Assembly (NCBI GenBank): GCA_037447605.1
Contig: CM074805.1
Coordinates: forward strand, 124,001 to 188,000
Reading direction: 5' to 3'
Source of the DNA: Zygnema circumcarinatum SAG 698-1b
Taxonomy: Eukaryota; Plantae; Zygnematophyceae
DNA length: 64,000 nt
The stretch's first letter is position 1, and each line of letters opens with the position of its first letter. Under the pieces are notes generated by a model. It made no database searches, was not told the origin of the DNA, and was given only the letters and a program-made list of their open reading frames with translations. This document shows positions 1 to 64,000 of this stretch, piece by piece. A program made the position numbers and the translations under genes.

Positions 1-173
1 CACTAGAGCCGGAACTTGTACGAATGCAGGCCTTCACGATTCAACGTGATGGAGGCACTCTTAACTCGAATAGAAAAATCCCACTTTATTTGACTGGTGA
101 ATCGGCCATTGAAGTATTTTTCTCATTTGAATACACGAATCAATGCCCAGCAAACGTGCGGCTTATGCCGTAC

Positions 174-1041
174 AAGAAGTTCGCGCCCGAAACTGACCTT
201 GGAAACCAGAGTAGTGTTCACTCCCGCCCAGACCATACAGAGCAGAGAAGTAAACTGGTTTCGTGCCATAGAGTCCCCAACAAACAGAAAGTGCCGGCCT
301 CGCATACGCCTTCGAAAGTCCGCTGCATTAAATCTGCCCAAGGTTGTCCATGTCAGCTGAGGAAATATAGAAACACAGACAAGCATGGAACATCAAGGTA
401 AACAAGTAGCATCAGATAAGTTCACAGGAATGATAACGAATCGAATCCGCATTCAATGTCATATTAATGAATGGAGAATTCGTCCTTGAACCGAGCAGAA
501 GCCACAAACTCATCGTGCATGAGGAGTCTTGGGAGCACTATTAAAGTGCTCCCTACAAAGGAGCACGCACCTCAACATTCAAATTACACTATTGCAGAGG
601 ACAAAAAGACAGACAAAAAAGTCTACTTAGACTCCATTTGCGCAGATCATGACATTAGTACTAAGCCATAATCGTGATCGACCTCGTTATATTGCAGCCA
701 TGCGGCTGCCACCTCAGCTTCGTGAACGTGAAGTCTGTGCGGCCCATAGCTTGGCAGTGATGCATGGTGTCATTCAGAGGACAGTTTGATCTGGACCAGA
801 GCGGATATCTTTCATCGTAAACCCATCGGCCCGACCACAAATCGCACTTGCTTGAAAAAGAACTTCGCTGTGCGGCTTCCTCCGGATTGTCCGCAAAGTG
901 CTTTCGAACCCAAGAATGAAGCTCATTGAAGTCTAGACCGACTAGGAACTGGGTGTAGCTGCCTGAACTAGGTTTTCTAGATGCTGCTCCTCCCCGCAGC
1001 ATTGAAACTGAAAGAACGGAACAGCTATTGGTTAGAGACAT
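174..1041 (-). CDS. Trichome birefringence-like (TBL) / PC-esterase polysaccharide O-acetyltransferase, 5' part; gene probably continues off the left edge
   Basis: Exon 683-1041 encodes a PMR5N-like domain (CDLWSGRWVYD..YPLW...CP......C...GRTD..F.KLRWQPHGC). A phase-2 GT-AG join leads to exon 174-333 with RF.A.DF...MRGRHFLFVGDSMARNQF.SLLCM (GDS motif). The C-terminal DxxH motif is not in the window. Confidence 0.9.
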
Positions 1042-1072
1042 TCTTTCCTTCCTTCCCTACATCCAATGGCAG

Positions 1073-1075
<3 letters not shown>

Positions 1076-1138
<63 letters not shown>
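1076..1138. repeat. (CT)n microsatellite
   Basis: Perfect dinucleotide run just upstream of the TBL ATG. Confidence 0.97.
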
Positions 1139-1146
<8 letters not shown>

Positions 1147-1539
1147 GTCTCTCCCTCTCTCCTTCTCTCCCCCTCCATTTTACGTAATGGTCACCTCCTC
1201 CCCTCTGTCTCACCCTCTCTCTCGCTGCACCCATGTCCGCCCGTCCTCCCGCGCCTTGCCCTGAACAACAGGAGGCCACCCTTACCTCCGTACAGGGGCC
1301 AGTAGAGAAGCGCGCACACGAGCCCCGCGAGGCACAGCGCCGCTCCCATGTTCCTCGCCCTCCTGTTCCTGCCGCCCGGCGCGCCTGGCGGCCCATCCTT
1401 CCCGCTCCTCCGCATGGCGCGATGGCGGACCTCGGGCCCGCTCTCTCCCTCTTCCCCGCCTGCCTGCCGGCCCGGGCGGGCAGGGGCGGGGGCGGGAAGC
1501 GGCAGGCGCGCAGGCAGTGGCCGGCCTCTTCCACCTCCC

Positions 1540-1818
<279 letters not shown>

Positions 1819-1991
1819 GGGCGGACCCGCCCTTCCCGCTCAGCGCTCGGCCCCGTCCTTCCGATCGCGGCTGGCTGGCTGGCTGCCTGCCTGCCTGCCT
1901 GCTTGCCTGCCCGTGCGAAGGGAGGTTCGAAAGCGCGGAAGGCGGGCCACGTTCCGCTCCCTCCCTCCCAGTACAGTACCTGCCTCCTCAG

Positions 1992-2366
1992 TAGGGATGG
2001 CCCGCGTTATAAATTCCGAATATATTATATAATTTACAACGGGTTTAAAATTAGTAATATATTACAAACTAAAACAATTTATTACATATATTATACCCAC
2101 TCGTTTTGAACAATTAACGACCGGTCGTACGGTCGTACGGTCGTACCATACTATTATTAGGTCGTTTTGGCGTTGGCGTTGCGAAATGCGTCCGACTGGT
2201 TCACTCTGTCTGCTCGTGCTCGGGCCGCATAATACCGTACAGTCGTACGACCGTGCGACCGTACATGTTGTAAAGGCGTTGTAAATTAATATATATCAGC
2301 CGTTATCTAGTCGTCACAGTTGTATAATATAATATATAATATATAGTCGTAACTAATCCATCCCTA
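1992..2366. mobile_element. Non-autonomous hAT-superfamily element (MITE), 375 bp
   Basis: TIRs TAGGGATGG (1992-2000) and CCATCCCTA (2358-2366). Perfect 8-bp TSD CTCCTCAG at 1984-1991 and 2367-2374. AT-rich subterminal segments and internal inverted CGTACGGT/ACCGTACG-type repeats. TAGGGATG ends with an 8-bp TSD are Ac/Ds-like hAT hallmarks. Confidence 0.92.
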
Positions 2367-3569
2367 CTCCTCAGTACCTCCCTCTCTTGACTTCAGAGAG
2401 GGAGGTACCCCTCCCTCAGTACTGTACCTCCCTCCTCGGTACCTACCTCCTTTGACTTGATGGAGGGAGGTACCGAGGGAGGGAGGGAGGGAGAGGGAGA
2501 GGATGGAGGGACGGGCCGCAGCCGTATGTCGGCGCGAGCGTGTGCGAGAGCTTGGGCTTGGAACAAGGAGCGTGCGTGCGTGCGTGTGCCAACCGCGGCC
2601 AGAGGCGAGGCGAGGCGAGGCGAGGCCTGGCCTGGAGCATGCATGCGTGCATGTGCCATGAGGTGCGGCCAGCTTACGGCGGCCGTCAACCACTCAAGTT
2701 CCAAGGTGCAAGGCGCGGCCGCTCTCTGAGGTGGTGGTGTGGAGGCCATGGAAAACATGGAAGTGTCATCCACACGAATAGAGTGAAGGCGGAGTTGATG
2801 CACAACCTGTCGTCTTTCACTTTGTTTATCTACAACGAAATGTATCTGCACTAGATCCCAGCACTTTCGAGAGTGTTGGTTCCAGATCACAATTCGCAAA
2901 GCTTGAGCGGGGACAACGCCACGGGCCAATCAAAGGGTTGTACAGGAGGGTCGGCGTGACACGGCCACACTAATCGCACTCCGGGCAAGATACGCAACAC
3001 ACTTACAGACACCTCTAAAACGGCAGTCCGTTCTTCTATTGACATCCATCCCGTGCGCTGCTTAGTATGGGTGGCTTGAGCACGATGCACTCTGCCTTCA
3101 TGGTGTTTCAACAACACACCGCACGCGGAACTCCTACACAACAATAGAATAAAGGTGATAATGCAGAAAACAGGTCCTTCATGCCATCAGTCAAACGCTC
3201 GGCCATAAGATAATTCATCAATGTTAAGAACCTCGCAGTGAAAATGAGGGAAGCCGGTACACACCGGTACTGTTTGCTGCCATTGACCCCCTGCGCCTAA
3301 CTGAACTGCTAACTGGGAACTGACACTTTGAATCCTCGATGCCACAACACATCAGTCGAGAGAAAAGTAAGTGGCTCATGACATGGCTCCTTTCGTGAGC
3401 AAGAATTCCCTGCTCAACTCCCCAAATGTAACAGAACACTTGGCGCTCAACCGGCCGTGTCGATTGCGTGATCGCGTGCATGAAAGCACATATTTCTGGG
3501 GCTGTCGCAAGGAGACCAATCCTTCCATTGGTGAAGGACGCCTGTAAGTAGACTACATTCTGCATTCTC

Positions 3570-7462
<3,893 letters not shown>

Positions 7463-8037
7463 TGCTGGTGCTCTGTCTCCTCTCCCTCGCCTGCCTGCCT
7501 GCCTGCCTGCCTTCCTTTCCTCTCCCGTGTGGCTCCGTCCGTGTGGCCTCTCTCCATTATTTGGGGCCGCCCGCCCGCCCTTTCAAAACTATTATTGTAC
7601 GGACGGACCGTACGCGCGGCCCTCCGTCAGGCGGGGCGGGCGGGGCTGTTCCATGTCCAAATTAAAAAACGATCGCACGTGTGGGAGGGGGCCCTGGTTT
7701 CCACCTGCCGCGTGCGTGCTACAGGCGTGCTACAGTGCACGGCGCCGGCGATACAACCGAGCTACATACAGCACCGCGGCGCCGTACTGTACGGTACTGA
7801 AGTCAAGGACTCCGGTTTTTCACCGAGTCCGGACTCTGACAGTCAATGGCCGGTACCGCACGGTGCTGTAGCACAAGATAAGTGGGGTTAAACAAAGACT
7901 GCTGAGCTAGCTGCAGGTGCTGTACGGCCACTCGCGTGTCCGTGCTGAAACTGACGTAGGGTTGGGGTGGTGCTGTGGGTCTGCCTGCAGCATAGAGCCA
8001 GGATCCGGGGGATTCAGAGGTACGCGCAGCGGAAGAC

Positions 8038-8047
8038 NNNNNNNNNN
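8038..8047. other. Assembly gap (10 N)
   Basis: Run of N. Confidence 1.
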
Positions 8048-9056
8048 AAGAAGAACAAGACAACAAACCACACAGCAAATACAAATACTAAGCCCAGCAC
8101 TAAAAGACAAAGAAACATCACTGACATCCCATCTACTTAACACTGACAATAGATCTTGAGTCTTAGCAGTGACAGTCTCTAATTGGCCAACTGCCCACTG
8201 AGAGGCCTGACTGACTACGTGGAGCCTTCGGATAGGTCAACGAATGATAATCGGCGGCCTCAGGCGGTGTTCCCGAGTGCGCCTTGCTAGATGGTGTGCT
8301 GTTCCGTGGGCCGCCAACGCATGGCGCCGCCTTCTCTCAATCTCCGTTGGCAGCTCCTGGATTCCGTTGATCCGTGACACGGAAGAGGCATACGTCAAGT
8401 ACAATTGAACTGACGCAAATCCGTCGAACGCAGCTCCGTTACGCTACAGTGCACAAGGGACGGAGAGGGGGGGGGGGGAAGGAGGGAGAGGACGTAAGAG
8501 CGAGAGCGCTCTCCTCCCTCCGCCACCGACTGTCTCAACTTCGCCACCGAGGGTCCCTGCCTGGCCGCCATGGCTGACCGTACTCAAGGGTTTTCCTGCT
8601 GCTGGAAGAGCGGGACTGCAGACGGATATTTTATTTCTGCCCGATCCAGTGCGCCATTGAATGTTCACCTCAACAATGTTTCTAGATTTGCGGGCAATGC
8701 TTGCAGTCTGCCTTAACTTGTGTGTATATTTCCTTCTGCTATGGTTCAATTTCAGGATTGGAAAAGAATGAAGAGATTTAAACATTTGCCAGCATTCCTT
8801 CGACGTTTTGTAAGGTAGCTTCTGGATCCGTCCTCTCGCCCTCCCTCTTGACATGCCTAAAAGAGTAACAGAGCGCACCAAACTGCTTTATTTCGTGTTT
8901 CAAACCCCTCCTTCTGAGTGAGTCGGAGCTAGAAAAGTAACTACTGCTTTGCCCAGGATCAGCATTTAGCCAAATGGTCCTCATCGCACTGCTTTGATCA
9001 TAGCATTTCTCTTATGGCAGCAAGCTGGGAAGTTGTTGGAATAGTGCTAGTCACTC

Positions 9057-12000
9057 GTGTCTTGCAGGAAGCGCGTTAGCTTTTTGCTTCCAAGAGCATG
9101 GCAGCTGAATTCGTGCACGCTTTTGCGCGAGTGGGGTGTTGGTTGCAGGCGTACGCCTGGTGTCCTCTTGGCAGCAGTTTTCGTCAATGCAGCATTTATT
9201 TTTCTGCTATACAATGAGCTTGCACAGCTATCAGTCCCGAAGCTCTTACCCGAGAGGCGTATTCGTCGAACCGAAAATTCTTTGCTGGTCAGCGCCACGA
9301 GTTTTGTCCCTACAATTACTCAGCGCAGGTGAGAAATTTATAAAGGATCTTTTTCTACTCTTTATTTGATTAATCAGAGACGTATCTATTCACAGTGACT
9401 GTAATGTCTCAAGGAAATGGCTTTGTCAGAATGAATGACACCGACGTACCTAGGACCACGTACGTAGGTTGGCCTTCTGATGTCTTTCATTGCTCTGCAA
9501 TTAGACTCGGAGGAAGTCGCATCTCGTAATGATAATGACATTGACTCAGGTCGGCCGCAGGTTGAGAGTGTGGCCTGGCGATGTAGGATTGGTGCATTTC
9601 AGCGCCTACCAGGTGGCTTCTCAGAAGGTTGTAGCTGTGGCCCTGTCAAAGTTCAAGGAGCGTGATCAGCGAGACGTGCGAGGTTGTTTCTGGAAGTTGC
9701 CTGATGGAACGAGAATCACTGGGAGTCTGGAGGCTGTGTATCCAGGAGAGCACCACGGCAAAGACTACGAGACAGTTCTGCTGCATTGCTCCTTGTTTCA
9801 GCCAATTTTATTGATGTAAGTGACCAAATTACGCTTTGTAGCACAGCAATGTAGAAGCAAAACGTTGTTGGTAATAGAGCCGTCGCATATCAACTTGCAC
9901 GCCAGTCGCACTGTTTGGAAGTCCAGTGTGGGCACATTTGACGGAACACGAAGTGCCTGTTAGCGATGGAGAGCGTTGAAATGTAAGCAAAGGCGGGTTT
10001 GCACCGAGCTTTTTGGCACAGTCGACCAGCATTGTAAATTCATAGCAAACGATCGGGAATTGAACTAAGCACAGTGAAGATAGGAGAATGGCTTTAGTTT
10101 CACGTTATCGGAACCTTAAGTCTGAACTTTGAGTACTACGACCGGCATGTTTTGATTGTATGTCGTAGCAAGTACGATGTCATTGTAGCCAGTTGGCCTG
10201 TCCATCGTGACCAGCAGACCTTTAACTTAGAAATCCAGAAACTGTATCCATAAGCACCTCTTATTCTGGAAGGAGTGAAAAAGACGTACAACTTCATGAC
10301 AAGGTGACGTCAGGATTTGCTTTGATGGCTTCCCTTACCCAATCGAAATACCATGTTTAATCCTGATTCTTATCGGGAACAGATATTCTTTTAAATGGTG
10401 TCCGATGTCTAAAAAGTTAACTAAAGGTGCTCGTTCGGAGTTTCTGCTGATACTTTTCATTTTCTGTCTTCAAATCCCAATCTTCTCTGTGCCTGTCCCT
10501 GACCCTGTGCACCCTCCAAAGCTCTCCCTAATCGCTTTGAGTGATTATGACTTAAGTTTGTGATAGTTATTATCAAACTGATTGTGGTTGCTTTCAATGC
10601 AGGCAGGGAGGAGTCTTAAGTTTGCAAGTCGATGGTGAAGAGATGGAGGTTTTCTCTGTGACTCCAGGCACGCCTCAATGGACAGCTCCAGTAGCACCTT
10701 TCAAGCGCCAACTAAGTTACTGCGGATCTCCATTATATGGTGGCGTTGATTCACAGCGCCTCTTGGAGTGGCTGCAGTTCCACCGCGTCACGCATGGGCT
10801 AGAGGTGAGAGCATTGTAGAGAGTGCTATAGCTGCGACATTTAAGATGGGAAATGTGTGAGGTCTTTTACTTTTTTGAAAGACTGCGATTCCCAATTTCA
10901 GAAACTCGAGGTCGATGACATTTGGCTGAGTGACATAAATAGTGGTAGCCCCCTTAAGTTGGGTATCAGTTCCCGGCTGCCAGTGCTGGACTTTGCAATC
11001 GCTCCAGGTCTGCACTGGCACCGAGCCTAAGCGCTATATTAATTTCTGCGCTTCAGTCAGTCTTGGTGTTAGGTTGAGTACTTATTCATCCGTTTATGTC
11101 GGTGCTCGGTGTCTGCAGCATTTTCATTTGTATGATGCAGGAGCAATCGACAAATATGTTACAAAAGTTTTGCGACCGTTCATCAGTGAGGGAATAATGG
11201 ATGTGGCTGATATCCGTGACACTATCAAGTATGAGACATGGCTATATACTCAAGTTATGGTGGTTAATGACTGCGCCCTGCGCACGCGTGAGACAAGTCG
11301 ATGGGCACTCATGATGGATATTGATGAGTACCTACATGTCACAGAGGCCCCCCATTCTCTTCCACAATTCTTGGAGCGCAAAAGTTCATTTCCGTGGATA
11401 ACCTTTGGAAGTGTATTATACTCTATGCAAGCATGCCGGACTCTGGTATGTCCTCAAGTAGTGATCGTTCGTCTATCTTTCTCAATTTCCTGTTTGTCTT
11501 ATGTGCTTCATGGAGTGTTTCTTTTCTTTGTGAAAAGGAGTTGTCCAAGTTTAAAGAGTCCATGTGGAGATAATGGCTGCAGAATGACTCAAACTCGCCA
11601 TGGGCCGTAGAGAGGTTCGTGTTCCACGAGCAGCTCATGCACTGCAGGGACCCGGGAAAGTACAAAAGGTGCGCATACTTGAGATTGAGTCTTTGTATTG
11701 GAATTTGAAGTATCACAGCCAACGGAGTAGTTGGCTGAATGTCGCTTGTGAAACCATTGGATCAGCATTCTGCATCAATTAGAGAGGTAGCTCTGTCCTC
11801 TTCTTCTCGACCCCATCGTGATTGGCTTTAAGTTGATGAGTCCAGCGTTTGCTGGAGTCTATTCGACTCAATCCTAATTCTGCTTGCCACCACCGCTCCT
11901 GAGGCTTGACATGGCCGTTCTTGCTTGCATATTTGGCAGTCGTGAATTCTGCCTCAAGTGGGATGGCCATCGGAAGTATGTGATCAATCCGGAGCGAACA

Positions 12001-12216
12001 GAACTGGTGCAGATTCATCGCGTGATGAATCCATTCACAGGCGGCCTGGATACGTCTACCTCGCTTGTACGACTTCATCATTTCAGAGGCTTGGGGGCAC
12101 GGAGCTTGCCCGCGTGCAAAGACATCATTATGTACACAGATCCGCCTCCTGACGGCCTCGTCAGAGACTTCACCATCGCGCGCATGGCGCTCCTGGCACG
12201 CCGCAAACTGGAGTAG
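9057..12216 (+). CDS. Glycosyltransferase family 92 (DUF23), galactan beta-1,4-galactosyltransferase GALS-like; start uncertain, possibly upstream near 8570
   Basis: N-terminal TM segment (GVLLAAVFVNAAFIFLLY). Exons encode LSYCGSPLYG...LLEWL.FH, HFHLYDAG, QVMVVNDC...WALMMDIDEYL (DxDE) and KYVINPE...IH...HHFRG, which follows the GALS/GT92 motif order. Confidence 0.85.
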
Positions 12217-13215
12217 TTTTCCCCCGCTTTTGAAGGCTCTCCTTCCTGTGATGGGCTCCATTTTGGCCTTCCAAAACGACATCACATATCCGTAATACCT
12301 CAAAGGCGGCCGTCAAAAAACACGGTGAGATTCCGTCCATCAACCGGACACTGTTGCTGTTTCTGCACGATTGCTTTTTCTCTGAATTAAGATCCTTTTT
12401 TTGCAGCCTCTCGTCGCTTGTTCTGGTCAAATGTTACTCATTAGTGTTTGGTTGCCCTCATGCACCAGGCTCCCGCTTTAGTCCAGATTCGGCCCCTCCA
12501 GCAGATCCTCTCGAGCATGAACACGGCAGCAAAACCATCTCCTTTTCGCCACTTTGGTCAAAGTGACCCGAGCAAAGCCGCTTGCAGAAAGAGGAGGAAG
12601 CTGCTCCGCATGTGCCCTTATGGCACATGGGGAGTCATTATGCATAATGACTCCGTATGTTGACCAGCCAAAATCAGCAGGAGCAAGATTGCCTTGTGAC
12701 ACCTGCAATTCTATTTTATAAACTCTAATATTTTCCCTACAATTGCTATTGTTATAGAAAATTATGCCTTGTTTCTGACAAACGACAATCGACGTGTTTA
12801 CCCACAAAGGAGTAATTAAATGATTCCTCGTAGTGCAAAGATATACGTTAATGTTCCATGCCGAAGTTGCTTCTTGTTTACGTGCTTTCCTTGTTCACGA
12901 ATGGTGCTGTGATTGAATCTTTGGCGAACAAATTGCTTTCAAAAAACCTCTTTCTAGAGAGGACGATGGCAACAACAGTCGCGTTGGGTGAGACGGCGGC
13001 CGCTATGACTTTGCAGAGGCAACGGAAAGAGGCGTAGACATCAACACGGGCACATCTTGCCATGCCATGCCATGCCATACCCAAAGCGTGCGAAGAGATG
13101 TCGGAGGAAATCGCATCAGAGTGGAAGCTGAAGGGCATTCACTACACCGAAGCGGGGAAGCTGTACACCATCCCTCTACAGATAGATTTACATAAACGAC
13201 AGTGGCCGGCCCATA

Positions 13216-15006
13216 CTATCTAGAGGGCGGGCGGACCCGCCCCTCTCTGGAGTGTCTGGTTCGCCATGAACTCTTGATCCACGCGGCCGCTCTGGGAGCA
13301 GCCCACCACACGACTCGCAGTAGAACAAAGGCAGTCGCCAACAGAAGGCACATGTGCTCTTGCAGTAGCTGCTGGGGATAATGTGCCCATGGGTAAGGAC
13401 ACGGCTCGCGCGCCCATCTCCCCACGGCTGGCTCCTCGGCTTCCTCTATCATAAAGTCCGCCTGAGTGGAGTCTACGTCGCCAAGGCCTGCGCCAGGCAG
13501 ACAGTACACCACAAGACAACTTGCACCTGTGAGCTGCATGACTTACGTGAGGAGCGACTCTCTTTAGAGTTTCTCATGCCAGTGGGTTACATTTGAATTA
13601 GACATTGTTTCCCCATAAGGGTGCACTTACTGAACTCAGGCATACAAACAACCACCGGGAACTGGTCGATGTTGACGAACAAAAAACTCGACATTTCCTT
13701 TCAGCATACGACTGATACAGACTATGTTTAGAAACATAAGACAGGCCATTGAAATGCCAAAAGGATAAAAATAACGCTAGTGACAGAAAAAGAAAGCACA
13801 CCGGTAATGTTGACATAGAAACGTTGAAGGTCAGCAAGCGTTCTAGGCCCCTGATACTTGATGCGGCCTGTTCGATTGTGGATGTGGAGCGCAGGAAAGC
13901 TGTGGACGCCAACGCGAGAGAGGACACTGCAATCTCACCCACGCTGTTCAGTCACGAATATGTCGTAGGAAAAAGTCTCATGCATTAAAGAAAAGCTCAA
14001 GGCTTCATTCTTGTGGCATAGTCAAGTATTACGTGCCTGCATACAAAAGGAATTTCAGAGTACTCAAACAGCGGCCATACCTGGGGCGGAGACGCTGCTC
14101 CTCTACAGCAACATGGAAGGTGCTGGGATGCAAGACAGCCAGCGCCTCGTATGTGGGACGCAGTGTCCTTGAAAACGGGCACCAGTTGGCGTAATACAAG
14201 ACTGCCACATGCGAATAATTGAATTGGCTGCTGCCACTTCGAAGACCTTCTAGGAGGGTGCTGAGAGACGTCTCATTCAGCTGCTCAAGAGGCCAACCTC
14301 CAAAAAGACTACAAAGGTTTCAGACGATCAGAGCTTCTATGGCCAACAGTTGACGAGGATCGCAACCTCCAGACTAAAATGAGTTTCAATAAATTCGAGG
14401 GCTCCATTAATCATTAGGGTTACGTGAGTATATTTAAGCAGTCAAGACCAGAAATCTCCTTAAAAATAGTTGAAGGCTTTTGTATACTAGCTTAAATATT
14501 AAACTTTGAAATCGTAAAATGCTGGTACAACTTTCCTGCAAACAAGCATTATCGTGACAGAAGCATCTCAGACTGTCAACGTGCAACAACACAACAATCA
14601 GCCGGTCAAGTAACCGAAAAGCCCTGACAAATCAGTCCAATTGAACTTTCAGATAAGCCCCACTTATAGGCTCACACAAGTGTGCAATCCTCAGTGATAG
14701 TAGTTTCACCTCTGCTACTCCTGCCGTGGGTTCCTCTCTTTCCAGACTCCGTAATCCTCCACCCTCTCTCGAACATAGAGGACACTGCTGCGATGAATGC
14801 TTCCAAATGTCTTTCATCTCAGGAACCGGACAACGATTCGCAAGTTCTGCACATCCCCCTCTGCTTTCCTCCATTTCCTCTGTGGCGCCAGTCGCAGCCG
14901 CGAGACCCCCTAGCAGGAGAACAAAGAAAGTGAGGCATCCCCTGCTGCACAAAGTACACCTTTCTAGTAATGGAGAATGGTAAGCCATGCCTTCCCGTCT
15001 CGCCAT
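13216..15006 (-). CDS. APR-like (APRL4/5/6-type) thioredoxin-fold membrane protein
   Basis: Spliced exons give VAVLYYANWCPFSRTLRPTYEAL (about 14085-14300), VLSRVGVHSFPAL...KYQGPRTL.DLQRFY (about 13805-13930) and CPYPWA..PQQLLQE...LLLATAFVLLR (13216 onward). First exon is hydrophobic and signal-peptide-like; its junction is not fully resolved. Confidence 0.8.
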
Positions 15007-15454
15007 TTTTTCTTCGCAGCTCACATCATACACGCCGTTCCCCCTTATCGGTTTACCCTTTTCACAGTCCCCACTCACCCTTGGCCTACCTCACCCTCCT
15101 AACCCTCCTCCTCGCCCTTAGCTCAACCGACGGATCCTTCTTGTGAGCCCTCTATCCCGTTCCCCACAGCCGAGTTCTCAGTACGACCGTACGAGGGCAC
15201 CCGCTTTATTCATCGAGGATTCCAGGCCGACTTTTTCTTCGTCCGTTTCAAAGCTGAACCGAGAAAGGGCGCCAAAGTAAGGCGCGGCCCACGCCTGCAC
15301 CTCCTCGACCATTCCTTCATCACAGATGCATCCAGCGAGCTTTGTGCTTCTCATCATGTATCCGACGAAGGCCTTGCATCATGCGTTTGGTTCTCTTTTC
15401 TCGCGCTCTGAGGGGCAATGTCTGACATTGCAGCGGAACAAGTAGGAGGCGACG

Positions 15455-18400
15455 ATGCCTATTCGAGTGCTCAACGTGGCTGAGAAGCCCTCCGTTGCGA
15501 GAGCCGTTGCCACCATTCTCTCGCAGGGGCGCATGCGGTCAAGAGATGGTCGCTCTCGTTTCAATCGCATATTTGAGTTTCCATATACCATCAACAATGA
15601 GCAGTGCGACATGCTGATGACCTCGGTAGCAGGGCACCTTATGGAGCTTGAATTCGAAGATAACTATAGAAAATGGCATTCATGTGATCCCTCTGCGCTC
15701 TTTGAAGCGCCCGTACGCAAGCACGTTCCTGAGGTGGATACAAAACAGAATGAGCCCCTAATTTTGCATAACAGATTCTTTCTCTGCCAGTGATGTTATT
15801 GGAAACATTGAATGTTTTCGATTTAATACACTAGGTCAAGTTATTACCTTCAGGAATGGTGGGTGCATGTAAAAAAGGAATCCACTTCATAAGTCAACTT
15901 GTTCCAGTGATAGCTGCAACAAGTTGCTTTTTTCACCTCAACCAGGGGCTCGACCAGGTGAATCGTTTCAAGTTTTAATCTTTGCCATGGACAACTGTGC
16001 CTAGATACTTTGCCTATACTTGGAACAATTAGTACTTTTCCAATCCACAGCCTGCTCGTTGCTCACAAGTCAACTATCGTGTCCGTTTGGAACTTGGGCA
16101 GGACAAATTGCCTTTGAAAAATACGTTAGTGGAGGAAGCACGGACTTGCCAATGGCTCATCCTGTGGCTCGATTGTGATCGGGAGGGCGAAAACATAGCG
16201 TTTGAAGTTATGGATGTGTGTCTCCAAAGTAACCGCAGACTGAACGTCTGGAGAGCACGTTTTTCAGCCCTTGTTGACAGGTAGTGGTATACACCGTTTG
16301 TTTTTTGGCTGGTTGTCACAATGTGTTCCGTTCATTGTTGAAAACGTTTCAACGATGAACATTGTGAAGCAAATGATGATGCATTACCCCAAAAAGCTTA
16401 CCACATCCGTCATCCACTCACTTATCACGGCATCAGAGGCTTCTTGGTGAAGAATTAATATAAATATTGCCATGTCGAATCTAGAACAGCCTTATACTGA
16501 GGGGTCAAGTGATTTACGTTGGCAGGTCGAGGGGGCTATTTGTTTAGGGAATGAGTGAATGTGGACTCAGTTGATGGTGATTATAGATGGTCATGTAGCT
16601 AATGTCACGTTCCGCTAACTGAAAACAAAAAACGAGAAATCATCATTAAATCAAAGAATCACTGTACAGTATGGGAGTGGAAGAGGGGGAGCAGAGACAT
16701 CCATGCGGCAACTCAGCAATTAGGGCGGCCAAACGAGAGATTTGCGCAAGCAGTAGATGCACGTCAGGTGGACTCGATTTTCCCTGGCCTGGTCTAGGTA
16801 TTGCTTGAAAGCTTGACCTTTGTGCAATTTGGCTTGCATCTTTCCAGAAGTCTAGAATGGGAAAATCTCACAATGGCGGACCTTGCCTAGAGAGGAATGG
16901 TACTTAAACGTGGCATTGCATCAGCTTTCTTTTGCAATGACTGCTCCTATAGGCAACTTTACCTTGAGAACAAGAGTCTAAGATGCCCAGCTTTGGGTGT
17001 TTCAACAGTCCTTCGGTTACCCCTAACTCTTGCATAACTTGAGAAAATCTGGCTGCTATTTAAAGAGATTTTCTTCTATAAGCTTTAAAACCGTCCCATT
17101 TTTTACAATCGTAGAGATATCCTTTCTGCAGGAAATTGATCTTCGTATTGGCGCATCCTTTACACGATTCCAGACTCTACTTTTGCAAGATCGCTTCGTC
17201 CTTCCAGGAGCTGAAGCAGATCACAAACAAATCTTCAGCTACGGCCCTTGCCAGGTCTCTGATGACCAATTTCTAGGAAGTGCTTGCTTAAATGTTGAGG
17301 GCGAGTAACAAATGCATCGAGGTGGTTTAACTTTTGATGCGTAATGATGAATGATGGTGTGATTGTACAAGGTAATTAAGAAAAACCATATTTGGAGACC
17401 ATATTTGGGCCCAGGCGTGTTGCATTGACAGCTCCCATAGTTCATTGGTGAGACACGCGCTAATGTCATCACGCGTTTGATCCGCTGCCGACTGTGGCAT
17501 GGGCTCTGCAGTTTCCCACACTTGGATTCATTGTAGAGCGCTACTGGCAAATCCAAGCACATATTTATGAAGATTTTTGGAGCATTCAGTGTCGGTACCA
17601 CGATCAACAACAGAATGCCACAGCTGATTTTACATGGGCGTGAGTTATCTACTTGCCAAAGCAATTCATCAGATGGTAGATGCGAAGTTGGGTCCTTCGT
17701 GAGCCTGCTCCTAACGCAAGTATTAGCTAGACGTCAGCACATTCTTTCCGCGACAAGTTCGAGGTTTCCTGCATTTGTGAAGCAGCTTCCACATTTTCTT
17801 GCCCGCTCCTTTAACCGCTCATACATTTAACTGCAGTCACAAACTTTGGGACAAGAGGCTGCAGAAGAGGTCGCCTGTTCGACCATACCGCTGCAGTGGT
17901 GATTTATGAGATGTGTGTGGAGCGACCTATGGCAACGGTATGTGCCTGACGGTCCTGATGCAGCTAGCGCTGTTTGTGCTCATAGGACTGGCCTAACAGT
18001 TCAAATCAGTTGCATGAATGAGCCTTGTAGATGCATGCAACCCTTCCCTCTTGCACTTTATGGGATAATGTTGAATTGATTTACGTGTGATAAGGAGTTG
18101 GTGCAGGTCATTGAGGTAACTGGTCAAGAGAGGCGGCGCTTTCCTCCCCATCCCCTTAATACCGTGGAGTTGCAAAAGAGGGCCTCTCGCTATTTACGAT
18201 TGGGCTCAGAGCAGACCATGAAGGTCAAATTCCTCTTTCAAGTCTCTATTGTGCACTGGTCATGATCGAGGCTGCCTGTCATGATTAAGTTTTTCACGTG
18301 TTCGTGATTGCCTAGCCACTCCGTAGTCTCTTCTCGCCCTGCCCATCTCATGTCTCTTGTCGCTTCTCAACCCTTGTTTTCTCTTCCCAATGTCTCCCCT

Positions 18401-21400
18401 CTCCTCGTCCTATTCTCGATTCTCTTCTATTCCCATCTTCCCTTTCCTCCGTTGCCATTCTGCTCTCCTTGTCAAATGCTCAGTGAGACTAGACAGAGAG
18501 GCGATATACAGTGATCGCGCAGCTAAACAGCTGATGGTCCTTCCGGTAATCTTGTTCAGATTGCAGAAGAGTTGTACCAGAGCGGATTCATCAGTTACCC
18601 TCGAACTGAAACGGACAGCTTCCAAGCTAGTATTGACCTGCGGGTGAGGATTCACGCAACTCTGGTTTAATTGGCTTGAGGGCAGGATGGTTGCGTGCGA
18701 CCTTTGCACTTCTATGAGTATAACTGCAGTTATGAATTGTGCATTTTGCATCATGGAATGTACGATTCCTTCAAGCTCGTGTCAGATGTGCACAGATAAC
18801 AGTTAACGCTGTCGATCTTCTTTTCGGACCATCCTCTTTTGGCAACTTGTAAAAAGCCGGGCAGTGCTTGTTGTCATGTGTGTGTCTAGGCTATGGTGGT
18901 AGACCAACGAGAGGATCCAACTTGGGGAGACTATGCCACTCGTCTGCTCGATCCTGAAAGTGGCCTTTGGAGAGGTCCATCTAACGGTGGCCACGATGAT
19001 GGAGCTCACCCACCTATCCACCCCACAAAGAGCTCAAACGGAGCGAATAATTGGACATCAGACCACGCGGTAAAGCCATCCACGTTCTTTAATGCACAAA
19101 ACGAGGGGAAAGAGTTACTTTACGCTGCATGTTCACCAAGTTACGATCAGTATGTTCGTGGATGGTATCTCGTAAGTTCTGTCGCACGAGTATGACCGAT
19201 GGCATGCCTTAAGTCCCCAAAATTGTGGTTTGTCATCCCGAACCGCTGATTCAACTCTCTTATTCCGACGAACAGTAAGATGGATTTGTTCCTAAGGCAC
19301 GAAAGGTTGAGGGACTGTGGATTTCCAGAGGCTTTACGAGCTCGTTGTACGCCACTTCTTGGCGTGTGTGTCGCAACCCGCTGTAGGCTTTGAGACAGTA
19401 GCCGTAATCGACATTGCTGGGGAACAATTTCGAGCTCGAGGGCTCATGATCACTGCGGTGAGGTTAAACCAGTCCCTGTGCAGAGGGCTTACAGTTTTCT
19501 TTAGGCTTTTGAAATGGAGTGGAGTGTTTGGTGTTCCTTTACCTTCTAGGGTTCAAGCGATGATTATTGTTCTCCTCCTGTGTCCTTTGTTTCTCGCGTA
19601 GGAGCTTCACTCTCGTGGGCTCCCGCGTTGTCGGGATGTCGCCAGTGTTTTATTTAGCCACTTGCATACTTCATTCATTGTCAGCATTCTCTGAGGATGT
19701 GTGTTTTTCCTGGCAGCGAAATTACTTGGATGTCTACAGGTACGATAGTTGGGGAGTCAGTACAATTCCTGTATTTCAGCAGGGCCAGCAGGTGAAGTAC
19801 CCTCTGTCAGCTTCGGTTTCAACCAACAGCGTTCGCTTTCCATTGCGAGGAAAAAGCTTGCATGGCATGTTTGTTCAGCTACCGTGCTGCTGGTATTGTT
19901 GCCGCTGCATTCACAGAAAGCAGCACTCTTGCTGTTGGCTCTATTCATTTCTAAGAAAAGGGCAAATTATCGATGACACAGTTCATTCCAACGGAACTAA
20001 GCCTGCGACAGAGTACCACAGAGCCGCCGCCTTTGTTATCGGAATCCGACCTTCTTGGGTTGATGGACAAGGTGTTTACAGAACAAACTTACATGCAACT
20101 TTCGCCAGTGTAGTTTCTTTGGTTGTTATTGTACAAATTATGCTTCTGTTTCTTTTTTTGGTCAATTGTGAATTGCAAGCTTTTCGTTGCTATTCAGTAC
20201 ATACGTCACTCCTAAAGGGCCTTAAAAACTTGTGGAGCAGAAAGCTCAACGGTTGCAGGTTGGAGTATTGGTGGGGGTGGAGGGGGAGGCAGGCTGGAAT
20301 AGGCACTGATGCCACAATGCACGACCACATTAAGAAGCTGCTCGACCGTTGCTATGCCACGAAGGACTCCGCTACCCGCTTTTCTCCGACTGAGCTGGTA
20401 TGGCCCTCATTATAGTCTTAATTATGAGAACTCCACGCTCGGACATGTATACGTCGCATTCTGCATGTCTGGACAAAAGGCCCAGAAGTGTAGTCAGGCC
20501 AGCCCTATCCCCCTCTAACAAGGAATGTAGAGAATCCCGCACATACTTGGCTAAGCTACTGTACGGTATGGATCTGTTTTGCATGGAAGCGCTGCTTCTG
20601 TTGTATGAGCCCTCCCACAGAAGCACATCTGACCATTTATTCTTGCGATCTGCCATGCAGGGCGAGGCGCTGGTGATGGGATATGATGCCATGGGGTAAT
20701 TCACTGGCAGCCTTCCCAACCTGCTGAGTGTTTGGAATATTCACATGTCAAGTGATGTACCTATATAATTTGTACTGTGTGATTTCAGGCCAAACCATTG
20801 GTTACATTGTCAAAACATCTTGTATACGAGTAGAGGAGGAAAAAAAAGAAAGAAAATAGCGCAGCAGATTGCTCGCATCACTACAATAGTGCGGTCTATT
20901 AGAAAATAATTCCTTTCTTTTCCTGGCCAGATACGAGCTGTGGAAGCCCCACCTCCGGGCCCTCATGGAACGCGATATGCGAGCAGTGAGCGATGGCACA
21001 AAAAGTAAAGAGCAGGTTTTGGCAGACTCTCTGCGTGCAACCAAGGCTTGCTTTCTCGATGTATGTCAGACAAAGCCAATTCCCTTCACGACTAAGAATG
21101 GTGTACACTTTCGAGACAAAGTTCAGAACAATCCTTAAACATGTACTCTTCAATGTTTTGCAGACTGTATAATCGAGAGAACAGATGTACCTTTGCAAGC
21201 CCTGACATTTGTCAGAACAAGCCTCTTGCTGCGTTTCCAGACATTGATCCCTTTGCCTTTTGTGGCTACTGTCTATCTTAACCTGATTCCATGCCATTTC
21301 CAGCAGCCGAATTGCTTACGCAATGCTTGTTCGTGAATGCTCATTTCGGTGTTTCCACCCGTCCGTGGTGCTGTCAGCTTTGATCCTCCGCTAAAGCGGT

Positions 21401-23957
21401 GTCACTAATTTCAGGGATTTTCAAACTTCGACCTGTTGCAGGCACGGCAACAAAAGGAGAAGCTCATAGAAGCCATGGCTCTCTTCTTCGATCGGTATGT
21501 TTGGATTTTCTCCGTAAATAGCAAAGCCTTTAGGGATTACGGGCCTAAACGTGCATGGCTGAGCTATTCCACTATCCCAGATTTTGTTTCTCACTTTCAT
21601 TTTTCTCTTTTTGCAAAATCAAAGCATGCAATGATATACTTTAAAAAATTCTCCGCCACCCGTTGAGATCATGGTCGAAAGAAAGAAATAGAGGTGATTA
21701 AGCAAGCATTTGGCACCTCCTCCGTGCAAGAGTCACACTATCGTCCAGTGTCCAGTTCTTGTTTGCTTGCTAATCGTTTACAACCTAGCAAAATGTTACA
21801 CTTTCCCGTATGCTTATCTATTGCGAACCAACCTACACTCGGGCAACTCCTATGCCCTGTTCACGTCGCCGTTGGCTTTGCCACGAAGAGTCAATCGAAA
21901 GGGGGGAACTCTGACAGCAAATTGGTTTGGCAGATTGTAGTTTAAACTCACGTCTGGCTTTAGTTTCAAACCCAGTCTTCAGCCAACAAGATTCCAACCA
22001 GCCAGCTCTCAGCGAGTGATTTCTTCAATATCAGACATCATCCATGTGATGCAGCCCTTCCTCCCTGCTTTCCCTATTGCAGGTCGGCAGGAGGGGAACC
22101 TCGGAACATGGGGGAGCATGTACGGCCCTGCCCTGCCTGTGGCCACAGTAGCATGATGCTGAAGACCCGCCAGGTGACCTTTTGAGCCTCCTTCCGCTCT
22201 ACTCAACCCCAGCCTTTTTCTCACGCATGGGGCAAATCATATCGAACTTTCATGAAGTATGGAGGGAGTGCTTGGCATAACTTTCATGCTGGTTCGAACT
22301 GATATGTATCACAGAAGTTTTTGGAAAACCAAAGCTAAGACCAAGGATAAAGCATTGTGAAAGCATGCCAACCTTTCATGGATATGGTTCACCGAGCTCC
22401 CCACGATGAATCGTTGTCAGGATCCATGATCAGAATTGCAACTTCTGGGAATGCAGGATGGAGGGTTCTTCGTTGGATGTGCGGCCTACCCTCAGGTAGG
22501 CACGGCAGTATAATGTGACTGCAATGTTTGGAATACAAAGATTTTTACGGGGATTGCATAGATCCGAGTGATGTTAGTTTGATGCTGAGCTAAACCCTTT
22601 CCAAGCCTCACAGAGGATGCTTGCACTTGAAGGAGGACGGGGTTCTTGGGGTGTGGCGATGTAAACTTCAGTGTCGCAATGTGATCTGGCTCCCTTCCGC
22701 GGTGGAAGACGCATCTGTTATGGAGGAGACCTGCCCAAACTGTCAACCAGGTGTGCACTGATGCTTCGGAAAAAAAAAAAAAATCACAATTTTGCTCTCT
22801 AAGTTTCCAGGAAGGAATGAAACTGACAGGATGTCATGAAAAACCTGGAACATTGGCAAATTCGAAGTCCTCCACCAAAAACAGAAACTGCGTCATTAGA
22901 TTGTCAGTTTTTTCTGAGATTCATAGTAATTAGTTTTTCAATTGTCTGTAAAATGCATCTGACCGTAGCTCCCTCAACTGCGCCGGACAGGGCCGGTCCA
23001 TCTCATCCGATTGAAGCTCAGGCGAATCGATATTCCTGCACACCTGCGCACCTTGCACAATGGTCGGTATTGTGTGAATTCTCGGCATGCCATGGACCTA
23101 CTTGCATCACTTCCACGGCCTTTAGCGGATTTCTCGATCCCTTCTAGAGAAGAACTGTAGACGTACTTGGGTTTGCTTTGCATAAGATTTGAATGTGATG
23201 CCAGAACTCTTGTGATTACTTAGTCCAGCCAATGGGACCGCTTATGCCCTCTAACATCGTGGGATTGGCCATTGGCAGGATGTGTGGGTGGCTGCGACGC
23301 GACTTTGTCAGAAATCATCTCTGTCTGCGGAACAAGGAGGTCCGCTCCACCAGCCGGCCAAACTAGAGGCGCTGGCAGAGGTGTGCCTCCTTGCGGCCTT
23401 CTCAAGCACCGCACACCCTGCACCTTATACTTCTCTCTCCCTCCCTCTGTCAATTTCGCCTTGCCTTTTGTCAAGTTTTTCCATCTTTTTATTTGACTCT
23501 GTCAGGCGGGCAAGCCGGAGTCTCCCGAGGAGCCGCCGCCGCAAGTCGGAGTCCGTGCGCGCACTGCGGCGGGAACAGGCACCACGAGTCTGCGTGCCCT
23601 CAGCGTGGACGGGGAGGGCCAATCCGGCGGCAGCAGCCGCCTGCTGGAGCTTCCCAGGGGCGTGGTAAGCCTGTCCTCCTCTCCTCTCTATTTGATGATA
23701 TGGGCCCCTTCCCTAGATCATGTCAAGTGAAGTGAAGCACTGGATTCTCATCATGTCAGATCATGCCTCATGCCTCGTCCTCGCGGCATCCTGTAGATCT
23801 CACTCACTACCCTGAGACCATCATCAAAAGGATGCATTTGCAGTTGACTGGCTTCCTGTTAAGAGACGAGATGATTTTCTAAGTGAGGCTGGAAAGCACC
23901 ATGGCAGGCGCGGGACGTGGAAGAGGACGAGGTACAGGGAGGCGACGGAATTCTTGA
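15455..23957 (+). CDS. TOP3A: DNA topoisomerase III alpha (type IA)
   Basis: TOPRIM N-terminus [11 protein letters not shown]...[23 protein letters not shown], catalytic [10 protein letters not shown] near 18587, [20 protein letters not shown] and C-terminal Cys-rich, CCHC and RG segments. The last exon (to 23957) is tentative. Confidence 0.96.
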
Positions 23958-24337
23958 CCCGCAACCCATACTGCAGCTGTGCGGCACAAGCATTGAGAAC
24001 GATTGCCACTAGCATATTGCTTTCACTTCTATTTGTTGCACGATGAATAAAATTAATGAACGGAATGGTATCGGTCTTGCGATGTCAAAAGCAACTTCAA
24101 TAACTGCCGTTGAATGGGTTCGCACTCGTCGATGCTAGTGAAAGTGTGAAGATCAGCTCCTGCCCGCGTGCTTAGCTGCCTTCAAACATGTGGTCACAAC
24201 AACTGTCCTGTTGCGACCCGACTGCTCCGACCGGAATGCATCGTTTAGTTATCGGCTCCCGCTCTTTCAGGGGAAGAGGCGGGAAGAAAGTATTGAGAAA
24301 AGGAGAGGACAGGATGCTTATTGAAAATTGACTTGAA

Positions 24338-27300
24338 TCATTGAAAATTTGAGGGCCTAAACACATTGAAGCCGTCTCTGGCTGTGGACACCAGCATGCC
24401 CGGAATCTGCGCATGCCAGTGGAGCTCCTTGATGTCCGCCTGGCCCTGCACTCCTCGCCCCCCTCTCAATTAGGAAGAGGTTTCGCCCCTCTCTGTGCAA
24501 GTCTAAGAGTCCCAACACATGAGAAAGACAATACTCCGCAATAAATAGCAACGCTCCAGACATGGACAGACTGAAGTGCCAGCATAGGGCCAAAGAGGCG
24601 CCCCCCCCCCTCCCTCCCTCCCTCTCTCCTTACCTGGTGAACAAACATGAGCTGTGGAGGAATGTCTTCCGGAGCTTCTGCTTGCGGGCCTGCCTGCTGC
24701 GCGGTGTACTCCGCCTCCTCCTCCGGGTCCCTCTCCAGCGACAAGTCCCACGCCCTGCGGACGCAGCCCACGGAACAAATCAATTTGGTGCCACGGCCTC
24801 CTTGACGGGGAAGGCTTCACCACACAACTTTGCCAGAGCCAAGTTGCATGCAAATTTTGTGCAAATTTCAAGAGAGTGCGCACTTGCGTTAATGTGCCAG
24901 ATCCATGCTCGTGGTTCAGAGGAGATTCGATTTCTCGTGCAGCTGTTTAATAAAACGAGAGACAGGGGGAGAAACGTACGTGAGCTGGTTGTCTGCTGAC
25001 GACACAGCCAGCATAGAGCTGTCATAAAAGCTCCACTCTATTGACGTGATGGGCTGTTTGTGGTACTTGAAGTGTGCAACAAAGGCATCATCCTGAATGC
25101 TCATTTGCCACCAAAAACCGCCCGTTGAGATTTGCAAACAAGGCCATTCCCATCATCACTGACACACTACGACCGAATCATAGCAAGTCATTCACCTCAT
25201 CTGTAGCCTTTGTCCCGATGTCTGGCGTTTGCATGCGATGCATGCATTAATACATGAGATGTTAAACAAACACATTGACATAACTAAGAATTCAATTCTT
25301 GTCTGTATAACCTGATCCCAGTTGAGAAACTCTCCACAGACCAATTTCAGATGGGAAGGTTTGCGTGAACCTGAATGCACTGGTCAGCTCAGCAGGAGCA
25401 GGTTCAAGAAATTACCTTGAAGGAGCGCAAATCCCATATGCGAAAGGTGCCATCATCACTTCCAGATGCCAACATGCAGCTGGCCAGCCTGCAGGCGTTG
25501 CAACAGCAGGCAATCATGACATCATTTGCTTGGGAAATGTGGGACACAGAGTTACATCTGCTAATGACATTCTGGGAAAGACAATGTCAATTCATGTCAA
25601 AGACACCCACACATAAGGTCGTTTACTTAAATTGCCATCCATATCAGACAGAAATCAACTAGTCCCTTGCAAAAAACCAGAACCTAAAAACCGTGAAGTT
25701 AACCAGCCCATCCACCCACCTGTTCCATGATATCACATTCACATCCGCCTCATGGGCATGGATTGTGAGAGCCGGTTGGCTGTCCACACGTGCGTCCCAC
25801 ACCGCCAACTTCTGGTCGGCAGAGCACGAAGCGAACACCTGCGCCTCAGTGGGGCTCCACTGCAACGTCCCTTCCCCCACGAAGAAGGTTCAGTCATAGC
25901 TTATAGAAGACTCATATCTTCCCGAGCAGTTCCACCTTCTTTCTAAAGAGAACTGATATACTCAACTGCTACTTCATGAATGGAAGAATGCTCTGCTTGG
26001 TCCAAGGCGTTCAACGCATCATGATAGCGTACGCTCTTCCAGATACCCGTTTCTGTCCACAGCAGCTGCAGGGGAAGGAGGCAGCACCTGCAGATCCTCC
26101 ACGCTCGCTGTATGGCCGAAAAACGCCTTCTTGCTGACAGCCCACTTCCCATCCTCAGTCGGATCCCAAAGGTGAATGCTCGATCTGCAGTCACCTGCAT
26201 CCCTCGCCCCACCGCATCATCATTGACACAATCTTGGCCCAAACAATGGTCTCCATCCCCCAAAAAGCCTTCAAAACACAATGTAGAACCCCAACACTCC
26301 CCCATCCTCCCCCCCTCCTCGCTTCCTCCCTCCCTCCTACGCCCCCCTCCCTCCGCCTTTCCTCTCTTTCATTCATCATTTCATCTTCAACTTGCCAGTA
26401 ATGAGGCGCCCAGTGGTTACAGGACTCCAATCCAGGGCAAAGCCCTCATCTTTGTGTCCTGTAAATATGTGCAGCGGAGCCTGTCGTGCAGGGGCAGAGC
26501 CATGGCTGCTGCCTTCCCCGCCGGACTCTGCAAGCGAGCGGACATGCACTCCCATGTCCCACACCTGGATTGGAAAAATAGAGGGAAGGTAATCAGATAA
26601 GGCAGAGGGTGTACTAGTAAAACGTATGTCTTTCTGTATGAAGTTGGGCCGGACACCACCTACCATTCATTTAGCAATACTCTCCTCGGGCTGACCTTCA
26701 ACGACGCACCAAAATACATGCTATAGGCCCCTCCTACCTTCGCTCTGCCAAAAAAACATAAACTCGTCTATTGAGAACAGCTGACCTGAACATGACCCGT
26801 GTCCCCCCACGTAGCACACACGTGTGGTTTCTGAGGCATGCAGCGGATTCGGTTCACTCCCCCGTGATGGCGAACCATCCTCGCCTGCACCCTCCATCCA
26901 CTGCTGCTTCACTCGCAACCATGGAGACTGCGCACTTTGGTGCCATCAAGAGTTTTCTCGCTCTCCGCCCAAGTCAAATGAACACAAAAGAAACGTCAAA
27001 CTGCCAAGAAACCTAAACTACGTGAAGACGTTGAAGCTGCCAGTTGCATACCTGCATGGATGGCTTGCCCGCTGCGCCTGCCTCAGCTTCATCATCGCTG
27101 CTGCTTTCGCTGTCACTCTCGTCCTCGCCATTGTTGGAGCGGCGCTGCTTTATGCGGGTCAAGTTGGAAAGACGAAGGACCGCTACTGCGTTGTCCTGTG
27201 CGGCTTCTGCCTGCACGCACCGCCAGGTGGGCGGTTTTCTATTCTCATATAATTCCTTCAAACCTTGAGGCCTGTAGTTGTGCCCAGCACTCTAACCCCT

Positions 27301-28848
27301 GAAAGGTCCACTACTTGCAAGCAAACATGCAATGACCTCAGAAGGCATACACCTGCACATCACATGCAATGTTGCCTGCTATGTATCCACAGAGTATTCA
27401 CACGCGTTGGATCACCATACTTGGAGAAAAAAAAGGCTTACCTGGGTCCCCGCAACGCAGAAGAGTGTGTGAGGGAAGTCAGTTCGCTTTGCCCCCAGCG
27501 AATCTCGCAAGATATCAAAGCTGCAGCGGAGACGAACCCACAGCAACCGTCAGTGACGACGGCGGCAAGTTAAGGTCATCCTTCGACCCGTGACTGTGCT
27601 TTTTGTACATGCAGCGAAGTCGACCGTGCAAGTATCGAATGAGCTTCAGTCACTTCTACCATCACGAACAAGTGTGCGGCAGCACTACCTAAATAGCGTG
27701 GTCACACCTGAGGCAGGGCCATGGAAGTCGAAAGGCATGAAGGCAATCATAAGCTGTAGGATCGAATTGAAGCTCCTCGTCCTCCTCCATACCGTCCACT
27801 CCAGGACGCCATACCTGCAGATTGAAATATCGAAAAAAAATTGCTAGTTAGCTGGCGCTAATTTCCTTTTGGTAGTCCCCGCCTAGAAGCCCTTCTGAGG
27901 ACCATAATTTCGATCATTCAAAGAGAAGTTCAGTGCTCTGAAAAGAGGTTTGAGCACATTTCACAGTAAAAACCATTGCACTCACCTTGGGTCGCTCTGC
28001 AGGTGGATCCCCTCCAGATGTGCCGGCGCCCATGTCAACATCCACTGAAGTTGACTGATTACCTGCTGAAGAAGCGTTCTGCACATGCAGCATCGGAACC
28101 TCTCTAACATCAGCATCCCCTGCTCCGGGATTTTCAGCAAAACCATCTCTAGTAGGCTTCCTACAGGCATACTATCAAGAGGAAGCAAAAGAGAGATGTT
28201 TCAGAAAGAGCATGCCAATTCCGCACTTAATGTTCATTGAAAGCTATCTAGTACGAAATTTAGTAAGAGCTTGAAGGATTTTCCTCCTGGCGGTGAATAA
28301 TACACGGTAACTGACCGTATTTCGAATTGAAAAAACATGTAAATAGCTCGAAAGGAAACATGTGAGCAAACTCCCGTTCAGAAGCATGGGACTTGAAGGG
28401 ATATCGTGTCATTGTAAACACTTCAATTATTCGAACTTGACTTGGACCCTTGAAGAGGAAAACCATTCGTTTTGCTTAAAATTTACTCAGGAATGTTCAA
28501 GTGATTAAGTAGCAGGTGCATTGACTCGAAGCATCCTATACTAGCTCCAGCTATGGAAGAAGCCCTAACGAACTTCAGCTTTTACACCCAGATAAAGTAA
28601 CTCAGCGAATGTAGCGACAGGAAAGTACGGTCGTTCCTTGAGGGAGCACCAGACAATCTATTCCTGCGACGTAGAAATCACTTCCAATTCCAATCCGGCA
28701 GCTGCCTTGGTTGAGAGACCTCCGCAGAAAAATCAAAAACTTAATGAAACGCAAACACACAGAAGTGAACGCAACCAGACACAGTAAAAGGTTTTACCTT
28801 GGACTTCTGCTTCTTCTTGCCTCCGCCGACCTTTTTAGGGTTCCGCAT
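24338..28848 (-). CDS. GRWD1: Glutamate-rich WD40 repeat protein, GRWD1/RRB1 (HTD1-like), ribosome biogenesis
   Basis: Lys-rich start [17 protein letters not shown], acidic [13 protein letters not shown] stretch, WD40 exons ([51 protein letters not shown]) and the family-typical C-terminus [25 protein letters not shown]...DGFNVFRP. Confidence 0.92.
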
Positions 28849-28953
28849 CCTTTCCGGCTCCCTTGACCTGGCGAGGAGAAGAGAAGAGCAGCGCCTCCTG
28901 GAGAGAGATATCTGCTACGAACCCTAAACCTGCTGCGGCAGCAGAGGGCCGCC

Positions 28954-28962
28954 AAACCCTAA
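28954..28962. promoter_or_regulatory. Telo-box (AAACCCTAA) upstream of GRWD1
   Basis: AAACCCTAA about 105 bp upstream of the ATG, with a second AACCCTAAA near 28920. Telo-boxes are typical of plant ribosome-biogenesis gene promoters. Confidence 0.5.
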
Positions 28963-30276
28963 TCCTACAGCTGGCAGCTTTGCTCTCACATTACAAGGGC
29001 AAGCACTTGGTGACGTCAGCCCTAGCACACAGCGTTTGCTTCGGAACACCGCGGAATCTGGCAGGGGACGTGGCAGCTGCTCATTGGCTCGTCTGCGAAT
29101 GATGACGACCGCAGTTTGCAAACCGGCTGTGCACTGAGTTTTGCATACACTTTTCACTCTGCCTGTGCATGGGCCTTAAAAGAGGACCATTATTGCATTG
29201 TGTTTCTGCCCCGTATGAAACCAAATGTGAACATATCCAATAATGCACACATAAAAAGATGCAGATACATGTACGCATGTGTGCATGCAGACAAGAAAGA
29301 ACACTGGGACGAACATGCCTCCACATGCAGCCTTCGCTGGCTTCACGAGGACACACAAGGTAGGCATTATGCCTTCTAGCTTACACAGAGTCAAGGCCTC
29401 CAAAAACGAAGCTTCACGTTCTGATATGCCCCACTACCGGGCAGCCCAACAAATCCCGAGAGCAAGTAGCTGCCTGGCAATGGCTATCAGCTCGGGGTAA
29501 GGTGTGCACTGTATACACAGAAAGCACTACGCCACAAAGAGCATGTAGTCTCTTCACTCCGAGCGGCCCTTTCTAGTTCGAGTTCAGCGTCCCCACTGCG
29601 CTGGACTCCTTCCTGGTCAGAGCTATAAAAGGCTCACTACCTCAAAGCTTCACTGTGGAGATGAGTGGCAAATGCTGCTGCTGCATCTTCGTGACTGTCA
29701 CTAAAAAACCGGAATCGGGTCACCTGCATGTTTACGAACTCGTTGGACCACAAAGGACATAGCATATTTGACAGACAACGAAAGGAGGGAGGAAGTGGGA
29801 CGCTGAAAAGGTATTCACTGAGGTCAGACCTAGAAAACCTTCACCACTACTAGCTACACAGAGGGCTTGGCGCTCCAAAGCTCGAAGCAATCTGTTGATG
29901 GAGCTCTGTGAATCCCTCGAAGCAGACACCACCGAGTGTTGTGGCTCTTTGAGAAAGGAGCCTGTCCTGTTCCTGCCTTTTGCAGGCTTTCACTTCTTGC
30001 AGAGGCTATGGTCTTGAGCTCGGGTCCTCACCAGCAGAGGTTTGAATCTGCCGAAGTTCCATCACCGTGAAGCCTGCATCCCATACTCCTCGATCAAAGC
30101 ATCGTGTGAAACAGAACATCTGTTGATATTTTTCAAGTGGGACCTTGGCGATGCTCTCTGTTCGAGGATCCTTGAGATCTAGCACGGATGTCAATGATGT
30201 CCCAATTACCTTTCCAGCTTTATGGCATGAGAGGAGAATAACTAACTTGTTGTAAGCCTCAAAAACTTGCTTTCCC

Positions 30277-32222
30277 CTATTCCAGTCTAATCTGTGGCTT
30301 TATATCAAGCTGCTGTACTCCTGCTTCTGAAGGGGTACTTGAGACGGACGTGACGTACGGAAGCTGCTGAACGGGCAGTCTTTCGGCGTGCTCGCTAGGT
30401 GTGGTTGGGAAGACGTTTGTACATGCAGGTAAGGGGGAGGGCTGCATTGCCTCCAGAGTGGATGCGCTCTGCTGCCCGGACGATGGCTCTGTTGGGTGCA
30501 GGTTCTCCAGAGGCGCTCCCAATGCCCCTGGCACCGAAACGTTCGCTTGGCTTTGAGCAGCTGCCAGCTGCGCTCTCAGAGTTGCAACTTGACGCTGCAA
30601 TATCGCACAGGTAGCAAGCAAAGGTGCTTCAGATCTCACAAAAAAGTGTTTCAAACACCGCCCTTTTGAAAAAAACTTCCCCAGAGAAGCATGAATCAGC
30701 GATCAGCAACATCATCATGCTCGTCCTAGATTCTATGAATGGCCATGGTGGTTCGTCCTGAGTTGACAACATATCCCTTGGCGACAACCTTGGGATGCAT
30801 AAAACACACATGGCTTGTCCAGACTCCTCCGCAACACTCGAAGTGACTGAGACAGAGATTTTCCTAAATCGACATTATTTGGATGAAGAGGGATATGCAG
30901 GTTTGAGTTCCACACCTGTAGAACACATAGAATCCCGACGCAGCCATACACAGGATCCTGCACACGGGCTTGCGCTTCGTACTCCAGACTAGCCACTGCA
31001 TCTTCTCGTTGTTGCAAAGGGAGTTCCTGCAGGGCCCTCTCATATAACAACGATACTGGATCAACAATCAACAAGAGCAAATAGAAAAGACAAAGGCACT
31101 TCCTTCCCACCATCCAGCAAACTACTTGAGAAGATGAATGATAGCCACCCTGGGAGCTCCCCCTTATCAAAAAAGTCCTCTTCACCAAAACGCATCCTAT
31201 CCCCCATCCAGTCTACATTCGCTCAGCTTGCCCAAGTGCTGGGCAAAAGCTCGGGAAACATCTTTATGCCGCCTTGACGGCCAGGGCCCATGTAAGCCCC
31301 ACGGCAACTCTATTCCTCTCTCTAGTCCTCACAGCTCTATCGATCTCCATTTTTCTTACTCTCTCCCCAGGCTTCTAACATTTTTTTACCCCTTCCTCTT
31401 TTGCACTCCTTTCCAGCACCCCTCACACATCTCTGCCCAGTCTTTTCTGGAATAGCCACCTTGAGGGTCTCCCTGCCCTCCGTTGAAGACTGGACGTATC
31501 GTGACACTGGCTTAACCAAAAGCTTGACTTTTCTTCAGCTGACGAGAAGATCGCTTCTAATCCTGTTTTTTTAACTAATCGAAAAGGCGAAAAAATTGGC
31601 CTGAAGTAACTAAAGCAGCTTACTTTCCACAAAGGATGTGGAGACAACGAACTCTTCATGATCAAATTCGTGACAAATTATGGCACCTGTCTGACTGTCA
31701 GTTCCAATCAAAACAAGCCCCAACGAGTGCAGGGGACTGTAAAAGGGACTGCATAGCGGGGGGCCGCTACATCTCAGCTTCACTACGATGTGCACAGACA
31801 CAGTTTGGCAGCGAGCCTATGCTATGACGTAGGTGATGCGAAGGTTGGGTGTGGGAAGCACATGCCTGAAGCATTTTCGCGACATTGCTGGCTCCAAAAA
31901 CCTTGTGAACACGCGCAAATTTTTCGGGATCGTCCCGTGGAAAATAGGGCAAAAAAATGCAGTCTTTTGTACACTTTCTGCGTAGTGATTTGCAAGCTGC
32001 ACATGGAGGCTCTCCAACGGATCCTCCTCCAGATGATGGTGTCGGGCTCGAAGGCATGCCATTGATAACCCCGCTGCGCTGCTCCCCAGACAATGTGGCC
32101 GTTGCCATGCCTGCTGCTGCTGCAGCAGTTACACCTGAAGTTGCCGCTCCAGTCATCGCCAACTCTACTGTTCCATTTCCCATCCTAGCACGCTTGCTTG
32201 GTCCATGTTCCTCCTCTGTCAT
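30277..32222 (-). CDS. Class I LBD (LOB domain) transcription factor
   Basis: Exon 31866-32222 has C-block [15 protein letters not shown] and GAS block [14 protein letters not shown]. Exon 30916-31026 reads [26 protein letters not shown]. Exon 30277-30594 carries the leucine-zipper-like [11 protein letters not shown]. Confidence 0.95.
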
Positions 32223-34075
32223 CCCCCCCCTCTACTCTCCCCCAATGTTCCAAATGTGCAAACTTGTCGAATGCCGAACTAGCAGACTATAAGAAATGAC
32301 AGGGCAGGGAAGGGTGACTCTGAACCCTTCAGATCAGACAAACCACGCTACGAACAGGCTTGAATCTCAGCATGGCCGCTGCAGTGCCCTTCCACGGAAG
32401 ACTTGCAAAATCTGAAAAGCTGGAACAATGCGGAAACTTGGAACACGGCTATCTTCTTGTCAAATAGATGATGAAATAAAAGCACGCAGGCTGCAATGGG
32501 AGGGAGGGAAGGAAAAGAGAGAGAGTGGAAGGGGAGGCAGGAGAAGGACGGGGACGGAGTTGGAGCTTAAGGACCCGCCATGGCTGCTTGCGTTTCTGCT
32601 TCTGCTGGCGTCCGTACGCTTTTACGAACCATACGTCACCGTACTGTACCTTTGAACCTTCCTACGGGAACGGGACGGCGGCGCATGGAACGGGCAGTCG
32701 GGCCTCGGCCTGCATTATTGCCGCCCGAGGGCGGGAGCGGCGGAGGGAGGACCAGGACTGGAATTTGTTTGGAGATAAATTTTCGATCTGTCCGTAAAGG
32801 CAAGTACTGTAGTGGTGCCGTACTGGGGGACGGTGTCTGATCTCAGCCGTCCGATGGTCCGCGGCTCGGACTTCAGGCCGTCGGATGCTGCGGCATAGCA
32901 TGTGAAGAATGGTAGCCGACCATTGATGTGTTTTTTCAAGGGGAGGATGTGGCATTGACCTCACGATGGCGATGCCATCAAATGTGGATTTTCCCGTCCC
33001 ATGTGCATTACGGACGACAAGACATGGCGGCCATAATTTCTGGGAGGACCGCAACAGTGACAACAGAAATCAACGACAACAGAATGGAGGGGGAGGGGAG
33101 GGGGAGGGGGAGAGCCGCGTGGAGAGATAATCAAACCGCATGAAGAAGAAGTCCAAGTCGAAAGCTCTTCCATTACATCCGCGCTGTGGCCGGTAAAAAT
33201 TCGAAAGACGGAGAGTCAGCATTAAGGATTAGACCTACACTTCTCAAGCCTGCTGCCTATCATATACTCTGCTCAATTACAGCATCTATACCCGCTATGT
33301 ACACAGCAAAAAAAAATTAATGAGCCTACGCCAGCACATATGTTAGTCCTGCTTAAGGCGCCCCCACTGCGTACTACGTGAAGCCTATAAGTGCAAAACT
33401 GCGGGAGCCTACATCGGCGAGGCTGCAAACCACGAGGACTCGAGCGTTGTTTCCGGCAGCGTCTGTTTGTCTGAGAACAGTCGGATATAACAAAGGGGGC
33501 GGCCAAGCGCTGGACTCCCTGCTGTAATGATCCCTTCCTCTTCCGACTCTGTCATGGAGAAAGCTGTGAGGAAAGCGAAAGGAGTCCGCACAGCTTCTTC
33601 CATCTCAGGTCACACTTCCCCTTCAGGCTGTCTCTCGTGTCCCTCACTCTCTCCCCCTCGGCTTGCAGCCTTCAGTCTCCTTCCACAGATATGCGTTATG
33701 TACGACCCACCGCTCCCAACCTCCACTTATACTTCATTAACTTTATTTTCATTACTATTCCCCTCTCGCTCCCCTCCCTCTGCGTATTTTTTGTTCCCCT
33801 CCACTGATCCTCTGTAATAAGCCTCCTGACCGCCAACAGCTTCTCTCTGGACATACACTGGAAGTGCTCAAACACAGTCTTCAACCACCCATGAAGGCTC
33901 CCTCCATTTCCCCCTCCGTCCCACTCTTTCTCTACTTCCCCACCTCCCCCCTTCACTCCCTCCCCCCCGCCCCTCTTGCCTGTCCCTTCAAGGGGGGGTC
34001 TGGGGCATTCTCAGTGCCTGCTGCCTAACCCAACTTCAGACCAAACTGTTGATTTGTAAGCGCATGCGATTTCCT

Positions 34076-37000
34076 TCAGCCTTCCTCTCCTGCGTGAGGC
34101 ATCAACCTCTAAAGCTTGTTACGAGTGGGATTTGATGCAACAACATCAAAAGATTCACACATAACCTCAGTGGTAAGAAGTGGTCAAAAAACTAAAAAAA
34201 AGGGCGGTGAGGCGCAGGACGGCCCCCTTACCTCGCTTCCAGAGCATGCGGGGCCGGTGTGCATCATTCTTTGCAAAGTAAAGGCCGCATGCATTGCAGA
34301 GAGGAGCCCCGCCCTGCCGGTCTTTCCTCCAAAACGGAGTGGCGCGAGTGTTGCAGTTGCTGCAAACTTTGGGTGTTTCGGATGCCAAGGGCCGCCTCAG
34401 CCTCCTCCCGCCCTCCACATCTCCTCTCTCGTCTTCTCTCTCCCTCTTCCTCCAGTTCCCCCCTCCTGACCTTCCTTCACTCTCACCCTGTGCCCCAAAG
34501 GTTCCTCCAAGTATGGGAGTCCCGTCCTCATCGAGGCCTTGCCTTTCCCCTAAGCCTCCTCCAGCGTTTGCCCGTTCCCCCATAGGCATAGCTCCACCCT
34601 CCACAGCTGACCCACTTCCCAGCACTAGATCCGCAGGCTGCAAGAAACCCCCAAAAGAATTTTGGACCCCCCCCATGTCGGGTCTACCCTGCGCGGGATG
34701 ACTTTGCTTGTTTGAGTCCTCATGAGGGATCCCCCCCATGCCATGCATAGGAAAGAGGGCGGCATGAGGAGGCGCCCATGGCTGAGTTTGAGAACACAGC
34801 CACCAAAACCAGAGGAGCTGCTGTCGCTGCATGTAAGAGGCAGCCACCCTATTGCCTGCCCTGTCCATTAAAAGACCTCCTTCCGCAGCATCCGCAGCAT
34901 CCGCAGCAACAGAAGAAGTTTGTTCTCTGCCTGGGGTTGGAGGGGGCACTGCTCCTCCCAGCGATAGAAGAGGGAGCTCTCGAGGAGGGCCTCCTTGGAA
35001 ACCTGGAGGGCTGTTAGGACGGGGGTATTTGGCCATAAATTCCTGCAGAGTTTTGGGGCTCCTAACCGGAGAAGGGCCCGACAAAGGTGTTGCTGGGGGA
35101 GAGGCCCCTGCGAATTCTTTGGGGTCCCAAGCAATAGAAAGTCCGGTACTTTTGTGCTTTCCTGTGTTGCATGCTGTGTCCAGTGAGAGCCTGCATTGGG
35201 CCTCCTCGTCTCCTGTCGGGAGGGGCCACACTGCGCCAAAGCTTTTCCCCGCTGTCCCCTTATGGAAGGGCTCACCAAGGGCGGCCGGAATAAGAGAGCG
35301 CGGTTGAGGGCGGATCACACTACTCCCTTCTCCTTCGAACACTAAAGCGCTGTGATCACCCCCAGCTTCAAGCACTACAAGTCGGCCCTTCGGGAGGCCC
35401 TCTATGATTGTAGGCTCTAAAACAGTCCGTCTGGAAAAGACCAAAGGAAATACCCATTACATAGTCAGACTTCCGGTACCGCCGTTACTTCACATGCTTA
35501 CTTCAGCATGCATGCAGGCTGATCGGTCACTCTGCTGATGTTTAATAGCAAAAAAGGTGATGAGAGGGAGGAGGAGTGTTCACCCAGCAGAGCAACCGAG
35601 CTGCCAATGCTCATTGTCTCCCCAGCCATAGACCGCCCCAGAGCTGACATAGGCGATGCTGTGCTTCTTTCCGGCCGCCACCTGCAGCACGTGGTCGGAG
35701 CGGAGCGCCTGCACCTGCAGGGGACGGAGAGTGTCCTCGCGGCTCCCGTGCCCAGTTTGGCCCCAGTCTCCTCGGCCCCACTGCGGAACACGGGCAGCAG
35801 CTGGTCAGCAAGAGGAGAGAGGGCGCAGTGGGAGGAAGATGGATACAGGAGCGGGAGGGCAACTGCTGGCTGGAAGTGGGAAAGGGAGAGGGAGAGGGAG
35901 GGGAACCAGGCAGAGCAACTAGAGTGGGAGGCTACACATTCAAACTGAAAATTGCTCAAATTTTGCCCGGGATACATTCATTCCACATACACACAAGAGA
36001 CCTCTTTTGGACCAATAATCATTTTAAGTTTGTAGACATATCATCTATCTGCTAATTGAGTTGGACTCCGAGCAAACTGCGAGGAAGCCTTTAGGTTGTT
36101 GAAATTAATAAACACATAAAGACGTCTCAGCGAAAGCTCCAACACATTAACGCCCCACATCTCCAACGTCAAGGTGCAACTTGACTCGTAGCGCAAAACA
36201 AGCCCCAAGTTTTTGCATGTACCCAGTATGTCATTCATCGTAGGATAACTCTGCCCATCCCTGAATCTTGTTGTTCAAGAACTCTCCTGAAACTGCCGTT
36301 AAGACATACATGCACATTCTTGAACAGCTTTCTGAAACATTCAAGTGTAGAGACAGGAGTTACTCACTGTGAACAGAGACCCATCTGTTGTGATCGCCAA
36401 AGTATGGTCCCCTCCACATGCAAGGCGGGTTACACGCACACCGCCCATGTGCACATATTGCGGCAACGACTTGTTGGCTGTTTCATTCAGTCCCAACGCC
36501 CCATAGGTTCCCCGCCCCCAGCTGTACACCGCGCCCTCTGATGTGAGGGCTGTGCTGTGCTGCTCCCCACATGCCACCTGCAGTCAAGCAATTCCTTTTT
36601 CAATGAAATGAATCCCCACTCAGTAAGAACAGCAATAAACAAAAACATACAATATTGTCAACACATTACCGTTAAATTTTGTAACATAGAGACACACACA
36701 TCTTCATTAAGCATCACTAAAGGCCCACCTGCAGAACATTCGTTGAACTGAACTCCAAAATGAGCCTCGCGGTCGGGGACCGCAGTTGGGACCCTAAGCC
36801 CAAAGCACCATAGCTGTTGCTGCCAAAGGAAAAGACCTGCCCGCTCTCTGCAGGAAAAAGATTGGCCCGCCTTCTCACCATCGTCAGTCCAAACAAACTC
36901 TACAGAGCTTGCCCACTCTCAAACCCCCTGCCTGCCTAACCCCTTCCTCTCATAGAATGCAAGCTCTCCTCCTCCTAACCTCTTAGCCATGGCTGCCCCT

Positions 37001-38641
37001 CACCAGTGACTGCCAGCGTGTGGGTGGCTCCACAAGCAACCTGCATGAAGCGATGCTTTAGTGGAAGCGCCCCAACGACAGCGCGTGGCCGGCTCACCTC
37101 CTCCTCCCCTTCAACAGCGCCCCATACAACCAGAGAGCCCGTTCCTGCCCATTCGCACACACATAGCATCAGCAAATCGGTAAAAACAATCTATGTGGGT
37201 CTTCAGCGACTGATATAATCCAGAGCATACTGGTTCAGGCCCTCCATACTCGGACTTCATACTAACAGCACCATGAGAAAAAACTCGAGGCATTGCTCAG
37301 AAAGGTAAAAGCAAAAGGGAGTATGGAAAGACGTAATTAGAAGTAGTTGAGTCTCCTAGTTTCACGACGGCACTTGCATAGTGCTGAGAGTTGAGGAGGG
37401 GCGAACCTGTGACCGCTGCACTGTGGTCTCGGCCGCAGGCAACATGCCTTATGCTGCACATATCCAGAGCTGCCACCTGCACCGGTGCAGGGCTGGACAT
37501 AAACCCTGAAACACCAAGCTGGCCTGCACGATTGCTTCCTGAAGTGAAGACCTGGCCATTGGCTGCCAAATTGCCCCAATCCACCAGGTAATCAGCTCAC
37601 AGGAAAACATTCAAATGAGAGCTGAATTTGCAGTCGATGAATTGAAGCTCAATTTCCCGGCACTAAACTGACGGTTCCGCTTAATGCCAGCGGTTCTGGA
37701 TGGAGAATTAAGATAGCAGCAAGCAAGCAACTTGGAACCGTATTAAAAGAAAGGTAGATACTGCTTCATTTAGAGGCTGTCCGTTGGCCTACCCGTGAGG
37801 AAGGCAGTGTGCAGCTCTCCACAAGCAATATGAACGAGCTGGTCTGCTGAGAAAGGAGGCAGAACCACGGGACCGCAGCCTGGCACAACGTGGCCAATGC
37901 CCAGCTGGCCCAAGTCGCCCTTCCCCCATACATGCACTGCATGCCAGAAGCCCAAAACATGGTACCCCGCATCTCCCTTGCCTTTCGTGAGCATGCACCG
38001 TCTTTTGCTTGCAAAAGACTTATACCTTCCTGCATAAGCGGAAAGAAAGTAACGCAAATTCGAGTTAACAAAGAAGACTGCGAGGTGGAGGTAAAGAGGA
38101 GTTCCAACAGGGGTTCGTTGACGTCACCTGAGGGGCGGGTGGCATTCACAATCCCAGCTGGAACAAAGTCCACGTGTTGCGTTTTGGGAGGCCATGCTGC
38201 AGATATTACAAAGTGGACAAATGAATACAAACGTTATCACTAGCAGAGGAAGCTGCCGGGGTTAGGCAGTAAGAATCCGACCCATTCAGCAACGACTCGT
38301 AGAACTTCTTACGCTCAGAAGTACACTCAAACATGGATTGAAGAAGGCTTAAGGAGCAGACACAAGGAGACCTGTTCAGCTACTCAAATGCAACCTTTGT
38401 CTAGAGGAAGAACCAAAAGGATGCCTAGCGGACGAAAAGAGATACAAATCTTTAAGAAACTTAAGCCATGCCACTTCCCACAGTCCATGAGCGAAGCTAA
38501 TCCGCCCTTCAATCTCCTCGCATGGAGCTTTTCCTAGAAAATAGCTATATCCTTCCCCTGTTCAGTGGTTGCCCCCCCCAACCAGACCTTCAAGAAAGAA
38601 GATTATTGAGACCAAAGTTAGCGCAGAACCTTACCCAACAT
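34076..38641 (-). CDS. RCC1-repeat (7 blades) protein with C-terminal GATA zinc finger; first exon and stop tentative
   Basis: Seven RCC1 repeats across consecutive phase-compatible exons from 37936 down to 35430. The last joins an open exon 34232-35430 that ends in CSNC-x18-CNAC (34287-34364). Confidence 0.88.
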
Positions 38642-41600
38642 TTCCTGGCACTGCAAAGGACCGGTGGGCCAACTCTTTTTGTTTGCTTGGTCGCCTTCTT
38701 GCAACTCCTCCACCTTTCCTTCAAAGAAAGGTCAAACCCCTCCGCGATTCAACTCCGACCTCCACTTCCTCTACCTGCCCTTTCCTAAAACCCAACCCCC
38801 CTAAATCCCTCCTTCCCTTCTCCCTACCTTTCCTTTCAAAAATTCTGAGCCTCAAACAGGCTTTACCGAAGCACCAGGATTCCCGAATGTCGGAAGCTCT
38901 TCCAATAGCCCATACAAAGTGGAACATGCGTCCACCTCATGTCCATCTCATCCTCCCGCCTCAACCGTCTGCCCCGTACGTCCCTTCCGTCTCATTCTTG
39001 CCCTCGCCTCTCCCACCTACCTCCTCCTACCACCGTGTGTCGAAAAGCACGCCTCTCTCGCCCCCTCTGCTTCCTCACCAAACTGACTGTCATAAGCCCA
39101 AACCTATCACCGCTTTCCACCGCCCAGCACTCCTCTCCACTTCTGAACCTTCACACAACTACCTCCCTCCCTCCTTATCTCTTCTCTTGCGGCCCTCTTC
39201 CTCCCCCTTCCCTTCCCACTCCCCCTCCCCCTTCCCCTTCCCCCCTTTCCCTCCCCTCTCCTTCCTCCCCCTCTCCCTGTACCTGTCCTCCCTGCTCCTG
39301 CGCCAGCAGTGCAGCGAACCCTGGAAAGGCCCGCGATGGCGGCTGAGGAAGCCCGACCCTTCAAGCCAAACCCTAGCTAATTAGGGTTGAGCGGCGGGGT
39401 TGAGCCATGGCAGCGGCGCGCACCTCCTCCCGTCGGCCTGGGCGCGAGAGAGACAGAAAGGGAGGGAGGGAGAGAGGGAGAGGGAGAGGACCGCCCCGGG
39501 CCCGGAGACCCCCGCACGTGCGAGGCCACGCGTCCGCGCGGGAGAGGCGTGTCCGTGGCGCCCTTTCAGGCAGGGTGGGTGACGTGGCGCCCGCCCGGGC
39601 GGGCGAGACCCGGTCAATAGCCGTCAACGCTACGCTGGGCGGGCGGGCGGGCCCGGAAAATACGAAAAACAAAACGGGGAAAAATCTGGCGCTGCTCGCT
39701 GGCGGGCCGCGCTGGAAAATCTTCAATCCGGCAATTGCGAAAGTCAACGCGGTACGTATTTCAAAATGCGCGGCACGGGCAGGCGAGGGAAACTTTGGCG
39801 GACCATGTGTGGGAATTGTTTTGGATGGGCCGACACCTTGGACAGCCTGACGGGTCCCACGTGGCAATCATCCGCCCTTCCCCGCCCGCCGCAAAAACTG
39901 CAGATTTATCGCACGTGCGAAAACAGCTCCAGCTACAGTGCAAGTAAGCCGAGGCCGGTGCGGTGTGCGTGTAAGGATGGTGTCCAGCCGTCCGTGAAAC
40001 GTGCGAATTATTGAGCTAGGCGCTGGGCACCGTCGTGTCGTCGCCAAGATTACAGGGCTATAGGCGCCCGCGGATCAATCGGGATGTACGGACAAAAAAT
40101 GTACGGAAGCGGTAGTGGAGAGGCTGTCAGGAAACTGTCCAAACTTTGGGTCTTGACTTTTGGGTCCGTTCCGAGTTCCCTTGGTGCCCAAGTTGCGAAC
40201 CACCGCGATTCAGGTTTTTTTCAAAAAACCGAAAGTCGGATGTGCGGCTTCATCAGTTTGAGGAGACAGGCGGCGAGGCCGGAAGGGCGACGGCAGACCT
40301 TGAACAGACCTTCGCTAATACGAGCATGCCACGTGGCTGCCAGCTGGCCGGGCCAAATGCCATTGGCTCCATTGGTGGCCACACGACAGCAAGCCGGAAC
40401 GCTTGCTCTAGTGGCCGAGGTAGACATTTTTTAAATACAGTTTTTACCCCATTTTCTGGATGCGCCTATAGAGCCACGAGGCCAGTGTGTGACGTCAGAC
40501 GTGGCTTCAGGTTGCCCACACGAAACCGGGCCCTTCCAGCCGTACCCGTCCTATCTGTCACGCGCTGGAAAGGGGAAATCGAATGCCGTGCACAAATTTC
40601 CGTTCCCTATCCGGGAAAATTTGCCAAAATTCTGGACGAAATCCTGCAAGTGGCCCCGCGCCAAATTGGTCGCAATAAATAATGATGATGCCGTCGCGTA
40701 AGAAAATTCGCGGGCCGATTTTCACCGTACGGCTGCCCGCCCGCCCGCCCGCCCGCCCCTCCCTCCGCGATTTTCGAGCCCCACCAGCAGCCCGGGCGGG
40801 CGGGCTGCCCCAAAAGCGCGGCACATCGTCCGTACGGCGCCCCGTTAGGGCCGCACGCGCGAGATCGCCGACCCGCCCGCCCGTAACCAGCAACCGAACG
40901 TACGGCCGCGGGGCCGGGCCTGCTCCCCTGCCACGTAGGCGCCGTGGCGCTGGACGCGTTCTCCGGGCAGGGCCGGGCCGGCTCCCGGCTCCATGTACGG
41001 CCTGCGGCCGGGGGGGCGCAGATCCAGAAGATCTCCGATGCGCAGATGGGGCATCGCGATTCGCGCCGCTTGTGGCCGCCACGCGGCAGTTGACCAACGG
41101 TCGGATGGATCTTGAAAAGGCAGATGTGCCGCGGCGATGCGCCGAATCTTTGCGAGGGCCACGCGGCGGCTGCTCCTGACGACAGCAGCCTGCGCGAATG
41201 GCCCGCCGCAACGTGGCGGCGCGGGGCCGCTCGACGCGAAGGTTCCAGAGGCTGCCACGCCAGCCACGTGCGTCGTCGCCGGGCGGCCCTTGTCGCGGTG
41301 CGGGCGGGCGGGCGGGCGGGCGGGCGGGCGGGCGGGCGGGCGGACGGACGGGGGGCGGCGCATGCGGGGAAGGCGGACCAGGGCTTATCCGCTTATCCGT
41401 TGGTTCGGCGGACGAACGGAGGCGGTACCGCGCCAGGCAGGCAGGCAGGCGGGCGGGCCAGGCTCCGTGCTGGAACCGTTCCGTCCTGTTGCACGCGTTT
41501 CCGTGTTTCCTGAAAAGGAGTCGGGTCACACGCGGGCGCGCGATGAAGCAGCGTTCCGTGTTGAACACGGCATTGGCCGCCAATTCGGATGCGCGGACGT

Positions 41601-42258
41601 GCGCTAGCGCGGGATTTGGTACCGTACGGTGCCTCGGCACGCGCAGCGCAGGGCGGAGGGAGGGTCAGCACCGTCGGACGAGCGAACGATGGCAAACTCG
41701 GTTTCCAACGGTTGGCAACCATCGGCAATGGCTGGCTACGTCCGCCTGAAAATGGCTTCAATGTTAAAACTAGTGGCGAATGGTTGTCAACCATTGCATC
41801 CAATTGTCAACGCTAATGTTTAGGACTGTGAGGGTAAAGTTACTGAGCCTTCTCCCCTCACCTTCCAAGCAACGCACATTTCAGTATCGAAGTCATTCAG
41901 AACGAATGACAACCTCTGATATACAAGTATTGCCCGTATGTTCTCCTTGATGGGAACACGCATTCTCTCTGGACTTGCATTCGAGCAGTCTCCCGTTGTG
42001 CGTACGGTAGAGTGATTGGGGCTGGGTGTTGGGAGGGGCAGCTTAGCCGTAAAAAATGAAGTATTTCTACAATGAATATTACCGTGTTCAGCGTGGTGTG
42101 GCCTTGCAAAACGCTGCTTCGCAAGTTTAGTGCACTAGTTTATTTCATTTAGTGTTAGCCTCATTCATGTTTTTCTGATTAATACGTGGAATCTGTGAAA
42201 TCATTGTTCTTACGGATACAAGAGTGCCTTATCTTCTCCTACTCTTTGCCCACTCCAC

Positions 42259-43372
42259 TCAAGCTCCAGTGATCCGTTTAAACTCGGCCTCTGAATGCGC
42301 CCACACCTGCTCCACCATGCCTTCCTGCCGGAGCTTGGCCAGGAGCTCCTCCACCTTGGGTCCCGCACTCTCACACTTCTCATCCACACTGTAAACCCCA
42401 CCGCCACTTTCCCCCTTCGTTCCTCGAGCAACCTGAACCCCGTCCGTCAGAGGCACCCCATCAATGCTTCCTGCTCCCTCCCCACTCGCCGCCGGGTATC
42501 TCGCACTCGTTGCGAGATAGAGATGCCTCGAGCCAGACTCCTCATTCGGAATATAGACGAAAGGCCCGATAACCGCAAACAATGCTCGTAGAAAAAACTC
42601 AATGCTCGACCTACCCCTCGCCAGGTTCGATCTGACCGGGCCCGGAAAGTCGTGAACGAAGCTCACATCCGGCGCCTTCTTGGCCAGAGCTTCAAGAGAC
42701 AAAGTGATGAGGGAGGCTCCGTGACCACGCGCAGAGAGCACGGGGATCTTCCACCCTTGGAAGTCGTTGCTGAAGATGGGGCCTTCTTTACCGCCGGCAA
42801 ACACTGAGACGACGCGTCGAAGCGCAGTGGCATTTTGAAGGAGGGGGAGCAGATTTCCGATAAATCGGGCGCGGGCGTAGTGGATCAGAGCTGTGGCAGC
42901 CTGAAGGCCTTCCGTCGTCTCTGTGAATGGAAAAAAACATCGAGCGATTGTCATGATCAAAAGCGAATTCCCCCTAGGGGTTAAAGAGGAATGGGGAACC
43001 CAGAATACCGGGGGACATACCGGTACCAAAGGTCAATGTTCCGATAGTGATAAAGAGGAGGTTGATCGTCCTCTCCCTGCTCTTAATGTCCCGACAGACA
43101 TCGTCGACGTTGCGTATTAGGCTGACATCCGCCTTGATGAATACCGCCTCCCCCTCCGAGTTCAGCGCTTTACATGCCGCCGTAATCCGGTCGGCAGCTT
43201 CCTGTGAGCGGCCAACAAAGTAGATTCGCGGCTTCAGTGCGTGCTTTACGAGCTGCAGAAGAGTGTACTCGCCAATGCCGCTGGTGCCACCCACAAAGAC
43301 GGCGACCAGACCCGGCGGAAGAGTGGTCGCGATGCGGGAGTTTGACGACAGGACATCAGAAAGGGAGACCAT
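42259..43372 (-). CDS. Short-chain dehydrogenase/reductase of filamentous-ascomycete type, two exons
   Basis: Rossmann motif VAVFVGGTSGIG, GRSQ, KADVS. One 100-bp GT-AG intron (42921-43020, phase 1 compatible). Exon 2 runs to ...VWAHSEAEFKRITGA*. Confidence 0.9.
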
Positions 43373-44152
43373 GCCGTGGGTTGCGGGAGGTAAAGAAGGC
43401 GAGGACGTGCTGAAGCTTGCGCCGAGGGGAAGGGTGGGGAGGGGGGGAGGGGTTGAGGGGGGAATTCAAGTGAGATCTAAAAAATAAAAAAAAGAGGGCC
43501 GAAAAATGCCCACTAAGGTCACTTCCTCCTCTGTCCTCTATCCTCTCACACTCTCTACTCGCCTGAGTCAGTCGAAAAAATGTAGAGCAAGGTGAGATGT
43601 CAGTAAGCTGAGCTGAGAGGAGCAATTTCGGTACGACAGAGGCGCGCGGCGAGCTCACACGCTGGCAGCAGCATACTACCCAATGCCCCTCGCCCCCTCG
43701 TCCTCTCCCTCAGTCCTTCACTGCACCAGATGCTCCCTCTGCCCTCACTGCCTCCCCCCTCCTTCCCCGAACCTTCCTGGCGCGAGGCCGTGCCTGCGCA
43801 GCCCCGATCTCGATCTCCGCGAGGCACAGACGCTGCACGGGACGTTCCATGCGCCCAGTCGCGAACAGTTTCACGCCCTCGCAGTCACTAGTAGCTGGCA
43901 AGTAGCGTCATTCACATTTCACCTGCTGGTCGTTTTACGGAGCGTAGAACTGGAACTTTAACAGCGCTGCTTGCGTTAAGACGTTTCCGTGCTCCCGGGC
44001 AGCCTCTCCCGGTGAGGTCCTTTGTTGGAGGCCCTCAGAGCCTGAGCGTGCTCCTGCAGCCATCCCATGCCTCCCTCTTTCGTCTCCCTCACTCCCTCTC
44101 CTTCTCTCCCTCTCTCCCCCCCTCTCTCTCTCCCCCCTCCGCCTCCCGCGGC

Positions 44153-47100
44153 ATGCTCGTCATAAAGCCCGCCTTTGTGAGCCACACGGAGCGGTCGGCC
44201 ATATTCTCAGTGGATGTGCATCCCGATGGCACGCGGTTCGCGACAGGCGGAGCGGATCACAAGGTGCGCGTGCAGGCGTGCTCGGTCCTAGCCCCGCCGC
44301 CATAGCCTGGTCCATAAGCATGCTCTGCAGCGGCGCTCGCCTAATGAAATCATTCACATGGACCCCTCGCTATGGCTTCAAGGTCGCCTGTCGACATTGG
44401 GGAAGCGTACATTGCGGGAGGGCGTGCATACAGTTTGTCTTTTTTTTCCTTTTTAACATTTTAGCGCTTATTTCCTTATCGTGTACCTTTACCAGCATCG
44501 AAAAAACCTGATTAATGCATTTTTGGTGTGAGTTGGAGTTAACTATTGTTTTGAATGCATGGAGAAAAGAAGGATCATGCTCATGATGTTTCTACTTGAT
44601 TCAATTCTCAAGTATTTTGAGAACTTTGAGTAGTCGGGCTCATGCAAAAAGAGAGTTGGCCATACAAAGCACGGCATTACTTTGTATGAGCTTAAGAAAG
44701 GCTGACCTTTAGTCTTTTCACACGATGATCATGAACGAGCGGAAGTGTGCATCCTTCCTCTGTAGCTTGTTCTCACAAACTTGCTGCTTATTTCAGCTCT
44801 TGCAATCTTCTCCGCTCTATCTTCATGCCAAAGAGCTAAAACATTCCCTTCCATGCCAATCAGGTCCGCATATGGAACATGGCCGTCCTTCTTAACTCGA
44901 AAGCGGAGTCAGATCCCTCCGTTCCTCGCTCTCTCGCGGTCCTCAGCTCCCATTTCGGGTCGGTGAACTGTGTTCGCTGGTCCCCAGGGGGGCGGATTAT
45001 TGCTTCTGGATCTGACGACCGCATGATCAACCTTCACGAGCGGCGGGCGGGGAAGGGGACGGTGGAGTTCGGCAGCCGAGAGCAGGCAGATGTGGAGAAT
45101 TGGAAGCTGAGCATCACTCTTCGAGGCCACATATCTGATGTGGTGCAGCACTGTACACCCTCGCTGGGCCCTTGTTTGGGCTCCATTACTTCGTCCTTGG
45201 CTTCACGGGGTGTCATAGCTTGTATTACTTCGTGGATGATGTCCGGAAGTAGGGGAGTCTCTGAGAGTCGTTCGGGAGGCTACTCCCTCTGAGCTCTCAT
45301 CTCTGGTTGTGTGCGGAATGCTTACATGTATATGTATTCGGTTGTTTGAGGCCGAAGATCAGGTTTGGTTTTGCAGCAAATGCATCAAAGCGTTGTTTCT
45401 CATGCTCTACATCATTTTGGTTCGTATTATTTTCCATGAAACTTGGGGAAAATGCCGACCAGCTATGGCCACCCATACCCATATTGCTGTTTCCCTACCT
45501 TTTCTGCTAATACTCTCAGAATCCATCCATTTTTCCATCCATCCACCCGTCCGTCCATCCGTCTGCTCATCTGCCTATTCATTCGTTTTCTTTATCCCTT
45601 ATCCATTCATACTTTCTAATACAGTGTGCGCATTGTATGACACAGGTTGATCTCGCATGGTCCCCTGATGGCGCATACATCGTCTCCTGCGGCCTTGACT
45701 GCTCCGTGCGCGTTTGGCAGCTTGACAATGGCGCTCAAATCGCGGCCCTGGAGGGGCACAAGAGCATGGTGAAGGGAGTGGCATGGGACCCCATTGACTC
45801 CTTCATTGCCAGCCAGTCCGATGACAAATCGGTGCGCGTTTGGAGGACGAGGGATTGGACTCCTGTTGCAGCCGTGGAAGGGTGCTTTGAGAAAACGGTG
45901 CGTGCAAACAATGCCTGACTATCTTATGAGTGCAGTGTTCGTTCGTTCGGGTTAGGGTCTGCTCGTTTGGACCGCAAGTGGAAAAATATCCTTGTTGAAC
46001 TTAATGTTCACTCCGATTCTTGAGTCGTGAATCTTAGTTAACTCACTGTCTTCGTAGGGTGGTGACCGCTGAACCGATACCCTAACAAATTGTCAAACTC
46101 TTAGGGCCCTGGAAACCCTGTAACTGAAAATCTATAAAGCGAAAACTTTGAAAAGCCCTGAGAAAACATGTGGGCAGGTGGGGCCTGAGACAGATCGGTG
46201 CAACATTTTTTCGCCGGCTCGACTGGTCTCCATGTGGCACGTTCCTCACAACAACACATGCATTTGCAGCTCCTCAGCATACAGCGGCTGTGATTGACCG
46301 TTCCGATTGGTCAAAGTGCTATGACTTTGTGGGGCATGGAGCACCCGTAGTAGTTGTACGGTACAACCAATCTATGTTTCGGCGGTTGCTGCCTCTCCAG
46401 AAAGAGTCGCAGAACGGAAGCCATGCAAAGAAGCAGATCTCCACTGACTTCGACGGCTCCTTACAGGAGAGCCGCGAGGCGAGTGAAAAAGCAGAGGGGC
46501 ACATTCTGGAGAAGACGGGATCTGTGGCGGGTCAGCAGGGGGAAAGGAGGGAGCAGGGAGGGCCGTACAACTGCATAGCCATAGGAAGTCAGGATTGTAG
46601 GGTCACCGTTTGGGTCACAGACCGAGCCAAACCGGTGCTGGTTGGAAAACACTTCTTTCAGCAACCCATTGTAGATCTTGTATGGTGAGTAGAAACCTGA
46701 AATTGAATTCCTTCCCCTCTTTTGTCATTTTGAGAAACTGCTTCTGTGCACGTATTGTTCTATTCCTGAGAATATACCGTTTTAGGAACACCATGCTCGA
46801 CTAGTGTATTCTTTAGAACTGGATCAGAAAATTGAACTTGTAGAAAGGAGGTAAGGGACTTTTCTGATCAGTCTTGAATACTTGACTGTTTGGCCTTTAG
46901 GCCAGCTGACTAGTGACAGGATGTTTTTGATACGAGTTCAACAGATGATGCTAGGTCTGAAGGCAGTTTTGCTAAATACTTTTTGCATTCTGCACGAATG
47001 GGGGGCAGGAGTCCGGATGGCTACTCTCTGCTCTGCTGTTCCACGGACGGTTCCGTCGCAGTTTTCAATTTCACTTCTGCGGAACTTGGAATTCCCCTCA

Positions 47101-50100
47101 CTGCAAAGGAAATGGACGACATCAAGTGTGAACGTTACGGACGAGTGAGAGGCCGCCAGGTGGCAATTGCGGAAAGCGCAGCATTGATGGCTCTCGAACA
47201 AGCCGCCAGGAGGCAGAGCAGCGCACTCGCCTCCTCTGCTGCTGAAACCCTAAAACCCGTACAAACCCTAAAGCCCCCTCTCACCCCACAAGTTCAGAGC
47301 AGCGCAGAAGCTGCCCCTCCTGCTGCTGCTGCTGCTGCAGTGGTGGTAGTAGAAAGGCACAATGAGGGTTCTGTGAAGAATGTTTCTGGGGGTGATGTAC
47401 AGGCAGGGGGAGAGGGAGCTACAGCTGCTGCCCGAGCCCTCTCTTCCGTCCCTTCCACTGTTATTCGCCAGATCGAAACTCGAAGGCCTGACGGTCGGCG
47501 ACGAATAATTCCGCAGCCGGTGGGAGGTGTGGGAGGAGATGTGGCAGGCCCTGCTGTTGGAGTTTCAGCTGCTGAAAGGAGAGCGGGAGAAGGTGTTAGT
47601 GATCGACCCTTTTCCGGCTCTCTAGCCCAGAGTAGTGAGCAGCCTGAAGCTGTGAACTTAGCCGGGCAGAAACGAGCGTCGGAGGCAGCAGGACCGGTCG
47701 ATGGTGCGGAAGCAGAGAATGGGGAAGCTAACGGAGCGGTCAAGAGGTTGAAAGTTGGTGAAGGGGGTGAGGATGGACGAGGGAGGGAGAGCGCAGTCTC
47801 AGGTAGTGCAAGGGAGAGTGCTCCACAAAAACATCAGACATTGGTTTTTGGCGGGACGGCAAGTTTGCGGGAGAAGGATGTGGTGCAAGTAGCTTCTGGG
47901 GAGGCACATATGAGAGGGAAGACTATCTCTGTCGTAGTGCGCGAGGAGGGGCAGAGTCCCCTCGTGCTGGAAGCAAGACCAGGGGATGCCTCGTCCGGTA
48001 CGATAGCTCCTTACTTTATTTCTTGACATCCCATAAATCTCAAATAATATCACGCTCCGGGACGGCTGAATTGCCAGGCACACCTATACTAGAAAATGTG
48101 AGAGATTCATAGTTCAGCATGTCTTGGGGCCTCTCACTTTGAAGTGCTAGAAGCGACTCGAGTGTTAGAATCCTGAGTCTTTGCATACGTGGCATCAAAG
48201 TGAATCTATTTTGTTGTTTGACGGATGCGAGCAGGGCCCTCTCTCCGCTGCACGCAAGCCGGCTCTCTACTTTGGAAGGACGCTCTGCCTGCTCCTGCGG
48301 CGGCAATCACAGGCACGCTCTGCTTTTGGGCTGCGGGTCTCGAGGACGGAAGCCTGCAGGTGCTTCCTCCGCCTGGAATTCATTGAAATTCCGCGTTCAT
48401 ACTGCATCAATGTAGAAATTAGCAATCCCAGAATTTGAAACCTATCGCGTTTGCTATTCATTCTGCATCAAACATTCCCGAAAACCTAGCAGAACCCATT
48501 GCATGGTTGGATTATTCAGACTGCTGACACCATAATACACGAAATCGAGGCTATTTTTCATAAACCATCCTGTTTACATATTGTGTGGTTCAGGTATACA
48601 CACGAGGTGGGAGACGAGCCCTTCCCAAGATTTGCATGAGCAGTCCTGCGGCTATGCTCGCCAATGACGGCGGCTGGCGACTGCTGGCCGTGACGCGACA
48701 CGGAGAAGTACAACTGTGGGACCTTCAAATGGGGGCCTGCGTCCTGCGGGAGAGCGCTATACCTCTCCTCACATCCTCGTCATTTGGGGGGGCCGAGGGT
48801 GAGTGAAACCTCCGACCCACGCGTGCATTGTATGCTGCTTTCTAGGGTTTGTGGAAACGCTTAGGATTCGTTTAGGATTGGTTAAAGCTCGCCTTGTTGC
48901 TGCTTCTCATTCTATAGAGGAGCTGGTGCAGGGCAGGTATTACATGTGACCTCGGCGCGCATCACTGCCAGCGGGGCTCCCCTTCTTGTCCTAAAGTCAG
49001 GCAACGCCTTCGTGTTCCATGCTGCAATGAAAGCGTGGCTTTGCCTCGCTCACAACTCGTTTCCTCTCTCCGAGTTCACTTCCTGCCGGCCCTCCCCCTC
49101 AGGCGGAGAGCTCGCGGAGCTTCAGGCGGGACTCGTGCAAGGGAGGGCGGACGGCCGCCTGTTTGCCAAGACGGCGGCTTCGTTTCTAGCCAGGTCAGAG
49201 CTTCAAAAAACATCAAATCAACAGCGAAACTTAGCAGACCCTGACTTCAAGAGTATTCAACTACTGAAGGCTCACAAAGATTAGAGGGGCTGCAGAATCG
49301 TATGCAGGTCATTTCGGGAGTAAGGGAAGGAGAAAGAATGGGAGGAAAGGCAGTGAGGCAGAGGATATTGCCGTTGGGTTGCACTTTGTAGTATGCATCA
49401 GAATGCTCCTATGCATGTTTTGCTGAGCCTCTAATCCAAAGACGCGGAAGTAGCAAAACCCTGAACTTTACCACGATATTCTGGACAGCTTTAGACAATT
49501 GAGGACATTGCGAAGCCAAAGAAACAATACGAGAGATCCTTGACATAGGAAACCTGTTTATTAATCGCAGTGGTGTTGAAGAAGAGAAGGAGCAAACTCG
49601 CGACCATTTGGAGGACCAGATAGCGAGTGCAGCTGCCCTGAAGTCGGGCCCAGAATACCGCCAATGGCTGCTTGCATATGTTCGCCACCTCACCAGGTAA
49701 CCTCCTCCCTCCTCTCTTCCCTCCCCATATCTAACTTCCTCCCGCCGTCCCTGTTTCTCTCCCGTTGTCTCAACCCTCCGTCTCCCTCCTCCCCCATCTC
49801 CCAGCTCCCTCGCTTTTCGATTTTTTTCCCTGCTCCCCCTCTCCAGCCTCTCTCGGCCTCCCTCCTTTCCTGGCTTCTGACTCTAAGTCTCTCCCTTCCC
49901 AAGAGCAGTGACTTAAGCCTTATGTCATTTGAGAACCTTCTCTCACCGAGCCTTCAGAACTGTGCAACGGTAAAGCCCTCACATTTGTCTGTCTTGCTGC
50001 CAAGTGCGCAGAGAGGCCGATGAGCAGCGGCTGCGGGAGGTCTGCGAAGAGCTGCTCGGCCCGCCCGGCGGAGGCGAGGCGATGGGCTGGCAGCCGGTGA

Positions 50101-50573
50101 AGCTGGTGGGGAAACAACTCCTCCCCTCGCAACTGCTCTGTGGGCGCCCTCAGTCCCAAGTCCCAAGTTGGGATTGCAGGGGTCCTTAGGGTTATGGCGG
50201 ACACACGTTGATTGCACCCTCTCCCTCTTGCTTAGCAGACGGCTGTACAGAATTTCCGTCACAAGCTACTTGCTCACTCTCCACCGCTGGGAATTGGCAA
50301 GAAGGATTTCTTGAGCGTGTTCAGCATCGGGGTAGAGAGACGATGACCCGGACGAGAGGCATGCAGATTCTGGTTCAGTTTCTCTCACTCTCAGCACATT
50401 CTAAATCCTTCCTTCATTTGGCGACTGCGTTTGGGGTTCAGGGAGTGGACAAGCGCAAGCTACTGCGGGAGGACGTCCTTCCCGCCATGTCGCGGAACTT
50501 CTCCATTCAAAGGCTCGCCAACGAGTTCCTGGACCTTCTGACAGACATGGAAGAGACAGACACAGTCGGTTAA
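44153..50573 (+). CDS. HIRA: Histone H3.3 chaperone HIRA
   Basis: [11 protein letters not shown]...[67 protein letters not shown]-domain [13 protein letters not shown] and C-terminal [22 protein letters not shown] / [12 protein letters not shown]. Confidence 0.97.
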
Positions 50574-51216
50574 GCTCTGAGCACATAGCCGCATAGCAGC
50601 GCATGACATCCGCATATGCTGAAAGTAGGTGGGTGACCACTTGAGGCCTTCAGCATCCTCTCCAGGTTATCTTCCCCCCCCCCTCTCGCTCTCTCTCGCT
50701 GTCTCTCTCGCTCTCTCTCCCCCTCGCTTGCCCTCTCTGGCGCTGCAACAGTTCTCAACTTCAGTGACATCTTCCAGTGGGAGATCCGAGAATTACGCTT
50801 ACACAATGTGTCCCTCCAATTTTTCTTAGGTCCAGGTGATCCTAAAGTGTAGATGTTTAGCTCTACCATCCGATTCTGCACATGGAACCGCGTCATGGAA
50901 TGCTTCAAGAATCAGTTTTAAAACGGTGAGAGTAGAGGCCAAACAAACGGCTTCATGACAATCCTTAGCCCTCCCGCCGATCCTGAACTGTCAGCTGCCT
51001 CCATAGACCGACTGCACTTTTCTTGGTGAAGGTCGCAACCCGCTTCCTTGTTCCATCACCTGCAGCCCCCCCCCCTGGCCGTACGGCGGTCGGCGCACGC
51101 ATGGATCTCGGCGGATCTTGACTCTGCAGGAACCAGGCCCATCACGTTCCGTCACGTCCCGTCCGGTATAAAGGCGCGACGCCGCCGGCCCCCGTCTTTC
51201 CCCTTTCGCGGATTCC

Positions 51217-51250
<34 letters not shown>

Positions 51251-52054
51251 GTCCCCTTGCCGCTCTGCCCAGCTCCGCTCTGCCGTGGCTTGTCGTCGAC
51301 ATAAAAAGATAGAGAAGAAGAGTCGAGAATGATCTAAAATTTTTCCCATCTGCTCCTGTTCGTTTCGTTTGTGCTACCAGCAGTAGCTTCGCTCGCTGCA
51401 ACGGCTGCCCCTGCCGATGCCAATAGAGCGAAGGTAGCGTCTGGCACCCCCCCCCCCCCCCTCCCCCCTCACCTTCCCCTTCCCGAGGAGAATTAGGAGG
51501 AGAAGCAACGGACACCGTCGCTCCTCAACCCAGCGCCTCCTTCAGACACCCGTTAACCCTTGTTTCATTGTTGTGTGCTGCAAGATGACCTCTCCCTTCG
51601 TGCTTGAGGGAAATTCAGTGCCGGATGAGGATGTTTGGTGCGATTAGTTAGCAACACTCGGGAGACAGACGCTCGGAAGAACGTATTCACCGCCGCTGCT
51701 TCTTGCATGCAGTATTGTTCAGGGCATTATCACTCCTTCGGAAAGCTGCTGAGATGGTCGTGCAATGTAGAACCTAACCGAAGAGGTATGGATAAACGGG
51801 CCAAAATTGTATTATCGACAAAATAATTGGACCCTAAAAGCAAAGGCACTACTATTCTGCAATTGGGAAAATCAACCTCTGTCAAGCGCGTGACTATTTT
51901 GAATTCCTTCTCCTATCGCTATTCTCACTCTCTCACTCTCGCCCTCACTCTATTTCCCTCTCCCTCGAGCTCTATCTTAATCACAAAATTCAGAGAGTCA
52001 CGCCGTTTTCTCACTCTGGGTTTGGCTGCTTTAGCCAGAGTGACCTTGAAGCCC

Positions 52055-55000
52055 TCATATCGTCTCAATAGCCGGAGGCGCCTTTTGTGGCGACTTTGCC
52101 ACAAGTTGCTTTGTCTTTTCCAAAACACCAAAAAAGATGGACCCGCCGATGCCAATCCACAGCACTCGCGGCCCCACTCCCTGCAGGCATGCCCCGCTCT
52201 CGCTCTCACTCAGCTCCTCATGTCCTCTGCCTGACAACGGTGGCATCTCACTTGTGGAGGGGGAAATGGTGAGGACAGAGAGAGGGAAGGGAGGGAGGAG
52301 GAAGGGGGGTGGGGGCGGCGATGGGGGAGGGACGGACGGGGGGGGGGGAAGAGGGAGAATGGGAGAGGGGGAAAGGGGGTGTTGGGGAGAGGGGGAGGGG
52401 GGGAGGGGCGGGGTGGGGAGGGGAGTTGGGGAGAGGGAGGAGGGGGAGAGGGTGAGGGAGGGAGGGAGAGGGAGGGAGGGAGAGGGGAAGAGAGAGGGGG
52501 AGGGAGTGGGGGAGCGGGAGAGAGGGAAGAGGGGGAGAGGGGGGAGGGAGAGGGGAAAGGGAGGGGTGGAAGGAGGGGGAAAGGGGGAGGAGGGAGGAAG
52601 GGAGGCGTGTCCATATCAAAGCACAAATGCGATGACTAGGAAGGGAGTGGGGCGGGTTCAATCAAAGACGCACCCGGAACAGAGCGCTGACACCTTCTTC
52701 AGCGCAGATTTTAGTGATACAGTCTGCCACTCCCTTATATTGGCCGCTAGTTCCCTGTGTGGAATGCAAAAAAAAAGGGTGAATGGAGGGAGTGGGGGGT
52801 TGTAGGAGAGAGAGAGATAGAGAGATAGAGAGATCCTGCCGTATGATCATTTTTTCAGAACAAGAACAATCCAGCGAGGCACAAGAGATCAAGGACAGAG
52901 TAGAACAATTTCTCGGTCAGAAGATAAGGACAAAGTCAGCTTGCACGGAATCCAAACTCAGCCAACTGAAAAGGAAAAGGTAAAGTGAAAAAGGAAAAAG
53001 AATCGAATAAGAAATCGATGTACGATGTGATGCTGTGCTCACCTGGACCATAAGCCTTGTCTTGATGACATCCAACGGCGTGGTGATGGCTCCTGTTGCT
53101 GCGCCTGCACATAGGGAGCCCCATCGTATTGAGCTTCACCAACGTAATAAAGGGCCCAAAAGGAAAAGAACAGGGACGGCTTCTTTCGCATCCGAATACA
53201 AATCAAATGGTCCTGATATGAAGAGAAAACTAATCAGCAAAGTAAACTAAAGATTGAGCCTGCTTGAAAAGGTAGGGCCTATCTGGTTGAGAAACATGTC
53301 TTCGTGTTTACTGAAACAGTTCTCAATGTTCAAAGGGCATAAGCCCACCTGCTGCTGCTCCGATGACCGCCATCTCCGGATCCTTGAGCTCTCTCTTCAG
53401 CTGGGGATACAGAAAGGAAGCAGGTGCAAACATAAAAGGAAAAAAAATCAAACTTGGCGTTTCCAACAACCTCATTATCACAGAGAAAGGGACGCAGAGC
53501 GCTCACTGAAACGAAACATGAAGTTAAGCTGAAACTGTTCGGCAGCGAATTGAATTTCGGGAGATTTCAGGGCTCTCTCACCGCTGCCCGGCCTGCAATC
53601 TTGAGTTGCTCGTAAAGCGCAAACTGGATTGCGTCGAAGGGCAGATCTCTCAAAAGGAAAGCTCCGTAACCCTGCCATGCCAAGCCTTCCCCATCCCGTC
53701 AGATTCCTCACAAACGCACCACATAATGGTCAGAGGAGTAAGGCAAACGAAGAGAGAGGGAGAGGTGCCCTGCGAGAGCGGGAAAGAGAGCGAATGCAGA
53801 AGGAGAACCGCAAAGGAAGGATCAAATACTCCTGTAGAGGGAAGCACGTGGCATGGCAAAACAATGCTGTAATCCCATAGAGAACTTACAGCATAGAGCC
53901 CTCGGAAGCCCTCCTTCGCGAGAATTCCTCCTACAGCTGCAGCAGGAGCAGAAAACTGCCCTGTTTGCATGCGCTGCTTCACCACCTGCCCCGCAGAAAC
54001 CACCTCCTCCCGTGTACAAAATGAGGAGCAGCGTAATCCAAGATAAAATAGATGCTTACAGTGCCTCCAAGTACACAACGGAAGACGAAAGAGCGACGTC
54101 CTGGATGGGAGGAGAGAAAAGTGTGAATGGAAAGTAACTCTGGAGGACCAACAGTTTTCCACTTGAATTCTCTACTTCCACCTTTCTGTCATAGATTCGT
54201 AAGGGAGCGGAAAGCATCAATGGTCGTATGCAAACATCACCTCTGTTGGTACTCGGACAAGAGAAGCAGCAAGCCCCCCTGCGGCTCCGGCACTCTGGAA
54301 GACAGCGATAAGAGTGGAGGATGTGAGAGGAGAAAAGAGTGGCGACGGGAGGGCCGGGAAGGTAGGTGGAGTGAGACGAAAGGAAGCGAGAGGGAGTCAG
54401 GGACATGGAAGAAATGCACCGAACGGAGTAAGGAAAAGAAGTGGATGATGAGGGACAAGGGATGAGGGTTGAGGTGGGAGAAAAAGGAGGAGAGGGAAAT
54501 TGAGGAAGACTTAGGTAATCCGTGAAGGAGAGGCAGAAAACGTGCAAATGAGAGTGGGAGAGCACATACCAAATGGGCCCCAACTGACAGATTATCCGGA
54601 AACAGCTTAAGCAACTTCTGCTTAATTGGCTCGTACACTCCAATGAATATAGCAGAGGCACTGCGGTTCAGTCCGTGACAGAGAGGTCAAATGAAGGAAA
54701 ACGTAACTGGAGAGTTGAGCAAATCCGCCCTCTTGAAGTTCCATTGCTAGAATTGTTTTACTGGTTTCTTGGATGGCTATGCCAATGAGGCTTTCTAGGG
54801 GCTGGCAGATGGTTTTGGAATCCTGTCAATTTGCGATGGCTATTTGAGTGTTCCATCTAACTTCCCTGTAAATCACATGCAATCCCCACCCTCATTATTT
54901 TCATCTGCTCCATTTTCCTGCTACCTGGTTCCATGCTATAAATCACTTTCATTCGTTCAGTAGAGAAGTGAGTGAGACAGTCATGACTCACGGCAGGACA

Positions 55001-57731
55001 CCAAGTAGATTCCCAGAAAGTCCAGCATAGAGTCCCTTGAAGTTGATTCCGCCGCCTGCACGGGCCACCTGCTACCATCTATGCATTAGCTATCACGCTC
55101 AACATGTCAGGGCGTGTGCGAGCCAGGAAATCTTCACTGGCTAGGACGAACGGAACATTGAATCAAACCACTGCACAACGAGTTATTTCGATTATGTTTT
55201 GAACGATTGTGGAACTTTCCACGTCAATGTTTACGGTTCAAAGATAGCTAGAAGGTGACAAAAAGAGCCACAGCCGACTGCTACGACTTAATAAGATAGC
55301 AAGAACAAGATGACGAAGCTGAATTCCACAGCCTCTGAAACACACAGCAGAAAGCTTAATTACTTGGAGACGTGTCTTTATGGTGTCAATAGGGTACAAC
55401 ACTGTCTCGACTGTCACCCCCGCCACAGCGCCCGCAACCAGACCCTCTGCAAGCCACAAGGATTCCCCAATTACATATAGATACAGAAAATAAGATTAAG
55501 TCTACCCAAGCCGTTCTGGTGAGGAGTTCAATACACATGTTCGTGTTTCCAAGAAGTGCTGAGTACAGAAAGCAATCTCCATTATTACTGTTGTCCTGCT
55601 TACACATCTACTATTCATATGCAGAAAGCCTCGTCTGTAGGCGACTGTCTTTGAATAGTAAACCAAACCCACACTTAGGTTGTGGTTTGTAGGCACAAAA
55701 AATGGTGCACATCAGAGACCGTGTATTCAGATCCATTAGTGAAAGCTGTAGTGTTTTCGCACACAAGTAAAGGAAAGGGCTGCTCATCCCCATTGTTTTT
55801 GTTAATACTGAATTCGTCTGACTTAAAGGCAATTCAAGCCAATGTGATAACTGGACAGACTTCCTCTTCGATTCGTTTTTCACTCCAGATACATATAGCT
55901 GCACTTGATGCAAACAAACACAGTACTGATCCACAGTTCAACCCTCTGAAAGGAGAAACGAGGAAGATAAGTAGAAGAAACTTCATGAAGCAGTGCTCAC
56001 AAGATCAGAGCAATAAGGCAAGGAGAGCATGGTTGTTATGTGGGAAGTTGTCGACGCAACCCATAATGACGCGCCTCAGTGGCGGAGCCGAGTCTGCGTC
56101 ACACGTCACACTGACATACTGCAGACCCGCAGAGCTCTTCGTCTCGGATGCCGCCCTCAAACTCATGAAATGTTTGCGTCTGCGCACCTTTGCTTCCCCT
56201 GCATCGCTCCGGTGATGTCAGAATTAGACAGTGAGACAGATTGACAAGGGAAATTATGCGGGAATACTTTCGTTGCTAGAGAGGGGTAGAGAGGGGTGGA
56301 GGGGCAGACCTTTCCCACGCAACAGACACGGGAATTGGTTAGAGGAAAGTGGGGGGAAAGAAATAGAGGTAAGACAAGGGTAGAGATGCAGGAAGAAAAG
56401 GGATTTGGTCGACCTCTGCTTGAGCAAGATTGGGCAAGTGGCATTGAAAGAAAGGCAGGTGATCTCTGGACCAAATTTGAGCCATTTCATAACGCTGCGC
56501 ATCTTACTGGCATTGCGATACGGCTACAGTTTGTTTCATTCGAAATCATGCCTAACCGGCCCACATGGGTTTGAATGACATCAAACCTCACAGTTCAAGG
56601 AACCATTCATGCTTTACTTATCCCAACCCTCAGGTGATCCTATGAAGTACCTTGTCTGTGCCATCCAAGTTTCTCGACTCCCTCCGCAAAGCGATCCACG
56701 GCCCACTGAGCTGCTTGGGGAAGGCAGATTCGATCGGGAAGCTGTCAACACACTCGCAACAAAAGGCAAATCAGATCAAAATGAAAATAGGCTGCACACC
56801 TTAGACCATAAGCAAAACTCACAGAGTTAATCATACTTGGCGATGAGATGACTTCAACGTACATGTAAAGAAAGGCGTTCCACAAGTTCGTTAGCACCAA
56901 AGAGGACATTGGATACAGCAATTGGAGACGGCTGTTCAGTCAGCAAACAAACGAAAAGCAGACCAGTCAGGATTTCAGAAGATAAAGTTGGAATTTATCT
57001 AGCATAAAAGAATTCTTGTATCGAACTGGAGAAAAAATGGTGGGTAAAACGTGACGAAGTTCTCAAGGAATATCAAGTCGTCTGGGTAGGATTCGTAGTT
57101 CTAGTTGCACGATTCATTTTGTTTTTTCACGACAGACTATGCACAGCAGTCACTTCCCTGCTTCCTGAAAACACTCAAACACTCAAGCATTTACCAAACG
57201 AATAGCAAGTTGTGAAAAGTCGTAGAAATCGTTTACAGCAAGAAAGTTAAAAGCCTGCGCTAAAACTTTGTCCGAATGCACTAAAATCTAAACTAATTCT
57301 CAACCGGAACAGAGGATGCTTAACATACACTCTCGTTTTAACACCGAAGAAAGCGAGTCAAGTTGTCTGTCACATCATAAAGAATGGAAGGACGGGACAG
57401 TGCAGCCATCAATTGAATTCTTGGACTTCTAACGGCAAGACTCTTCCGTAAGATTCAATTGAAGGGACTGTAAGTAGTACCCAATCCATTTGCACCAAAA
57501 CTATGGCCTTAACATGGTCACATTTTAAGAAAAATAACAATAAAATGCGACCGAAACACCAGGCATTGTGCTAGCTTCCTTGTTTAAAAAAAAAAACACC
57601 TACGCATGCAACCTTTGTTAATGAGTGGGCATGATACAAATTGACGGCTCAGAAAGACTGTTAAAACTCACCGTGAGTACGGCAGTGGTCACCTGCAAGC
57701 CGTCTCTGCGCTCCACACGCATTGGTGCCAT
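52055..57731 (-). CDS. Mitochondrial carrier family protein, S-adenosylmethionine carrier (SAMC-like); 5' end uncertain
   Basis: GLVAGAVAGVTVETVLYPIDTIKTRLQ, YEPIKQKLL, VVKQRMQTGQF, YKGVADCITKICAEEG, GPRVLWIGIGGSIFFGVLEKTK: three PX[DE]XXK-type repeats with SAMC-typical sequence. Confidence 0.88.
52277..52605. repeat. Polypurine G-rich low-complexity tract in an intron of the SAM carrier gene
   Basis: Almost exclusively G/A with many G>=3 runs. Confidence 0.9.
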
Positions 57732-58512
57732 GGCGAGCAAGTCCCTTCCTCTCCTGCATTCAAGTAGCTCAATGTGCCAGCTGTAAGGGTGCGGGCATTA
57801 TGAATCACATGAGCTCCACCTCCCTTTCTCTCTCTCTCCCCCTACTCCACTCTCTCTCTCCAGTACTCCGCCTTCCCTCTCCTGCATCCCCGGATACACT
57901 CGCAAATATCTCGCACACTCGCCCATCCCATACTCCCAGTGTTGCCCTTCTCTCTCGCTCATCTCTTTGCGTGCCCTTGCAGCTGCATTCGCCTATCGCA
58001 GCACATTTCATCCTCGCACAGCGCACTCACGCACTCACTCACTCACTCACCACAGCAGTGGCAGGAGGAGATGCCTGCAGTACTGCGACCCCCCCCTCTG
58101 TGCTCTCGCAGGCGCCTTTGAAGCCTGCAACCTTCAAACATTCATCTGCATGCAGAGAATTTCATGTTTGTGTTAATGCTAAAACAGTTCATCATCGGCC
58201 ATTAGTGACCCGCCATGTGTAACGTTTGTATACGTGGCGGATCGCCATTGGAAGTGCCCCACTAAAAGTCCGCATGGGAGTACGGTCTGTGTTCCTTCCT
58301 GTCTATCTCCGCCATGAAAGTTAAGATATGGCGTTGGCTACTCCATGAAGCTTATCTCACCTGTAGTGTAACTTATTTGCAGGAGTGAGCTGCAAGCTTT
58401 AGAGCATTCTCCACTGGGGTCGGATGTGTGCTAGGTTTTAGCACTTGTTATGACGTCCTTCAAAGGGTCTGGCAGGCAGGTCGGAAGGGATTTTGAGCGA
58501 GCAGTGGATAGG

Positions 58513-59676
58513 ATGGGCCCTTCGGGAGAGGAGGAGCAAGTTGAGCAGCTTCTTGCGGAGCTGGGTGAACAGAGTCTCCTCGCACTGCGCGTTGACGGCC
58601 ACAGAGTGCGGGGTGAAGAGCAGAAAGGTGTCGCAGAACTCCATGGAGGCCAGCACCTCCAACCAGACACAGAGGGAGTCGAGGGAGACCTCGCTATTCG
58701 ACTCGCTCTTCTCAAAGGGAGGTCTGTAAGGAGCCAACAGTTACCGGCTACAGGTAGGCGCTTTGTAAAAGGTAGTCCTGACGATGCGGAGCAAGCGCAG
58801 AGTAGGTCTGTAGAGGTGCAACCTATAAGGAAACTAGCAGCGATGGCCGCTCCCACATCACCTGCAGTCCCTGACCCGCAAGTTGTTGACTCCCTCGGCG
58901 AGGAATTAGCATCACGCCTGCAAGCTTTAAGAGCTTCGTCACAGCCACGGAGAGGAGGTGGCGCAGCCACAGCAGCCACAGGACCCATCCCTGCAGAATC
59001 TTCCGTCGTTTCTTCCTCATTCCGCCATCCCCGGGGCTCTTCCAGGGAGCCCAAACTTGCAGACAGAGCGATGATGACAGCCGGTCCACCAGCATCGCTG
59101 GGCATGGACAGTTCAGAACGTCGAAAGACCTCCTCTGTAGGGGGACGGGCGTTAAAGCTTGGGGAGCAGCATTCTACTACAAGGTCATATTGGGGAAAAG
59201 GGAGGTGCAATAACACAGCCGCTATCGGGCAGCCAGGCCTCGCAGGGACGGAGGAAATAGGGCACGTGGAGGCTCAGGTCGGTGCAGGCGAAGTTGACGA
59301 AAGAGAGGTGCAGAGCATGTTGGCTGCCATGGCGGATGAGCTCCACTTGCAGTCAAAATCACAAAGCATGGTTTCAGGCTCGGGCTATGTTTGTGAAGAT
59401 GACGAAGGATCAGAATCAGAATTAAGTGATGGCTTTGTGGAAGCGCAGGCGGAGGGAATAATGGAGTGGGCAAAGGACTTGGTAGACCTCGATACCAAGA
59501 TTGGAAGGCAAGGATTAAAAGAGGAAGGCACTAAGGGGATGGAGTCCTCGCGATTGGGAGCATTGAGGCTGTCTGTGGAGGAGGAAAGTGACCAAGAGGA
59601 ACAAGGGGGGTACTTGCAAGATGATGAAGACGGAGGGAGTGTAAGAAGATGCAGTGGAGCTCCGAAGAAACGATAG
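58513..59676 (+). CDS. Uncharacterised, largely disordered acidic protein with MIM1-like helical motifs; single exon
   Basis: Long open frame with no interruption (408 aa from 58450; likely ATG at 58513). Contains EGDLAIRLALLK (58681-58716) and GEELASRLQALR (58897-58932). Confidence 0.7.
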   Translation: MGPSGEEEQVEQLLAELGEQSLLALRVDGHRVRGEEQKGVAELHGGQHLQPDTEGVEGDLAIRLALLKGRSVRSQQLPATGRRFVKGSPDDAEQAQSRSVEVQPIRKLAAMAAPTSPAVPDPQVVDSLGEELASRLQALRASSQPRRGGGAATAATGPIPAESSVVSSSFRHPRGSSREPKLADRAMMTAGPPASLGMDSSERRKTSSVGGRALKLGEQHSTTRSYWGKGRCNNTAAIGQPGLAGTEEIGHVEAQVGAGEVDEREVQSMLAAMADELHLQSKSQSMVSGSGYVCEDDEGSESELSDGFVEAQAEGIMEWAKDLVDLDTKIGRQGLKEEGTKGMESSRLGALRLSVEEESDQEEQGGYLQDDEDGGSVRRCSGAPKKR

Positions 59677-60886
59677 AATGGGAGATACCTCCTCTTTTAA
59701 AATTCTTTGTCAATAGCCTTTCGTTTGCTAATTCTTTCAATGGTTGATCATCAAGCTCTTGTCTTTGGGAATGATAAAGGCTGATAGCTGCGTATACAAA
59801 GTGTATATAGAAGGGCAATGTTGCATTAGTTTACTTTCGAGAGAATCTTCACGCTGTCCGTTGACCACGGGCATGTTCATCCGTTTGGGTTTTTTAAGGA
59901 AGGAGTAGGAACTGTGCTCTACTGTGAATAGAAAATATCATCTGCGCAGTGTCCATGCAGTTTGGGCATTAGTTTTGTGTGTGAATGATTGTGCCGAAAT
60001 CTCCACTGCTCAAGCCTGTAGCCGTTGGTGATGAACAGTCAGTGAAACTTGTATTGTAGTACTTCTAATATTTCGTTAGTTGCTTACTGGCCTTACATAC
60101 TCCGTACATGAATGGGCCATTTCCCATTAGAGTCACGGTGGAATGATACTGTGGTAATGGTGTCGCTTCCATTGAATGCTTCCCAGTTTTTCGCTTTATC
60201 TCTTAGACGATGGGCTCGCCATCCCGAGTTTGCAACAAAGCATGCACCAGAGTTGCTGTCCACATTGAGCCTACCCATGGGGCAACAACATGGGCTGGAT
60301 GCCTGCCTGCTGCCTGCCTGCCTGCTGCCTGCCTGCCTGCCTGCCTATTCTTAGCTCACCACACGCCACTCGATGTCAAATTAAAAACTTTCCTCAACAA
60401 TCGACGAATCTATACAACATCGCAATTCACAAACCGCAAATCTTCTCCTTGTGAGCTGCGGTTGGCAACCTGAAGGCCAGCGTCTTTCCGGTTTCCAAAG
60501 TAGTAGCGCATATCGCGATATGCAGATATATTTCGGTATTGGGATGCAGGGCGCTAAAGGGAGACGCCGGTTTTTGAACTTAGAGGGAGGGCGGGGCTGC
60601 GCGCCTTCCAAATTTTGAATCCCTTCCAGGCTCTCTCCCTCCTTGGAAGCCCTGCAATTTTCATTTCAAATTCGACCGCCCGCCCGCATCGCATCACATT
60701 AAGCCTCGTGCTCTCTGCCGACTCTTGCTGCTAAATCTCAAAGCGGGAGGAAAAACTGTCTACGTTTTTCTTTTAAGAAGGGCTGTTAGGAGAGTTGAGT
60801 GTAGAGAGAGTTGCTTGCTTCCTGCAAGGAGGAGCGAGTTTTTGCAAAGGCAGAGCTGGTGCTCTTTTGTTTCTGGAGACGGTGGA

Positions 60887-63191
60887 ATGGCGGGAAAGAA
60901 AGGGCCAACTACGCGGAAACGTGTGGACTCTGATGCTAGGACGATGAAGCGAGCTCCGGATGGAAGCGGATATTTGACTTGGTAGCTACCTGCTGAAAAG
61001 TCAATGAAGTCGGTGTCCTTGTATACTGGTCCAGAGCAGCGTTTGAATCATCTTGGTTACAAAAAGAATTTCTTGGTGCCATATCGTTTTGATATTCAGC
61101 TTTGTAATTTCTCAATTGTCGATTGAAACGTTATTATGAACATTTTTTTTTTCCAGTCCAGTGAATTGTTGAACAGGGCTATCACTGTCTTGATTCGTGC
61201 TCAAACCACGTTGGTAACTCTGATATTTATAACTTGCTGTCTCTGCAGTGACTCGTGCAAGGCAACTGTGCCAATTGCTGTAGCGGATATGCATGATTGT
61301 GCAGATGACGCTGCCCGCAAGGCCAAACTTGGTGAGGCGCCTTTTTATTTTTTTTTACAATCTACACTTGATGTTCTGAGTTCTACTTTATTCTGATTGT
61401 CACTAGCTACATATTGTCAATAGTAGACTTGTATCCGCAGCATGTTCAATCCTCAGGGCGTCGGGGACCACCTGGGACCAGGAAGGTTGTTCACAAGTCC
61501 ATTGCCGTCATTCAATGATCCGCAGCATCATTAATAAACGAGCTTCATCACGTGTAGACAAGTTATGCCGTTTTAACTGTCCGTTTCTTACGCTGCTATG
61601 TACTTTCTTGATGGTTATGCAGCAAGGAACCGAGAAGAGTCCAAGCAGAACCATCAGGTTGAGAAGTAAGTAGCCTGTCGATTTTTCTCTTTAGAACCTC
61701 AAAAGTTTGTTTACCTTCCATGCAAGCTTTTGCCAATTGTTTGCATTTGTGAATTAGTTTCTAAGAAAGTCTTTCCTTGCTGACTGGCCTCGATGGTCCT
61801 TTTACTCTATCTTGCAGGGAGATCAAAGCAAAAGAAAAAAAAACAATCAGCAAAACCTCCAAGAAAGCTGACAAAGATCCTAATCAGCCAAAGAAACCCT
61901 CAACTGCGTACATGATATTCCTGTAAGTTGTACTCTCAACAATAGTCATGATTCATTCGGGAGGATGTCACTTGCAGCTGCTTTCTTTGAATCCTTTCTG
62001 TGTTGGTATCGATTGCCTCTATTTCTAGTCTTTCTTACAACATTTATTTGCTTTGAGGTCATATATCGTTTCGAGTTCAACTAGATTGTCTACTGTTGAT
62101 TGAGATGATGTTGCTACGAAGCAGTTATGGAGTTGCTATACTACCAATTTGGCTGGATTAACCAATATCAGTCCCCTCCCCGTTGTGAATTCTTGAACAG
62201 TGAAGGTTTTCGAAAGCAGTACAAGGAAGAACATCCAGATTCGAAGGGCGTGACTGAGGTTGTTGAGCCCTCCTACAGCTTTGCTGTATTGTAGAGTGCA
62301 GGACTTTGGTTATGTCTGAATTACGCAATGTTTTATTCCCAGTTGCTGATCTTTTTTCCTTTTCGGCATTAAACTATTTTTATGCTCAGTTTTTAACTAA
62401 AACGTGTATGAGTACTTGTTCTCGCCAATAACATTGGAAAGCCTCCTTGTTTGGCAGGTGACGAAGGCTGCCGGAGTGAAGTGGAAGAGCTTGACTGAGG
62501 AGGTGATTACTGCACTACAGTGCTTTTCTTATGCTAGTAGTATCTGCAACATTGCTTGATGAATTACCTGTCTGTTATTTACTTCTCTTTACTGCATTCA
62601 GCGTGCTTACCTTATCCTCATCTGGACACGGCCACTAACGTTGCCAACTTCTTCGTTTGCTTCTTACAGGAGAAGAAGCCATTCATTGAAGAACAGGCGA
62701 AAAGGAAAGCTGACTATGAGAAAGTTCTGGCAGATTACAAAGATCAGGTATTAAACTGGGCACAGGCTATATCTCTCGAGCGGATAGGTTTGTGACTTCA
62801 TGACAAGGTGACTACACATCAGTATTGTAATCTGAGAGAATTGCACAAGAATGAACGAAATATGCTTGCAACTTATGAGCTTGCCATTCCTGTGCTTTCG
62901 TTTTCAGGCTGAAACGATCGATTCTACTGTCACTGGCGAGACAGAAGGCACCGCTGACGAAACAACACAAACACAGAAAAGAAGACGCCTCGCTGAAAAG
63001 CCTCAGGCAGATGATGAGGAGGTATGAGCAAGCACGTAATGAAATACTTCCGAACTTCTGATCAGCTTTTTTTATCTAACATTCTTCAAGGCTTACCTTT
63101 CGTCACAAGACAGAATGGTAGACTTCATTTGGCTGCACATCTTGTTGTTTGGCTTTCACAGGTGCAGAATGATCTTGAAGATGAGGAATAA
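60887..63191 (+). CDS. Plant HMGB protein (HMGB6/7-like) with N-terminal Cys/His motif and one HMG box
   Basis: RKRVDSD..TMKRAPDGSGYLTCDSCKATVPIAVADMHDC, then KDPNQPKKPSTAYMIF..EGFRKQYKEEHP...VTKAAGVKWKSLTEEEKKPF...KADYEK and an acidic tail ending DLEDEE*, over canonical introns. Confidence 0.93.
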
Positions 63192-64000
63192 AGACCAGCG
63201 AGGACTGCAAGGATCTGTATGCCGGGGTAAGTACAAAATGGCCAGTTCACAATAACAAACCAGACAGTTGTGTTACCAATTGTAATATTGCTGCATTCGT
63301 TTCTTTGGAGCTTCTTACCTCCAATTTGCTGTGGCAGTTGGATGAGTACTGACAATAGCGTGTTTGTCTGATTTGCTGCAGATATACACTTTGAAGTCTA
63401 GACCAACTTTTCGTTGGAGCTTTTACTAAGGAATCGAGCAATTTTCGAGTGTGGTAGTCCAAGTCACTGGATCCCATTCTCAGCCTTCATCAAGTGAGAG
63501 AGCTTGTAGCTATTGTGCAGAATAAATGGCTACGGTTTTCGTATAGGAAGCGTTCTAGTAGCTTGCATCATCATGCCCGAGGCTTGCTTACTGTTGGGAA
63601 GCAATAATCGGCTGCTCTTTGTCAATGTCCAGACACCTCCAACTTCAGTGCTGTAAATGAGTAGTTTTGGGATGGTGTTGGGTACAATACGAAAGCTGCC
63701 CTCTTTCTGTTGTCCAAATGGGTATCATAACCTTCGCAACTTCATTTCCATTATGTACAACGGCACGTGTTGCATGATGTTTGTCAACCATTTGTTGGAT
63801 TCGATTTCACACGCCATGTATGAACAATAACTTTATCAGAGAATGTGTACGGGAGGTCGTAAAGTATAACAGCAACCATAAAAGGTTGTCGGTTGGATTT
63901 TTTAATTTTTTTTGCGAGCACGCGCGGACAGCCAATGACGGGTCGCCACGTACACATCTCCACAAAGCCTGGAGACCTCGATAAAGTTACTCTTGCTAAC

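Follow-up and report, generated by a model that had tools for sequence, protein, structure and literature searches.

An RCC1-like repeat domain joined to a green-algal GATA factor in a single expressed gene of Zygnema circumcarinatum

Several plant RCC1-like proteins, among them UVR8, TCF1, and SAB1, affect transcription although they themselves lack a DNA-binding domain, and the way in which their propellers engage chromatin and transcription factors is still under study. RCC1-like domain (RLD) proteins (Pfam PF00415/PF25390) are characterized by seven tandem repeats of about 50 residues. RCC1 itself acts on chromatin and binds nucleosomes; as a Ran exchange factor, it has a beta-wedge and catalytic residues on the face that contacts Ran, as well as a basic N-terminal tail. 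In UVR8, GWRHT motifs in three blades supply the tryptophan triad (W233, W285, and W337) and the C-terminal VP motif (C27 region) is used for COP1 binding. Plant PRAF/RLD proteins (FYVE) and haptophyte RCC1+PHD proteins resemble the protein described here in that a single chain contains a propeller and a small module that binds zinc, but FYVE binds lipid while PHD binds histone tails, and neither is a sequence-specific DNA-binding finger. The land-plant GATA classes A–D, with their HAN, LLM, CCT/TIFY, and ASXH partners, share with this protein the type IVb finger spacing of 18 residues. GATA factors in general (PF00320) have a C-x2-C-x17-20-C-x2-C finger with a basic tail behind it and recognize (A/T)GATA(A/G). 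According to PMC13322755, UVR8 binds transcription factors directly and so acts on transcription, and according to PMC4579128, histones H3/H4 are bound by TCF1, which is also found at the chromatin of a target gene. Here, we describe a gene in a 64,000-nucleotide stretch of the Z. circumcarinatum SAG 698-1b genome (the window) in which RCC1 repeats and a GATA finger are encoded together. Our working hypothesis, to which we assign a probability of roughly 0.85, is that this gene is a real, expressed, and lineage-restricted fusion of a UVR8/HERC-like seven-repeat RCC1-like domain to a complete green-algal GATA factor, and that its product acts as a nuclear factor with a docking propeller.

The gene lies on the minus strand, with the A of its start codon at 38641 and the last base of its stop codon at 34076, and has 10 coding exons (38641–38635, 38196–38128, 37936–37793, 37562–37407, 37144–37004, 36847–36729, 36577–36368, 35780–35584, 35430–34232, and 34089–34076). 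The spliced coding sequence of 2256 nt contains no internal stop and encodes 751 aa followed by TGA. As RNA evidence, we used assembled contigs of four public runs (X1, X2, X3, and X5) from three studies. In run X1, a contig of 2634 nt (contig 2) contains all coding exons in order, and the same exon joints recur in X2, X3, and X5 with a word depth of 39–386x. In these four runs, the contig joints place GT..AG introns exactly where predicted, and contigs covering introns were 5–20 times shallower than spliced contigs; the mRNA is cleanly spliced and was detected in seven runs. The initial annotation, made from the sequence alone, had proposed GT-AG introns with matching phases and had singled out 35430 and 34232 for RNA verification; all predicted junctions, including these two, are present in the RNA contigs. 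Specifically, the acceptor at 35430 forms a phase 2 junction that splits a GGA codon after GG and, as proposed, opens the large exon (joint 35430/35584 in all four runs).

At the 5' end, the X1 contig extends 241 letters past 38720 and matches 39285–39314 onward, which defines a first 5'UTR exon at 39283–39525 (minus strand; upstream limit approximate) with a donor GT at 39282–39281 and one short upstream ORF (MAQPRRSTLIS). The second exon (38635–38718, minus strand) contains the remaining 5'UTR and the ATG at 38641–38639, and encodes M and L plus the first base of the A3 codon. All four runs contain its joint 38196/38635; the ATG at 38641 is the earliest in this exon and is preceded by an in-frame stop. 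An alternative acceptor at 38029 creates an optional in-frame exon extension (37937–38029, minus strand) that adds 31 aa (GRYKSFASKRRCMLTKGKGDAGYHVLGFWHA); its joint 38028/38127 was seen only in run X3, with a depth of 66 versus 157 for the main joint. At the 3' end, a 142-nt GT..AG intron follows the large exon (joint 34089/34232 in X1, X2, and X5) and leads to the last coding piece (34076–34089, minus strand), which completes G748, adds E, E, and G, and ends in TGA at 34078–34076, with the 3'UTR continuing downstream. The initial annotation had the large exon ending in the zinc finger; the finger indeed lies inside the large exon, but the protein ends beyond it, with the four codons GEEG and the stop at 34089–34076. 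The coordinates given in that annotation already implied a coding end at 34076, past the large exon.

Because blade 7, the linker, and the GATA finger sit in one stop-free 1199-nt exon, we conclude that this is one gene with one mRNA. In the 399 codons of this exon there are no stops in the used frame versus 14 and 9 in the other two, and a stop-free used frame was obtained in none of 20,000 shuffles of the exon. Codon statistics across the linker had little power to discriminate, with 0.114 for the used frame versus 0.089 and −0.047 in the others, the first of which is barely separated from it. Two separate genes are ruled out by the presence of blade 7 and the finger within one exon. A mis-assembly of the genome is also ruled out: RNA contigs assembled independently from three studies are colinear with it, with zero mismatches. 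As the transcripts were read from assembled contigs rather than from individual long reads, there may also be a GATA-only or propeller-only isoform, made from an internal start site or by early polyadenylation.

The seven RCC1 repeats span residues 26–383. All seven repeats named in the initial annotation were recovered: PF00415 (RCC1) matched each of the small repeat exons with E-values from 2e-4 to 4e-18, and the seven G-x-x-H-[ST] motifs (GELHT, GRDHS, GATHT, GEQHS, GGDHT, GKKHS, and GGDHS) are spaced 47–52 residues apart and are accompanied by seven WG/GQLG-type hairpins, the third of which is degenerate. All pieces are on the minus strand and delimited by RNA joints. Specifically, an N-terminal segment (aa 3–25, VDFVPAGIVNATRPS; 38128–38196; joints 37936/38128 and 38196/38635 in four runs) precedes repeat 1 (WGKGDLGQLG ... 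GELHT; aa 26–73; 37793–37936; E 5e-10), repeat 2 (GRDHS; aa 74–125; 37407–37562; E 8.5e-13), repeat 3 (GATHT; aa 126–172; 37004–37144; E 2e-4), which is shorter and has no GQLG hairpin, and the first part of repeat 4 (aa 173–212; 36729–36847; E 2.7e-7). The next exon (36368–36577; aa 213–282; E 4e-18) encodes the end of repeat 4 (GEQHS) together with repeat 5 (GGDHT), and UVR8 was its best match among solved structures. The exon after it (35584–35780; aa 283–347; E 2e-16) encodes repeat 6 (GKKHS) and the beginning of repeat 7, with ~45% identity to single UVR8 blades. The end of repeat 7 (RLVVLEAGGDHSALVFEG; aa 348–383; 35325–35430; joint 35430/35584 in four runs) starts the 1199-nt exon, and repeat 7 within the large-exon ORF is covered by the phmmer control match. 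Based on the number of repeats, the domain probably closes into a seven-bladed beta-propeller.

In comparisons of the repeats, UVR8 scored 184–206 bits, HERC1/2 115–157 bits, and RCC1 and yeast SRM1 62–110 bits. We considered that the protein might be a Ran guanine-nucleotide exchange factor that the GATA finger tethers to specific DNA sites and that generates Ran-GTP locally, given that the repeats belong to the RCC1 family and that RCC1 itself works at chromatin. However, the RCC1/SRM1 scores are far below those of UVR8 and HERC1/2 and the N-terminus does not have a basic RCC1-type tail, and we regard this reading as extremely improbable.

Downstream of the propeller, a Gly/Pro/Ala-rich linker (aa 384–544; 34842–35324, minus strand) has no family match and is stop-free in the used frame only. 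The initial annotation had described it as Pro/Gly/Gln-rich; its composition agrees for Gly and Pro, with Ala rather than Gln as the third residue. Next to it is a Q/aromatic motif (YMQRQQLLWFWWLCSQ; aa ~545–566; 34776–34841, minus strand; alignment A1), which is predicted to be helical and is common to stand-alone green-algal GATA proteins; we found it in 28 of 62 relatives bearing TPFWR[KR]. In the Zygnema protein, YMQRQQLLWFWWLC lies at aa 551, 160 residues upstream of TPFWRK. An AlphaFold2 model of the GATA piece has a helix at residues 10–31 of the modeled piece (pLDDT 68–81) and a finger with pLDDT >90, and is disordered outside the motif helix and the finger. A basic stretch read from the sequence (RKRER-x10-RRLRR; aa 675–694; 34392–34451, minus strand) is conserved in Chlorokybus P0010 and looks like a bipartite nuclear localization signal, which is its putative role.

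The zinc finger (C704-x2-C707-x18-C726-x2-C729 with the tail YFAKNDAHRPRMLWKR; aa 702–747; 34233–34370, minus strand) reads CSNC-x18-CNAC and matched PF00320 (49 bits; cut-off 26.8; E 4.4e-13), and in alignment A1 it retains all 26 columns that are invariant in the family. Both the Pfam match and the directly read spacing bear out its earlier designation as a type IVb GATA finger. We used two features to delimit a subfamily, i.e. the signature T-P-F-W-R-K ... N-A-C-G-L-Y ... K-N-D-x-x-R-P-x-x-L-W and a Q-rich/aromatic helix motif 100–160 residues upstream of the finger, and the Zygnema protein has both. The TPFWRK signature differs from the usual land-plant form. In a Pfam scan of the large exon, GATA alone was above threshold and CCT, TIFY, and ASXH were not detected; HAN and LLM, which are short motifs without a Pfam model, were not seen by eye. 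Thus, in contrast to the land-plant classes, this finger lies in an exon in which CCT and TIFY, two of the partners that the initial annotation had listed as usual in plants, were not detected.

The propeller resembles UVR8 in its seven repeats, in having UVR8 as its best match among solved structures, and in the ~45% identity of single blades. It differs from UVR8 in that GWRHT and the VP-acidic motif are absent, and in that the protein has a DNA-binding domain, of which UVR8 has none. Specifically, none of the seven G-x-x-H-[ST] motifs contains a tryptophan, and the V-P pairs in the 751 aa (FVPAG, VVPGC, and AVPPP) are, by inspection, not followed by acidic residues. Because no such motif has a tryptophan, a UVR8 orthologue or UVR8-type UV-B sensor is excluded, in line with the earlier assignment as not UVR8. 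Another reading is a one-component sensor-regulator, in which the propeller would sense light, a small molecule, or the Ran-GTP state and directly switch the finger of its own chain between DNA-binding states. That the photoreceptor UVR8 is the solved structure with the most similar blades, that UVR8 regulates transcription factors through direct binding (PMC13322755), and that both modules share one chain argue for it; however, the UVR8 chromophore is absent, the ~320 mostly disordered residues between propeller and finger fit tethering better than allosteric gating, and none of the results indicates a ligand site, a signal, or coupling of the two domains. We therefore consider such sensing very doubtful. 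Of the one-component regulator that had been proposed for this locus, the single chain with RCC1-like and GATA parts stands, while sensory gating of WGATAR binding is possible but not supported.

The last ~215 residues of the protein match a family of stand-alone green-algal GATA proteins part for part, with the Q/aromatic helix, the basic stretch, and the finger with TPFWRK...KNDAxRPxxLW in common. The nearest relative is Chlorokybus atmophyticus Chrsp33S05068 (P0010; 321 aa; 66% identity over 73 aa), which has the MQxQQ-W-WW-C motif upstream of the finger and a C-terminus 34 residues after TPFWRK, as in the RCC1+GATA protein. Stand-alone factors such as P0010 also share the disordered spacer, the bipartite basic stretch, and the KNDAxRPxxLWKR tail; unlike the Zygnema protein, which has ~535 residues including the seven-blade propeller ahead of the motif, they have short unstructured N-termini without RCC1 repeats. 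All members of the family with a named source come from green algae (Chlorokybus, Caulerpa, Ostreobium, Hariotina, and Chlamydomonas eustigma). Judged by these shared parts, the C-terminal third is a complete member of the stand-alone family, beyond a finger and a linker. Because this third corresponds to a whole family member with its own helix motif, gene fusion, in which a gene for an RCC1-type propeller was joined to a whole GATA factor, looks like the simplest origin. Elsewhere, the same GATA family is joined to a tubulin-tyrosine-ligase (TTL) domain in Hariotina and to Tudor domains in an ENA protein, which suggests frequent shuffling, and the Hariotina case could be a gene-model merge.

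The combination of an RCC1 propeller and a GATA finger was not found in any other organism by our searches. RCC1 repeats were present in none of the GATA relatives that we fetched (first 156, then 173), nor in the 1–7 kb upstream of the GATA ORF in the loci of three relatives (L001–L003), for which six-frame translations were searched with the propeller while a control search of the window matched all seven repeat ORFs. When the 399-aa exon was searched exhaustively with phmmer against 1.84 billion representatives, no match fell below 1e-30, and, therefore, the protein and its close orthologues are absent from this library; the best 150 matches contained GATA only. Similarly, the large-exon ORF (429 aa) gave only weak GATA matches in a 5.8-billion-protein index, none of 12 matches among long proteins (400–1272 aa) with a near-identical finger (query P0137) contained PF00415, and JGI metagenome contigs contained no relative. 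An ESM Atlas feature search returned only low-scoring clusters; RCC1+FYVE and RCC1+PHD were the nearest by language-model features (0.77–0.78) and, because these scores are low, we treat the likeness as an analogy only. The literature that we searched contained nothing relevant on RCC1 together with GATA, and a survey of 5,335 plant GATA factors (PMC11608367) never mentions RCC1. The architecture, for which the initial annotation had named no precedent, was thus absent among the searched proteins, the three loci, and the literature.

This apparent isolation would fit a fusion that is young, neutral, or decaying, or else transcription running through two formerly adjacent genes (read-through), in which the halves do not cooperate and any functional products are shorter isoforms. 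The weak codon bias in the linker and the joining of the GATA family to unrelated domains elsewhere (TTL in Hariotina and Tudor in the ENA protein) point the same way, and the fusion could be young and of little consequence. However, both halves are intact, with the seven repeats, the four cysteines, and the 26 invariant family positions all kept, the 399-codon exon is stop-free, and the mRNA is cleanly spliced and present in seven runs; the location of blade 7 and the finger in one exon excludes a read-through of two genes. Altogether, we find a non-cooperating fusion quite unlikely. Selection on the fusion is not measurable from a single example, as our searches gave no orthologue of this architecture.

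Returning to the fusion as a nuclear factor with a docking propeller, we suggest that its likely function is that of a GATA-site factor with a built-in module for docking to proteins or chromatin. The basic stretch and the finger would direct the protein into the nucleus and onto GATA-type DNA sites, the conserved helix may serve a partner or activation function that belongs to the GATA family itself, and the propeller would be a docking platform, covalently attached, to which another protein, histones, or nucleosomes bind. The last suggestion is made by analogy, because free RCC1-family proteins dock: RCC1 to nucleosomes, TCF1 to histones, and UVR8 to transcription factors. Arabidopsis TCF1 and other nuclear RCC1-family proteins would be comparable in having an RCC1-like propeller at chromatin, but TCF1, which lacks a DNA-binding domain, depends on recruitment. 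The outcome would be a DNA-bound factor bearing its own chromatin- or partner-binding module. In a bolder, and in our estimate unlikely, version, whatever the UVR8-like propeller binds, be it a partner, histone mark, or signal, would decide in cis where or whether the finger engages DNA, and RCC1-like domains would at root be adaptors. If true, the protein would be a natural "Rosetta stone" identifying the RCC1-like domains of the UVR8/TCF1 type as, at root, transcription-factor and chromatin adaptors.

By gene-fusion logic, a propeller joined to a sequence-specific DNA-binding factor supports a role at promoters for this class of propellers, and the protein offers a simple system for finding the propeller's binding partners. 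The importance would be modest if the fusion is confined to one species. The green-algal TPFWRK GATA subfamily with its conserved helix motif, as defined here, was so far undescribed, and the fusion adds another example of free domain shuffling among the streptophyte algae close to the emergence of land plants. A wider network linking GATA, RCC1, and PTM/DIR17 Tudor modules is possible; the GATA+Tudor combination exists in one relative.

The RCC1+GATA gene on the minus strand (window 34076-38641) was rebuilt from sequence and then compared over 33600-39000 with RNA contigs assembled from four public runs (X1, X2, X3, and X5) of three studies. All introns proposed in the initial annotation were seen in these runs as contig joints bounded by GT..AG on the minus strand, and its limits match the coding region exactly, with the start codon beginning at 38641 and the stop codon finishing at 34076. 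Specifically, the coding exons lie on the minus strand at 38641-38635, 38196-38128, 37936-37793, 37562-37407, 37144-37004, 36847-36729, 36577-36368, 35780-35584, 35430-34232, and 34089-34076. The spliced coding sequence of 2256 nt has no internal stop and encodes 751 residues followed by TGA, and a stop codon lies in frame upstream of the ATG. A single X1 contig of 2634 nt contains the complete set of coding exons in order. Contigs covering introns were 5-20 times shallower than the spliced ones, as expected for pre-mRNA. With assembled contigs as the RNA data, additional minor isoforms or internal start sites are possible.

The two domains meet in the 1199-nt exon 35430-34232. Repeat 7 of the propeller ends (…RLVVLEAGGDHSALVFEG) ~35 codons into this exon and is followed in the same frame by ~320 Gly/Pro/Ala-rich residues and then, toward the exon end, by the GATA finger (CSNC-x18-CNAC; PF00320, 49 bits, E 4.4e-13). 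The frame used contains no stop, versus 14 and 9 in the other two, and shuffling the exon 20,000 times never produced a stop-free sequence in that frame. Because one exon encodes both the end of blade 7 and the finger, the alternative that the propeller and the GATA finger belong to two separate genes is excluded; the spliced contigs and the single open reading frame with both domains confirm the claimed fusion. We conclude that the gene is real and expressed and was described correctly, and that it joins two known kinds of domain in a new architecture, so far in one alga.

All of the small exons matched the RCC1 repeat (Pfam PF00415) with E-values from 2e-4 to 4e-18. The seven G-x-x-H-S/T motifs (GELHT, GRDHS, GATHT, GEQHS, GGDHT, GKKHS, and GGDHS) occur at intervals of 47-52 residues, and a WG/GQLG-type hairpin precedes every one; repeat 3 is short and degenerate. 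Against solved structures, the repeats scored best with UVR8 (184-206 bits), followed by HERC1/2 (115-157), RPGR (85-114), and RCC1 (62-110), and single blades are ~45% identical to UVR8 blades. Because tryptophan occurs in none of the seven G-x-x-H motifs, the UVR8 chromophore is missing and, as the VP-acidic motif is also absent from the 751-residue protein, a UVR8 photoreceptor is ruled out, in line with the initial annotation. Taken together, the UVR8/HERC-like scores and the missing tryptophan and VP-acidic motif identify the predicted propeller as a UVR8/HERC-like RCC1-like domain other than UVR8. Of note, the first three propeller introns (window 37793-37004, minus strand) lie at an equivalent position of the repeat, in phase 1 and six residues past G-x-x-H-S/T (after HTAFLT, HSAAVT, and HTLAVT), while later introns lie at other places; the equivalent sites may be a trace of exon-wise repeat duplication.

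In an exhaustive search of 1.84 billion representative proteins, the 399-residue exon had 3296 matches, all via the finger. No match was below 1e-30 and, therefore, this library contains neither the RCC1+GATA protein nor a close orthologue. The best single-finger match was a 321-residue GATA protein (P0010) from Chlorokybus atmophyticus, a streptophyte alga; it is 66% identical over 73 residues comprising the basic stretch, finger, and tail. In the aligned relatives, as in the RCC1+GATA protein, a Q-rich run and then an aromatic cluster lie 100-160 residues ahead of the finger (MQAQQMWWWWYC in Chlorokybus and MQRQQLLWFWWLC in the RCC1+GATA protein), and the basic stretch and the finger signature TPFWRK…NACGLY…KNDAxRPxxLW are likewise shared; the upstream motif is present in 28 of the 62 proteins fetched that contain TPFWR[KR]. 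Many relatives end shortly past the finger, and the distance from the first residue of TPFWRK to the chain end is 34 residues in both P0010 and the RCC1+GATA protein. Using the same alignment as input, AlphaFold2 modeled the last 216 residues with the aromatic motif as a helix (pLDDT 68-81), the finger at pLDDT >90, and the remainder disordered. Based on the shared motif, basic stretch, finger, chain end, and model, we assign the last ~215 residues to a stand-alone GATA family as a complete member; the named members of this family are all green algae (Chlorokybus, Caulerpa, Ostreobium, Hariotina, and Chlamydomonas eustigma). The simplest history is that a propeller gene was fused to a stand-alone GATA gene.

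The aligned subfamily includes P0010, P0017, P0024, P0036, P0038, P0079, P0158, P0159, and P0162, with QQQAAMCWWWQMWM as an example of its Q-rich/aromatic helix; no description of this TPFWRK...KNDAxRPxxLW green-algal subfamily was found in the literature searched. Two proteins carry other domains with a finger of this subfamily: Hariotina reticulata P0137 (727 residues) has a tubulin-tyrosine-ligase domain (PF03133, E 1e-31) and may be either a genuine fusion or an artifact of merged gene models, and in P0162 (ENA, 495 residues) the finger is followed by two PTM/DIR17-type Tudor domains. These joinings suggest that the family shuffles readily.

The propeller had no match at E up to 10 in the 156 first-fetched GATA relatives, and PF00415 was present in none of 22 family members with precomputed Pfam domains and in none of 12 matching long proteins (400-1272 residues) with a near-identical finger. 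Because some database "proteins" are mere open reading frames called on genomic contigs, we also took three genomic loci of relatives; their six-frame translations gave no match to the propeller; in the window, used as a positive control, this search detected all seven repeat reading frames. A metagenome scan gave no match, and the ESM Atlas gave only low-scoring analogies, namely plant RCC1+FYVE and haptophyte RCC1+PHD proteins. The literature searched for RCC1 combined with GATA yielded nothing relevant, and RCC1 is not mentioned in a survey of 165 species, among them Klebsormidium and 15 chlorophytes, that covers 5,335 plant GATA factors (PMC11608367). Within these searches with the large exon, finger, and relatives, the fusion appears so far unique to one alga. 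Because no second species with it was found in these searches, a young and neutral fusion is possible.

As for function, we suggest that the bipartite basic stretch, RKRER-x10-RRLRR, together with the finger would direct the protein into the nucleus and onto GATA-type sites, that the conserved helix would act as in the stand-alone family, probably in partner or activation contacts, and that the propeller on its long flexible linker would be a dock for another protein or histones. The docking step is based on precedents in free RCC1-family proteins (RCC1, TCF1, and UVR8), and RCC1 is located on nucleosomes. TCF1 is described as binding histones H3/H4 and target chromatin (PMC4579128) and UVR8 as binding transcription factors directly (PMC13322755). 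The initial annotation had suggested a one-component regulator in which an input to the propeller, a sensory role being one option, is linked directly to WGATAR binding; because the long disordered linker favors tethering over allosteric gating, the idea of such a sensor is possible but unsupported.

The RNA contigs also place a first, 5'UTR exon at 39283 to ~39525 (minus strand), containing a short upstream open reading frame (MAQPRRSTLIS), and a 564-nt 5'UTR intron at 38719-39282. Unspliced contigs in X2, X3, and X5 run from 38635 to beyond 39000, and the gene may have alternative 5' ends. At the 3' end (window 33600-34088), the last-exon contig extends >2 kb past the stop at unchanged depth in X2 and X5; in X1 it stops ~58 nt past the stop codon, with 33600-33756 covered by another contig of greater depth. 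This reflects either a long 3'UTR or overlap with the transcript of a convergent neighbor. Finally, an alternative acceptor at 38029 (minus strand), seen in X3 only (depth 66 versus 157), retains 93 nt (37937-38029) in frame and adds 31 residues (GRYKSFASKRRCMLTKGKGDAGYHVLGFWHA) immediately ahead of blade 1. The added DAGYHVLGF is similar to the G-x-x-H strand of RCC1 repeats, and propeller closure may therefore differ between the two isoforms.
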